Source: a virus (Duplodnaviria > Caudoviricetes). From it: a stretch of 42,585 nucleotides of DNA. The notes under the pieces are model-generated. The model saw nothing but the letters and a program-made list of their open reading frames with translations. It made no database searches and was not told the DNA's origin. Made by a program: the position numbers and the translations under genes. The stretch covers positions 1 through 42,585 of IMG/VR virus record IMGVR_UViG_3300032373_000784; one strand, given 5' to 3'. Of the stretch, positions 1 to 42,585 are shown piece by piece. Position 1 is the stretch's first letter, and the number at the start of each line of letters is the position of its first letter.

Positions 1-882
1 ACGGCGGACACCAAAATCCACTGTTCGGGTTCCACCAAACTTGGTACTTCCGAATTCCATTGCTGGAAAAAGGGTGGTCATGGGACTTTGGACCTACAGG
101 GCGCCATTGAGCATTCGTGCGATGTCTATTTCTACGATGTGGCGCGACGCACCGGGATTGATCGCATCGGCGCGATGGCGCGTCGTTTCGGCTTGGGCAC
201 GCGCCTAGGGCTCGACCTGCCGGGAGAAAAGACCGGCTTGGTGCCGTCGAACAAATGGAAATTGGGCGCTATTGGCACACCGTGGCAACTTGGCGAAACG
301 CTGATCGCGGGGATTGGACAGGGCTATATCCTCACCACGCCGTTGCAGTTGGCGGTGATGACCGCGCGTTTGGCCAACGGCGGCCACGCGGTGACGCCGC
401 GTTTGACCATGGAAAAGGTCACCGAAATGGGCAATGAGCCTTATCCAAATGAGGAAGCCATGCCGTTGGGGATCACGCCGGAGCATCTTGCCCTGGTCAT
501 GCAAGGTATGGATGACGTGGTCAACTCGCCCACCGGAACCGCGCGGCGTTCGCGCATCAAAGAACCGCAGTGGCGTATGGCGGGTAAAACCGGCACCGTC
601 CAGGTACGCCGCATCACCAAAGCCGAACGCGAAACTGGGGTGCTGAAAAATGATGATCTGCCGTGGAAAGAACGCGATCATGCGCTGTTCGTCGGCTACG
701 CCCCGGTCGATAGCCCGCGTTTCGCTGTGTCCGTGGTGGTGGAACACGGCGGCGGTGGCTCATCGACGGCCGCCCCGATCGCGCGCGATATATTGCGCGA
801 GACCCAGCGCCTAGCTGTGCTGCGTTCGGCGCCGGGACGCCAAGAAGCCCAGCACGATGACCATAAAGGCGGGAAGGCGTAA
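1..882 (+). CDS. mrdA: Penicillin-binding protein 2, C-terminal part (5'-truncated by the window)
   Basis: Frame open from base 1; SCD (SxN-like) and KTGT transpeptidase motifs, GIGQG, DHALFVGYAP; directly upstream of rodA. Confidence 0.95.
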   Translation, partial: TADTKIHCSGSTKLGTSEFHCWKKGGHGTLDLQGAIEHSCDVYFYDVARRTGIDRIGAMARRFGLGTRLGLDLPGEKTGLVPSNKWKLGAIGTPWQLGETLIAGIGQGYILTTPLQLAVMTARLANGGHAVTPRLTMEKVTEMGNEPYPNEEAMPLGITPEHLALVMQGMDDVVNSPTGTARRSRIKEPQWRMAGKTGTVQVRRITKAERETGVLKNDDLPWKERDHALFVGYAPVDSPRFAVSVVVEHGGGGSSTAAPIARDILRETQRLAVLRSAPGRQEAQHDDHKGGKA

Positions 883-884
883 TT

Positions 885-2042
885 ATGCTTTACCATGACG
901 GTTTGCTGTCCCATCCCAAAGTGAGTATCGGTCAGAAGCTTTTGCATTTGCATTGGCTGTTTGTGATTTTGTTGACACTGACCGCCAGCATCGGCTTCGC
1001 CATGTTGTACAGCGCCGCGGGCGGCGACTTCGATCCCTGGGCGTCGCGCCAGATGGTGCGTTTTGGCGTCGGGATGTTGGGTATGGTGGTGATCGCGGTA
1101 ACCGACATTCGCCTGTGGCTGCGCTATGCCTATGCTTTTTATTTCCTGGTTTTGGCCCTTTTGATCGGTGTGGAAGTCGCAGGCTTCGTCGGCATGGGCG
1201 CGCAACGCTGGATCAGTTTGGGCTTCTTTAATGTCCAACCGTCTGAATTGATGAAAGTCGCCATGGTGCTGGCGTTGGCGCGCTATTTCCACGGTGGTAG
1301 CATCGAAGACGTTGGCCGGATGATGTTTCTGGCGCCTCCGGCGATCATGGTGGCGGTGCCCGCTGTGTTGATCATTCGCCAGCCCGATTTGGGCACCACC
1401 TTGATGTTGGGACTCGCCAGCGTCGCGATGTTTTTTGCCGCGGGCGTGCGCATGTGGAAGTTCATTTTGGCGGGGATTTTGGGCCTGATCAGTGCGCCCG
1501 TGGCGTGGTTTACGATTTTGCGCGACTATCAAAAACAACGCATCCTGACCTTCCTCAACCCCGAAACCGATACTCTGGGTTCAGGCTATCACATCATTCA
1601 GTCTAAAATTGCGCTGGGTTCGGGCGGTATGTTCGGCAAGGGATTCATGCAAGGCACGCAGAGCCACTTGAACTTTCTACCCGAAAAACAGACTGATTTC
1701 ATTTTCACCATGCTGGCCGAAGAATTCGGCTTGGTCGGCGGGCTGACGTTGATTGCGCTGTATATCTTGTTGTTGGCCTACGGCTTCGTGATCGCCATGT
1801 CGTCGCGCAATCATTTTGGCCGTCTGGTGGGCATCGGAGTGACGGTGACGTTTTTCCTCTATATCTTCATCAACATCGCCATGGTTATGGGCTTGATCCC
1901 CGTGGTCGGCGTGCCGTTGCCGTTGGTGTCATACGGCGGCACTGCGATGTTGACGCTGTTGTTCGGCTTTGGGTTGCTGCTGTGCGTGCATATCCACCAA
2001 GACTTGACCATCGGACGGCGCGACAGCGGTGATGAATACTAG
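885..2042 (+). CDS. rodA: Rod shape-determining protein RodA (SEDS peptidoglycan glycosyltransferase)
   Basis: Multi-TM protein with GAQRWI, QPSE, QPDLGT, LPEKQTDFIF and SYGG motifs; follows mrdA. Confidence 0.96.
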   Translation: MLYHDGLLSHPKVSIGQKLLHLHWLFVILLTLTASIGFAMLYSAAGGDFDPWASRQMVRFGVGMLGMVVIAVTDIRLWLRYAYAFYFLVLALLIGVEVAGFVGMGAQRWISLGFFNVQPSELMKVAMVLALARYFHGGSIEDVGRMMFLAPPAIMVAVPAVLIIRQPDLGTTLMLGLASVAMFFAAGVRMWKFILAGILGLISAPVAWFTILRDYQKQRILTFLNPETDTLGSGYHIIQSKIALGSGGMFGKGFMQGTQSHLNFLPEKQTDFIFTMLAEEFGLVGGLTLIALYILLLAYGFVIAMSSRNHFGRLVGIGVTVTFFLYIFINIAMVMGLIPVVGVPLPLVSYGGTAMLTLLFGFGLLLCVHIHQDLTIGRRDSGDEY

Positions 2043-2136
2043 CCAAAGCGCTCGGCGTGAAATACGCACTTGCGCCGCCCCCATTGGGGCTTTATATCAA
2101 GCCATTCCATATGGACGTCAGGTTACGTCCACGTAT

Positions 2137-2215
<79 letters not shown>

Positions 2216-2217
<2 letters not shown>

Positions 2218-2256
2218 AACCCCAGCAATCTCAATAGGTTGCTGGGGTTTTTGTTG
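2216..2256 (+). terminator. Intrinsic terminator after tRNA (possibly bidirectional with int)
   Basis: AAAACCCCAGCAA...TTGCTGGGGTTTT stem followed by a T-rich tract. Confidence 0.75.
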
Positions 2257-2286
2257 CCTAGTTTTGATGGGAACATATACGGAACT

Positions 2287-2315
2287 AGTCGGACAGTTTA
2301 CAAAACTGTCCGACT
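2287..2315. promoter_or_regulatory. Putative integrase arm-type sites (perfect 13-bp inverted repeat)
   Basis: AGTCGGACAGTTT-aca-AAACTGTCCGACT between attL and the int stop; 12/13 copy at 39847-39859 next to attR. Confidence 0.6.
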
Positions 2316-2323
2316 TTTCGGGT

Positions 2324-3484
2324 TTAAGTGTTGTTCTCTTGTTCTCCTTCGAGGCGTTTAGTGAACGCCTTGCGCGCCATCTTTTTGGTGCGAACCATGT
2401 AGCGATCGATGATCTCTTCGACGGTCTTGAGTGAGTGTCCAGTGATTGATGCGATCAACTTGTTGTCGATTTCTTCTTCGGCCATGCGGGTGATTGCTGT
2501 GTGGCGCAAGTGCATGAACCAGAGCCCGCGGATATCTTGAGCGAGATCCATGTGCCCATCGATCTCGGCGAGCATCGCCGCCCAGGCGCGGATCTCGGCG
2601 AAGTCGTGGCGAAATGTGTCTTCGACGTAGGGCTGGCCGGTGGCTTCGTTGATGATGATATGGGTGCTGGTGACGGCTCGGGCTTTGGCGCGCTGCTTCT
2701 CCGCTTCCAGGCGCTCGACCAGGTGCGGTACCAGATCGACGGGCAACACGGTTTCGGCACCGGTCTTGGATTGTTTGACCTCAATCCCTTCGGTCGTGTA
2801 GCGGTCCCAGCGCCAGGCGAGGACGTCGCCCTGGCGTTGTCCGCACCATTCGTTGAGCATGACGGACGTGCCGATCGACCACCGCTCGGCCGCATCCGCT
2901 GCAGCGACCAGGTAATCCACTGCCTCGCGGCTCCAAATCTTGCCCTTCTTGGCGCTGTTGGTAAGCCTGATCTCGCGGGCTGGGTTGCTCTCAATCCAGT
3001 CCTCGCTGATGGCGAATTGGAGCAACACGCGCATCACGCGGATCGTGGCGTTGGCGGACGCCGGCGTTTTCGACATGGCTTGATAGAACGTTTTTATCCG
3101 TTTCGGCGTGATGGCTGCGACGGGTGCGCCGTCGCCCCAGGCCTCGATCTTGTCCAGGCACTGGTTGTATCCACGTTTCGATTTTTTGGCCAGGCGCGTA
3201 AAACTTACATCCTGACGGTAGGCATGGATCAGGGCGTTCATGGTGTGGGGCTTGGCAACGGGGCTGTTCGGCGAGTGGGTTTCTTCGTCTTTGCGCCAGG
3301 CATCGACGCGGGCATTGATCTCTTCGGCCTCGCGGATCGCGTCAACCTCGCGGCCAGTGTCTTCGGCCACGCGCACGTCTTTCCAGCCGGCTTTGCGGAG
3401 TGATGGGCTTGGTGCCCAGAAGTATCTGATTGTCCCGCGTCGGCCTGGCTTGGATACCAGGTGGCGGATTTTGATGCGTGCCAT
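2324..3484 (-). CDS. int: Tyrosine recombinase (phage integrase)
   Basis: Catalytic motifs GQRQGD, KT, HLRHT, TGH and final Y (DRY); adjacent to attL. Confidence 0.93.
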   Translation of the reverse strand: MARIKIRHLVSKPGRRGTIRYFWAPSPSLRKAGWKDVRVAEDTGREVDAIREAEEINARVDAWRKDEETHSPNSPVAKPHTMNALIHAYRQDVSFTRLAKKSKRGYNQCLDKIEAWGDGAPVAAITPKRIKTFYQAMSKTPASANATIRVMRVLLQFAISEDWIESNPAREIRLTNSAKKGKIWSREAVDYLVAAADAAERWSIGTSVMLNEWCGQRQGDVLAWRWDRYTTEGIEVKQSKTGAETVLPVDLVPHLVERLEAEKQRAKARAVTSTHIIINEATGQPYVEDTFRHDFAEIRAWAAMLAEIDGHMDLAQDIRGLWFMHLRHTAITRMAEEEIDNKLIASITGHSLKTVEEIIDRYMVRTKKMARKAFTKRLEGEQENNT

Positions 3485-3514
3485 GAGGCGTCCTCCTAAT
3501 CATGGGCTGCTTCA

Positions 3515-3748
3515 TTATGTGCGCGGAATGCCTCGTTTCGTCAATGGTGAGGCGTTTTCAAGCAGCGCCGCGCGTCGCGCTTGGGTGTGTGTCTTGAGCT
3601 CGTTCCAGAGCTTCGGATCCGCTTCGCCCACCTGGTCGATCGCTAGGCGATTGGTCTTGATCATGGCGTTGAGATCGTCTGCATCCTTGGCCATGGTGAC
3701 GGCCATTTTCAGGACGGCCGTCACCAGTTGGGCGTGGTCCCGGTTCAT
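3515..3748 (-). CDS. Phage hypothetical protein
   Basis: 77-aa ORF co-oriented with the early left operon. Confidence 0.5.
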   Translation of the reverse strand: MNRDHAQLVTAVLKMAVTMAKDADDLNAMIKTNRLAIDQVGEADPKLWNELKTHTQARRAALLENASPLTKRGIPRT

Positions 3749-3893
3749 GATGATGAATTACATCCACTTAGCCAAGAGCATCGTGGTGATGCGGCGGTGC
3801 TGCCGCTTTCGCATGGCCCTTCTTTCACGCAGGGTTCTGCAGACGGCCTTCTGTTTTTTTTGTGCTTCTTGCATCGATCAGTCCTCGTTTCGT

Positions 3894-4808
3894 TTACAGC
3901 GCTTCAAGGCGCGTGATAAGGCGGGCGCGGATTTCCGCTTCCCGTGCTAACAGTTCATCGCGCACGGTTGGGTCCACCCGCCACTTGACGGCATCCAAGA
4001 CGATTTCACGTAACCGCCTTGGCGGGATAGCTTCGGCCTGGGTGGTGCGGCCTGAAAAGCTGCGCTTGTCGGTCTTCTTTGGCGGGGCGGTGGGAAGGTT
4101 CATTTCTTCCACCTGTTCCGGCGTTACGGCCAAGCGGGTCACAATCACGTCGCCCTGGTAGTAGTCCACGAACGCCCGCAGGTCTTCGTCTAGGCTTGAG
4201 CAAATATGAACGCCGGACGGGTCGTGATCGCCGATGTGCAGGATTTCAACGCTGTCGTATTCAGATATCTTGTTCGCCATGTCGTGCTTGGTGGTGAGGC
4301 TGTCAAAGCCCCCGGACGAAAGCACGGGCACGCCATAATCATCAATGGCGTCGGCCAGTTGCGGGGCCATACCAGCAGCTTCACACCACACAAACAAATG
4401 GGTGTCTTGGCCGTCCTGGCGGTTGAGGCGAAATTCTTTTGTCCAATATTTGAATGTGCGGATTAGGCTTTCCTCACTCTTCCAGCCATCCGGGGTGATT
4501 TCCTTAAAGCCATCGTCGCGGATGTCTCCCATGTCGATAAGCTTGGCGCGGCGGGCCTTGTTCATGGTTTCACAAAGCCGCTTGTATGCTTGCTCTGTTT
4601 TGTCAAAACCTTCGTTCGACACCATCATGTAAAAAATCTGACGTAGCGTTAACGGCAGGATGTCCTCGTTCTCTGCCAAAATATCCTGGGCGATGCTGAC
4701 AATCTGCGCGGGCGAATGGGTGTATTTTGGATCGCCATAATCATCCGTAGGGATGCGGTCGCTAGGCGTCCAGTTTTCAATAAACCCCCGTGGGCGTGAT
4801 GTTGCCAT
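3894..4808 (-). CDS. Spo11/topoisomerase VI-A-like (wHTH + TOPRIM) protein
   Basis: LTLRQIFY (catalytic-Tyr helix), VWCE, GGFDS and IGDHDPSG (DxD) motifs; RBS AGGAG. Confidence 0.7.
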   Translation of the reverse strand: MATSRPRGFIENWTPSDRIPTDDYGDPKYTHSPAQIVSIAQDILAENEDILPLTLRQIFYMMVSNEGFDKTEQAYKRLCETMNKARRAKLIDMGDIRDDGFKEITPDGWKSEESLIRTFKYWTKEFRLNRQDGQDTHLFVWCEAAGMAPQLADAIDDYGVPVLSSGGFDSLTTKHDMANKISEYDSVEILHIGDHDPSGVHICSSLDEDLRAFVDYYQGDVIVTRLAVTPEQVEEMNLPTAPPKKTDKRSFSGRTTQAEAIPPRRLREIVLDAVKWRVDPTVRDELLAREAEIRARLITRLEAL

Positions 4809-4907
4809 CGTTCGTATCTCCTAGCGTTTGCGCGGCTGCATAAGTTGGCAACAACCGGGCATGTTGAAATTGTGCGGGGTTTCCACCCGCTGCCGGGGCC
4901 TATCCTC

Positions 4908-5282
4908 TCAAGGCTTGCCGTCTTCGCTCGGGCCGTGGCCGGTCGCGCAATTGGACGTTTCCGCACGAAGTGCGAAGCGGTAGCCGGTGGCGATTTCGGT
5001 GATGATTGTGAGGCGGGTTGCTTCGAGGTGTTGTCTGAGCCTGCATATCTGCGCGCGGACGGTTTCTTCTTGTGGCCAATCGCGAAATCCGCAATAGCTG
5101 TGCATGATGGAGTTGATCGGTGCGCAGTTTGGGTATTTGTCGTACAGCGCCTGGGCGAGGTCGGCTTGGCCGCGGGTGATCTTAATCTCGCGCCCATCGA
5201 TGGCGATGCGGTTGAGCATTCTGAGCACGGAAAAGCCGTCTTGCTCGGCGCGTGGATTTGTTTTTGATGGGCTGTGGTTCAT
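4908..5282 (-). CDS. Stand-alone OmpR/PhoB-type winged-helix DNA-binding protein
   Basis: IDGREIKIT...TVRAQICRLRQHL...IITEIATGYRF matches the Trans_reg_C pattern; no receiver domain. Confidence 0.65.
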   Translation of the reverse strand: MNHSPSKTNPRAEQDGFSVLRMLNRIAIDGREIKITRGQADLAQALYDKYPNCAPINSIMHSYCGFRDWPQEETVRAQICRLRQHLEATRLTIITEIATGYRFALRAETSNCATGHGPSEDGKP

Positions 5283-5620
5283 GGCTCTACCCTTGGAAAT
5301 GGTGGGGCGGTTTTATCAAGGGCGTCGCGGGCCTGATAGAAGGCTGGCATCACTTCATTGGCGGCGTCGTATTCTTCGATCATGGCCTCCAAGGCTTTGC
5401 GCAGGATATCAATGTCGGTGCCCAATTTGACCAAGGTTCCGAGGGTTAACACTTTCACGCCGGCGGGGGTTTCTATGGCTGGTGGGTTCATTGCGCGAAA
5501 GGTCATATCCGTGATTGCTTTCTTTAGCCCCTCGATCGTATCTGCGGCTTCGAGCATCAAGGGTTCGGTGCGGGCGTTTCCTGCGCCATCGCGGCGCAAA
5601 CGATCTGTGATCTCGCTCAT
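5279..5620 (-). CDS. Phage hypothetical protein
   Basis: MSEITDRLR...LMLEAADTIE is a common phage small-protein N-terminus; 4-bp overlaps with both neighbours. Confidence 0.6.
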   Translation of the reverse strand: MSEITDRLRRDGAGNARTEPLMLEAADTIEGLKKAITDMTFRAMNPPAIETPAGVKVLTLGTLVKLGTDIDILRKALEAMIEEYDAANEVMPAFYQARDALDKTAPPFPRVEP

Positions 5621-6030
5621 CGTGTGGTTCCCTTCCGTTTGTCCTTGGCGTCTGCGCGTGCCTGGGAGAACAGGCGGCAGAGTTGTGTGAATGCGCCTTT
5701 GCGTTTGCGCGTGCGCCAGGCGGTGAGGGCTTTGCCGAAACGTGGCCCCCAGCCTTTCCAGAAATTGTTGAACGCCTGTTGGCAAGCGGTGGTGCAAAAA
5801 TCGCGATCGGTGCGGGTGCTCTCAAAGGGCGCGTCGCACCAGTTGCAGGTGAGCGAGTGGGGTTGGCGTTGTTTCGCGATCTGGCGCTTTTGTTTTTCCC
5901 AGTCCTTGCGGCAATCGGCGCTGCAGCATCGCTGATCGTTTCTGCGTGGGGTGAACGGTGTTTTGCAGTAGGCGCATGTGGGTCGCGCGGCCTGGGTGTT
6001 CACTGGTCCTGTTTGGGGTTCCATGTACAC
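5617..6030 (-). CDS. Tandem zinc-finger protein
   Basis: Two CxxC...F...CxxxC units (CAYC..CCSADC; CNWC..FCTTAC). Confidence 0.65.
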   Translation of the reverse strand: MYMEPQTGPVNTQAARPTCAYCKTPFTPRRNDQRCCSADCRKDWEKQKRQIAKQRQPHSLTCNWCDAPFESTRTDRDFCTTACQQAFNNFWKGWGPRFGKALTAWRTRKRKGAFTQLCRLFSQARADAKDKRKGTTR

Positions 6031-6050
6031 GGATCCTGAAACTAGAGTTT

Positions 6051-6356
6051 TTAGCCGTTCGCCAGGGCAGCGGCGCGCTGATCGAGCTCCGCGTCCCAGT
6101 CGGTTTCCTGGGCTGTTCTGGCGGCTTTGCGGAGCTCGATCGGCATGCGCTCGTCCAACCAGAGATCAATCGCCTGCTCGTCCCAGCGCTGACCACGGCC
6201 GTTGCCGATGGCTGGCTTTGGCATTCCCTCAGCTTCGAGCCCGCGGCGGTTGCGGTAGAACAGCTCGACGTTGGGGGTCTCGTCCCCGGCTTCGTCCTCT
6301 TTGACGTAGCCGAGCTTGAGCGCGAGGCGGGCGGTGGTGAGCAAGCGGCGGGTCAT
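6051..6356 (-). CDS. AlpA/excisionase-like HTH protein
   Basis: Internal ATG (MTRRLLT) overlapping the upstream stop; GMPKP...RWDEQAIDLWL AlpA-like signature. Confidence 0.6.
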   Translation of the reverse strand: MTRRLLTTARLALKLGYVKEDEAGDETPNVELFYRNRRGLEAEGMPKPAIGNGRGQRWDEQAIDLWLDERMPIELRKAARTAQETDWDAELDQRAAALANG

Positions 6357-6760
6357 TGCGCCGGCACCGTGCCAGGCGCGGAGATCGCCGCGAGGCCGAC
6401 CATGGCACGTCGATGGCGGAGATCGTTTTGCGTGCGCACAAAATCGGCGGCCAGGCTGGGTTCGTTTGCGCTGGGCGGTTGTCCGCCCGGCCCGTTCAGC
6501 ACCTGCCAAGGGCTGGCGCTGGTGGCCATGGCGGCGATTGAGCCGTCGGTCATGTTGTGCAGCATGAAATACCGCGCAGGTTTTCCGTCGGCGGCAACGC
6601 GCCCCGATCCTTGACAGGTGCCGCAAGGTTCGCGGTGTGTGCCGATGATCATTTTGATGCCGTTGCCGCGGTTGACGGTTTTGATCACGTCGATGCGGCC
6701 TTCGCCGTTGCAGTTGCGGCAGGTGCGCAGGGTGGTGGAGTTTGTGGAGGTCGTTCCCAT
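6353..6760 (-). CDS. DnaJ-type zinc-finger (CxxCxGxG) protein
   Basis: CRNCNGEG and CGTCQGSG motifs; RBS GGAGG. Confidence 0.6.
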   Translation of the reverse strand: MGTTSTNSTTLRTCRNCNGEGRIDVIKTVNRGNGIKMIIGTHREPCGTCQGSGRVAADGKPARYFMLHNMTDGSIAAMATSASPWQVLNGPGGQPPSANEPSLAADFVRTQNDLRHRRAMVGLAAISAPGTVPAQ

Positions 6761-6763
6761 GGC

Positions 6764-7294
6764 TCAATCCTCCGCCGCGATCAGTTGTTCGAAGCGGTTG
6801 CCGATCGCCTTGACCAGATCGAAAGCGCGCTTGCGCAAGGTCACGTCGTCGATCTTGTAGTACGCGCGAACCAGTTCGAGGGTTTCGCGGCGTGCCAGAG
6901 GATCGCCGGTTTGTGTGGCGTCGATCTCGCTTGCTTTGTTGGTGGCGGCATAGTCGCCACGGGTGCGCTGAACCGCGCCGGGCATTTCATCAAAGAAATA
7001 CTGGATCTCGACGTCGAGAACGCCGGCGATCTGATAAAGGCGCGATGCGCCGATGCGGTTCGCGCCGCGTTCGTATTTTTGCACCTGCTGAAAAGTGAGG
7101 CCGATGGCTTCGCCGAGCTTTTCTTGGCTCATGCCGAGCAAAGTACGGCGCTGGCGCAGGCGGGCGCCGACGTGCACATCGACGGGCCGCGGCGTGCCAA
7201 GTGGCGGGCGTTGGTCCGGCGATAGCGGGGGTTGTGAAGTGGTGTTTGTGGTGGTGGTGGCGGTATCCATGCCGCCGATGGTGGGGGTATCCAT
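6764..7294 (-). CDS. XRE-family HTH regulator (PraR/PhrR-like)
   Basis: VDVHVGARLRQRRTLLGMSQEKLGEAIGLTFQQVQKYERGANRIGASRL; start reassigned to ATG 7294 after GGAGG. Confidence 0.85.
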   Translation of the reverse strand: MDTPTIGGMDTATTTTNTTSQPPLSPDQRPPLGTPRPVDVHVGARLRQRRTLLGMSQEKLGEAIGLTFQQVQKYERGANRIGASRLYQIAGVLDVEIQYFFDEMPGAVQRTRGDYAATNKASEIDATQTGDPLARRETLELVRAYYKIDDVTLRKRAFDLVKAIGNRFEQLIAAED

Positions 7295-7325
7295 AATCGC
7301 GTCCTCCGATAAGTTGTATCGAAGA

Positions 7326-7378
7326 AGTATCGTAATAGGAAACATTCAGTCAAGGATAAAAGTATCGTAATACGAAAC
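7326..7378 (-). promoter_or_regulatory. Leftward early promoter (PL-like) with two 17-bp operators
   Basis: Operators GTATCGTAATAGGAAAC (7327-7343) and GTATCGTAATACGAAAC (7362-7378); TTGACT-N16-GATACT on the minus strand. Confidence 0.7.
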
Positions 7379-7890
7379 TATTTGTTGTGGCGGTAGTCCC
7401 AAGCCGGTGCGCAGTCGCTGATCCAGATACCTTTTTTGGCTGCTTTTGCGGTGGTTTCGTCAGGTATGTAGCGTTCAGAGTAGCGGCGATACGCCCACGC
7501 CCAGCCCGTGAAGACAATCAAGGCGTTGAGGTCCTGGCCGTCGAGGTAGCAGGTTGCTACAGGGCGATGATACCGTTTGTCCCAACTTTCGATGTTGCAG
7601 CCGATGGTTCGGCCTTTTAGTCGTGCGGTTAGCCAGTGGGTCGCCTCCCGACCTGCTTGCAAGGTTTGGCCGTCGCGTTCACAGATTTGGTGGAGTTCAG
7701 GGGCGTCAAGGCCGTAGAGGCGAACGTTCCATCCGTCGAGATAAATTGTGTCGGCGTCAATGACTTGAGGTGCGCCTTTTAAATCGTAGGGGTGTTTGAG
7801 CACGGTGTGGATGGCGTGGTTGAGAAGCTCAAGGGCAATGCCGATCAGTATCAGTATGCCGATTAAGGCGAGCGTTTTCGCCAGTCCCAT
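7378..7890 (-). CDS. Thermonuclease (SNase-like) with N-terminal membrane anchor or signal
   Basis: VIDADTI, VRLYGLDAPE, LN..IV..GWA, E..AK..KKGIW motifs; hydrophobic N-terminus. Confidence 0.85.
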   Translation of the reverse strand: MGLAKTLALIGILILIGIALELLNHAIHTVLKHPYDLKGAPQVIDADTIYLDGWNVRLYGLDAPELHQICERDGQTLQAGREATHWLTARLKGRTIGCNIESWDKRYHRPVATCYLDGQDLNALIVFTGWAWAYRRYSERYIPDETTAKAAKKGIWISDCAPAWDYRHNK

Positions 7891-8246
7891 CAGTGCGTGG
7901 ATCCGCCTTCTGGCGGCGACATGGTGCGGCGCGTTTTCTGGGTTATCTTTTCGCGGGCGTCGTCTTCGGCCAATTGGGCACCCAGGTCGATGGCGTCTTT
8001 AAGAGTGTTGCGGGCGTGGCTCAGTTCGCGCCGCTTGAGGTTGGTTTCGACGGCCAGGGTGATGAGTGAGATGAAGCCGTAGCAAAGTGTCCCCAAACCG
8101 ATGAAGGCGAGGATCGCGTTGTCGTCCAAATGGATGTCACCGCGGCGGATCGTGAACAGTCGCAATTGCCAGGCGAAAAAGACGCAGAGCGCGCCGACGG
8201 CGGCGGCTTTAATCATCAGTGGGTGTCTCATCATTCGCATACTCAC
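7890..8246 (-). CDS. Small two-TM membrane protein
   Basis: Two hydrophobic segments; lies between the repressor and the nuclease, 1-bp overlap with the nuclease. Confidence 0.6.
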   Translation of the reverse strand: MSMRMMRHPLMIKAAAVGALCVFFAWQLRLFTIRRGDIHLDDNAILAFIGLGTLCYGFISLITLAVETNLKRRELSHARNTLKDAIDLGAQLAEDDAREKITQKTRRTMSPPEGGSTH

Positions 8247-8274
8247 TTTTGAGTGGTTTCTGCGGGCAAAAAAA

Positions 8275-8649
8275 TCAACCTGTATTCTTGTTGCGGGTGC
8301 TTTTGTGATCTTCGGTTGTATCGTCGCCGTCTTGTAGGTCGTGATCTGGTTCCGCCAACGTAGAAACTAGCTTGTGGGCAAATTTCTTTTGCTGATCGGA
8401 AAGGCCTCGGTAGAGGCCGAGCATGGCCTGTTCGTCCTTGGGGGGCGGTGCGGCGTCCTCGCCCAGTTCCGCCCAGTGGCATTCCAGGGCCCGCGCGAGT
8501 TTGCGCATCCATTCCATGGTCAGCTGGATGTCGCCTTTTTCCAGCTTGGAAATGGTCGCCTTGGTGGTGTGAACGGCGTCGGCCAATTGTTCCTGGCTGA
8601 GGCCGCGATCTTTGCGGATTTCTTTAATCCTGTTTTCCATATCAGCCAT
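8275..8649 (-). CDS. Phage repressor (CI-like, XRE HTH, no peptidase domain)
   Basis: NRIKEIRKDRGLSQEQLAD...ATISKLEKG; divergent from a cro-like gene across three operators. Confidence 0.85.
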   Translation of the reverse strand: MADMENRIKEIRKDRGLSQEQLADAVHTTKATISKLEKGDIQLTMEWMRKLARALECHWAELGEDAAPPPKDEQAMLGLYRGLSDQQKKFAHKLVSTLAEPDHDLQDGDDTTEDHKSTRNKNTG

Positions 8650-8650
8650 T

Positions 8651-8726
8651 GTATCGGCCCCCGATACTGTGGTCAGGATCGTATTTCGATACTAGATGTT
8701 GACTTTTTGTATCCATATCCGATACT
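8651..8726. promoter_or_regulatory. OR-like region: three 17-bp operators and rightward promoter
   Basis: GTATCGGCCCCCGATAC (8651-8667), GGATCGTATTTCGATAC (8676-8692), GTATCCATATCCGATAC (8709-8725); TTGACT-N16-GATACT (8699-8726). Confidence 0.75.
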
Positions 8727-8734
8727 CTTTGCGC

Positions 8735-8965
8735 ATGATGTTGGAAACCTGGATGAAAAAAAACGGCCACACCGATAAAACGTTCGGTCTTTTGATCGGG
8801 CGGGGGCGTTTAGCCGTTCTGCGTTACCGTCACGGCAAGCAAATGCCACGCCCCTCCATTGCCCAAAAAATCGAGGCGATCACCGGCGGGGAAGTTGCGG
8901 CGGCGGATCTCTATCGCACTTGTATGCTCTGTCACGCGAATGAAGCGGCGGAGGTGGCGGCATGA
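8735..8965 (+). CDS. Cro-like HTH protein
   Basis: Short HTH ending P.PSIAQKIEAITGGEV...DL; divergent from the repressor. Confidence 0.8.
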   Translation: MMLETWMKKNGHTDKTFGLLIGRGRLAVLRYRHGKQMPRPSIAQKIEAITGGEVAAADLYRTCMLCHANEAAEVAA

Positions 8966-9456
8966 GCGACGAAAAAGGTCAAGTCGATCTGTTTGGCGTT
9001 CCCGTCGCGGGTGGTTGTGGCGTGCGTCAATTGTCATTGGGGCTGTCCCTTTGCGGTGGCGGTTCGTCTTTTCACCTTCAAGTGTTTCGCTCCGGTGCGG
9101 GAAATTCCACGTCCTTAGGGGACGTCAAATCGTCCGAGGCGGGTCTCGGGGCGCGATGGGCCGCGGCGCTCAAGCGGCGTTATCCGGATCGCGATCGCGC
9201 CAAGTTGATTGCACGTGATTTCGATGTGGCGGTGCGCACCGCCAAGGGTTGGCTGGCCGAAGGTGCACCGTTCGCGTCGGTGCTGGCCAGGGCCGCGCAC
9301 CTGTTTGGTGCGGGGATCTTGGGCGAGGTGTTGATGCCCGGAAGTGATTTGGAAAAGGTCGCGCACCTGGACAGCGTGCTGGTCGAGATTGAAAGGCGCA
9401 TCGCCGATCTGGGCGATGAGCTGGTGGTTCTGAAATCGGGAGGGGCAGATGAATGA
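8962..9456 (+). CDS. Putative HTH regulator in the CII position
   Basis: AKLIARDFDVAVRTAKGWL HTH-like segment; ATGA overlap with cro. Confidence 0.55.
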   Translation: MSDEKGQVDLFGVPVAGGCGVRQLSLGLSLCGGGSSFHLQVFRSGAGNSTSLGDVKSSEAGLGARWAAALKRRYPDRDRAKLIARDFDVAVRTAKGWLAEGAPFASVLARAAHLFGAGILGEVLMPGSDLEKVAHLDSVLVEIERRIADLGDELVVLKSGGADE

Positions 9457-9784
9457 TCGACGCGATCTTGCTGCAACTGGCGATGTGGGCGCACCGGATC
9501 GGCGCGGGCCTGCTCAAGACGGTGCGGCGCCGCCGGTCGCGTTGAGCGATGTGTGGGTGCGCGACGCGCGGCGCGGTAATCCCCGATACGCCGAAACGTG
9601 TGCGTTGCTGGCAGGGGTGGCGGCTTTTCGTGAGGGCGGTGAGCGGGATCGTTGTCCGTTTTGCCCTGAGGCGGAAATGTCCTTGGTCAATGTCTGGGGC
9701 GAGGGCTGGGATATGGGCCAGCGTGAGGACGCGCGGCGGGCCAAGGCGCGTCAAGAGCCGAGATACTGGTGGCAAGAGACATGA
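9449..9784 (+). CDS. Hypothetical protein with Rmf/CrpP-like motif
   Basis: G..AF..G.....CPF.........W.EGW motif. Confidence 0.5.
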   Translation: MNDRRDLAATGDVGAPDRRGPAQDGAAPPVALSDVWVRDARRGNPRYAETCALLAGVAAFREGGERDRCPFCPEAEMSLVNVWGEGWDMGQREDARRAKARQEPRYWWQET

Positions 9785-10071
9785 GCATTCCAAGACAGAT
9801 CAAAAGAAAACGCGTTGTTCGTGAGGTCGCCGATTATGTGGTTGCCGTCGCACTTGGCTGTGCGGTGGTGGCGGCGGTCGGTTGGGCGGCGCAAAAATAT
9901 CGAAATGTGGGGGAACTCCCCGCGGGCGCGCGGTGCGTCCGAGCATACCAAGAGGCCCTGTTGCCCGGCCCCCAGGTCGATGGCGAGGTTTTCATAGGTT
10001 TCCCTGCCGCAAGATATACACCGGCAAGGGCTTCGGCACCGCAAGACAAAAACGACACTGAGCACAACTGA
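9781..10071 (+). CDS. Hypothetical protein with one TM segment
   Basis: ATGA overlap with the upstream gene; hydrophobic stretch YVVAVALGCAVVAAVGW. Confidence 0.5.
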   Translation: MSIPRQIKRKRVVREVADYVVAVALGCAVVAAVGWAAQKYRNVGELPAGARCVRAYQEALLPGPQVDGEVFIGFPAARYTPARASAPQDKNDTEHN

Positions 10072-10117
10072 ACCGGACCGGGCCCATACCCTGGGTGTCC
10101 CGGCCGGTTTTTCTTTT
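10071..10117 (+). terminator. Intrinsic terminator in the early right operon
   Basis: AACCGG...CCGGTT GC-rich stem followed by TTTCTTTT. Confidence 0.6.
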
Positions 10118-10132
10118 CCGATTGGGGGTTCC

Positions 10133-10339
10133 ATGCAGATCCACAACGTCACCTTTGAAGTCGGGCGGCGCGGCGATGGCAGCGCGGTGATCGTGCTGGA
10201 TCATGGCGGCCTGCGCCTGGAAGTCGATCTCAGCGATTGTGACCGGCGCGAGCTGGGGCGGATGTTGCTTGAGCCGCTGTATGCATGTGTGCCGTTTGAA
10301 ATTGTCGATGTGGAACTGATTGAGGAGATTGGCGGATGA
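10133..10339 (+). CDS. Phage hypothetical protein
   Basis: 68-aa ORF with RBS and ATGA overlap with the next gene. Confidence 0.55.
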   Translation: MQIHNVTFEVGRRGDGSAVIVLDHGGLRLEVDLSDCDRRELGRMLLEPLYACVPFEIVDVELIEEIGG

Positions 10340-10734
10340 ACGATGCCATCGAAAACCCGGAACATTACGTCGGTGGGCGGGTGATCGAGATCACCGATTT
10401 GATCGAGGACTGGGGGCTCGGCTGGCACCTGGGCAATGCGATGAAGTACATCAGTCGCGCCGGACGCAAAGGACCGGCGGCGGAGGATATCAAAAAGGCA
10501 CGGTGGTATCTGAAACGTAAAGTCGCGCACCTGCAGCTGAGCGGTGAGGACGATGGTCGCCCCGCAGATCGCGCGTCGATCGATGCCGCGGCGGTGGTTG
10601 CCGATTGGCAGTTGCAAGCACATCTGGCGGCGGCAGTGGGGTGTATCTACTGCCGCCGCACGCTGGATCCGCACCTGCTGCTGGAAGCGATCGGGTTTTT
10701 GGATTACCGCCTCAACGTGATCGAGGGCTTTTGA
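10336..10734 (+). CDS. DUF3310 (T7 gp1.7/SaV-like) protein
   Basis: NPEHY...GNAMKYISRAGRK...EDIKKARWYL signature. Confidence 0.85.
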   Translation: MNDAIENPEHYVGGRVIEITDLIEDWGLGWHLGNAMKYISRAGRKGPAAEDIKKARWYLKRKVAHLQLSGEDDGRPADRASIDAAAVVADWQLQAHLAAAVGCIYCRRTLDPHLLLEAIGFLDYRLNVIEGF

Positions 10735-10735
10735 G

Positions 10736-11845
10736 ATGGCCAATCAAAGACGTGTTCACGATATCGGGGTGATCGTCGGCGGGCTTGAGGACAACATTTC
10801 GGCACTGTGTCGTGAGCTGTTCCCGGCCGGGGTGAAGGAAGGCAACGAGTACCGGGTTGGGTCGTTGGCTGGTGAAAAAGGGCGATCGATGGCGATCCAC
10901 GTCGGTGCCGGGCGACCTGGGGTGTGGTGTGATTATGGCGGGCGGACCGATGATCGCGGCGATGCGTTGGACCTGGTCGCCAAGGCATTGTTTCGCGGCA
11001 ACAAAGCCGAGGCGATCACCTGGGCCAAGGGGTGGCTGGGGTTGGATGCTTCCGATCCCGCGGGCCTGAAAACCCAGCGTCGCCGTGCCGAACAAAAAAG
11101 CCGGGCGCAGAAAGAAGGCTCGGGCCGCAACAAGAAAAAGGCTTTTGCGATTTGGCTGGCGGCTCAAGAAAAGCTCAAAGGCACACCGGCGGATTGGTAT
11201 CTCAAAGGGCGCGGCATCGATCTCTCGCGGCTGGGTTATCAGCCCCGCGCGTTGCGCTTTCACCCCGGCCTGGACAATTGGGAAGGCCTGGATCCCAAGC
11301 GCGATCAACCGCGCCGTTTGCCCGCCCTGGTGGCGGCGATCACCAACGCCAAGGGTGAAACGGTGGCGGTGCATCGTACCTGGTTGCAGCCCAGCACCCA
11401 GCCGGGGGTGTTTTGGCAAAAGGCCGATCTGAAAGATCCAAAAATGACCTTGGGCCGTTACGTCGGCGGTGCGATCCGCTTGTGGCGCGGCGAGGCGATG
11501 GACCCCAGCACCGGCGAGGTCAAACGCGCGCCCGCGCTGAAGGACGCCCCGCCGAGATCGAGCGTGGTGATCGCCGAGGGGATCGAGGACGGCCTGACCA
11601 TCGCCCTGGCCGCGCCCGAGTATCGGGTGTTGGTGGCGGTGTCGCTGGCGAACATGGGGTCGCTGGATCTGCCCGCGGCCATCGCGCAAGTGATCATCGC
11701 CGCGGACAACGACGCGCCCGGATCGCGTGCCGCCGAGCAGCTGGACCGGGCGGTTGCGCATTTTCAATCGCAGGGCCGAACCGTGCGCCTGGCGCGCGCG
11801 CCACAAGGTCACAAGGATTTCAACGATTTGGTGAAACATGGATAG
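10736..11845 (+). CDS. Phage DNA primase-like TOPRIM protein
   Basis: GDALDL N-domain, YLKGRGI, AVHRTWL, IAEGIEDG, IIAADND and KDFND motifs. Confidence 0.85.
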   Translation: MANQRRVHDIGVIVGGLEDNISALCRELFPAGVKEGNEYRVGSLAGEKGRSMAIHVGAGRPGVWCDYGGRTDDRGDALDLVAKALFRGNKAEAITWAKGWLGLDASDPAGLKTQRRRAEQKSRAQKEGSGRNKKKAFAIWLAAQEKLKGTPADWYLKGRGIDLSRLGYQPRALRFHPGLDNWEGLDPKRDQPRRLPALVAAITNAKGETVAVHRTWLQPSTQPGVFWQKADLKDPKMTLGRYVGGAIRLWRGEAMDPSTGEVKRAPALKDAPPRSSVVIAEGIEDGLTIALAAPEYRVLVAVSLANMGSLDLPAAIAQVIIAADNDAPGSRAAEQLDRAVAHFQSQGRTVRLARAPQGHKDFNDLVKHG

Positions 11846-11856
11846 GAGGACGCACG

Positions 11857-13140
11857 ATGTTTGAGTTTTTGAGGCGGCGTTATCGCCGCAAGTTGGTCGA
11901 CGAATTTATGTCGAAAGGTCAGGGTCCACATCAGGCGGTCGATGCGGCGAAGGCGGTCGATGCGTTCGTGCATGGTGATGCTGGGGATCTGGCTGTTCGG
12001 CATGGTCCGCAGTCGGTGCATTTTTGTGCGAATGAGTGGGAAGCAAAAGATGTTCTGGGTGGCGTGCCCGTGCCCTTCGTTCATCACGCCGATCTGGCGG
12101 AGTTTATCGCAAGTCAATCACCACCGTTGTCGCGGGCCGAAGGTGTTGACGATCCGCGCGGCCAGGATGGGCGCGATGAGCACGGCGAGCGGGAACAAGG
12201 TGAGGGGCCACAGCCCCGGCAGGGTGAAGCTGGCAAAAATGCACAGTCCGAGCAGGACGATCAGCGGTGCCGTGCCGAGATTTCCGAGGGTCCGGACGGC
12301 GAAGACGACGGGGCCGCCGAACATGGTGGCGGCGCGGATCAGACCGTAGAGTGCGAAGGCGAGGATGCGCATGCGCTAGAGGGTAGCACGCCGTCGGGTG
12401 AGGTCAATGTTTTCGCCGACGATCCGGTGCCGCCGCATGACCACGACAAAGGCGGGCGCATCAAGTGGACGGATGATCTGAACGCCTGGTTGGCGCGGCA
12501 CTGGACCGCGGGCACGGGATCTGCGCGCGAGATCGCCGATGCGTTGGGCATCGGCGAGGGCACCGTGTATCTGCGCTGCACCAAGACGCTCGGCCTGGCC
12601 AAGCGCGGCGCGGCGGCAATCCCGGTGGCGGACCCGGTGTGCGGCGGCGGGCGGTCGGCGGGATTTTCCCCGCAACCCGGCGATATGTTCGCCGCGACCG
12701 AGGTCGAGAAGATCAAAGACATGTATTTCCGCGATGCCGAGCCTGGGGCGATCGCGGCGACGTTGAGCTTGCCGCCGGCGGCGGTCGCGGAGCTGGTCGA
12801 GGACAAAGTTGCGCGGGGGATCTGGAAGCGCCCGCAAGCCTCGCCCGGTTTTCGCGTGGTCGATCATGACCTGGCGGACGCGGCGGACGATGCCCGGCCC
12901 AAGTCGGTGAGCGGCGAGAGCTCACGCGTGGTGCATCCGGACGATGAGGAAAACGAGACGGTCGCCGCGGCGATCCGTTACCTCGAAGTTGAGGGCATGC
13001 AGGTGCAGAAATTCAAGGGGCGGTACGACGTGCTGGAGGGGACGTCGTATCTGGAGGAATGCCTGAATGCGCAGGCGCTCATCGAATTCGCCAACATGCT
13101 GCGCATCGACGACGGGCTTGATCCGTTTGCAGCTGCATAA
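11857..13140 (+). CDS. Multidomain protein with GcrA-like HTH
   Basis: ATG after AGGAGG; WTDDLNAWLARHWTAGTGSAREIADALG...LGL resembles the GcrA N-terminal HTH; may actually be two genes. Confidence 0.6.
   Translation: MFEFLRRRYRRKLVDEFMSKGQGPHQAVDAAKAVDAFVHGDAGDLAVRHGPQSVHFCANEWEAKDVLGGVPVPFVHHADLAEFIASQSPPLSRAEGVDDPRGQDGRDEHGEREQGEGPQPRQGEAGKNAQSEQDDQRCRAEISEGPDGEDDGAAEHGGGADQTVECEGEDAHALEGSTPSGEVNVFADDPVPPHDHDKGGRIKWTDDLNAWLARHWTAGTGSAREIADALGIGEGTVYLRCTKTLGLAKRGAAAIPVADPVCGGGRSAGFSPQPGDMFAATEVEKIKDMYFRDAEPGAIAATLSLPPAAVAELVEDKVARGIWKRPQASPGFRVVDHDLADAADDARPKSVSGESSRVVHPDDEENETVAAAIRYLEVEGMQVQKFKGRYDVLEGTSYLEECLNAQALIEFANMLRIDDGLDPFAAA
12118..12372 (-). CDS. Nested antisense membrane protein (putative, leaderless)
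   Basis: 84 aa, mostly hydrophobic; TTGACC-N16-TACCCT with TG extension ending 7 nt before the ATG. Confidence 0.55.
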   Translation of the reverse strand: MRILAFALYGLIRAATMFGGPVVFAVRTLGNLGTAPLIVLLGLCIFASFTLPGLWPLTLFPLAVLIAPILAARIVNTFGPRQRW

Positions 13141-13159
13141 AAAGACCGGAGATAACAAC

Positions 13160-15118
13160 TTGACCGATACGACAGAAGGTAATGGCGGCGGCGGCGGGGT
13201 GGTGAGCCTGACCTTGGTGCGTGAGGCGCTTGAGGGTGCGGCGGAAGCCTGCCCCCCGGCCCCCGCTCAAGAAGGATCGCCACCACTGAACAGTGACGCG
13301 GCGGCCATTGGCGGGGCCTTGGGGGAACGGTCGGGCGGTGGTGTGCGCGGTGGTGATGGGCGGCAGTTTTCAGAGCCGTTTGGCCATTGGTCGCGGGGTG
13401 GGGATACGCCTGGCCTGGGTCTGCCGGACGGTTGTCCTGTGGTGCCGTTGGGTCGCGATGGGCGCACGTATTACTACCTGGACGCCATGCGCCAGTTGGC
13501 CGAGCTGAAAGACAACGAGCACGGTCGTTTGGTGTTGCGCGGGCTGTTCGCCGGGAAAACCTACATGCTTGAGACGTTTTGGCCGCGGACCACGGCCAAG
13601 GGGGCGGTCAACGGCGTCGATTTCGACGACATGGCCGAGGCGTTGATGGATGCCGCGGCGCATGCCGGGGTGTGGAATGCCGAGGAAAAGGTCCGCGGCG
13701 TGGGCGCGTGGTTGGGGCGTGGCGGCGAGCTGGTGTTGCATTGTGGCGACGGTGTGCGGGTTGGCGGTGAATTGGGTCAGCCGGGGGAATGGCATCCGCC
13801 GGGGCTGGTCGATAAGTTTGTCTATCCGGCGGCCGAGGCCCAGCCCAAGCCCGCCGAGACCCCGGTTTCGGGCGGTGAGGACAGCGCCGCGGCGTGGCTG
13901 TTGGGGTTGTTGCGGTCATGGAATTGGAAGCGCGGCGACCTGGACGCCATGCTGGCGCTGGGCTGGATCGGCGCGGCGATGATCGGCGGGGCGCTGAAAT
14001 GGCGGCCCATGACGTGGATCACCGGCGGCGCGGGCACCGGCAAATCGACCTTGCAGGACGTGATCAACCAGGTGCACGGCGACGCGATCGCGCAGGCGGC
14101 CGACACCTCGGCGGCGGGGATCTGGCAAAAGGTTGGTCATTCGACCATACCGGTGGCGCTGGATGAATTGGAGGCGAGCGAGGACAATCGCAAGGTCAAC
14201 GCGGTTGTGGCGTTGGCGCGCCAGGCGTCAAGCGGTGGGATTTTGTTGCGCGGTGGCCAAGATCACAAGGGTGCTGAGTTTACGACGCGGTCGTGTTTTT
14301 TGTTTTCATCGATCTTGATGCCGCCGTTGCAGCCGCAAGATCTGACGCGCATGGCGATTTTAGAGTTGCAGCCGTTGGCCGATGGCGCGGCGCTGACCAT
14401 CGACAACAAGCACCTCAACCGCGTTGGCGCGCAGTTGCGGCGGCGTCTGGTCGATACCTGGGCCGATCTGCCCAAGATCCTCGCCACGTATCGCGATGCG
14501 TTGGGGCATTTTGGCCACGGCAACCGCGGGATGGATCAATTCGGCACGTTGTTGGCGGTGGCCGATGCGTTGCTGATCGACGACGAGATCGAACACAGCC
14601 GTGCAATGGCGTGGGCTGAGCGCCTGGACGCCAAGACCTTGGCGGCATGGACCGATGCGGAGGCCGACGAGGCGCGGTGCTTGCGCCATCTCCTGACCTC
14701 GCAGATCGATCCGTTTCGCGGTGGCCAGCGGTTCACCTTGGTCGAATGGATCGAGCGCGCGGCGGGCTGGCATCAAGGCACGGACAAGGTCGAGGCCAAC
14801 CGCACGCTGGGCACTTACGGCCTGTCGGTCGAAGAGTACGACGAGCGGGTGTGGGTGCACGTGGCCAACCAGCACCGCGGCCTGGATGGCATCTATCAGG
14901 GCACACACTGGGCCGGGCGAAGCGGCACCATGGGGGGGTGGGCTCAGTCTCTCCGCCGTCTGGAAGGCGCGTCGGCGACCCCCAGCCCGAAGTACATCGG
15001 CGGGGTGACGACGCGGGCCACACGCATACCGCTCGATACTGTTTTGCCCGAAAAGCGCGTGAGCGCGTACGACACGTGCGGCGAAGCCGCGCCGCAATCC
15101 GAACCCACCCAGAGCTGA
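13160..15118 (+). CDS. P-loop helicase/replication protein (DUF927/SF3-like)
   Basis: Walker A GGAGTGKST, Walker B ALDELE; TTG start after GGAG; downstream of the primase. Confidence 0.8.
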   Translation: MTDTTEGNGGGGGVVSLTLVREALEGAAEACPPAPAQEGSPPLNSDAAAIGGALGERSGGGVRGGDGRQFSEPFGHWSRGGDTPGLGLPDGCPVVPLGRDGRTYYYLDAMRQLAELKDNEHGRLVLRGLFAGKTYMLETFWPRTTAKGAVNGVDFDDMAEALMDAAAHAGVWNAEEKVRGVGAWLGRGGELVLHCGDGVRVGGELGQPGEWHPPGLVDKFVYPAAEAQPKPAETPVSGGEDSAAAWLLGLLRSWNWKRGDLDAMLALGWIGAAMIGGALKWRPMTWITGGAGTGKSTLQDVINQVHGDAIAQAADTSAAGIWQKVGHSTIPVALDELEASEDNRKVNAVVALARQASSGGILLRGGQDHKGAEFTTRSCFLFSSILMPPLQPQDLTRMAILELQPLADGAALTIDNKHLNRVGAQLRRRLVDTWADLPKILATYRDALGHFGHGNRGMDQFGTLLAVADALLIDDEIEHSRAMAWAERLDAKTLAAWTDAEADEARCLRHLLTSQIDPFRGGQRFTLVEWIERAAGWHQGTDKVEANRTLGTYGLSVEEYDERVWVHVANQHRGLDGIYQGTHWAGRSGTMGGWAQSLRRLEGASATPSPKYIGGVTTRATRIPLDTVLPEKRVSAYDTCGEAAPQSEPTQS

Positions 15119-15243
15119 GGAATTTGACGTGATGAGAAAGGCGCATCCGATCGGTCGATTGACCCTCAAACCCCGACCCATGGTTTCAAACAAGGCCCGC
15201 ACGGCGGGGTTGATCGGGTCTTGGGGTAAGGGGGGAGGCGACG

Positions 15244-15466
15244 GTGTAAGGCTGAAAGCCGCACAAATCAAGGAAACTTACGGTCTTACGGTCTCACCGT
15301 CGATATCCCCGTACAGGCGCGCGCGCGTGCATGCGTACGAAGAAAGAGGTGTAAGAACCGTAATATCGTAAGAAATTGAGTAAGTTACTGATAATAAACA
15401 ATGTTTTTCTTACGGTTTGTCTTACGGTCAGATTACGGCGGTGGTGGTGTGAGGCTAAGTTACTGA
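15244..15466. repeat. Iteron-like CTTACGG/CCGTAAG repeats, putative replication origin
   Basis: CTTACGG at 15277, 15285, 15409, 15421; variants in both orientations; AT-rich core; TAAGTTACTGA twice (15381, 15456). Confidence 0.65.
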
Positions 15467-15493
15467 AATGAATAAAATAATGGGTGTTTATTG

Positions 15494-16027
15494 ATGGCGG
15501 ATGATGGCGAAAAGGTTGGATTGCAAGCGGCGGTGGATGCCGTGGGTGTTGACGCGACGGAAATGCAGAAAGCTGAGCAGTTGGCGTTGTTGCCGACGGA
15601 AAGTCTGCAGGCGGATCGACGTGGCGGTGACGAAGTGGCGGAGCGATCTGGGCCTGGGCGTCCGGTTGGATCGAAGAATAAGCGCACGGCGGAGTGGACC
15701 GATTACATCCTCAGCCGTCACGTCTCGCCGTTGGTTTTCCTGGCGCAGACGTATTCGCGCCCGGCCGCTGAGTTGGCCAAAGAGCTCAAGTGTAAGGCTG
15801 AGGATGCGTTCCGGATCCAGGTCGCGGCGGCCAAAGAGCTCGCGCCGTATGTGCACCAAAAGCAGCCGGTGGCTGTTGAGGTGAGCTCGAGCGGCGTGGT
15901 GCAGCTGGTGCTGGAAATGTCGCCGGATGTGGCTGGCGCGGTCGGTGCGGCTGGCGCGCCAGGTGACGGATCTGTGGTGATTGAGGGTGAGATCGTTGAG
16001 GATGATGGAGAAGATGGAAATGATTGA
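15494..16027 (+). CDS. Terminase small subunit (putative)
   Basis: GRPVGSKNKRT motif, AAKELAPYVH, acidic tail; upstream of terL. Confidence 0.7.
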   Translation: MADDGEKVGLQAAVDAVGVDATEMQKAEQLALLPTESLQADRRGGDEVAERSGPGRPVGSKNKRTAEWTDYILSRHVSPLVFLAQTYSRPAAELAKELKCKAEDAFRIQVAAAKELAPYVHQKQPVAVEVSSSGVVQLVLEMSPDVAGAVGAAGAPGDGSVVIEGEIVEDDGEDGND

Positions 16028-16345
16028 ATATCAATGCATTAGCAACACTGATTTGGGGCAAGTCGGACAGTTTAAGTCGGACGGTTCTGGTAAATGCGTT
16101 GATTATCAGTGCGTTGACAAGTTCGAGCCGCTGATTGTGAATTGGCAGGGGCAAGCGGTCGATCGCGCTCAGCTGATCGCCGCCTCAGAAAAAGCCGAGA
16201 GGGGGGGTACCCCCCAGCTCCGCAACCCCTATACCCCCTGCCGGGTATCGCTCACTGATTTTCGGGGATTTTTGGCGAAAGTGCCTCAGGCTCAAAAAAG
16301 TCGGAAAAAATCAAGTCGGGTCGGGGGTATGGGGGTGCGGCGGAA
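16028..16345. other. terS-terL interval, putative packaging (pac/cos) region
   Basis: GGGGGGTACCCCCC palindrome near 16202-16215, G/C runs, IHF-consensus sites (16029-16041; near match 16104-16116), AGTCGG repeats. Confidence 0.5.
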
Positions 16346-17824
16346 ATGAGCGGCTTAAACCTCAATTGGCGTCCGCCTGGTCCTGTTAGCGATGCATTCA
16401 TGAAAAGCCGCGCCAAGGTGCACGGCATCGGCGGGCCGATCGGCAGCGGCAAAACGTCGGCGGCGTTGATGAAAATCATCTATCTGGCGGCGGAGCAAGA
16501 GCCGTCAACCCGCGATGGCGTTGCCCGGTTCAAGGCCTGCATCGTGCGCGATACCTATCGCAATCTTTGGAAGACAACGATCCCCAGCTGGTGGAAGTGG
16601 ATTTCACAAGACACCGGGGAGTGGGTCGGGGCCTTGAACAATCCGGCTAAGCATACCGTCAAGTTCAACCTGGGCGGTAAGATCATCGAGTTGATCGTCG
16701 AGTTCGTGGCGATCGGTGACAACGCGGCGGAGGATGTCCTGCGTGGCTATGAGCCCACGGTGTTTTACCTCAATGAGGCTGATTTGTTGGCAGAGGATGT
16801 TTTGCCCTTTGCGCGTGGTCGCGCCGGACGCTATCCAGGTATGAATGAGGGCGGCCCGAGCTGGTTCGGTGTGTTCATGGATTTTAATGCGCCGGAGTTC
16901 GATACCTGGCTGGATCGCATGGCCTATGAGGATACGCCCGAAAATTTTGATTTTTTCTTTCAGCCTGGCGCGTTCGAGCCGGGCGCTGAGAACGTCCAGA
17001 ACCTGCCGCCGGGCTACTACGATGATCAGATGGAGGGGCAACCGGATTGGTATATTCATCGCATGATCCACAACAAGCGTGGCTACTCACGCGACGGTAA
17101 GCCGGTCTACAGCGATTGGAATGATCGCTTTCATGTTTCGCAAAAAGTCCTGTCCCCGGTGCGTGAATTGCCGTTGGTGATCGGTGCGGACGCGGGCGGT
17201 ACGCCGGCCGCGATCATCACCCAGCATATGGCCAACGGGCAGTGGCGAATCCTTGATGAATTGGTGCCGGGGCATGCCGGGCCGACACGCTTTAGCGAAT
17301 ATCTCAATCAGGTTCTGCGTCAAGATTACGAGGGTATGTCTGTAACGGGGTGGGCGGATCCATCGGCAGCTTTCGGTGGTGATGGTGAGGATAAGGCTTG
17401 GATCGAGGCCGTTTCCGCGAAAACTGGAATTCGGTTTCGTCCGACCTTAACGAACTACCTGACGCCGCGCTTGGATGCGGTGCGGATCCCGTTGGGCCGG
17501 ATGATCGATGGTCAGCACCCTGGCATTTTGTTGTCGCCGAAATGCAAGATCCTGCGACGTGGTTTTAACAGCGGCTACAAGTACCGCCGGATCCAAAAAG
17601 ACAACGGTCGGTTTGCCGAAGAACCGGACAAAAATGATTTCTCACACCCACACGATGCGCTGCAGTACGCCCTTCTTGGCGGCGGTGAGTACCACGAAGT
17701 GACGGGTCGAAAGAAAGCAAACGAAGGCGGCACACGTCAAACATCAGCGATCACCGAGGACAACCCGACGGGCACCTATTCGGGCGGCGGCGGTGGTCGG
17801 CAGAGGGATGCGATCATTGACTGA
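16346..17824 (+). CDS. terL: Terminase large subunit
   Basis: Walker A GPIGSGKT, Walker B-like YLNEAD, nuclease motifs IGADAG, ADPSA, SHPHDALQY. Confidence 0.92.
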   Translation: MSGLNLNWRPPGPVSDAFMKSRAKVHGIGGPIGSGKTSAALMKIIYLAAEQEPSTRDGVARFKACIVRDTYRNLWKTTIPSWWKWISQDTGEWVGALNNPAKHTVKFNLGGKIIELIVEFVAIGDNAAEDVLRGYEPTVFYLNEADLLAEDVLPFARGRAGRYPGMNEGGPSWFGVFMDFNAPEFDTWLDRMAYEDTPENFDFFFQPGAFEPGAENVQNLPPGYYDDQMEGQPDWYIHRMIHNKRGYSRDGKPVYSDWNDRFHVSQKVLSPVRELPLVIGADAGGTPAAIITQHMANGQWRILDELVPGHAGPTRFSEYLNQVLRQDYEGMSVTGWADPSAAFGGDGEDKAWIEAVSAKTGIRFRPTLTNYLTPRLDAVRIPLGRMIDGQHPGILLSPKCKILRRGFNSGYKYRRIQKDNGRFAEEPDKNDFSHPHDALQYALLGGGEYHEVTGRKKANEGGTRQTSAITEDNPTGTYSGGGGGRQRDAIID

Positions 17825-18089
17825 GGACGATCTGAAAATGGGCCAGTGGGTTCTTGAGCAACGGCAGCGGTCGCCAGCGGTGCCGTGGAAGGTCTTGATG
17901 CGTCAGACTGGCTTGAGCAGGGCCACCCTAAATCGTTATGCCAATGCCTGTCGCCAGAGCCCGACCCTTGAGGTGGTTGCGCAGCAGGTGGTGGCGTCGA
18001 TCAAAACTCATTTGACTGGCGATGGCATTGCGCGGGTTGAGGTTAATGGCGAAACCATCGCGGTGATGATGGATATCGATGTTGGCTAA
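17808..18089 (+). CDS. Small HTH protein
   Basis: WKVLMRQTGLSRATLNRY HTH pattern. Confidence 0.55.
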   Translation: MRSLTEDDLKMGQWVLEQRQRSPAVPWKVLMRQTGLSRATLNRYANACRQSPTLEVVAQQVVASIKTHLTGDGIARVEVNGETIAVMMDIDVG

Positions 18090-18187
18090 TGTGTCTCTGA
18101 GACATCTGGCCGCTGGTGTTTGAGGGGGAAAAGCGTTTTTAACTGGAACATCCAATGAAATAAACCGCGATGTTTCCGGAGGCCTTT

Positions 18188-18394
18188 ATGGGCGGAATGT
18201 TCAGTCCCAGTATGCCAGCATTACCAGCCGCCACCCCGGTGCCGGACGATAAAGACCCGGCGATCGAGGAAGCGCGGCGCAAGGAAGTGATCGCGGCGCG
18301 TAAGGCCAAGGGGCGTGCGGCGACGTTGCTCACCGGCGGCACTGGTGTATCCGGTCAAGCCAACGTTCAAAGCAAAAGCCTTTTGGGCGGGTGA
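18188..18394 (+). CDS. Small putative virion protein
   Basis: MGG..P.P...GRAATLLTG...LLG, typical of the gene preceding the portal in this podovirus type. Confidence 0.7.
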   Translation: MGGMFSPSMPALPAATPVPDDKDPAIEEARRKEVIAARKAKGRAATLLTGGTGVSGQANVQSKSLLGG

Positions 18395-18404
18395 GGCGCG
18401 GGTC

Positions 18405-20060
18405 GTGGGAACTCTCAACGCCAACCAGTTGATCAAGGGTGCGGAAGATAAAAAATCCGCGCGCACCCCTTTTGAACGGGATTGGCAACGCATCAACAAA
18501 CTGATCTATCCATTGGGCACCGGGTTCGGTGGCGATACGGCTTTGGGTGCATCGTCGCATGAGGCTGTGCTGGACAACACCGCCGAGCTGGCCTCTGAGC
18601 TTTTGGCGGCCGCCTTGCACGGCATGCTCACCAATCCGGCGACCAAGTGGTTCGCCATCCGTGCGCAAAACGACAAACTGAATGAGAACGAGCGCGTCGC
18701 CGTGTGGCTGGAACAAGTCGCCGGCATCATGTATTCGGTGTTCAATTCCCCGCGCTTGAATTTTGCGCCCCAGCAGCACGAAAAAAACATGGACCTGGTC
18801 AATTACGGCACCGGGTGCATGTTCATCGCCGAGAAAAATGGCGAGTGGCCGATCTTTCAGACGCGCGCGTTATCGGAAATCTATTTGGGCGAAGACGGCG
18901 AGGGCCGGGTCGATAAGGTCGATCGCTGGTTTAAGTTGTCTGCAGAGCAGGCCGTCAGCAAGTTCAAAGGTAATCCGGGCGACAAAGTGGCAGAGTTTGC
19001 GGCCAGTGACGATCCTAAAAAGCGTGCACATGAATTTGAATTCATCCATTGCACGGGTCCGCGTACCGAACGGGATCCAGGTAAGGGCGATAATCTCAAC
19101 ATGCCGTTTATGTCGGCGTACGTGAACGTCGATGAAAAACATTTGATTTCCGAAAGTGGATATCCCGAATGGCCGTGGACCACGCCACGTTGGACCAAGC
19201 GCGCGCGTGAGCCCTATGGCCGCGGCTGTGGTCATAAGGCCATGCGCGACACCAGCATGTTGCAGCGATCGATGAAGGTGCAGATCCGCGGCGTCGAAAA
19301 GCTGGTCGATCCGCCCTTGCAGGTTCCCGATGATGGCGTGTTCGGATCTATTCGTATGACGTCCGCGGCGATCAATCATGTGCGTGCGGATTTGCTGCAG
19401 TATCCGGGGGGCGGTATTCGCCCGATCTCAACCGGCGCCCGGCCGGATATCGGCGAAGACTTCATGGGTGGATCGCGTGAACGGATCGAACGGTCGTTTT
19501 ACAACCACCTTCTGCAGATGATGCGCGATCCGCGTATGACCGCAACCCAGGTGATCCAGATCGCCGAAGAAACGCTCCGCGTGCTGGGTCCGATGCTGGG
19601 GCGGATGCAAAGCGAAGATCTCGGCCCGATGGTCGATCGGGTGTTCGCGATTTTGCAACGCGCGGGGGCTTTTCCACCGCCGCCGCCGGAATTGGACAAC
19701 CAAGAGCTCAAGGTCGAATACGTTTCGCCGGTGGCCAAGGCTCAGCGCCTTTCCGAAGCGCGCGGCGTGACGCAAACCTTGGAAGTCATGGCGCCGATCA
19801 TCCAGGCCGACCCCACCGTGTTGGACAATGTCGAAAACGATCTGACGTTCCGTCATGTGGCGGAGCTGTTCGATTGGCCGATGGACACGCTTCGCGCGGC
19901 CGATCGCGTGATCGAGATCCGCAAGGGCCGCGCCGAGGCCGCCCAGCAAGAAGCACAAAAACAAGATTTGATCGAGGGCGCGGGTGCCGCGGCGAAATTG
20001 TTGCCAGCTATGGCCGGTGGAAATGGCGGCATGGGTGCGGCCCAAGGGGGTGTGCAATGA
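18405..20060 (+). CDS. Portal (head-to-tail connector) protein
   Basis: LTNPATKWF, YGRG, MTATQV, VEYVSP.A.AQ motifs of T7/BPP-1-type portals; start approximate. Confidence 0.9.
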   Translation: MGTLNANQLIKGAEDKKSARTPFERDWQRINKLIYPLGTGFGGDTALGASSHEAVLDNTAELASELLAAALHGMLTNPATKWFAIRAQNDKLNENERVAVWLEQVAGIMYSVFNSPRLNFAPQQHEKNMDLVNYGTGCMFIAEKNGEWPIFQTRALSEIYLGEDGEGRVDKVDRWFKLSAEQAVSKFKGNPGDKVAEFAASDDPKKRAHEFEFIHCTGPRTERDPGKGDNLNMPFMSAYVNVDEKHLISESGYPEWPWTTPRWTKRAREPYGRGCGHKAMRDTSMLQRSMKVQIRGVEKLVDPPLQVPDDGVFGSIRMTSAAINHVRADLLQYPGGGIRPISTGARPDIGEDFMGGSRERIERSFYNHLLQMMRDPRMTATQVIQIAEETLRVLGPMLGRMQSEDLGPMVDRVFAILQRAGAFPPPPPELDNQELKVEYVSPVAKAQRLSEARGVTQTLEVMAPIIQADPTVLDNVENDLTFRHVAELFDWPMDTLRAADRVIEIRKGRAEAAQQEAQKQDLIEGAGAAAKLLPAMAGGNGGMGAAQGGVQ

Positions 20061-20365
20061 GCCGCCTTGATGACCTGAAACAAAAAATCGCCGATGCCCT
20101 TTGGGTGCGTGATCGTTACGCCAAGGTGTTCGCGGGCGACGATGGCCAGTGGGTTTTGAACGATATCTTGCGCCGCGCCGGAATTGGCGCGGATCCGTAC
20201 GTGCCAGGCGTGGAAAGCGGGACTTTGTACAACGTCGGCCGCCAATCCATGGGCGCGACGATCATCAAGATTTTGAATTTGTCCGAGGTCGATGTGCGGC
20301 GTCGGATTTTAGAGCAGCAAGACGATACGAATTTTAATCAGGAGGACACAAGTTATGACCGATGA
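20057..20365 (+). CDS. Bbp19-like phage protein
   Basis: Y.KVF..DDGQWVL.D...YNVGRQ pattern; between portal and scaffold. Confidence 0.7.
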   Translation: MSRLDDLKQKIADALWVRDRYAKVFAGDDGQWVLNDILRRAGIGADPYVPGVESGTLYNVGRQSMGATIIKILNLSEVDVRRRILEQQDDTNFNQEDTSYDR

Positions 20366-21260
20366 GACTTTGAACGGTGAAGGCGGTGATGCAAACGTAA
20401 GTTTGGATGGGGGTCCAGGTGCAACGACGTCCTCCGGTGCACCGGGCGGCGCGGCGGGGGATGGTGGCGACGCCGCCCCCGCCAGCAGCTGGATGAAGGA
20501 TCAGCTTTCGCCGGCCAACCGAGCGGCTTTGGAGCCGAAAAACTTCGCCGATAACGATGCCTTGGCCGCGGCTTACCTGAACCTTGAAAAAACCGTGGGT
20601 ATGAAGGGGGTTCCCCTTCCTGGCGAAGACGCCACCCCGGAAGAGATGAACAAATTTTATGAAGCCATCGGCCGCCCGGCGGAGCCCAGCGAATACGTGT
20701 TCGCGATGCCCGAAGGCGTCGAGGCGTCCCAAAGCGATCTGGCCTTTCAGAGCGGCATGGCGCCGGTGTTGCACAAAGCTGGCCTCACCCAGGCCCAGGT
20801 CGCGGTTCTGAATGAAGGCTGGAACGAAATGAACGCGAGCGCGGCCCAGGCCTACAGCGAGCGTCTTGATCAGGAATTCACGGCGGCGGAAACGGCGCTG
20901 AAAAAAGATCTTGGCGCGGCGTACGACGCCAAGATGGAAGCTGGAAATTTGGCCGTGCGCACGCTGGGCGGTGAGGAATTGGCCGACTATCTGGCGGAAA
21001 GCGGCCTCGGTCGCGATCCGCGTTTCTTGAAGTTTCTGGTCGCGGCGGGCGAAAGCTTGTCCGGCGACGGTGCTTTGGTCGATGGCAATACTGTGGCGGG
21101 GGTCTCGACGCCGGCGCAGGCAAAGGCCGAGATTTCCCGTCTCGAAAGCGACCCTGATTTTGCCAAGGTGTTCTTGGACAAAAGCCATCCCGAGTACAAA
21201 GCGGCCGTTGAAAAAATGCAGCGCCTGCAGGCGTTGGCGAACAATGCGGGGGGCTCATGA
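20355..21260 (+). CDS. Capsid scaffolding/assembly protein
   Basis: Acidic flexible N-terminus, YLNLEK.VG, IGRP, AGLT..Q; upstream of the capsid gene. Confidence 0.75.
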   Translation: MTDETLNGEGGDANVSLDGGPGATTSSGAPGGAAGDGGDAAPASSWMKDQLSPANRAALEPKNFADNDALAAAYLNLEKTVGMKGVPLPGEDATPEEMNKFYEAIGRPAEPSEYVFAMPEGVEASQSDLAFQSGMAPVLHKAGLTQAQVAVLNEGWNEMNASAAQAYSERLDQEFTAAETALKKDLGAAYDAKMEAGNLAVRTLGGEELADYLAESGLGRDPRFLKFLVAAGESLSGDGALVDGNTVAGVSTPAQAKAEISRLESDPDFAKVFLDKSHPEYKAAVEKMQRLQALANNAGGS

Positions 21261-21688
21261 CGCAACGTCAAATCACCCTCGAATGTTTGCGTTTGGCGCG
21301 CTCTGGCGCGGCGGCGATCGGTAATATCAAGGATCTGCAGAGCGCGGTGAATGTGTTGCTGCGGATCGTGGTCGGTGATCGCGTGCGCCAAGATGAGCTT
21401 GCGCAAGCCATCATCCGCGCCCCGCGTCAAAACGTTCTTGTAAAGTTTATTGCGCGGGTTCAGGCGGCGATCGAAAGCAGTGATCGTGATGTTCTTGATG
21501 ATGCGGAGCTGCGGCTCGAATGCATGCGCCTGGCCTTTGGGGAAGGCCTTGGACTGGGTGACGTCGACGCGCTGCAGGACAAGGTCGACCTCTATTTTGA
21601 AATTGTCGCCGGGCAGAACATCTTGCCCGCGACCAATCCGGGCAACCCCAAAAAACGCGGCAAAGGGTCGCGTGCAGGGTCCGGTTGA
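21257..21688 (+). CDS. Hypothetical protein with internal repeat
   Basis: LECLRLA/LECMRLA duplicated; ATGA overlap. Confidence 0.6.
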   Translation: MTQRQITLECLRLARSGAAAIGNIKDLQSAVNVLLRIVVGDRVRQDELAQAIIRAPRQNVLVKFIARVQAAIESSDRDVLDDAELRLECMRLAFGEGLGLGDVDALQDKVDLYFEIVAGQNILPATNPGNPKKRGKGSRAGSG

Positions 21689-21800
21689 CCGCCTGAAAGT
21701 AGGCCGCGGACGGCGCGCGTAGTCGCCGAGGATGGGTCTGTGGCTTCGGTCGGCAGGCAACCTCTCCGCCATCTGGAAAATGGAAACTTAGGAGGGACAG

Positions 21801-22703
21801 ATGTCCGACCAAATCACCACCGCCATGGTGGATACCTACAAATCCGGTTTGACCATGCTCGCGCAGCAAAAGCAGAGCAAGTTGCTTGGTCGTGTTCGTG
21901 TTGAGCATGACACCGGCAAGCGTGTGTCGTTCGATCAGATCGGTGCCGTGAAAGCGCGCAAGAAGACTGAGCGTAACGGCGACACCAAATACATCAACAC
22001 GCCGCACAAGCGGCGCTGGGCAACTCACGAAGATTTTGAGATCGCCGACTTGATGGACAAGTTCGACGTGATCAAAATCCTCAACCAGCCCGGCGGCGAA
22101 TACGCCAAGGCGTTTATCGCGGCGTTGAACCGTGAGCGTGACACTTCGATCCTTGCGGCTGCGCTGGGCACCGCCTACACCGGCGAAACCGGTTTGACGG
22201 GTGTGGCCTTGCCTGCGGCACAGAAAATCGCGGTCGGTGGCACGGGTTTCACCTATGCCAAAGTCGAAGAAGCGATGGATATTCTGGCCGGTGGCAACGC
22301 CGTCGATCCCGATAGCGAACTGACCATCGCCTGGACCCGCAAGCAAGAAAAAGAATTCCTGCAAAATGCCGAGGTCAAGTCGATCGATTACAACACCCAA
22401 AAAGTGTTGGTGAAAGGTGGCATGGGCGATGCGCCGTTTTATGGCTTCACCTATGTGCGGTTGGAAGACTGGACCGACGAAGAAGGCGCCACCAACCAAA
22501 TCATCCCTAAATCCGGCACCACGCGGTCGTGTGTGGCGTGGGTCAAAAACGGTTTGTTGCTGAATGAGCCTGGTCCTTCGGAAGTTCTGGTTGATCGCAT
22601 GCCCGGTAAAGGCCAGGCAACGCAAATCTGGTCCGGTGCCTCGTTCGCGGCCACCCGCATGCAGGAAAGCATGGTGGTGCAGATCGACGTTCTCGAAGCC
22701 TAA
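21801..22703 (+). CDS. Major capsid protein
   Basis: MLAQQKQSKL, NTPHKRRW, ATRMQE..VV; strong RBS; position in head module. Confidence 0.85.
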   Translation: MSDQITTAMVDTYKSGLTMLAQQKQSKLLGRVRVEHDTGKRVSFDQIGAVKARKKTERNGDTKYINTPHKRRWATHEDFEIADLMDKFDVIKILNQPGGEYAKAFIAALNRERDTSILAAALGTAYTGETGLTGVALPAAQKIAVGGTGFTYAKVEEAMDILAGGNAVDPDSELTIAWTRKQEKEFLQNAEVKSIDYNTQKVLVKGGMGDAPFYGFTYVRLEDWTDEEGATNQIIPKSGTTRSCVAWVKNGLLLNEPGPSEVLVDRMPGKGQATQIWSGASFAATRMQESMVVQIDVLEA

Positions 22704-22709
22704 GCCTTC

Positions 22710-22735
22710 GTCGCCTCGCCTTCGGGCGGGGTGAC
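22710..22735 (+). terminator. UUCG hairpin after the capsid gene (terminator or mRNA stabiliser)
   Basis: GTCGCCTCGCC-TTCG-GGCGGGGTGAC; U-tract weak. Confidence 0.5.
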
Positions 22736-22778
22736 TGGCGCTGGTTTGAATGAAACTGAAAATTGATGGAGGCCTGTC

Positions 22779-23213
22779 ATGGCTGAACACAAATCTGACC
22801 AAATCACCAACAGCGATGCGACGCCGAAGGTGATGAACAAGTCCAATATCTCCGGCGGTCGCGTGCGTCGCCAGGGTTTTACCTTCACCGTGCCGACGGG
22901 TGGTGTGGCGATCGCCGACACCATCCAGTTTTGCAAAGTGCCGTCCGGCGCCCGCTTCATGGGTGGCGAGTTGCAGCACGACGACGTCGGCGCCGCCACC
23001 GCCACGCTGGCGATCGGCGACGGCACCACGGCCGCAAAATATGCCGCGGCCGAGGTCGTTGACGCCGCCGGTGGCATCACCTTCGGCAAAACCCTGGCGC
23101 TCGGCTTTATGGACGAGCTTTCCGGTGAGCTGACCTTGACGGGCACCGTTGCCGTTGCCGCTTTGACCGCCGGTAAGGTGATCAAGGGCTACGTCGAATT
23201 CATGGCCGATTGA
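22779..23213 (+). CDS. Capsid decoration/cement-like protein
   Basis: 144 aa, beta-rich Ala/Thr/Gly composition, directly after the capsid gene. Confidence 0.6.
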   Translation: MAEHKSDQITNSDATPKVMNKSNISGGRVRRQGFTFTVPTGGVAIADTIQFCKVPSGARFMGGELQHDDVGAATATLAIGDGTTAAKYAAAEVVDAAGGITFGKTLALGFMDELSGELTLTGTVAVAALTAGKVIKGYVEFMAD

Positions 23214-23275
23214 TCGGTTGTTTCATCGGTTGTTTCGGGGCGGCGGAGATTTCGCCGTCCCGCCTTCGGGGGTAA

Positions 23276-23851
23276 ATGGCTATGACGGACGTTACGGGAA
23301 TTGCAAATATCTGCCTGGTGGAGCTGGGCCAGGAGCCGATCACCGAGCTCGGTGAGGGGTCTGACCGCGCCAATGTGTTGCAGAGCAATTTCGATCTTGT
23401 TCGTGATGCCGTACTGCGTGCCCATCCGTGGAATTCCGCGCGGGCGCGGAAAATAATTGCGGTCGATCAAACCGCGCCGGTTTTCGGTTTCAGCTATCGC
23501 TATCCTTTGCCGCCAAAGCCGTATTGCTTGCGGGTGTTGACGGTGGGCGGCAACGCCAGCGGTTGGAAAGTCGAAGGGCGTTGGATCCTCACTGATATGA
23601 GCGGTCCGGTTGAAGTTGAGTTTATCGCCCGGCCTGAAAGCGCAGAAGATTTTGACCCGATGTTGGCGGAGGTGATCGGTCTCAAGCTGGCCGAGCGGTG
23701 CGCCTATCGTCTGACCAATTCCCGCAGCAAAGAAGAACGCGCCGCGAAAAAAGCCGCCGATGCCCTTCGCGATGCCCGTTCCGCCGATGGCCAGGAAGGC
23801 ACGCCGGATGAGCTTCCGGAAAGCGAGATCCTGATGTCGAGGTACGACTGA
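23276..23851 (+). CDS. Tail tubular protein A / adaptor (T7 gp11-like)
   Basis: IANICLVELG..PI, VLRAHPWN, Y.YPLP, FDPML motifs. Confidence 0.8.
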   Translation: MAMTDVTGIANICLVELGQEPITELGEGSDRANVLQSNFDLVRDAVLRAHPWNSARARKIIAVDQTAPVFGFSYRYPLPPKPYCLRVLTVGGNASGWKVEGRWILTDMSGPVEVEFIARPESAEDFDPMLAEVIGLKLAERCAYRLTNSRSKEERAAKKAADALRDARSADGQEGTPDELPESEILMSRYD

Positions 23852-26259
23852 TGGCCACACGCACCACGCCCAATAAGTCCAGTTTCAACGCCGGTGAGTT
23901 TTCGCCGATGTTGTCCGGGCGCGAAGATCTCGACAGTCACCAAAACTCAAACCAGATCATGGAAAATATGATCGGTACGCCGTGGGGCCCGGCGATGAGG
24001 CGCCCCGGCACGCGGTTCATTTGTGAGGTCAAGGACAGCGCCAAAACGGTGCGGTTGCTTGATTTTGAATTCGGTGAAGAACAGGCCTACTGCCTTGAGG
24101 TCGGTGAAGGGTATTTCCGCTTTATCAAGGATCAAGGCCAGATCTGGGTCGATGCCACCGATGCGGTGATCGTCAACGGTGACTTTGGTGCCGGTGTTTC
24201 CAGTTGGGCGGATGTCTCGACGGGTGGCGCGGCAACGATTTCCCACGATGCAACGAATGGGCGCCTGAACCTGGACGGTGACGGTGTCAACATCGCGCGG
24301 GCCGAGCAATCGGTCGTTACCAGCAAGATGGGCCAAGAGCACGTCTTGCGCTTCCGGGTTTTGGGTGCGGCGGGCGATGTGGTGCAGCTGGGTATCGGAA
24401 CGACCAGCGGTGGTGCGGAGATCCTGGCCGCTCGCGATTGCTCGGTGGGGTGGTATGCGGTGGCGTTCACGCCTACGGCTTCGCCATTCTACGTTCACTT
24501 TTCCAATGCGTTGGGCAAAACCCTGCAGATCGATGATGTATCTTTGATTGATGATGCGCCCGTGGAGCTGGCCGGGCCGTTGGGGGAGATCCAACTGGCG
24601 CGGGTGATGCACAATCAATCGGCGGACACGTTGTATGTCAATCATGGAGATCATCCGTCGATGCGGCTCGAGCGGCGCGGCCATGCCGATTGGGCATTGG
24701 TGGAGATTGCCTTCATCGATGGCCCGTATCTGGATGAAAATATCGACACCGCGTTGACCTTGACGCCAAGCGCCGTCACCGGCTTGGGGGAGACGCTCAC
24801 GGCGTCCAAGGATCTGTTCGTCGCCGCCGATGTGGGGCGTTTGGTGCGGCTCAGCCATGCTGCCACTTGGGGGTATGCGCGGATCGTTGCGTACGTTTCG
24901 CCCACGGTAGCGACCATCGATATCAAATCAGATTTCGGCGCGATCACCGCAACCGACACTTGGAAGCTGGGTATCTGGTCGGAGACCACCGGATATCCGG
25001 TGGCATCGACTTTTCATCAAGAGCGGTTGGTGTTCGGCGGCGCATCGAAGATCCGCCCCAGTGGCGTGTATGCCTCCAAACCGGGAGATTTTTACAACAT
25101 GACGCCCGGTGGTGCCGATGGTGATCCGTTGGCGTTTAACCTGCTGGCCAACAAGTCCCAGGCGATCCGTTGGTTGGCGTCGGCGAAAAAGTTGGTGGCC
25201 GGCACGCAATCGGCCGAAGCAATCATCCGCGGCGATACTGATAAGGCCATTTTGACGCCGACCAACATCGATCGCGATTTCGACACCAGCGCCGGGTCTT
25301 CGCATGTCGCGCCGGTCGAAACGGAAAACGCGACCCTGTTCGTCCAGCGCCACGGTCGCAAGGTCAAAGAGCTGGCCTACTCCTTGGAAGCCGACGGCAT
25401 GCGTTCGCCGGACATGACCATTCGCGCCAGCCACATCACCAAAACCGGGATCAAGTCTCTGGCTTATCAGAAAGAGCCGTGGTCCGTGATTTGGGGTTGT
25501 CGCAATGATGGCTTGTTGATCGCCATGACATACGAGCGTGAGGAAAAGGTGGTCGGATGGCACCGTCACCCGGTCGGTGGACAGTTCAATGATGGCCCGC
25601 CGCGCGTCGAAGATCTCATTTCTATCCCCGGCGAAGGGCGCGACGAACCGTATTTGTTGGTCAAGCGCACCATCAATGGCGTGACCAAGCGTTACATCGA
25701 AATGATCGAGGCCCACGACGAAGACGAAGACGATCAGGCAGATGCTTTTTATGTCGATTGCGGGTTCACGTATTCGGGGGCGGCAACCACGACGATTTCG
25801 GGGCTCGATCCCCTGGAAGGTGAAACGGTCGTGGTTTTAGCTGGTGGCGCACGTCACCCGGACTGTGTCGTTACAGGCGGGCAGATCTCCCTCGAATATC
25901 CAGTGACCAAGGCCCAGATCGGTCTCGGTTCTCGTTGGGTGTTGGTGCCCCAGCGGTTTGTGGCGGGGTCGCGTGAAGGCACATCGATGGGCAAGCCAAA
26001 GCGCTATGACCGCGTCGATGTGTTCATGCATCGTACCCTTGATGTGAAGATGGGGCCGAGCCTGGACAAGGCGGAAGTGGTCAATTTTCGCGAAGTCGGT
26101 CACGCAATGGATACGGCGATCCCGTTGTTCACCGGGGTGAAGTCCATCACCTATCCCGGAAGTCACGACAAAGACGGCAGTGTTTATTTGAGCGGCGACG
26201 GCCCGTTCCCGGCGACGATCACCAACATGATCCCGCGCATCGGCACGGATGAGGGGTGA
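23851..26259 (+). CDS. Tail tubular protein B / nozzle (T7 gp12-like)
   Basis: SFNAGEFSP, RRPGTRF, YP...FHQERLVFG, GWHRH motifs. Confidence 0.85.
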   Translation: MATRTTPNKSSFNAGEFSPMLSGREDLDSHQNSNQIMENMIGTPWGPAMRRPGTRFICEVKDSAKTVRLLDFEFGEEQAYCLEVGEGYFRFIKDQGQIWVDATDAVIVNGDFGAGVSSWADVSTGGAATISHDATNGRLNLDGDGVNIARAEQSVVTSKMGQEHVLRFRVLGAAGDVVQLGIGTTSGGAEILAARDCSVGWYAVAFTPTASPFYVHFSNALGKTLQIDDVSLIDDAPVELAGPLGEIQLARVMHNQSADTLYVNHGDHPSMRLERRGHADWALVEIAFIDGPYLDENIDTALTLTPSAVTGLGETLTASKDLFVAADVGRLVRLSHAATWGYARIVAYVSPTVATIDIKSDFGAITATDTWKLGIWSETTGYPVASTFHQERLVFGGASKIRPSGVYASKPGDFYNMTPGGADGDPLAFNLLANKSQAIRWLASAKKLVAGTQSAEAIIRGDTDKAILTPTNIDRDFDTSAGSSHVAPVETENATLFVQRHGRKVKELAYSLEADGMRSPDMTIRASHITKTGIKSLAYQKEPWSVIWGCRNDGLLIAMTYEREEKVVGWHRHPVGGQFNDGPPRVEDLISIPGEGRDEPYLLVKRTINGVTKRYIEMIEAHDEDEDDQADAFYVDCGFTYSGAATTTISGLDPLEGETVVVLAGGARHPDCVVTGGQISLEYPVTKAQIGLGSRWVLVPQRFVAGSREGTSMGKPKRYDRVDVFMHRTLDVKMGPSLDKAEVVNFREVGHAMDTAIPLFTGVKSITYPGSHDKDGSVYLSGDGPFPATITNMIPRIGTDEG

Positions 26260-26711
26260 CGATGATCGAATTTATCCCCTTCAAACCGGATCACTTGGTC
26301 GGCCTCAACCTGCAGCCGGTGCAAGCCTATTTCCAAACCAGTCTGCTCGATCCGGAGTACGGCAAATATCTCAGCGTTCCGGGCTTGAGCTGGTCGGGTG
26401 AGATCGACGGCGCGGTGGTCGGCTCGGCGGGCGTGATCCAGCGCTGGCCAGGTCGTGCGAAGGTCTGGGCTTTGTTCGGTCAATCCATCCCGTTGAAGGC
26501 TTGGGTTCCGATCACGCGGTTTGTGGAGAAGGTCTTGTCGGATGCCCATGGCGCCGGTGTGCGGCGTCTTGAGGCGGTGGTGGATCCGCACCACGCCGCG
26601 GGCGTGCGCTGGGCCGAGCGGCTCGGTTTCATCTGCGAAACGCCTTGGGGCATGGATGGCTACGGCGCGGACGGAAAAAACTATCTTTTGTTTGCGAGGG
26701 TGCGTCCATGA
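26256..26711 (+). CDS. GNAT-like virion-associated protein (T7 gp13-like position)
   Basis: RRLEAVV...GVRWAERLGF GNAT-like motif; follows the nozzle gene. Confidence 0.65.
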   Translation: MTMIEFIPFKPDHLVGLNLQPVQAYFQTSLLDPEYGKYLSVPGLSWSGEIDGAVVGSAGVIQRWPGRAKVWALFGQSIPLKAWVPITRFVEKVLSDAHGAGVRRLEAVVDPHHAAGVRWAERLGFICETPWGMDGYGADGKNYLLFARVRP

Positions 26712-27217
26712 CAGGCATTGAGATTGGTGTAATTGCCGGAAGCGCCGTCACGGTTGGTGACGCGATGATGGTTGCCGGTGCGGTGATGAGCGCCACGCAA
26801 ATGATGGCCGGTGGTGCGCAAGCCAGCGCCACGGCCAAATACAATGCCGGTGTTCAAGAGATCGAGGCGATCAACGCCAAAAACGCGGCGGATTATGAAG
26901 AAAAGCTCCATCGCCAGCGTGGTGAAAGTTTGCTTTCGGCTCAACGTGCCGCCATCGGCGCGTCTGGTGTGGGCCTTGAAGGTTCGGCGTTGTTGTCGCT
27001 GGAAGAAAGCGCCATGGAGCTGGAAAAGGATGCGCTTGCGATCCGCTATTCCGGCACGGTCGCGGCGGCACGGGCGCGTTCCCAAGCGGCGGCGGACCGG
27101 GTTGCTGGTCGCGCGGCGAAAACCGCCGGCATGTGGGGCGCGGGCAAATCGTTGCTCACCGGCGCCTCAAAAATCGGCTGGTCTCCAAGCTCGGATGGTA
27201 TGGGGGTTGAGGACTGA
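26708..27217 (+). CDS. Internal virion/ejection protein (gp14-like)
   Basis: Ala/Gly-rich, hydrophobic N-terminus, GASGV.LEGS motif. Confidence 0.7.
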   Translation: MTGIEIGVIAGSAVTVGDAMMVAGAVMSATQMMAGGAQASATAKYNAGVQEIEAINAKNAADYEEKLHRQRGESLLSAQRAAIGASGVGLEGSALLSLEESAMELEKDALAIRYSGTVAAARARSQAAADRVAGRAAKTAGMWGAGKSLLTGASKIGWSPSSDGMGVED

Positions 27218-29301
27218 TGAAAGTCAGAACGTACCAGTCGCAAAAAGGCATCACGGCGCAAGGCTCGGCTGCACGCATGTCGGCTGGGGCGCTTACCGTG
27301 GCGAGCGGCGCCGCGGCGGATTTTGCCAACACCGCCGTGAACGTCACCAACGATGCGGTACAGCGCCAAAAAGAGGCCGATGATAACGCTTGGGTTTCCT
27401 CAACCACCGCCAGCGCGGCGAAGAATTGGGCCGAGCGCCTCAATCAATCGAAGCAATCGGCGCCCGAGGGTGCGGACGGTTTCGCCGGTGGCGTTGAAAA
27501 GGATTTTCAGGCTTATCGCTCCCAGATCATCAAGGATGCGCCGTCTCCGGAAGCGGCGCGGATGGCGGGGCAGCGCTTTGATCGTCTCGGCCTTTCGGTG
27601 TTTAACGAGGCTTTGACGTTTGAGGCCACCTCCAAACGCACCAAGCGCATGACGGACTTTGGCCAGGGCCTCAACGACCTGGCCAACGCGGCGTACGCCA
27701 GCCCCGGCCAAGAGGCGCAATTGATTGCCCAGGCGCAAGGCGACCTTATGGCCGCTGAAAATTCGTGGATGTTGCCCGGCGACGTGAGCGAACAGCGCAA
27801 GGCGATCCCCGGCAAAATCGCCGAGCAAGCCCTGCGTGGTCGCTTGGCGCAAGATCCGCAGGGCGTTCTCAAAGCTCTGGAAGGTGATCAAGATCCATCG
27901 GTCAATCGCCTGGATCCGGAGCGGCGTACGGTGTTGGCGTCGGCGGCGCGTGCCGAAATCGGGCGTCGGGCGATCGTTCGCAACGGCGAGCGTAAGGGTT
28001 TGGAGACGCGGCTCAAGGATCTGGGCGGCGTGGTTGAGGCTGGTTTCGATCCCGGCACGGATCGGCTGCAGGCGCTTGAGGCAGACATCGCAAAATTCGG
28101 CGATGGTGCGCTCAGCGCGGACGTGCTGGCGATGAAAAACAGTCTTGGTTTTCAGGCTGAAATTCGCGCTTGGACCCCGACGATGTTGCAAAACTGGGTC
28201 AACCAAGAGCACACGCGGCTGAACAAAGGCGACGTGTCCTCGACGGAGGCCGAGCGGGTCGATCTGGCTGGAAAGATTTTGAGGTCGATGCAGTCCGCGA
28301 TCAAGCAAGATCCGCTCAGCTGGGCGGCGCGCGCGGGTGTGGCCGAAATCAAGCCGGTGGCATATGCGGGGCAAGATGCGGTGCAAAGCATGCAGTCGCG
28401 GCGTCAAACGGCGTTGCACCTGGCTGAATATTACGGCACCGCGCCGCGGTTGTTGACCGATGAGGAAGAGGTGCAGCTTAAATCAAAGCTGGAAGGGGCC
28501 AGCGCCGACGAGCAGGTTGCTTTGGCCTATTCGTTGAATGAGGGTTTTGGCCCGCAAGCGTCCAGCGTGTTCCAGCGGATTTCTGGCGACGATCCTTTAT
28601 TCGCGCATGCGGGTGGGCTGGCGGCGCTGGGCACGGCCCAGGCGGGCACCGCGCGCGATGTTTTGTTTGGGCGTCAGGTGTTGAAGGCCGGGAACAAGGT
28701 TTTGCCGCCCGCCATCGACATGAACGATTGGACCACCGACGAGCTGGGCGCGGCATTGTCCGAAACGCCATCGACGCGCGGCGCGGTGGTGGAAGCCGCC
28801 AAGGCGATTTATGCCGCAACATTCATGCGGCGCGGCGGCAGTGCGGACATCGAAGATACTTATTTCACCGAGAGTGACGAGGATCTGTGGCGCGAAAGTG
28901 TCCAGCTTGCCGCGGGTGGTGTGCGCGATAGCGCCGGTGAAATGCGCGGCGGCATTGGCGAGTGGAATGGCCAAAACGTGCTGCTGCCAAACGGTGTGCG
29001 TCAGTCGGATCTCAATCATCTGCTGAACATTGTCGAGGACGCGGACCTTGTCGCCCTGGGTGGCGGTGTTCATGGCGATGGTCAGCCGTTCACGGTCAAG
29101 GATTTCAAGGACGCCCGCTTGGTCGATTACGGCCATGGGCAATACATGATCGATATGAGCGGCGACGGGGTTGAGTTTATCCGCGGCGATGGCCCGAACG
29201 GGTACTTTGTGCTCGATGTTTCAGAGCTGGGCAAAGTGATGATGGCGCGGCGCAAAGGCGTTGAGGTGGGCGCGCTCGATGGCGCGGGGGGGGCGAATTG
29301 A
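27217..29301 (+). CDS. Internal virion/ejection protein
   Basis: 694-aa alpha-helical Ala-rich protein in the ejectosome gene block. Confidence 0.65.
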   Translation: MKVRTYQSQKGITAQGSAARMSAGALTVASGAAADFANTAVNVTNDAVQRQKEADDNAWVSSTTASAAKNWAERLNQSKQSAPEGADGFAGGVEKDFQAYRSQIIKDAPSPEAARMAGQRFDRLGLSVFNEALTFEATSKRTKRMTDFGQGLNDLANAAYASPGQEAQLIAQAQGDLMAAENSWMLPGDVSEQRKAIPGKIAEQALRGRLAQDPQGVLKALEGDQDPSVNRLDPERRTVLASAARAEIGRRAIVRNGERKGLETRLKDLGGVVEAGFDPGTDRLQALEADIAKFGDGALSADVLAMKNSLGFQAEIRAWTPTMLQNWVNQEHTRLNKGDVSSTEAERVDLAGKILRSMQSAIKQDPLSWAARAGVAEIKPVAYAGQDAVQSMQSRRQTALHLAEYYGTAPRLLTDEEEVQLKSKLEGASADEQVALAYSLNEGFGPQASSVFQRISGDDPLFAHAGGLAALGTAQAGTARDVLFGRQVLKAGNKVLPPAIDMNDWTTDELGAALSETPSTRGAVVEAAKAIYAATFMRRGGSADIEDTYFTESDEDLWRESVQLAAGGVRDSAGEMRGGIGEWNGQNVLLPNGVRQSDLNHLLNIVEDADLVALGGGVHGDGQPFTVKDFKDARLVDYGHGQYMIDMSGDGVEFIRGDGPNGYFVLDVSELGKVMMARRKGVEVGALDGAGGAN

Positions 29302-32300
29302 GTATCTTCGTCGATCAGAAAGACGCCACCACGGCGCTGCAGGACCGATCCTCTCAGGGCGCACGCACGGGTTTTGTTGAAAACTTCTCTGCGGCTTTGG
29401 ATACAACGGATCTGTCGGGCAGTTCTATTTCTGAGAAGGTCAATCTGGCCGAGGCTTACGATCCGATGATCGCGGCGCTCAACGAAGGCCGTTCAAAACG
29501 CCAACAGTTCGCCAATCCGTTTAGCCGCACGATCAGCGACCCGGTGCGCGGCCCGTCCTGGCGGGCTGGTTTTTCGTCGGATGATCTTGAAAAGCGCATT
29601 TGGGCGGAAATCGATGCGCGGCGCGCGGTTGATCCGGCTGCATTTCCTGATCTGCCCAAAAATCGCGATGCCATGCGGGAAAGCATTTACAAAACCGTTC
29701 GCGATGCAGAGGCCAAAGCGAACAAGGTGGGCGCATCCGCGAGCACTTCCGGCGTTCTTGGGCAATTTGCCGGAACGGCGGTCGGCGTGATGAAAGATCC
29801 GCCGGTTGCCATCTCGACCATGTTCGGTGCTGGCCCGGCGGCGTCGATCGCGCGCACGGTTTTGCTTGAGACGTTCATCGGCGCCGGGTCTGAGGCCTTG
29901 GTGCAGCCTGATATCCAGCGTTACCGCGTCAAGGCCGGGCTTGATCCCAGTGATCCATTGAAAAACATCGCCATCGCCGGTGCGGCGTCAGGTGTATTGG
30001 GCGGTGTTGTAAAGGGTGGTGGGCGCGTCGCCGGGCGTCTTGCCGGTGCTGGTAATGTGGTGCGTATGAGCAATGAAAAATTGCTCAAGACCTTTGATGA
30101 CCTGATTAAAAAGCCCACCGCTGAGCAGCGTGTGGCGCGGGACACCATCGCGGCCGAGATCGATCTGGCCAAGGACAATCCCCTTGATGGTCGTGGCGGG
30201 CGATCCGAACACCGTGCCCGCACGGCGGAGGCGATCCAGGCGGCCGAAGATGGCGCTATGGTGTCCATGCAAGACCGCCCCGCTGCAGATTTGAAGCCGC
30301 GTGTGGGCGATGATGTCGATAACCTCGACGGTCTGGTTTATGCGTTCAAGCCCGATGAGCTTGAGGTCGATGCCAAGTTGTTTCAGTTCAAGGAAGGCGG
30401 CGATCAATTCGGCGTGACGGATCGTCTGCAGGGCGTCGATACCTGGGATCCGGTCAAGGCTGGCCAGGTGCTGGTGTATGAATTCGCCGACGGCAAACGG
30501 TTCATCGCCGATGGCCATCAACGTCTGGGATTGGCGCGGCGCATTCAGGCGCAGGGCGATGGGCAAGATGTGCGCCTGATCGGCCAAGTGATCCGCGAAA
30601 GCGATGGCATGAGCCCGGAAATGGCCCGCGTGGTGGCGGCGATGAAGAACGTCGCTGAGGGATCGGGAACCGCCATCGATGCCGCCAAGGTTCTGCGCGT
30701 CGATCCCCGGCGGATCGGTGAGCTGCCGCCGCGCTCTCAACTGGTGCGCCAAGCCCAGGATCTGGTCAACCTGTCCGATGATGCTTTCGGGATGGTGGTT
30801 AACGAAGTGGTGCCCGCACACTTCGCCGCGGTGGTCGGTCGCTTGATGCCGGGCGATGCGCACATGCAGGCGGCGGCGTTGGACGTTCTGGTTAAAACCA
30901 GCCCAGAAAATCTGGTGCGGGCCGAGGCGGTCGTTCGTCAGGTGCAGAATATCGGCACGGTCAGCGAAAAGCAGATCGGTTTGTTTGGTGAGGAAATCAT
31001 CACCAAAAGCCTAATTGTCGAGCGGGCCAAGATCTTGGATCGAGCCATGAAGCGCCTGCGCAAAGACAAGGGCGTGTTTAAGAACCTGGTCGCCAATTCC
31101 GGCGATATCGCGAAGGCCGGCAACCGCCTGGCCGACGCCGAAAATCTGAAAAGGGCCACAAATGATGAAACGGCACTCCAAACGCTCCAAACGCTCGCCA
31201 ACCGCAAAGGCCCCCTCTCAGACGCTCTTGAAGGCGCCGCCCGGCGGGCCGCCGAAAGCGGAAGCTTCTCCGACGCCACAAGAGAATTCGTCGGCGCTGT
31301 CCGAGACGCAGCTTCGCGCGGCGATTTTGAAGGGGTATCAATTGGCCGAGGCGGGGGCGCTGAACATGTTGAGCCACAAACGCCAATCCGTCCAGGCGAA
31401 GAACAGGCCGACTTAGGCGGCTTTTCAGAGCCCGCTGGGGTGGCGGCAGAACAGCAGGCCGCGGCGCTTGAGCGTGTGGTGCGCGATGTGTTCGAACTCG
31501 ATGTGCCGGGGCGCGATCAACCGTTGGTGCTCGATGATGCGGTGGCGGTTCACCCAGGCACCGGTGAGGGCATCGTTACCGCCATGCGCCGGGCTGAGGC
31601 GATGCCCAAAACCCACAAAATCACGACGCCCGAACGGGTTCGCTTGCGCCAGCAAATTGCCGCGGATCTATACGGTGCCGGTGCAGCCCGCCAAGATTTC
31701 ACCGTCGATATTGTTCTGGGCCCGCCGGCCGCCGGTAAAAGCATGTTTTCCGATCCGCTGGTTGCTGAACGCGGCGCGTTGCTGATCGATAGCGATTTGG
31801 CCAAAGAAGTCTTGCCGGAATTCGAAGGCGGGATCGGCGCTCACGCTGTGCACCTTGAAAGCCGAATGATCGTTGAGGGTGATGTGTTGGCGCGTGCCTT
31901 GGCGCGGGGAGATAATATCGTGTGGCCGATGGTGGGCGGGGATCTGGCCAACCTTGAGGCTAAAATAGATTTGCTTCGCGCGGCGGATTATGACGTCAAT
32001 GTACACTTGGTCGAGGTGCCGACCGAGGTCGCCATCGAACGCGCGATTGAGCGTTTTCGCTTGACCGGACGCTTGGTTTCGCCGCAATATGTATTGGAAG
32101 TTGCAGACAACCCCGTACGCACCTTCGATGAGTTAATCAAAAGGGGTGATATCCATGAGCACTCGCATTACTCAAACGACGTCCCGCAAGGGTCTCCGTT
32201 ACGACTTGTCCGCGATCAAGGATCTGCCGACCTACGACCTCGAAAAGGAAGGCCAGGAGATCCCGCTGAACGCGATGCAACGCGTTCTGGACAATCTGAG

Positions 32301-32534
32301 CCCGCAAGACCGGGCCAAGCGTCAGGCGATGAAGGCTCGAAATCAGTCCAGCCGGACGGACAAACCGGCGGCCTAGAGCCGTCTCTCGACCCATCCCATG
32401 AAATCCCTGTAGACGTTGCCGTAAATGAAAACGGTGACGTCATTGCGCGCACCCGTCCGTTGGGCGAGGTGCTTGATGAGCTTGAAGCCGAGGCGACCTT
32501 CCTCGACGATTTGGAAGGAGGGTGTCTGAAATGA
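29298..32534 (+). CDS. Polyvalent internal virion protein with ParB/Srx-like and zeta-toxin-like kinase domains
   Basis: Gly/Ala-rich N-region; FIADGHQR (ParB/Srx); GPPAAGKS, IDSD, ERAIERFRLTGRLV (zeta-like P-loop kinase). Confidence 0.75.
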   Translation: MSIFVDQKDATTALQDRSSQGARTGFVENFSAALDTTDLSGSSISEKVNLAEAYDPMIAALNEGRSKRQQFANPFSRTISDPVRGPSWRAGFSSDDLEKRIWAEIDARRAVDPAAFPDLPKNRDAMRESIYKTVRDAEAKANKVGASASTSGVLGQFAGTAVGVMKDPPVAISTMFGAGPAASIARTVLLETFIGAGSEALVQPDIQRYRVKAGLDPSDPLKNIAIAGAASGVLGGVVKGGGRVAGRLAGAGNVVRMSNEKLLKTFDDLIKKPTAEQRVARDTIAAEIDLAKDNPLDGRGGRSEHRARTAEAIQAAEDGAMVSMQDRPAADLKPRVGDDVDNLDGLVYAFKPDELEVDAKLFQFKEGGDQFGVTDRLQGVDTWDPVKAGQVLVYEFADGKRFIADGHQRLGLARRIQAQGDGQDVRLIGQVIRESDGMSPEMARVVAAMKNVAEGSGTAIDAAKVLRVDPRRIGELPPRSQLVRQAQDLVNLSDDAFGMVVNEVVPAHFAAVVGRLMPGDAHMQAAALDVLVKTSPENLVRAEAVVRQVQNIGTVSEKQIGLFGEEIITKSLIVERAKILDRAMKRLRKDKGVFKNLVANSGDIAKAGNRLADAENLKRATNDETALQTLQTLANRKGPLSDALEGAARRAAESGSFSDATREFVGAVRDAASRGDFEGVSIGRGGGAEHVEPQTPIRPGEEQADLGGFSEPAGVAAEQQAAALERVVRDVFELDVPGRDQPLVLDDAVAVHPGTGEGIVTAMRRAEAMPKTHKITTPERVRLRQQIAADLYGAGAARQDFTVDIVLGPPAAGKSMFSDPLVAERGALLIDSDLAKEVLPEFEGGIGAHAVHLESRMIVEGDVLARALARGDNIVWPMVGGDLANLEAKIDLLRAADYDVNVHLVEVPTEVAIERAIERFRLTGRLVSPQYVLEVADNPVRTFDELIKRGDIHEHSHYSNDVPQGSPLRLVRDQGSADLRPRKGRPGDPAERDATRSGQSEPARPGQASGDEGSKSVQPDGQTGGLEPSLDPSHEIPVDVAVNENGDVIARTRPLGEVLDELEAEATFLDDLEGGCLK
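31162..31416 (+). CDS. Overprinted small ORF (+1 frame) inside the virion protein gene
   Basis: 84 aa; main frame shifts to rare codons over this stretch; amphipathic LSETQLRAAILKGYQLAEAG helix. Confidence 0.4.
   Translation: MMKRHSKRSKRSPTAKAPSQTLLKAPPGGPPKAEASPTPQENSSALSETQLRAAILKGYQLAEAGALNMLSHKRQSVQAKNRPT
32155..32376 (+). CDS. Overprinted small ORF (+1 frame) at the end of the zeta-like domain
   Basis: 73 aa, ATG preceded by AAGGGG; host-like codons while the main frame uses tta/cga/cta/agg/aga. Confidence 0.6.
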   Translation: MSTRITQTTSRKGLRYDLSAIKDLPTYDLEKEGQEIPLNAMQRVLDNLSPQDRAKRQAMKARNQSSRTDKPAA

Positions 32535-35032
32535 GCCTCAAGGATTGCATCAATCGTGGTGTCGATGGCGGCGAGCTGGACCCAGAACGTGGCCGCGCGG
32601 CGACCGAGTTGTTCGATGAGATCGAGGCCGAATTCCAGGGCCGTATGAACCATGGCGAAGCGGCGCGGCGCGCGGCGGAGGAAACGGTCAAGGTCTTGCG
32701 TCGTGAGGCCGTGGAAAAAAAGCGCCAGGTGCTGCTGCAGGCTGAGGCCTGGGCGCGGGTTAAACACAACATCGAGACCTATAAAAACGTGCGCGGCGAG
32801 ATCGATCCCGGCGCCGGGCTTTTGGCGTTGCTGGATCAAGACGAGCTGGCGCCGTTTTCCAACTTGGTGGCGCGGCAAAATGCGATCCGTGGGCGCTTGC
32901 ATGCGCGCATGGACGAAGTGCTCGCCACGTTCCGCCGTGATCTGGTTGGGCGTGTGCGCAACCGGGCCGAGCTGGAAAACGTGGTGCGTGAGATTTTTGG
33001 CGAAGACACCGGCGATGTGTTGGCCAAGCAGCTGGCAGAGGCATGGGGGGAGGCGTCCGAGTTTGGCCGCTTGCGGTTCAATGCGGCGGGCGGGCGGATT
33101 GCGAAGCGTGCCGACTGGGGCATGCCGCAACATCACGATGCAATCGCGGTGCGCAAGGCTAGCTTTGAGGAATGGCGCGACTTTATCGAGCCAAAGCTCG
33201 ATCGCTCCAAAATGGTCGATGAAGTCTCGGGGCGACCATTGTCGGGATCGCGGCTCGAAATCGCCTTGCGGGAGGTGTATGAAACCATCCGCACCGACGG
33301 CATCAACAAATTAACGCCGAATGGTCAGGCTGGTGGCAAGAAGCTCGCCAATCGCCGCACCGATCATCGTTTCTTGGTGTTCAAAAGCGCCGACGACTGG
33401 CTGGACTATCAAGGCCGGTTCGGCAACGGCGACCCGTTTTCGATCATGGTTGGCCACCTTGACGCCATGTCGCGAGACATTGCGCAGATGGAGATCCTTG
33501 GTCCCAACCCCAACGCAACACTGCGCTACCTGACCCAGACGGTGGAGCAAAATGCGGTCCATGCCGACGTCAAGGCCAAGGGTGCAAACGGCGGTGAAAA
33601 GGCTCTTGATCGGGCGCGATCGCAGGTCAAATTGGCTGAGGATATGTTTGCCAATTTCACCGGAAAATCAAACCGCCCGATCAATGGCGCGGTGGCGCGG
33701 TCGTTCGCCGGTCTGCGTTCGATGCTGCAGTCGATGCAGCTGGGCGCGGCCGCGATATCTGCGATCACCGACGTGAACTTTGGCCGCATGGCCGCCAAGC
33801 ACGCGGGTTTGCCCCAGGCGCGTGAGATCGGTCGGGTATTGAAAATGCTCACCCCTCACGTCACCGAAGATCAAAAACTGGCGGTGCGCCTTGGTTTGAT
33901 CGCGGAAAACTGGGCGACGGTGGCCAGTGCCCAGGCGCGCTACGTTGGCGAAGTGTCGGGGCCGGAAATCTCGCGCCGGTTTGCCGACGCGGTGATGCGG
34001 GTGTCGGGTCTGAGCCCCTGGACCCAGGCGGGCAAGTGGGCCTTTGGTATGGAATTCATGGGCTTTCTGGGCGACCAGGTGGGCCGATCGTTCGACCAGT
34101 TGCCAGACGCTCTGCAATCGACGTTTAAGCGTTATGGCCTTGATGCGACTGCCTGGGACGTTATGCGGGCCACGGATCTGTATGAGCATCAAGGCGCCGC
34201 GTTCTTGCGTCCCGACGACATCGCCTCACGTCCTGGCGTCAATCCTCGTCTCGCCGATGATATTGCCACGCGGTTTTTGGAAATGGTGCAGACCGAAACC
34301 AATTTTGCGGTACCGAGCTCGAGCCTGCGCGGTCGCTCGATGATCGTTTCCGACGCCCCGCCGGGGACGTTCTTGGGCGAGCTGGTGCGATCCGTCGCGA
34401 TGTACAAGAATTTCGCCGTGACCCTGGCGTTCACCCACGTGCGACGTGGCATCAACGAAGCCCGCACCGGACGGGGCGGGCGGTACCTGGCGGACTTGAT
34501 GATCTCGACCACGATCATGGGCGGCCTGGCGCTGCAGCTCAAAGAAATGTCCAAGGGCCGCGACCCGCGTCCCATGACCGGCAAAAAGTCGGCGGAATTC
34601 TGGTCGGCGGCGATGATGCAGGGCGGCGGGCTCGGCATCTTCGGCGATTTTCTGTTTTCCAATATGAACCGCATGGATCGCGGCCTAGCCGAAACCTTGG
34701 CCGGGCCGGTGGTGGGCTTCGCCAACGATGTGCGGCGGTTGACGATCGGCAATCTGGCGCAATTGCCGGGTGAAGATCCGACCAATGCCGGGCGCGAGCT
34801 TTCGAATTTTCTGCGGCGCTACACGCCGGGCGGATCGCTTTGGTATCTGCGCGCTGGTTATGAGCGGGTGTTTCTCGACCAGCTGCAAAACTGGATCGAT
34901 CCGGGTGCAAAACGCGCCTGGCGGCGGATGGAGCGCCGCTACCGTCGCGATCTGGGCCAGCGCTATTTCTGGAAGCCCGGCGATCTGGCGCCGGATCGCG
35001 CGCCGGATCTTGGCAACATGATTGAAAAGTAG
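32531..35032 (+). CDS. Large internal virion/ejection protein
   Basis: 833 aa helical protein, WGMPQHHD, MQGGGLGIFGDF, RYTPGGSLWY; last gene of the ejection block. Confidence 0.7.
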   Translation: MSLKDCINRGVDGGELDPERGRAATELFDEIEAEFQGRMNHGEAARRAAEETVKVLRREAVEKKRQVLLQAEAWARVKHNIETYKNVRGEIDPGAGLLALLDQDELAPFSNLVARQNAIRGRLHARMDEVLATFRRDLVGRVRNRAELENVVREIFGEDTGDVLAKQLAEAWGEASEFGRLRFNAAGGRIAKRADWGMPQHHDAIAVRKASFEEWRDFIEPKLDRSKMVDEVSGRPLSGSRLEIALREVYETIRTDGINKLTPNGQAGGKKLANRRTDHRFLVFKSADDWLDYQGRFGNGDPFSIMVGHLDAMSRDIAQMEILGPNPNATLRYLTQTVEQNAVHADVKAKGANGGEKALDRARSQVKLAEDMFANFTGKSNRPINGAVARSFAGLRSMLQSMQLGAAAISAITDVNFGRMAAKHAGLPQAREIGRVLKMLTPHVTEDQKLAVRLGLIAENWATVASAQARYVGEVSGPEISRRFADAVMRVSGLSPWTQAGKWAFGMEFMGFLGDQVGRSFDQLPDALQSTFKRYGLDATAWDVMRATDLYEHQGAAFLRPDDIASRPGVNPRLADDIATRFLEMVQTETNFAVPSSSLRGRSMIVSDAPPGTFLGELVRSVAMYKNFAVTLAFTHVRRGINEARTGRGGRYLADLMISTTIMGGLALQLKEMSKGRDPRPMTGKKSAEFWSAAMMQGGGLGIFGDFLFSNMNRMDRGLAETLAGPVVGFANDVRRLTIGNLAQLPGEDPTNAGRELSNFLRRYTPGGSLWYLRAGYERVFLDQLQNWIDPGAKRAWRRMERRYRRDLGQRYFWKPGDLAPDRAPDLGNMIEK

Positions 35033-35044
35033 GGGTGAACAGCT

Positions 35045-37006
35045 ATGACGGTTTCAAAATTAACTTACCGCTGGACGCCGTTTGGTGACGGCGCCACGGT
35101 CGAATTTTCGTATGACAACTTGATCTTGTCGGCGGAAAGCCTTGAGGTTTACGTCGATGGAGTGCTGCAGGCACTGACCACCGATTACAGCGTTTCGGGC
35201 GTGGGCGATAAGGATGGCGGTCTGGTCACTTTTGTGGAGGCGCCTGCGGTCTTGGCCAAGATCGTGATCTTGCGAAAAGAGCCGGCGGTGCAACCGATCG
35301 CCTATCCGTCTGGTGGTGCCTTTCCGGCAGGTTCCGTGGAAAAGGCCCAGGATCGTTTGACGATTGTCGCCCAGCAACTTGAGGGGGGGTATTATCGGTC
35401 TCTTCATCAATCGGCGTCCGATGAGGATGTTGGCGAAATGCATCTGCCGGTGAAGGCGGATCGCCAAGGCAAGATTTTTACCTGGGACGCCGATGGCCTG
35501 CCGACCGTGGTCGGCGTGGACAGCCTGTCGCTGGCGACATTGCAGGCGTTCATGGATTGGAAGGTGGACACGTTCACCGGCGACGGCGCGACGGTGGCGT
35601 TTACGCTGACGTCGGAGCCTGGATTGACCGCCAACACGCAGGTGTTCTGGGACGGCGTGTATCAGTCTAAGAGCAATTATTCCGTTGTCGGTGCCGTGAT
35701 CACGTTCACCACAGCGCCGCCCACCGGGGTCAAGGTTGAGGTGGTGCACGGTGCGGCATCGGCAACCTACACGCCGGACGATGGTTCGATCGGGTTTTCC
35801 AAGCTGGCGGCTGGGGTGGTGATCGACGACGACACCATGGCGACGGCGACAGCAATCACTTTGGCGACTTCTGAGAGCGTCAAGGCGTATGTCGATGCGG
35901 TGGCGGCAGGTAAAGCCGCGCTCGCGGGCGCGGCTTTTATGGGTGCAGTGTCCACAACAGGCACACTCACAGTAGCCAACGATTTCAAAGTTGCGCCAAC
36001 GGCTGGCGCGGTGAACTTTTGGCAATTCACAGGCGATGCGGCGCTTGGTGCGGGCGCATATGGCGTTATTGCTGGCACTGACGCAAACGCGGCGGGACGG
36101 TTTTACTCCAAAGGGTCGGGAAACCTGCTGTTTGGATCAGACGCGGGTGGAGCGGTTCAGTTTGTCGTATCACACACAGCAAGCGCCATTGATTATCTGC
36201 AAGCCAATGGTGGCAACACATACGCCACCCTAGAGGTCGCGGGTGCGGGTGCAAATGTTGAAATGCAGATCAAAAACAAAGGCGTATATAACCTACGTTA
36301 TGTACTCGGCGGGCTAACCCATGCCACGCATTTTTATACTGCTGGTGCAGTAAACTATGCCCTAGATAGCGGAGGTGCAACTGGTTATGGACGCCAACTT
36401 CGCTCTGCTGGGTCTGACACCAATGTTGCCATCGACTACTCCACCCAAGGGTGGGGCAACCATGATTTTTATCACAGCAACCGTAGCAATGTGGCATTTC
36501 GGATTAGCACCGTTGCCGCAAGCGTGAACTACCCTGTGGTGAATGGCAACTCGACGGGCAACTCAATTCAGTATGCTGGGAATGGTTCAGATACGAATGT
36601 CTCGAACTACTACAACACAAAGGGTGCAGGAAACCACACCTTTGCTTTTGGTGGTGGGCCGACGCCAGCATTCAGGATTAACTATGTTGCGAGTTACGCG
36701 AATTACTTAACTGTTACGCCGTCTGCCTTGGGTGGGGCCGTTGCGCTCAACGCTGAAGGTTCAGACGCAAATATCAACATTCGTAATATCACCAAAGGGA
36801 CCGGATATTTCCGCTGGTTCGATGCCGCTGGGACGAACCTCATTATGGACCTTGGGCGTCTTGGTGGCGGGACACAGGTCATGTTCTTGGCGAACGGAAG
36901 CGCACCTAGCTCTGACCCCGCTAGCGGCGGCTTCGTCTACGTTGAGGCGGGCGCTCTCAAATATCGCGGTTCTTCTGGAACCATTACCACGCTTGGAAAC
37001 GCATAA
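35045..37006 (+). CDS. Tail fibre / receptor-binding protein
   Basis: T7 gp17-like N-terminus (GDGAT.EF...DYSVSG...DRLT..AQQL); C-terminal G(S/T)D.N....KG.G repeats. Confidence 0.8.
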   Translation: MTVSKLTYRWTPFGDGATVEFSYDNLILSAESLEVYVDGVLQALTTDYSVSGVGDKDGGLVTFVEAPAVLAKIVILRKEPAVQPIAYPSGGAFPAGSVEKAQDRLTIVAQQLEGGYYRSLHQSASDEDVGEMHLPVKADRQGKIFTWDADGLPTVVGVDSLSLATLQAFMDWKVDTFTGDGATVAFTLTSEPGLTANTQVFWDGVYQSKSNYSVVGAVITFTTAPPTGVKVEVVHGAASATYTPDDGSIGFSKLAAGVVIDDDTMATATAITLATSESVKAYVDAVAAGKAALAGAAFMGAVSTTGTLTVANDFKVAPTAGAVNFWQFTGDAALGAGAYGVIAGTDANAAGRFYSKGSGNLLFGSDAGGAVQFVVSHTASAIDYLQANGGNTYATLEVAGAGANVEMQIKNKGVYNLRYVLGGLTHATHFYTAGAVNYALDSGGATGYGRQLRSAGSDTNVAIDYSTQGWGNHDFYHSNRSNVAFRISTVAASVNYPVVNGNSTGNSIQYAGNGSDTNVSNYYNTKGAGNHTFAFGGGPTPAFRINYVASYANYLTVTPSALGGAVALNAEGSDANINIRNITKGTGYFRWFDAAGTNLIMDLGRLGGGTQVMFLANGSAPSSDPASGGFVYVEAGALKYRGSSGTITTLGNA

Positions 37007-37018
37007 AAGGAGAATGCA

Positions 37019-37378
37019 ATGTCTAAAACCTTCTGGGGTGGCGTTGCCACCAAAGCAAAAATCGAAGTTACTTATGAATGGGTATCGACGGACGGAACCG
37101 TAAGTAAGGTCAAACGTAAGGACACTGCCTTTACCACCGCAAGTGAAACTGCACGAGACACACTAATCGCCGCCGCCGACGCTCTTACCGTTGACCTGGA
37201 CGACGTTAAGCAGGTGCAAGTTTACAGCGCCACGACCGACCCGGAAACGGGTGGCCTGATTGTTGACGTTCAGTTCAAGAACGGCGACAGCATGCGCATC
37301 GGTGATGATGAGGTTGTCCCGGTCGATCTTGCGACGGCGCGCGATGCGTTTATTGCCGCCGTGACGGCGGACCTGTGA
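37019..37378 (+). CDS. Tail-fibre-associated hypothetical protein
   Basis: RBS AAGGAG; directly after the fibre gene. Confidence 0.65.
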   Translation: MSKTFWGGVATKAKIEVTYEWVSTDGTVSKVKRKDTAFTTASETARDTLIAAADALTVDLDDVKQVQVYSATTDPETGGLIVDVQFKNGDSMRIGDDEVVPVDLATARDAFIAAVTADL

Positions 37379-37536
37379 TGCTGAGCCCGCAAGAAGCGCA
37401 GGTGGTCTTGGAGTTCTTGAACCGGGTTCAGGTTCAGGGGCTCCAAGAGGCCACCAACCTCGCCGCCGTTGCGCAGAAGCTTTCGCTCATTGTGCAGCAG
37501 CACCCAGAAGAACCAGACGATCCGGATGTGGAGTAA
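37378..37536 (+). CDS. Small hypothetical protein (52 aa, not in the ORF track)
   Basis: MLSPQEAQVVLEFLNRVQVQG...; TGATG overlap with the upstream gene; fills the gap to 37543. Confidence 0.6.
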   Translation: MLSPQEAQVVLEFLNRVQVQGLQEATNLAAVAQKLSLIVQQHPEEPDDPDVE

Positions 37537-37542
37537 GATCGC

Positions 37543-38172
37543 ATGGCCACCACACAAGTAACATCAGGCATGATCGGACCAGGAGAGGTTAAAACCCCCA
37601 ATCTGGCACCGAAGGCCGTTACCACCTCCGAGATGGGCGACGGCACCGAGGGGCAGGTTCTCGGCTATGGCGCGGCTGGCGCGGCTGAACAGCAATGGCC
37701 AAGTCACGTTCAGCGCGCCGTCGGCACCAACGCAACGTGGACAACCCTCACAGATCAGCGCATCCCTGGCGACGATACGGTGCCGCAAAAGACCGAGGGC
37801 CAAGAAATCCTTACCGCTTCCATCACGCCCAAAGCGGCGGGCCATATCTTGCGTGTGACGATCGACATTCCCATTGTTCAGACCAACGCCCTGGCGACGA
37901 TCACAGGCGTGTTGTTCTGGGATGGTGGGACGGGAACGATCCTCGCCGACGGTATTGCGTGTCACATGATGCACGCGGGCTCGGGTGAAAATCAATCCAT
38001 GTCGTTCGCCTTCGAGGTGGCGGCTGTTGACACCAACCCGCACAACTTCTCGGTTCGATTGGGCCATGCCCAAGGCACTGCCGTGAACATGTATCTCAAC
38101 GGCAACAACACCAGCCGCATGATGGGCGGAACATCGGTCGCCATCATCACGATTGACGAGTTTAAGGCTTAA
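37543..38172 (+). CDS. Putative second fibre or tail-associated protein
   Basis: Fibre-like N-terminus (VTTSEMGDG..GQVL), beta-rich C-domain (LTASITPK...ITIDEF). Confidence 0.6.
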   Translation: MATTQVTSGMIGPGEVKTPNLAPKAVTTSEMGDGTEGQVLGYGAAGAAEQQWPSHVQRAVGTNATWTTLTDQRIPGDDTVPQKTEGQEILTASITPKAAGHILRVTIDIPIVQTNALATITGVLFWDGGTGTILADGIACHMMHAGSGENQSMSFAFEVAAVDTNPHNFSVRLGHAQGTAVNMYLNGNNTSRMMGGTSVAIITIDEFKA

Positions 38173-38199
38173 TGCCGAAAGGATGAGGGGGGTGGTGGT

Positions 38200-38544
38200 A
38201 TGGAATTGCAATGGTGGATTGCCGCAGTTGAAGTGCCGATATTATTGGCGTTGGTGGGGTGGGTTTATAGGATGCGCGCCGGTCTTGAGGAGAAGCTTGA
38301 AGCGCGCGATGAAAAGCGATCGAGGGATCGTGATCAGATCTGGAAGGGCATTCGCAGCGTGCAAAGCAACTTAGAGGCCTACAAGCTCGATGTGGCCCGG
38401 CAGTATGCCTCGGTCGACCACCTGAAAGACGTTGAGGATCGGATCGTCAAGGCGCTGGAAAAGCTCGCCGATGAAATGGGGCATTTTTCGGCAGTGATCA
38501 GTCGCATGCAAGGGCAGAACGATGTTGTTCGGCCTGGTGAGTAA
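38200..38544 (+). CDS. Membrane-anchored coiled-coil protein (lysis module)
   Basis: N-terminal TM followed by a coiled coil. Confidence 0.6.
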   Translation: MELQWWIAAVEVPILLALVGWVYRMRAGLEEKLEARDEKRSRDRDQIWKGIRSVQSNLEAYKLDVARQYASVDHLKDVEDRIVKALEKLADEMGHFSAVISRMQGQNDVVRPGE

Positions 38545-38550
38545 TGGGAA

Positions 38551-38775
38551 ATGATGATGGAAGATTTCGTTCTGTGGGGGCAGGTGTTGAAGCTGCTGGG
38601 TTTGTTGATCTCAATATCGGCCCTGGTTTACTGGCTGCGTTTTCTTGATCGACGCGCTGGTGTCGATTTTAAGGAGTTCTTTAATGATCTCAAAAATGAT
38701 CCGCAGGCTGCTGCTCAGTATCTTGGCTACCGTTTCCTTGGTGCCTGTGTCCTCATCGGCCTCGCCCTTTTCTGA
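38551..38775 (+). CDS. Putative holin (2 TM)
   Basis: 74 aa, two hydrophobic segments, overlaps the endolysin. Confidence 0.6.
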   Translation: MMMEDFVLWGQVLKLLGLLISISALVYWLRFLDRRAGVDFKEFFNDLKNDPQAAAQYLGYRFLGACVLIGLALF

Positions 38776-39262
38776 TCGCTACGATCTGCAGATCCGTGCG
38801 GCCGTGCGGGATTACTGGCCAGCCTATCCGTATTGGAGGGCCTGGAAAGCCCAGTTGTATCAGGAAAGCCGCTTGGATCCCGGCGCGGTTTCTCCTGTGG
38901 GCGCGCAAGGCTTAGCTCAGTTCATGCCGGGAACCTGGCGGCAGGTATCAGCCGAGCTCAAGCTTGGAGAGGCAAGTCCTCACACCGATATCGCGATTTC
39001 GGCTGGGGCTTTCTACATGGCCAAACGGCGTAGCGGTTGGTCGTCGCCACGCCCCGAGGCGGATCGCCATCGCCTGGCGGCGGCGAGCTACAACGCAGGT
39101 TTTGGAAATTTGCTTAAGGCGCAAAAGGCATGTGGCGACCGGAGCTTGTATGTCGAGATTATTGCCTGCCTGCCTGAGATTACTGGCCAGCACTCAGCTG
39201 AAACGATCAGCTATGTGCGGCTTATCTGGAAGTGGTGGCGAATGATGGAGGCCGGATTATGA
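38684..39262 (+). CDS. Endolysin, SLT-type lytic transglycosylase with signal peptide
   Basis: QES catalytic motif, AVSPVGAQGLAQFMPGTW, ASYNAG, ETISYV; start after AAGGAG. Confidence 0.88.
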   Translation: MISKMIRRLLLSILATVSLVPVSSSASPFSDRYDLQIRAAVRDYWPAYPYWRAWKAQLYQESRLDPGAVSPVGAQGLAQFMPGTWRQVSAELKLGEASPHTDIAISAGAFYMAKRRSGWSSPRPEADRHRLAAASYNAGFGNLLKAQKACGDRSLYVEIIACLPEITGQHSAETISYVRLIWKWWRMMEAGL

Positions 39263-39723
39263 AGGCAATAGCTGAAATGTTGGGTGGGGTGGCTTTTGGT
39301 GGCGTTCCATTGCGATTGATCCTGATCGGTCTGGCGGCGGTTGCGGCCTTGGGTTTATGGCTCTACGTCGGCCATCTGCAGGATGAAAATAATCGCCTGC
39401 GGGGTGATTTGGCGGTCGCGCTCGATGCGGCAGAGCAGAACGTGAAGGCCTTGGCGGCGGCAAATAGACACACCGTTAGCGTGATCAATGCGCTGACGGC
39501 CGAGCGTGACGCTTTTGCGGCGCGCGTAAAGCAACTCACAAAGATTAGATCGGAGGTTAATCATGCCCCGCAAAGTGACGATGGTCCTGTCGCCCCTGTT
39601 CTTGCTCGCGTTCTTGACAGCTTGCGAAACGCAAAGGCTGGTGCCGGTGGTGAAGGTGGAAAAGCACCAGGTGCCGGCCAGCCTGTTGACTTGTCCGTTG
39701 ACGCCCTCGCCGCCGGTGGCTGA
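39259..39723 (+). CDS. Inner-membrane spanin (Rz-like)
   Basis: Single TM plus periplasmic coiled coil after the endolysin. Confidence 0.75.
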   Translation: MKAIAEMLGGVAFGGVPLRLILIGLAAVAALGLWLYVGHLQDENNRLRGDLAVALDAAEQNVKALAAANRHTVSVINALTAERDAFAARVKQLTKIRSEVNHAPQSDDGPVAPVLARVLDSLRNAKAGAGGEGGKAPGAGQPVDLSVDALAAGG

Positions 39724-39835
39724 GACGCAGAGATCCGTCGCTGTTTATGTTTTGGATTTGTGGGAAGCGGCCGAAGAGTGTAGCCAAAAGATGGTCCAGG
39801 TGCGGCGTCTGGTCGCGCCGATTTCAGGGCCATAA
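39581..39835 (+). CDS. Outer-membrane spanin lipoprotein (Rz1-like)
   Basis: Lipobox LTAC, Pro-rich VPASLLTCP; overlaps Rz in another frame. Confidence 0.8.
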   Translation: MVLSPLFLLAFLTACETQRLVPVVKVEKHQVPASLLTCPLTPSPPVAETQRSVAVYVLDLWEAAEECSQKMVQVRRLVAPISGP

Positions 39836-39931
39836 TTCAGTCTGAAAAACTGTCAGACTTTCGCCACAAAAGTGACGGTAATCCGCAGTAATATGTCGGT
39901 CAATGCATTGAAAATAAACGACTTTATGCAC

Positions 39932-39980
<49 letters not shown>

Positions 39981-39982
<2 letters not shown>

Positions 39983-40021
39983 GCCTCTGAGAAACATAGA
40001 TTTCTCAGAGGCTTTTGTTTT
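39981..40021 (+). terminator. Original host tRNA terminator
   Basis: AAGCCTCTGAGAAA...TTTCTCAGAGGCTT followed by TTGTTTT. Confidence 0.75.
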
Positions 40022-40140
40022 GTCTTGAAATGTGATGACGGGGCACGCGCATTGCGGGCTGAAAACTTTCAAACTCTTGGCGCAAGGTGTATGATCAATA
40101 GATAATCAAATTGATGAAATGTGTAAGGAGGTGGCTTTCA

Positions 40141-40350
40141 ATGACCAAAGTTTTCGTGGCTTTGTTTCTCATCGCTTTGGCGACGCCAGTGATGGTGGCG
40201 ACGCCTGTTTTGGCGCAGAACGTGGGCGCAATCGTTGCGTCGCAAACGTCTAGCGTTGCGGCGGCTGCGCTTGCCGACGGTACGTCTAGCACCGTGCAAA
40301 GTGTGGTCGCGCCCAGCCGGGAACCGGCGCAAGGCGATACTCAACAGTAG
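40141..40350 (+). CDS. Small secreted hypothetical protein
   Basis: RBS AAGGAGG; Sec-type signal peptide ending PVLA-Q. Confidence 0.6.
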   Translation: MTKVFVALFLIALATPVMVATPVLAQNVGAIVASQTSSVAAAALADGTSSTVQSVVAPSREPAQGDTQQ

Positions 40351-40489
40351 TGATCTAACTTTCTGGCTTTTGTCGCCAAGGATGGAGGAGGGGTGTGCTG
40401 GTAAAGCGTCATCTCTCTAGGGTGTGACTTTGCAGGGTCATGCCGGGGCTGGGTTTTTGTTTGCGCATTTTCATGAAAAGGGGCCTGTC

Positions 40490-42585
40490 ATGTTAAGTCG
40501 TCGCCAGTTTTTGACCACCACCGCTTTGGCGTCCGTTGGGACTTTTGCCGCTCAGACAGCGCTCGCGCAGTTTGTCGATATGACCGGCATCATCAGCGGT
40601 GTCGTGTCGTCCGCCATCAGCAGCGCCATCAGCGCCAACGTTCAAGAAGTTCTCGGCGCGACCATGTCCGTGGCGCCTGAAAAAGTCTCCGTGATGACTG
40701 GCGTTGCGGTCACAAAAATGGGTAACGCGTCTACGCCATCGCGCATGGTGACAAGCCATGATGATGGCTCGCTGAGTCTTTGGGATATGCGCGAAGGTCG
40801 CCAGATCAAACGGCTTAAGAATTTACATGACGGCCCGGTGAACGCCGTGAGCCTTTCCGAAAACGGGGCTGTCGCCGTGACCGCCGGACGCGACGGCAAG
40901 GCCCAGGTGGTCAGCAGCGCCACGGGTGCGGTGAAGGCCACGTTGACGAGCGCTGGGGCGACGGCGGCGACCGTCGTTGCGGTGTCCGATTCAGGCGACA
41001 CGGTCGTAACCGGCCATGACGACGGCAGTGTGCGTGTTTGGGACGCCAAAAGCGGCGAAGTCGTGTCGCTGTCCAAACCATCCAACGACGCCATCGGCGC
41101 GGTGGCTTTGTCCAAAGATGAAACCAAGGTTCTGGTCGGCGACGCCAAAGGCAAAGTCGTTACTTCTGACGCCAAGACCGGTGAAGCGGCCCAGAAAATT
41201 GCGCAGGCCCATGGTAAAGCCGTGACTTTCATCGAAGAAAGCCCATCGGGCGACGGTTTTGTTACCGCTGGCGCCGATGGCATGGTCAAATCGTGGAAGA
41301 CCGATGCGAATACGGCGGATAAAGAATTGAAACTTGACGCCCCTGTTACGTCTGCATCGCTTGACCCCAAAGGGGATCGTTTGGCGGTCGGTGACGACAG
41401 GGGCGGCGTTGCGCTTGTGGACCTGAAACAAAGCAGGGTCAGCGCGACCGCTGAGGGTGCAAAAGCGCACGTCGGTGCGGTGGCGTTTGGCGCCGGCGAC
41501 AACGTGGTCCACACGCTGGCTGAAGATGGCCTCATGAACGTTGTCGATGTGAGTACGAAAAAACAAACCGCGCGCGTGGTGGCGACCACCGACGGCTGGG
41601 CCGCGGTGGACGGCGAAAGCGGCGCGTATGTCGGTGATGGCGATGCGCTGGCGGCAATCGAGTGGGGCGCTGAAGACATGTCGTTCGAACTCGACCAATT
41701 CGGCGAAAGTCACTATGAACCGGCTGTGCTGGCGCTGGCGTCCGAAGGCCAAAGTGTCGAGCCCGTCACCACCGCTACTGAGCAAGCGCCGAAACTGTCC
41801 GTTTCGTTCCATACCCCGCCCATCGTGGTGATCGCCAAACCGGAAGAAAACGCCTCGTCCGACAGCGAAGCCTATGAGTTGTTTGTCGAAGCGGGCAACC
41901 TGGGTGGCGGCATTCAAGAAATACGTTTATTCCACAATGATCGCTTGGTCGCCAAAGAGGTTCCAGGCGACGCGGACAAAGAAACCTATAGCCACACGTT
42001 TGAGGTCAAGCTCACGCCCGGCGTAAATAAGTTTCGCACCATCGCCATGAGCCGCGACATGATCGAAAGCAAGCCCGCTAAGATCCAGGTCGCCTATACG
42101 GGGGCGGAGCGCAAAAGCACGTTGCACGTCGTGACCATCGGCATCAACGCCTATCGCAACCCGGCGCTGGCGTTGAACTACGGCGTGCCGGACGCGCTGG
42201 GGATCGAGCAGTTCTTCGCCTCTCAGCCGAAAACCTTGTTCAAAAACATTAAGACCTACAAGGTTCTCGATAAGCAAGCGACCAAGCCCGGTATCCAAAA
42301 GGCCTTGGCGAATTTGAAAGGCATTTCGTCTGATGATGTGTTGGTGGTGTACCTCGCCGGTCATGGCGATTCCATAGGCGATACGTGGTACTTCATACCT
42401 TACGATGTGGTCTATCCCGAACGTGAAGATCATGTTCGCGAAAAAGGCATCACGTCACAAGAACTGGAAGCCTGGGTCAACGAAGTGCCCGCGCAGAAAG
42501 TCGTGATGCTGATGGACGCCTGCAAATCCGGTGCAGCGTTAACCCGCACCCGCGGTTTTGAAGAACGCAAGGCGCTGAGCCGACT
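40490..42585 (+). CDS. Tat-exported WD40-repeat / caspase-like (peptidase C14) protein, 3'-truncated
   Basis: MLSRRQFL twin-arginine signal; WD repeats (GHDDGSVRVWD); YLAGHG and MDACKSG in the same frame; absent from the ORF track because it runs off the window. Confidence 0.85.
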   Translation, partial: MLSRRQFLTTTALASVGTFAAQTALAQFVDMTGIISGVVSSAISSAISANVQEVLGATMSVAPEKVSVMTGVAVTKMGNASTPSRMVTSHDDGSLSLWDMREGRQIKRLKNLHDGPVNAVSLSENGAVAVTAGRDGKAQVVSSATGAVKATLTSAGATAATVVAVSDSGDTVVTGHDDGSVRVWDAKSGEVVSLSKPSNDAIGAVALSKDETKVLVGDAKGKVVTSDAKTGEAAQKIAQAHGKAVTFIEESPSGDGFVTAGADGMVKSWKTDANTADKELKLDAPVTSASLDPKGDRLAVGDDRGGVALVDLKQSRVSATAEGAKAHVGAVAFGAGDNVVHTLAEDGLMNVVDVSTKKQTARVVATTDGWAAVDGESGAYVGDGDALAAIEWGAEDMSFELDQFGESHYEPAVLALASEGQSVEPVTTATEQAPKLSVSFHTPPIVVIAKPEENASSDSEAYELFVEAGNLGGGIQEIRLFHNDRLVAKEVPGDADKETYSHTFEVKLTPGVNKFRTIAMSRDMIESKPAKIQVAYTGAERKSTLHVVTIGINAYRNPALALNYGVPDALGIEQFFASQPKTLFKNIKTYKVLDKQATKPGIQKALANLKGISSDDVLVVYLAGHGDSIGDTWYFIPYDVVYPEREDHVREKGITSQELEAWVNEVPAQKVVMLMDACKSGAALTRTRGFEERKALSR

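Follow-up and report, generated by a model that had tools for sequence, protein, structure and literature searches.

Can a gene for a phage virion protein carry, in a second reading frame, a small gene whose product restrains one of the enzyme domains encoded around it? The question is raised by the gene for a 1078 aa multidomain protein (29298..32534, plus strand) in a stretch of viral DNA of 42,585 nucleotides, hereafter the window. The gene lies in an internal-virion (ejection) gene block, and its neighbours match PHROG families of internal virion, head, tail and virion structural proteins. Judged from its sequence, the carrier is a temperate T7-like podophage, with an integrase gene at 2324-3484 of the same window, and the position of the main gene suggests that its product is a virion component.

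Domains and nested frames of the virion gene

Two regions of the main protein are relevant here. The first, aa ~345-690 (30330..31370, plus strand; phrog_10691, E 4.8e-61), consists of a domain that is presumably ParB-like, given its ADGHQR motif, and a helical region behind it. It had no match in the Pfam search, and its relatives are encoded by 125 viral stretches. The second, aa 775-978 (31620..32231, plus strand), is a P-loop kinase domain that matches Pfam PF06414 (E 7e-12; 45.6 bits against a cut-off of 22.3) and models confidently by itself (pLDDT 94). The top structural matches of the model are 1gvn, 3q8x and 2p5t, the best being the zeta structure 1gvn (Z 19.2, rmsd 2.5 over 197; Z 17.9 for 2p5t). 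Homologous polyproteins carry LPD38, ART-PolyVal and ddrB-ParB domains. PF18819 is present in one homologue.

The sequence-only reading had called the kinase zeta-like, and the label holds for the fold, the P-loop lysine and the catalytic aspartate. K814, D831, D833, R915, R919 and R925 are kept, K814 being the Walker A lysine (K46 of zeta) and D833 the catalytic aspartate (D67); family-wide, the lysine is found in 87/87 domains, and both aspartates and two lid arginines in 88/88. The label does not extend to the UNAG site, described as T118, R120, T128 and E100 (PMC3062530): zeta positions E116/T118/R120 are P877/V879/G881 in the window, T118 is valine in 80/88 domains and E116 proline in 87/88, while E100, which is E860 here, is glutamate in only 22/88. 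T118V is reported to abolish PezT toxicity (PMC3062530), and PezT-Mtb to be toxic without the UNAG residues (PMC10532202). The substrate is probably not UNAG in the binding manner of zeta.

ORF B (32155..32376, plus strand) is read directly in the sequence: an ATG that follows, after 8 nt, a Shine-Dalgarno-like AAGGGG (32141..32146, plus strand), and 73 codons in the +1 frame ending in TAG, all within the 1078 aa gene. A second +1 frame, ORF A (31162..31416, plus strand; 84 aa), lies further upstream. The main frame over most of ORF B had been described as a disordered linker. This is accurate for the last ~50 codons, where an R/G/P/S-rich linker (32232..32400, plus strand) reads through, but the first ~22 codons overlap the two final beta-strands of the kinase, which are residues 180-185 and 195-199 of the model and 954-959 and 969-973 of the main protein. 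A contig from a second study covers 31974-32390 with zero differences, which excludes an assembly frameshift as the source of ORF B, and letter variants were absent from three DNA runs.

With a codon model derived from 12 further genes of the window, ORF B reaches 0.56 bits/codon, against -0.42 for the main frame over the same bases. As an in-sample reference, 461 training windows of the same 73-codon length gave at least 0.11 for the coding frame and at most -0.18 for the +1 frame. Among 17 ATG-started shifted-frame ORFs of at least 60 aa in the scored genes, the only positive ones were ORF B and ORF A (0.29 bits/codon). The six codons singled out as rare make up 13/74 main-frame codons over ORF B and 20/952 upstream.

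Might the open frame be a by-product of linker composition, with no second gene? When the main frame is recoded synonymously, the +1 frame stays open over ORF B in 84% of cases, so that openness alone proves nothing, and +1 ORFs of at least 60 aa are common in these genes. The Shine-Dalgarno sequence (duplex -7.9 kcal/mol) is equalled in 15% of recodings. The case for ORF B rests on codon bias and conservation; together with the suppressed third-position divergence, fixed start column, Shine-Dalgarno excess and peptide motif described below, the codon bias makes a composition by-product highly improbable.

Conservation of ORF B beside zeta-like kinases

In relative L096 (74% protein identity) the Shine-Dalgarno sequence, with the same duplex energy, the ATG, the TAG and the 73 aa of ORF B are all kept. 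Main-frame third-position divergence between the two drops from 0.42 in the kinase core to 0.19 in ORF B, and in the linker (ORF B codons 24-73) the residue is altered in 24/27 changed main-frame codons. Across 15 disjoint pairs, this divergence was 0.425 in the core, 0.23 in the nested stretch and 0.443 past the nested stop. The claim that selection acts on the +1 frame is thus borne out by both codon contrast and suppressed divergence. Sequence comparison shows that both frames are under selection, and ORF B has a start, a Shine-Dalgarno sequence and a stop of its own. An antisense 85 aa ORF at 32137-32394 was dropped, as a stop interrupts it in L096.

Conservation extends to more distant homologues. 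Measured in a fixed 50-codon window, the +1 frame was open after the same point in 80/85 distinct zeta-like domains, compared with 5/88, 11/88 and 13/34 in controls. The +1 ATG occupies one column in 60/88 distinct domains and lies two codons later in 29/88, and +1 stops are absent from profile columns 180-204, although such counts overstate the number of independent events because the 88 clusters are mutually related. The T-ending codon that creates the ATG was found in 60/61 cases, where 36.1 were expected (control, 458/773 with 392 expected). A Shine-Dalgarno duplex of -5 kcal/mol or stronger followed by at least 40 codons was detected at 69/85 loci and at 15/458 control ATGs.

The kinase ends the protein in 19 cases, and in 12 of these the ORF takes the form of a conventional downstream gene overlapping the kinase gene; the tree requires at least 7 switches between terminal and internal kinases. 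These cases bear on the idea that the +1 frame is reached by programmed frameshifting, which would give the kinase an alternative C-terminus and release a shorter product. Frameshift products are known from T7-like virion genes, and a +1 frame open exactly at the domain end would suit such a device. However, the frame opens ahead of the two final strands of the kinase fold, ATG and Shine-Dalgarno sequence are selected, and terminal kinases have the ORF as a separate gene; frameshifting is accordingly scarcely credible.

The ORF B peptide begins with ~22 aa shaped by the kinase strands. Behind these come the aromatic-acidic motif YDLE and a pair of predicted helices (38-48 and 50-68); the monomer model of the peptide reaches pLDDT 62. 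The motif occurs in 42/77 family members (shuffled mean, 6.3), the median length is 63 aa, and 28/29 profile matches are separately called proteins of 44-98 aa. Start column, length and motif are kept across differing polyprotein architectures and in records of four phyla. The peptides are highly divergent, with a mean column identity of 18%; +1 identity exceeded main-frame identity in just 8/15 pairs, and with a cross-locus codon model the +1 frame outscored the main frame in just 36/64 nested ORFs. ORF A and ORF B had no match in Pfam (epsilon included), PHROG or NCBIfam and no usable match in the ESM Atlas, where recognition was low. A direct homologue search with the ORF B sequence gave zero matches, and a PDB sequence search with its profile gave chance matches only.

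Exceptions were also detected. A five-member clade of C-terminal kinases, one of them fused to a portal domain, keeps the catalytic residues and has a credible partner in at most one or two members, and the zeta domains of Cyanophage PSS2 and Bacteroides phage DAC19 have no nested partner. A first locus scan with a single kinase sequence found no matches. A generic nested-ORF scan of 67 genes, which performs poorly at low GC, yielded 32 +1 passes and one +2 pass, chiefly the kinase-linked ORF.

ORF A is conserved as well. In 30/31 cases 50 codons of the +1 frame are free of stops (upstream, 3/31, 4/31 and 3/30). The ATG aligns with main residue 623 in 22/31 cases and with residue 622 in 7/31, and the ORF A product ends in a conserved helical motif (consensus LSxxQLxxAISxGxxLAxxDALSML). 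Hence, the repeated layout of a domain followed by a nested ORF, proposed from the window, is recovered with both ORFs conserved and under selection.

Exchange of the kinase slot and the role of ORF B

In 32 orthologous virion genes, ORF B was found in 6/6 with the kinase and 0/26 without it, the six positives being partly circular since the profile was derived from kinase-linked ORFs. Ten of the 32 carry, instead of the kinase, a Tas1-like (p)ppApp-synthetase domain (E 2.8e-17), and an antisense nested ORF accompanies it in 10/10, compared with 3/21. The proposal that enzyme and partner are swapped as a cassette agrees with this exchange, as the incoming domain brings its own nested ORF. That each effector has an overprinted partner is too wide a claim: the nested-ORF scan found none at ART-PolyVal and LPD38 domains. 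Pfam and PHROG returned nothing useful for the antisense ORFs; in a PDB sequence search their profile gave chance matches only, Tis1 not among them, though the antisense product may yet share its fold.

ORF B is a small gene tightly linked to the enzyme and co-inherited with it, as in a toxin-immunity pair. However, ORF B overlaps the last kinase strands, so physical linkage alone gives co-occurrence, which shows shared inheritance and not inhibition. ORF B might then be a real gene with a kinase-unrelated job, such as a small anti-defence or host-takeover protein, co-inherited because the overlap hinders separation by recombination. The retention of start column, length and motif across architectures and four phyla, and its absence from all kinase-less orthologues, make this quite improbable.

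A further reading is that ORF B encodes a true kinase partner that is not an inhibitor but a folding chaperone, a packaging adaptor or an activator. All conservation and co-occurrence data are compatible with it, ORF A sits behind a domain whose toxicity is putative and which has no Pfam match, and Arc1 was initially described as a predicted chaperone (PMC4938570). We nevertheless regard it as rather unlikely: the kinase models confidently alone, and the opposite-strand location of the Tas1-like partner is easier to reconcile with immunity expressed on its own than with a chaperone made by co-translation. Antitoxins typically diverge fast while keeping a short motif, and ORF B does likewise.

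Our preferred interpretation, to which we assign a probability of about 0.6, is that the locus is a swappable cassette of enzyme and nested inhibitor, ORF B being a conserved small gene for the likely cognate inhibitor of the kinase. The peptide would keep a predicted virion-delivered enzyme quiet in the phage-building cell. The late mRNA would be translated in both frames, and the peptide may use its aromatic-acidic motif and helices to bind the kinase. Packaged and injected without the peptide, the polyprotein would have an active kinase in the newly infected cell; the substrate would be a small molecule or a nucleotide, and probably not UNAG in the way that zeta binds it. A toxin-then-immunity pair could fit inside a virion gene, and move as one cassette, because the immunity gene needs only one linker that is open in the main frame.

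The suggestion that ORF B also protects the lysogen, through an internal promoter, found no support. One weak sigma-70 match (9/12 consensus) lies on the plus strand at 31887-31916, two sites having been found against 0.6 +/- 0.8 expected; it was rejected as evidence, being weak and showing no synonymous dip, and no dip in synonymous change was seen upstream of the ORF B Shine-Dalgarno sequence, putative promoter included.

A broader generalization, which we hold at somewhat less than even odds, is that phage ejection polyproteins are built as series of exchangeable toxin-immunity cassettes. The inhibitor gene of each enzyme would be systematically hidden from annotation in the linker behind it, in the +1 frame for the zeta-like kinase and the ParB-like domain and in antisense for the Tas1-like synthetase. 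Linkers rich in G/R/S/P and S/T/P would be the imprint of such genes, and the kinase would represent a zeta subfamily that acts on a new substrate at infection. If the cassette reading is true, it explains how phages make potentially self-toxic enzymes as internal virion-protein domains, and why many zeta-like domains seem to be antitoxin-less orphans, the genes clustered in a 2023 review being those upstream of such domains (PMC10532202). Three new small-protein families would be candidate enzyme inhibitors, and a nested gene behind a domain would mark active effector domains. One-ORF-per-locus annotation overlooks such partners wherever they are nested.

Comparison with known systems

Nested antitoxin genes in virion polyproteins were not found in the literature searched, which included few subscription papers and the main text of PMC5512222. 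Same-strand, out-of-frame nesting is known from lambda, where Rz1 lies wholly within Rz and both products act together. Here, the nested gene sits at the enzyme-linker junction and recurs with each enzyme cassette, sense or antisense.

Epsilon/zeta and PezAT (1gvn, 2p5t; PMC3062530, PMC10532202) share with this locus the zeta kinase fold, the P-loop lysine, the catalytic aspartate and a small adjacent partner gene. In those systems the antitoxin gene is upstream; here the partner is downstream, nested and without an epsilon Pfam match, the kinase forms part of a protein encoded in the virion block, and the T118/R120 contacts to UNAG are absent.

Polyvalent proteins (Iyer et al. 2017, PMC5512222) are phage proteins that are injected and combine several domains, among them a zeta-like kinase, DdrB-ParB and RelA/SpoT; relatives in the present set carry LPD38, ART-PolyVal and ddrB-ParB. 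Cell-wall weakening was proposed for their kinase; the words 'overlap' and 'linker' are absent from the main text of that paper.

In AvrRxo1-Arc1 (4z8q; PMC4938570) a zeta-like kinase (Z 15.6) likewise resides in a delivered protein with the partner gene downstream, but Arc1 is a separate gene of 81-121 aa with a KExFD...ExxYY motif that ORF B lacks, and delivery is by type III secretion, unlike the phage delivery predicted here. MuF toxins of temperate phages (PMC5576092) resemble the locus in being virion-associated, with a variable enzyme domain and then a small putative immunity ORF, present behind 89.4% of 191 toxin genes; the words 'zeta' and 'nested' are absent from the main text of that report. 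MuF toxins are C-terminal extensions followed by a separate ORF, whereas here the carrier, an internal virion protein of T7-like type, has no Pfam match to MuF, the enzyme is internal and the partner is nested. The order of toxin and then small ORF thus has its precedent in MuF toxins and AvrRxo1-Arc1.

The nested frame in the window

At 42,585 bases the window looks like a complete virus record; it encodes an integrase and carries a virion module of the T7-like kind. The gene at 29298-32534 (+; 1078 aa) is flanked by internal-virion and structural genes, and Pfam places a zeta-toxin domain (PF06414) at aa 803-952 of its product (E 7e-12). Another conserved domain, at aa ~345-690, had no match in the Pfam search; we label it ParB-like from a motif. 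When the sequence was re-read, AAGGGG-N8-ATG and the 73-aa +1 ORF (ORF B, 32155-32376) were found as the sequence-only reading had described them. The disordered linker that it placed above ORF B needs qualification: the kinase's two final strands are still encoded over the first ~22 codons, and the description holds for the rest. Under a codon model trained on 12 other genes, ORF B scored 0.56 bits/codon versus -0.42 for the main frame, both beyond the range of the 461 training windows; for ORF A, a second nested +1 ORF (31162-31416), the scores were 0.29 versus 0.11 bits/codon. Positions 31974-32390 match exactly a contig of a second study.

In the closest relative (L096), whose main protein P0005 is 74% identical to that of the window, ORF B retains its Shine-Dalgarno (SD) sequence, its ATG, its TAG and its length; ORF A likewise retains its length and both its start and its stop. 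Main-frame third-position divergence between the two viruses is 0.42 in the kinase core and 0.52 in the ParB-like region, and drops over the nested ORFs to 0.19 (ORF B) and 0.22 (ORF A). Identity along ORF B is 51/73 in the +1 frame and 47/73 in the main frame (32 versus 26 in the last 50 codons), and the 27 codons that changed in that last part include 9 synonymous in +1 and 3 in the main frame.

Elsewhere in the window, a lysis-like block (38200-39835) contains a transglycosylase-like ORF (38645-39262), followed by 39232-39723 and an overlapping ORF with a lipobox-like signal (39563-39835); the last two resemble an Rz/Rz1 spanin pair. The long ORFs 11413-13140, 885-2042, 40642-41679 and 40991-41917 had no PHROG match at E 0.01.

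Conservation across the kinase family

We fetched 174 kinase loci (best 80 of 144, 14 of 14 and best 80 of 140), which formed 90 clusters at 90% identity; two partial ones were left out, and counts over the remaining 88 are not counts of independent events because the clusters are related. Among the matches listed, a +1 ATG occupies one column in 60/88 clusters and lies two codons on in 29/88, and +1 stops are absent from the column after the ATG onward. Along a fixed stretch of 50 codons, 80 of 85 clusters have no stop in the +1 frame (three contigs were too short), which bears out conservation of the nested ORF behind homologous zeta domains. Controls gave 5/88 and 11/88 in the core and 13/34 further downstream, and the +2 frame is open in 11/85 over the same stretch. 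Where main-frame residues permit, the ATG-making codon is chosen in 60/61 cases versus 36.1 expected (control, 458/773 versus 392). An SD of -5 kcal/mol or stronger with at least 40 codons marks 69/85 assigned ORFs versus 15/458 other +1 ATGs. In 15 disjoint pairs, third-position divergence is 0.425 before the nested ORF, 0.23 within it and 0.443 after it. Two results are weaker, as expected where constraint acts on both frames or where GC is low: identity is greater in +1 than in the main frame in 8/15 pairs, and the codon score favors +1 in 36/64 nested ORFs. ORF B is almost certainly a real nested gene.

The ORF-B-like peptides are short (median 63 aa) and divergent. An aromatic-acidic motif occurs in 42/77 versus 6.3 after shuffling, and a low-confidence model suggests helices after it. 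Of 29 hits among proteins that gene callers had already predicted elsewhere, 28 are of this kind and one is a spurious repeat protein.

In 19 clusters the kinase ends the protein, and in 12 of these the same ORF is an ordinary overlapping downstream gene; at least seven switches between terminal and internal states are needed on the tree. At one exceptional locus (L018), a 58-aa gene stands separately downstream. A terminal clade of five (L040, L046, L053, L059, L078) keeps its catalytic residues and mostly lacks a credible partner ORF; the C-terminal kinase of L040 is fused to Phage_portal_3. No nested partner was seen at the zeta domains of PSS2 and DAC19. Gene 115 of halovirus HVTV-1 has an acidic +1 ORF of 39-45 aa (L177:2222-2359) behind its zeta domain, with an R/G/S linker above it and an SD that is weak by a bacterial measure. 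Giant polyvalent genes have more nested +1 ORFs that score well as coding and lie away from the kinase, at main residues 384 and 457 (L104), 903 (L054) and 1048 (L049).

Exchange of the kinase slot

With only the ParB-like region as the query, we collected orthologues of the virion gene (best 80 of 125; 32 clusters). In this sample an ORF-B-like +1 ORF is found in 6/6 clusters with this kinase and 0/26 without it (two truncated), where the slot is empty or holds another domain. The slot of L200 holds an ART-like domain, and that of L221 a different zeta clade, which has a +1 ORF of its own (60 aa; main residue ~1260; SD -6.0 kcal/mol). ORF A is matched in 27/32 clusters; it sits behind the ParB-like/helical domain with or without the kinase, and its peptide, with a mean column identity of 46% in the C-terminal part, is better conserved than that of ORF B.

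In ten clusters the slot domain has as its best solved relative Tas1, a toxin that synthesizes (p)ppApp (E 2.8e-17). All ten, versus 3/21 other clusters, have behind the domain a nested ORF of 65-82 aa on the minus strand (antisense), preceded by a strong SD: L185:4833-5033, L256:4827-5021, L253:4833-5027, L244:4884-5111, L231:4740-4940, L227:5142-5369, L234:5229-5429, L197:4803-5048, L204:4797-5042 and L196:4932-5165, the last with a second at 5271-5492. The cassette swap proposed from the sequence alone is thus seen, the kinase slot being refilled by a domain with its own nested ORF in all ten. These antisense ORFs share F, G, W and P positions in an alignment, match 10 separately called proteins and are a candidate new immunity family; a PDB sequence search with their profile gave no sequence link to Tis1.

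The kinase and the role of ORF B

The kinase model (pLDDT 94) matches zeta best (Z 19.2), then PezT (17.9) and AvrRxo1 (15.6), and K814, D833 and the lid arginines show almost no variation, or none, across the family. The zeta motif E116-G-T118-G-R120 reads P-M-V-G-G in the window; among the matches listed, P replaces E116 in 87/88 clusters and V replaces T118 in 80/88. Canonical UNAG phosphorylation appears unlikely from these residues, because T118V makes PezT non-toxic (PMC3062530). PezT-Mtb is toxic without the zeta UNAG residues (PMC10532202). A zeta-kinase mode of action is predicted for the window kinase, and its effect as a toxin is putative.

A nested gene, selection on it, enzyme-specific linkage and cassette exchange are all observed. 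The most likely reading, with a probability of roughly 0.6, is that ORF B is a cognate inhibitor of the kinase. Kinase protein and ORF B would be co-translated from late mRNA, and the peptide would bind and inhibit the kinase inside the producer cell; the virion protein would then be injected without it, leaving the kinase active in the target cell. The main caveat is that overlap by itself gives co-inheritance of ORF B and kinase, so that two other readings remain: a chaperone, which we consider rather unlikely, and a role unrelated to the kinase, which is less likely still. Protection of a lysogen, also proposed for ORF B, is unsupported; the antisense partners of Tas1-like domains, which would need a transcript of their own, are the more plausible case for such a role.

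Literature searches, which covered the main text of PMC5512222 (its supplements may bear on the point), listed no paper describing partner genes nested in proteins of this type. MuF toxins (PMC5576092) and AvrRxo1-Arc1 (PMC4938570) already show the order of toxin and then small ORF, and polyvalent proteins (PMC5512222) are known to include zeta-like kinases.
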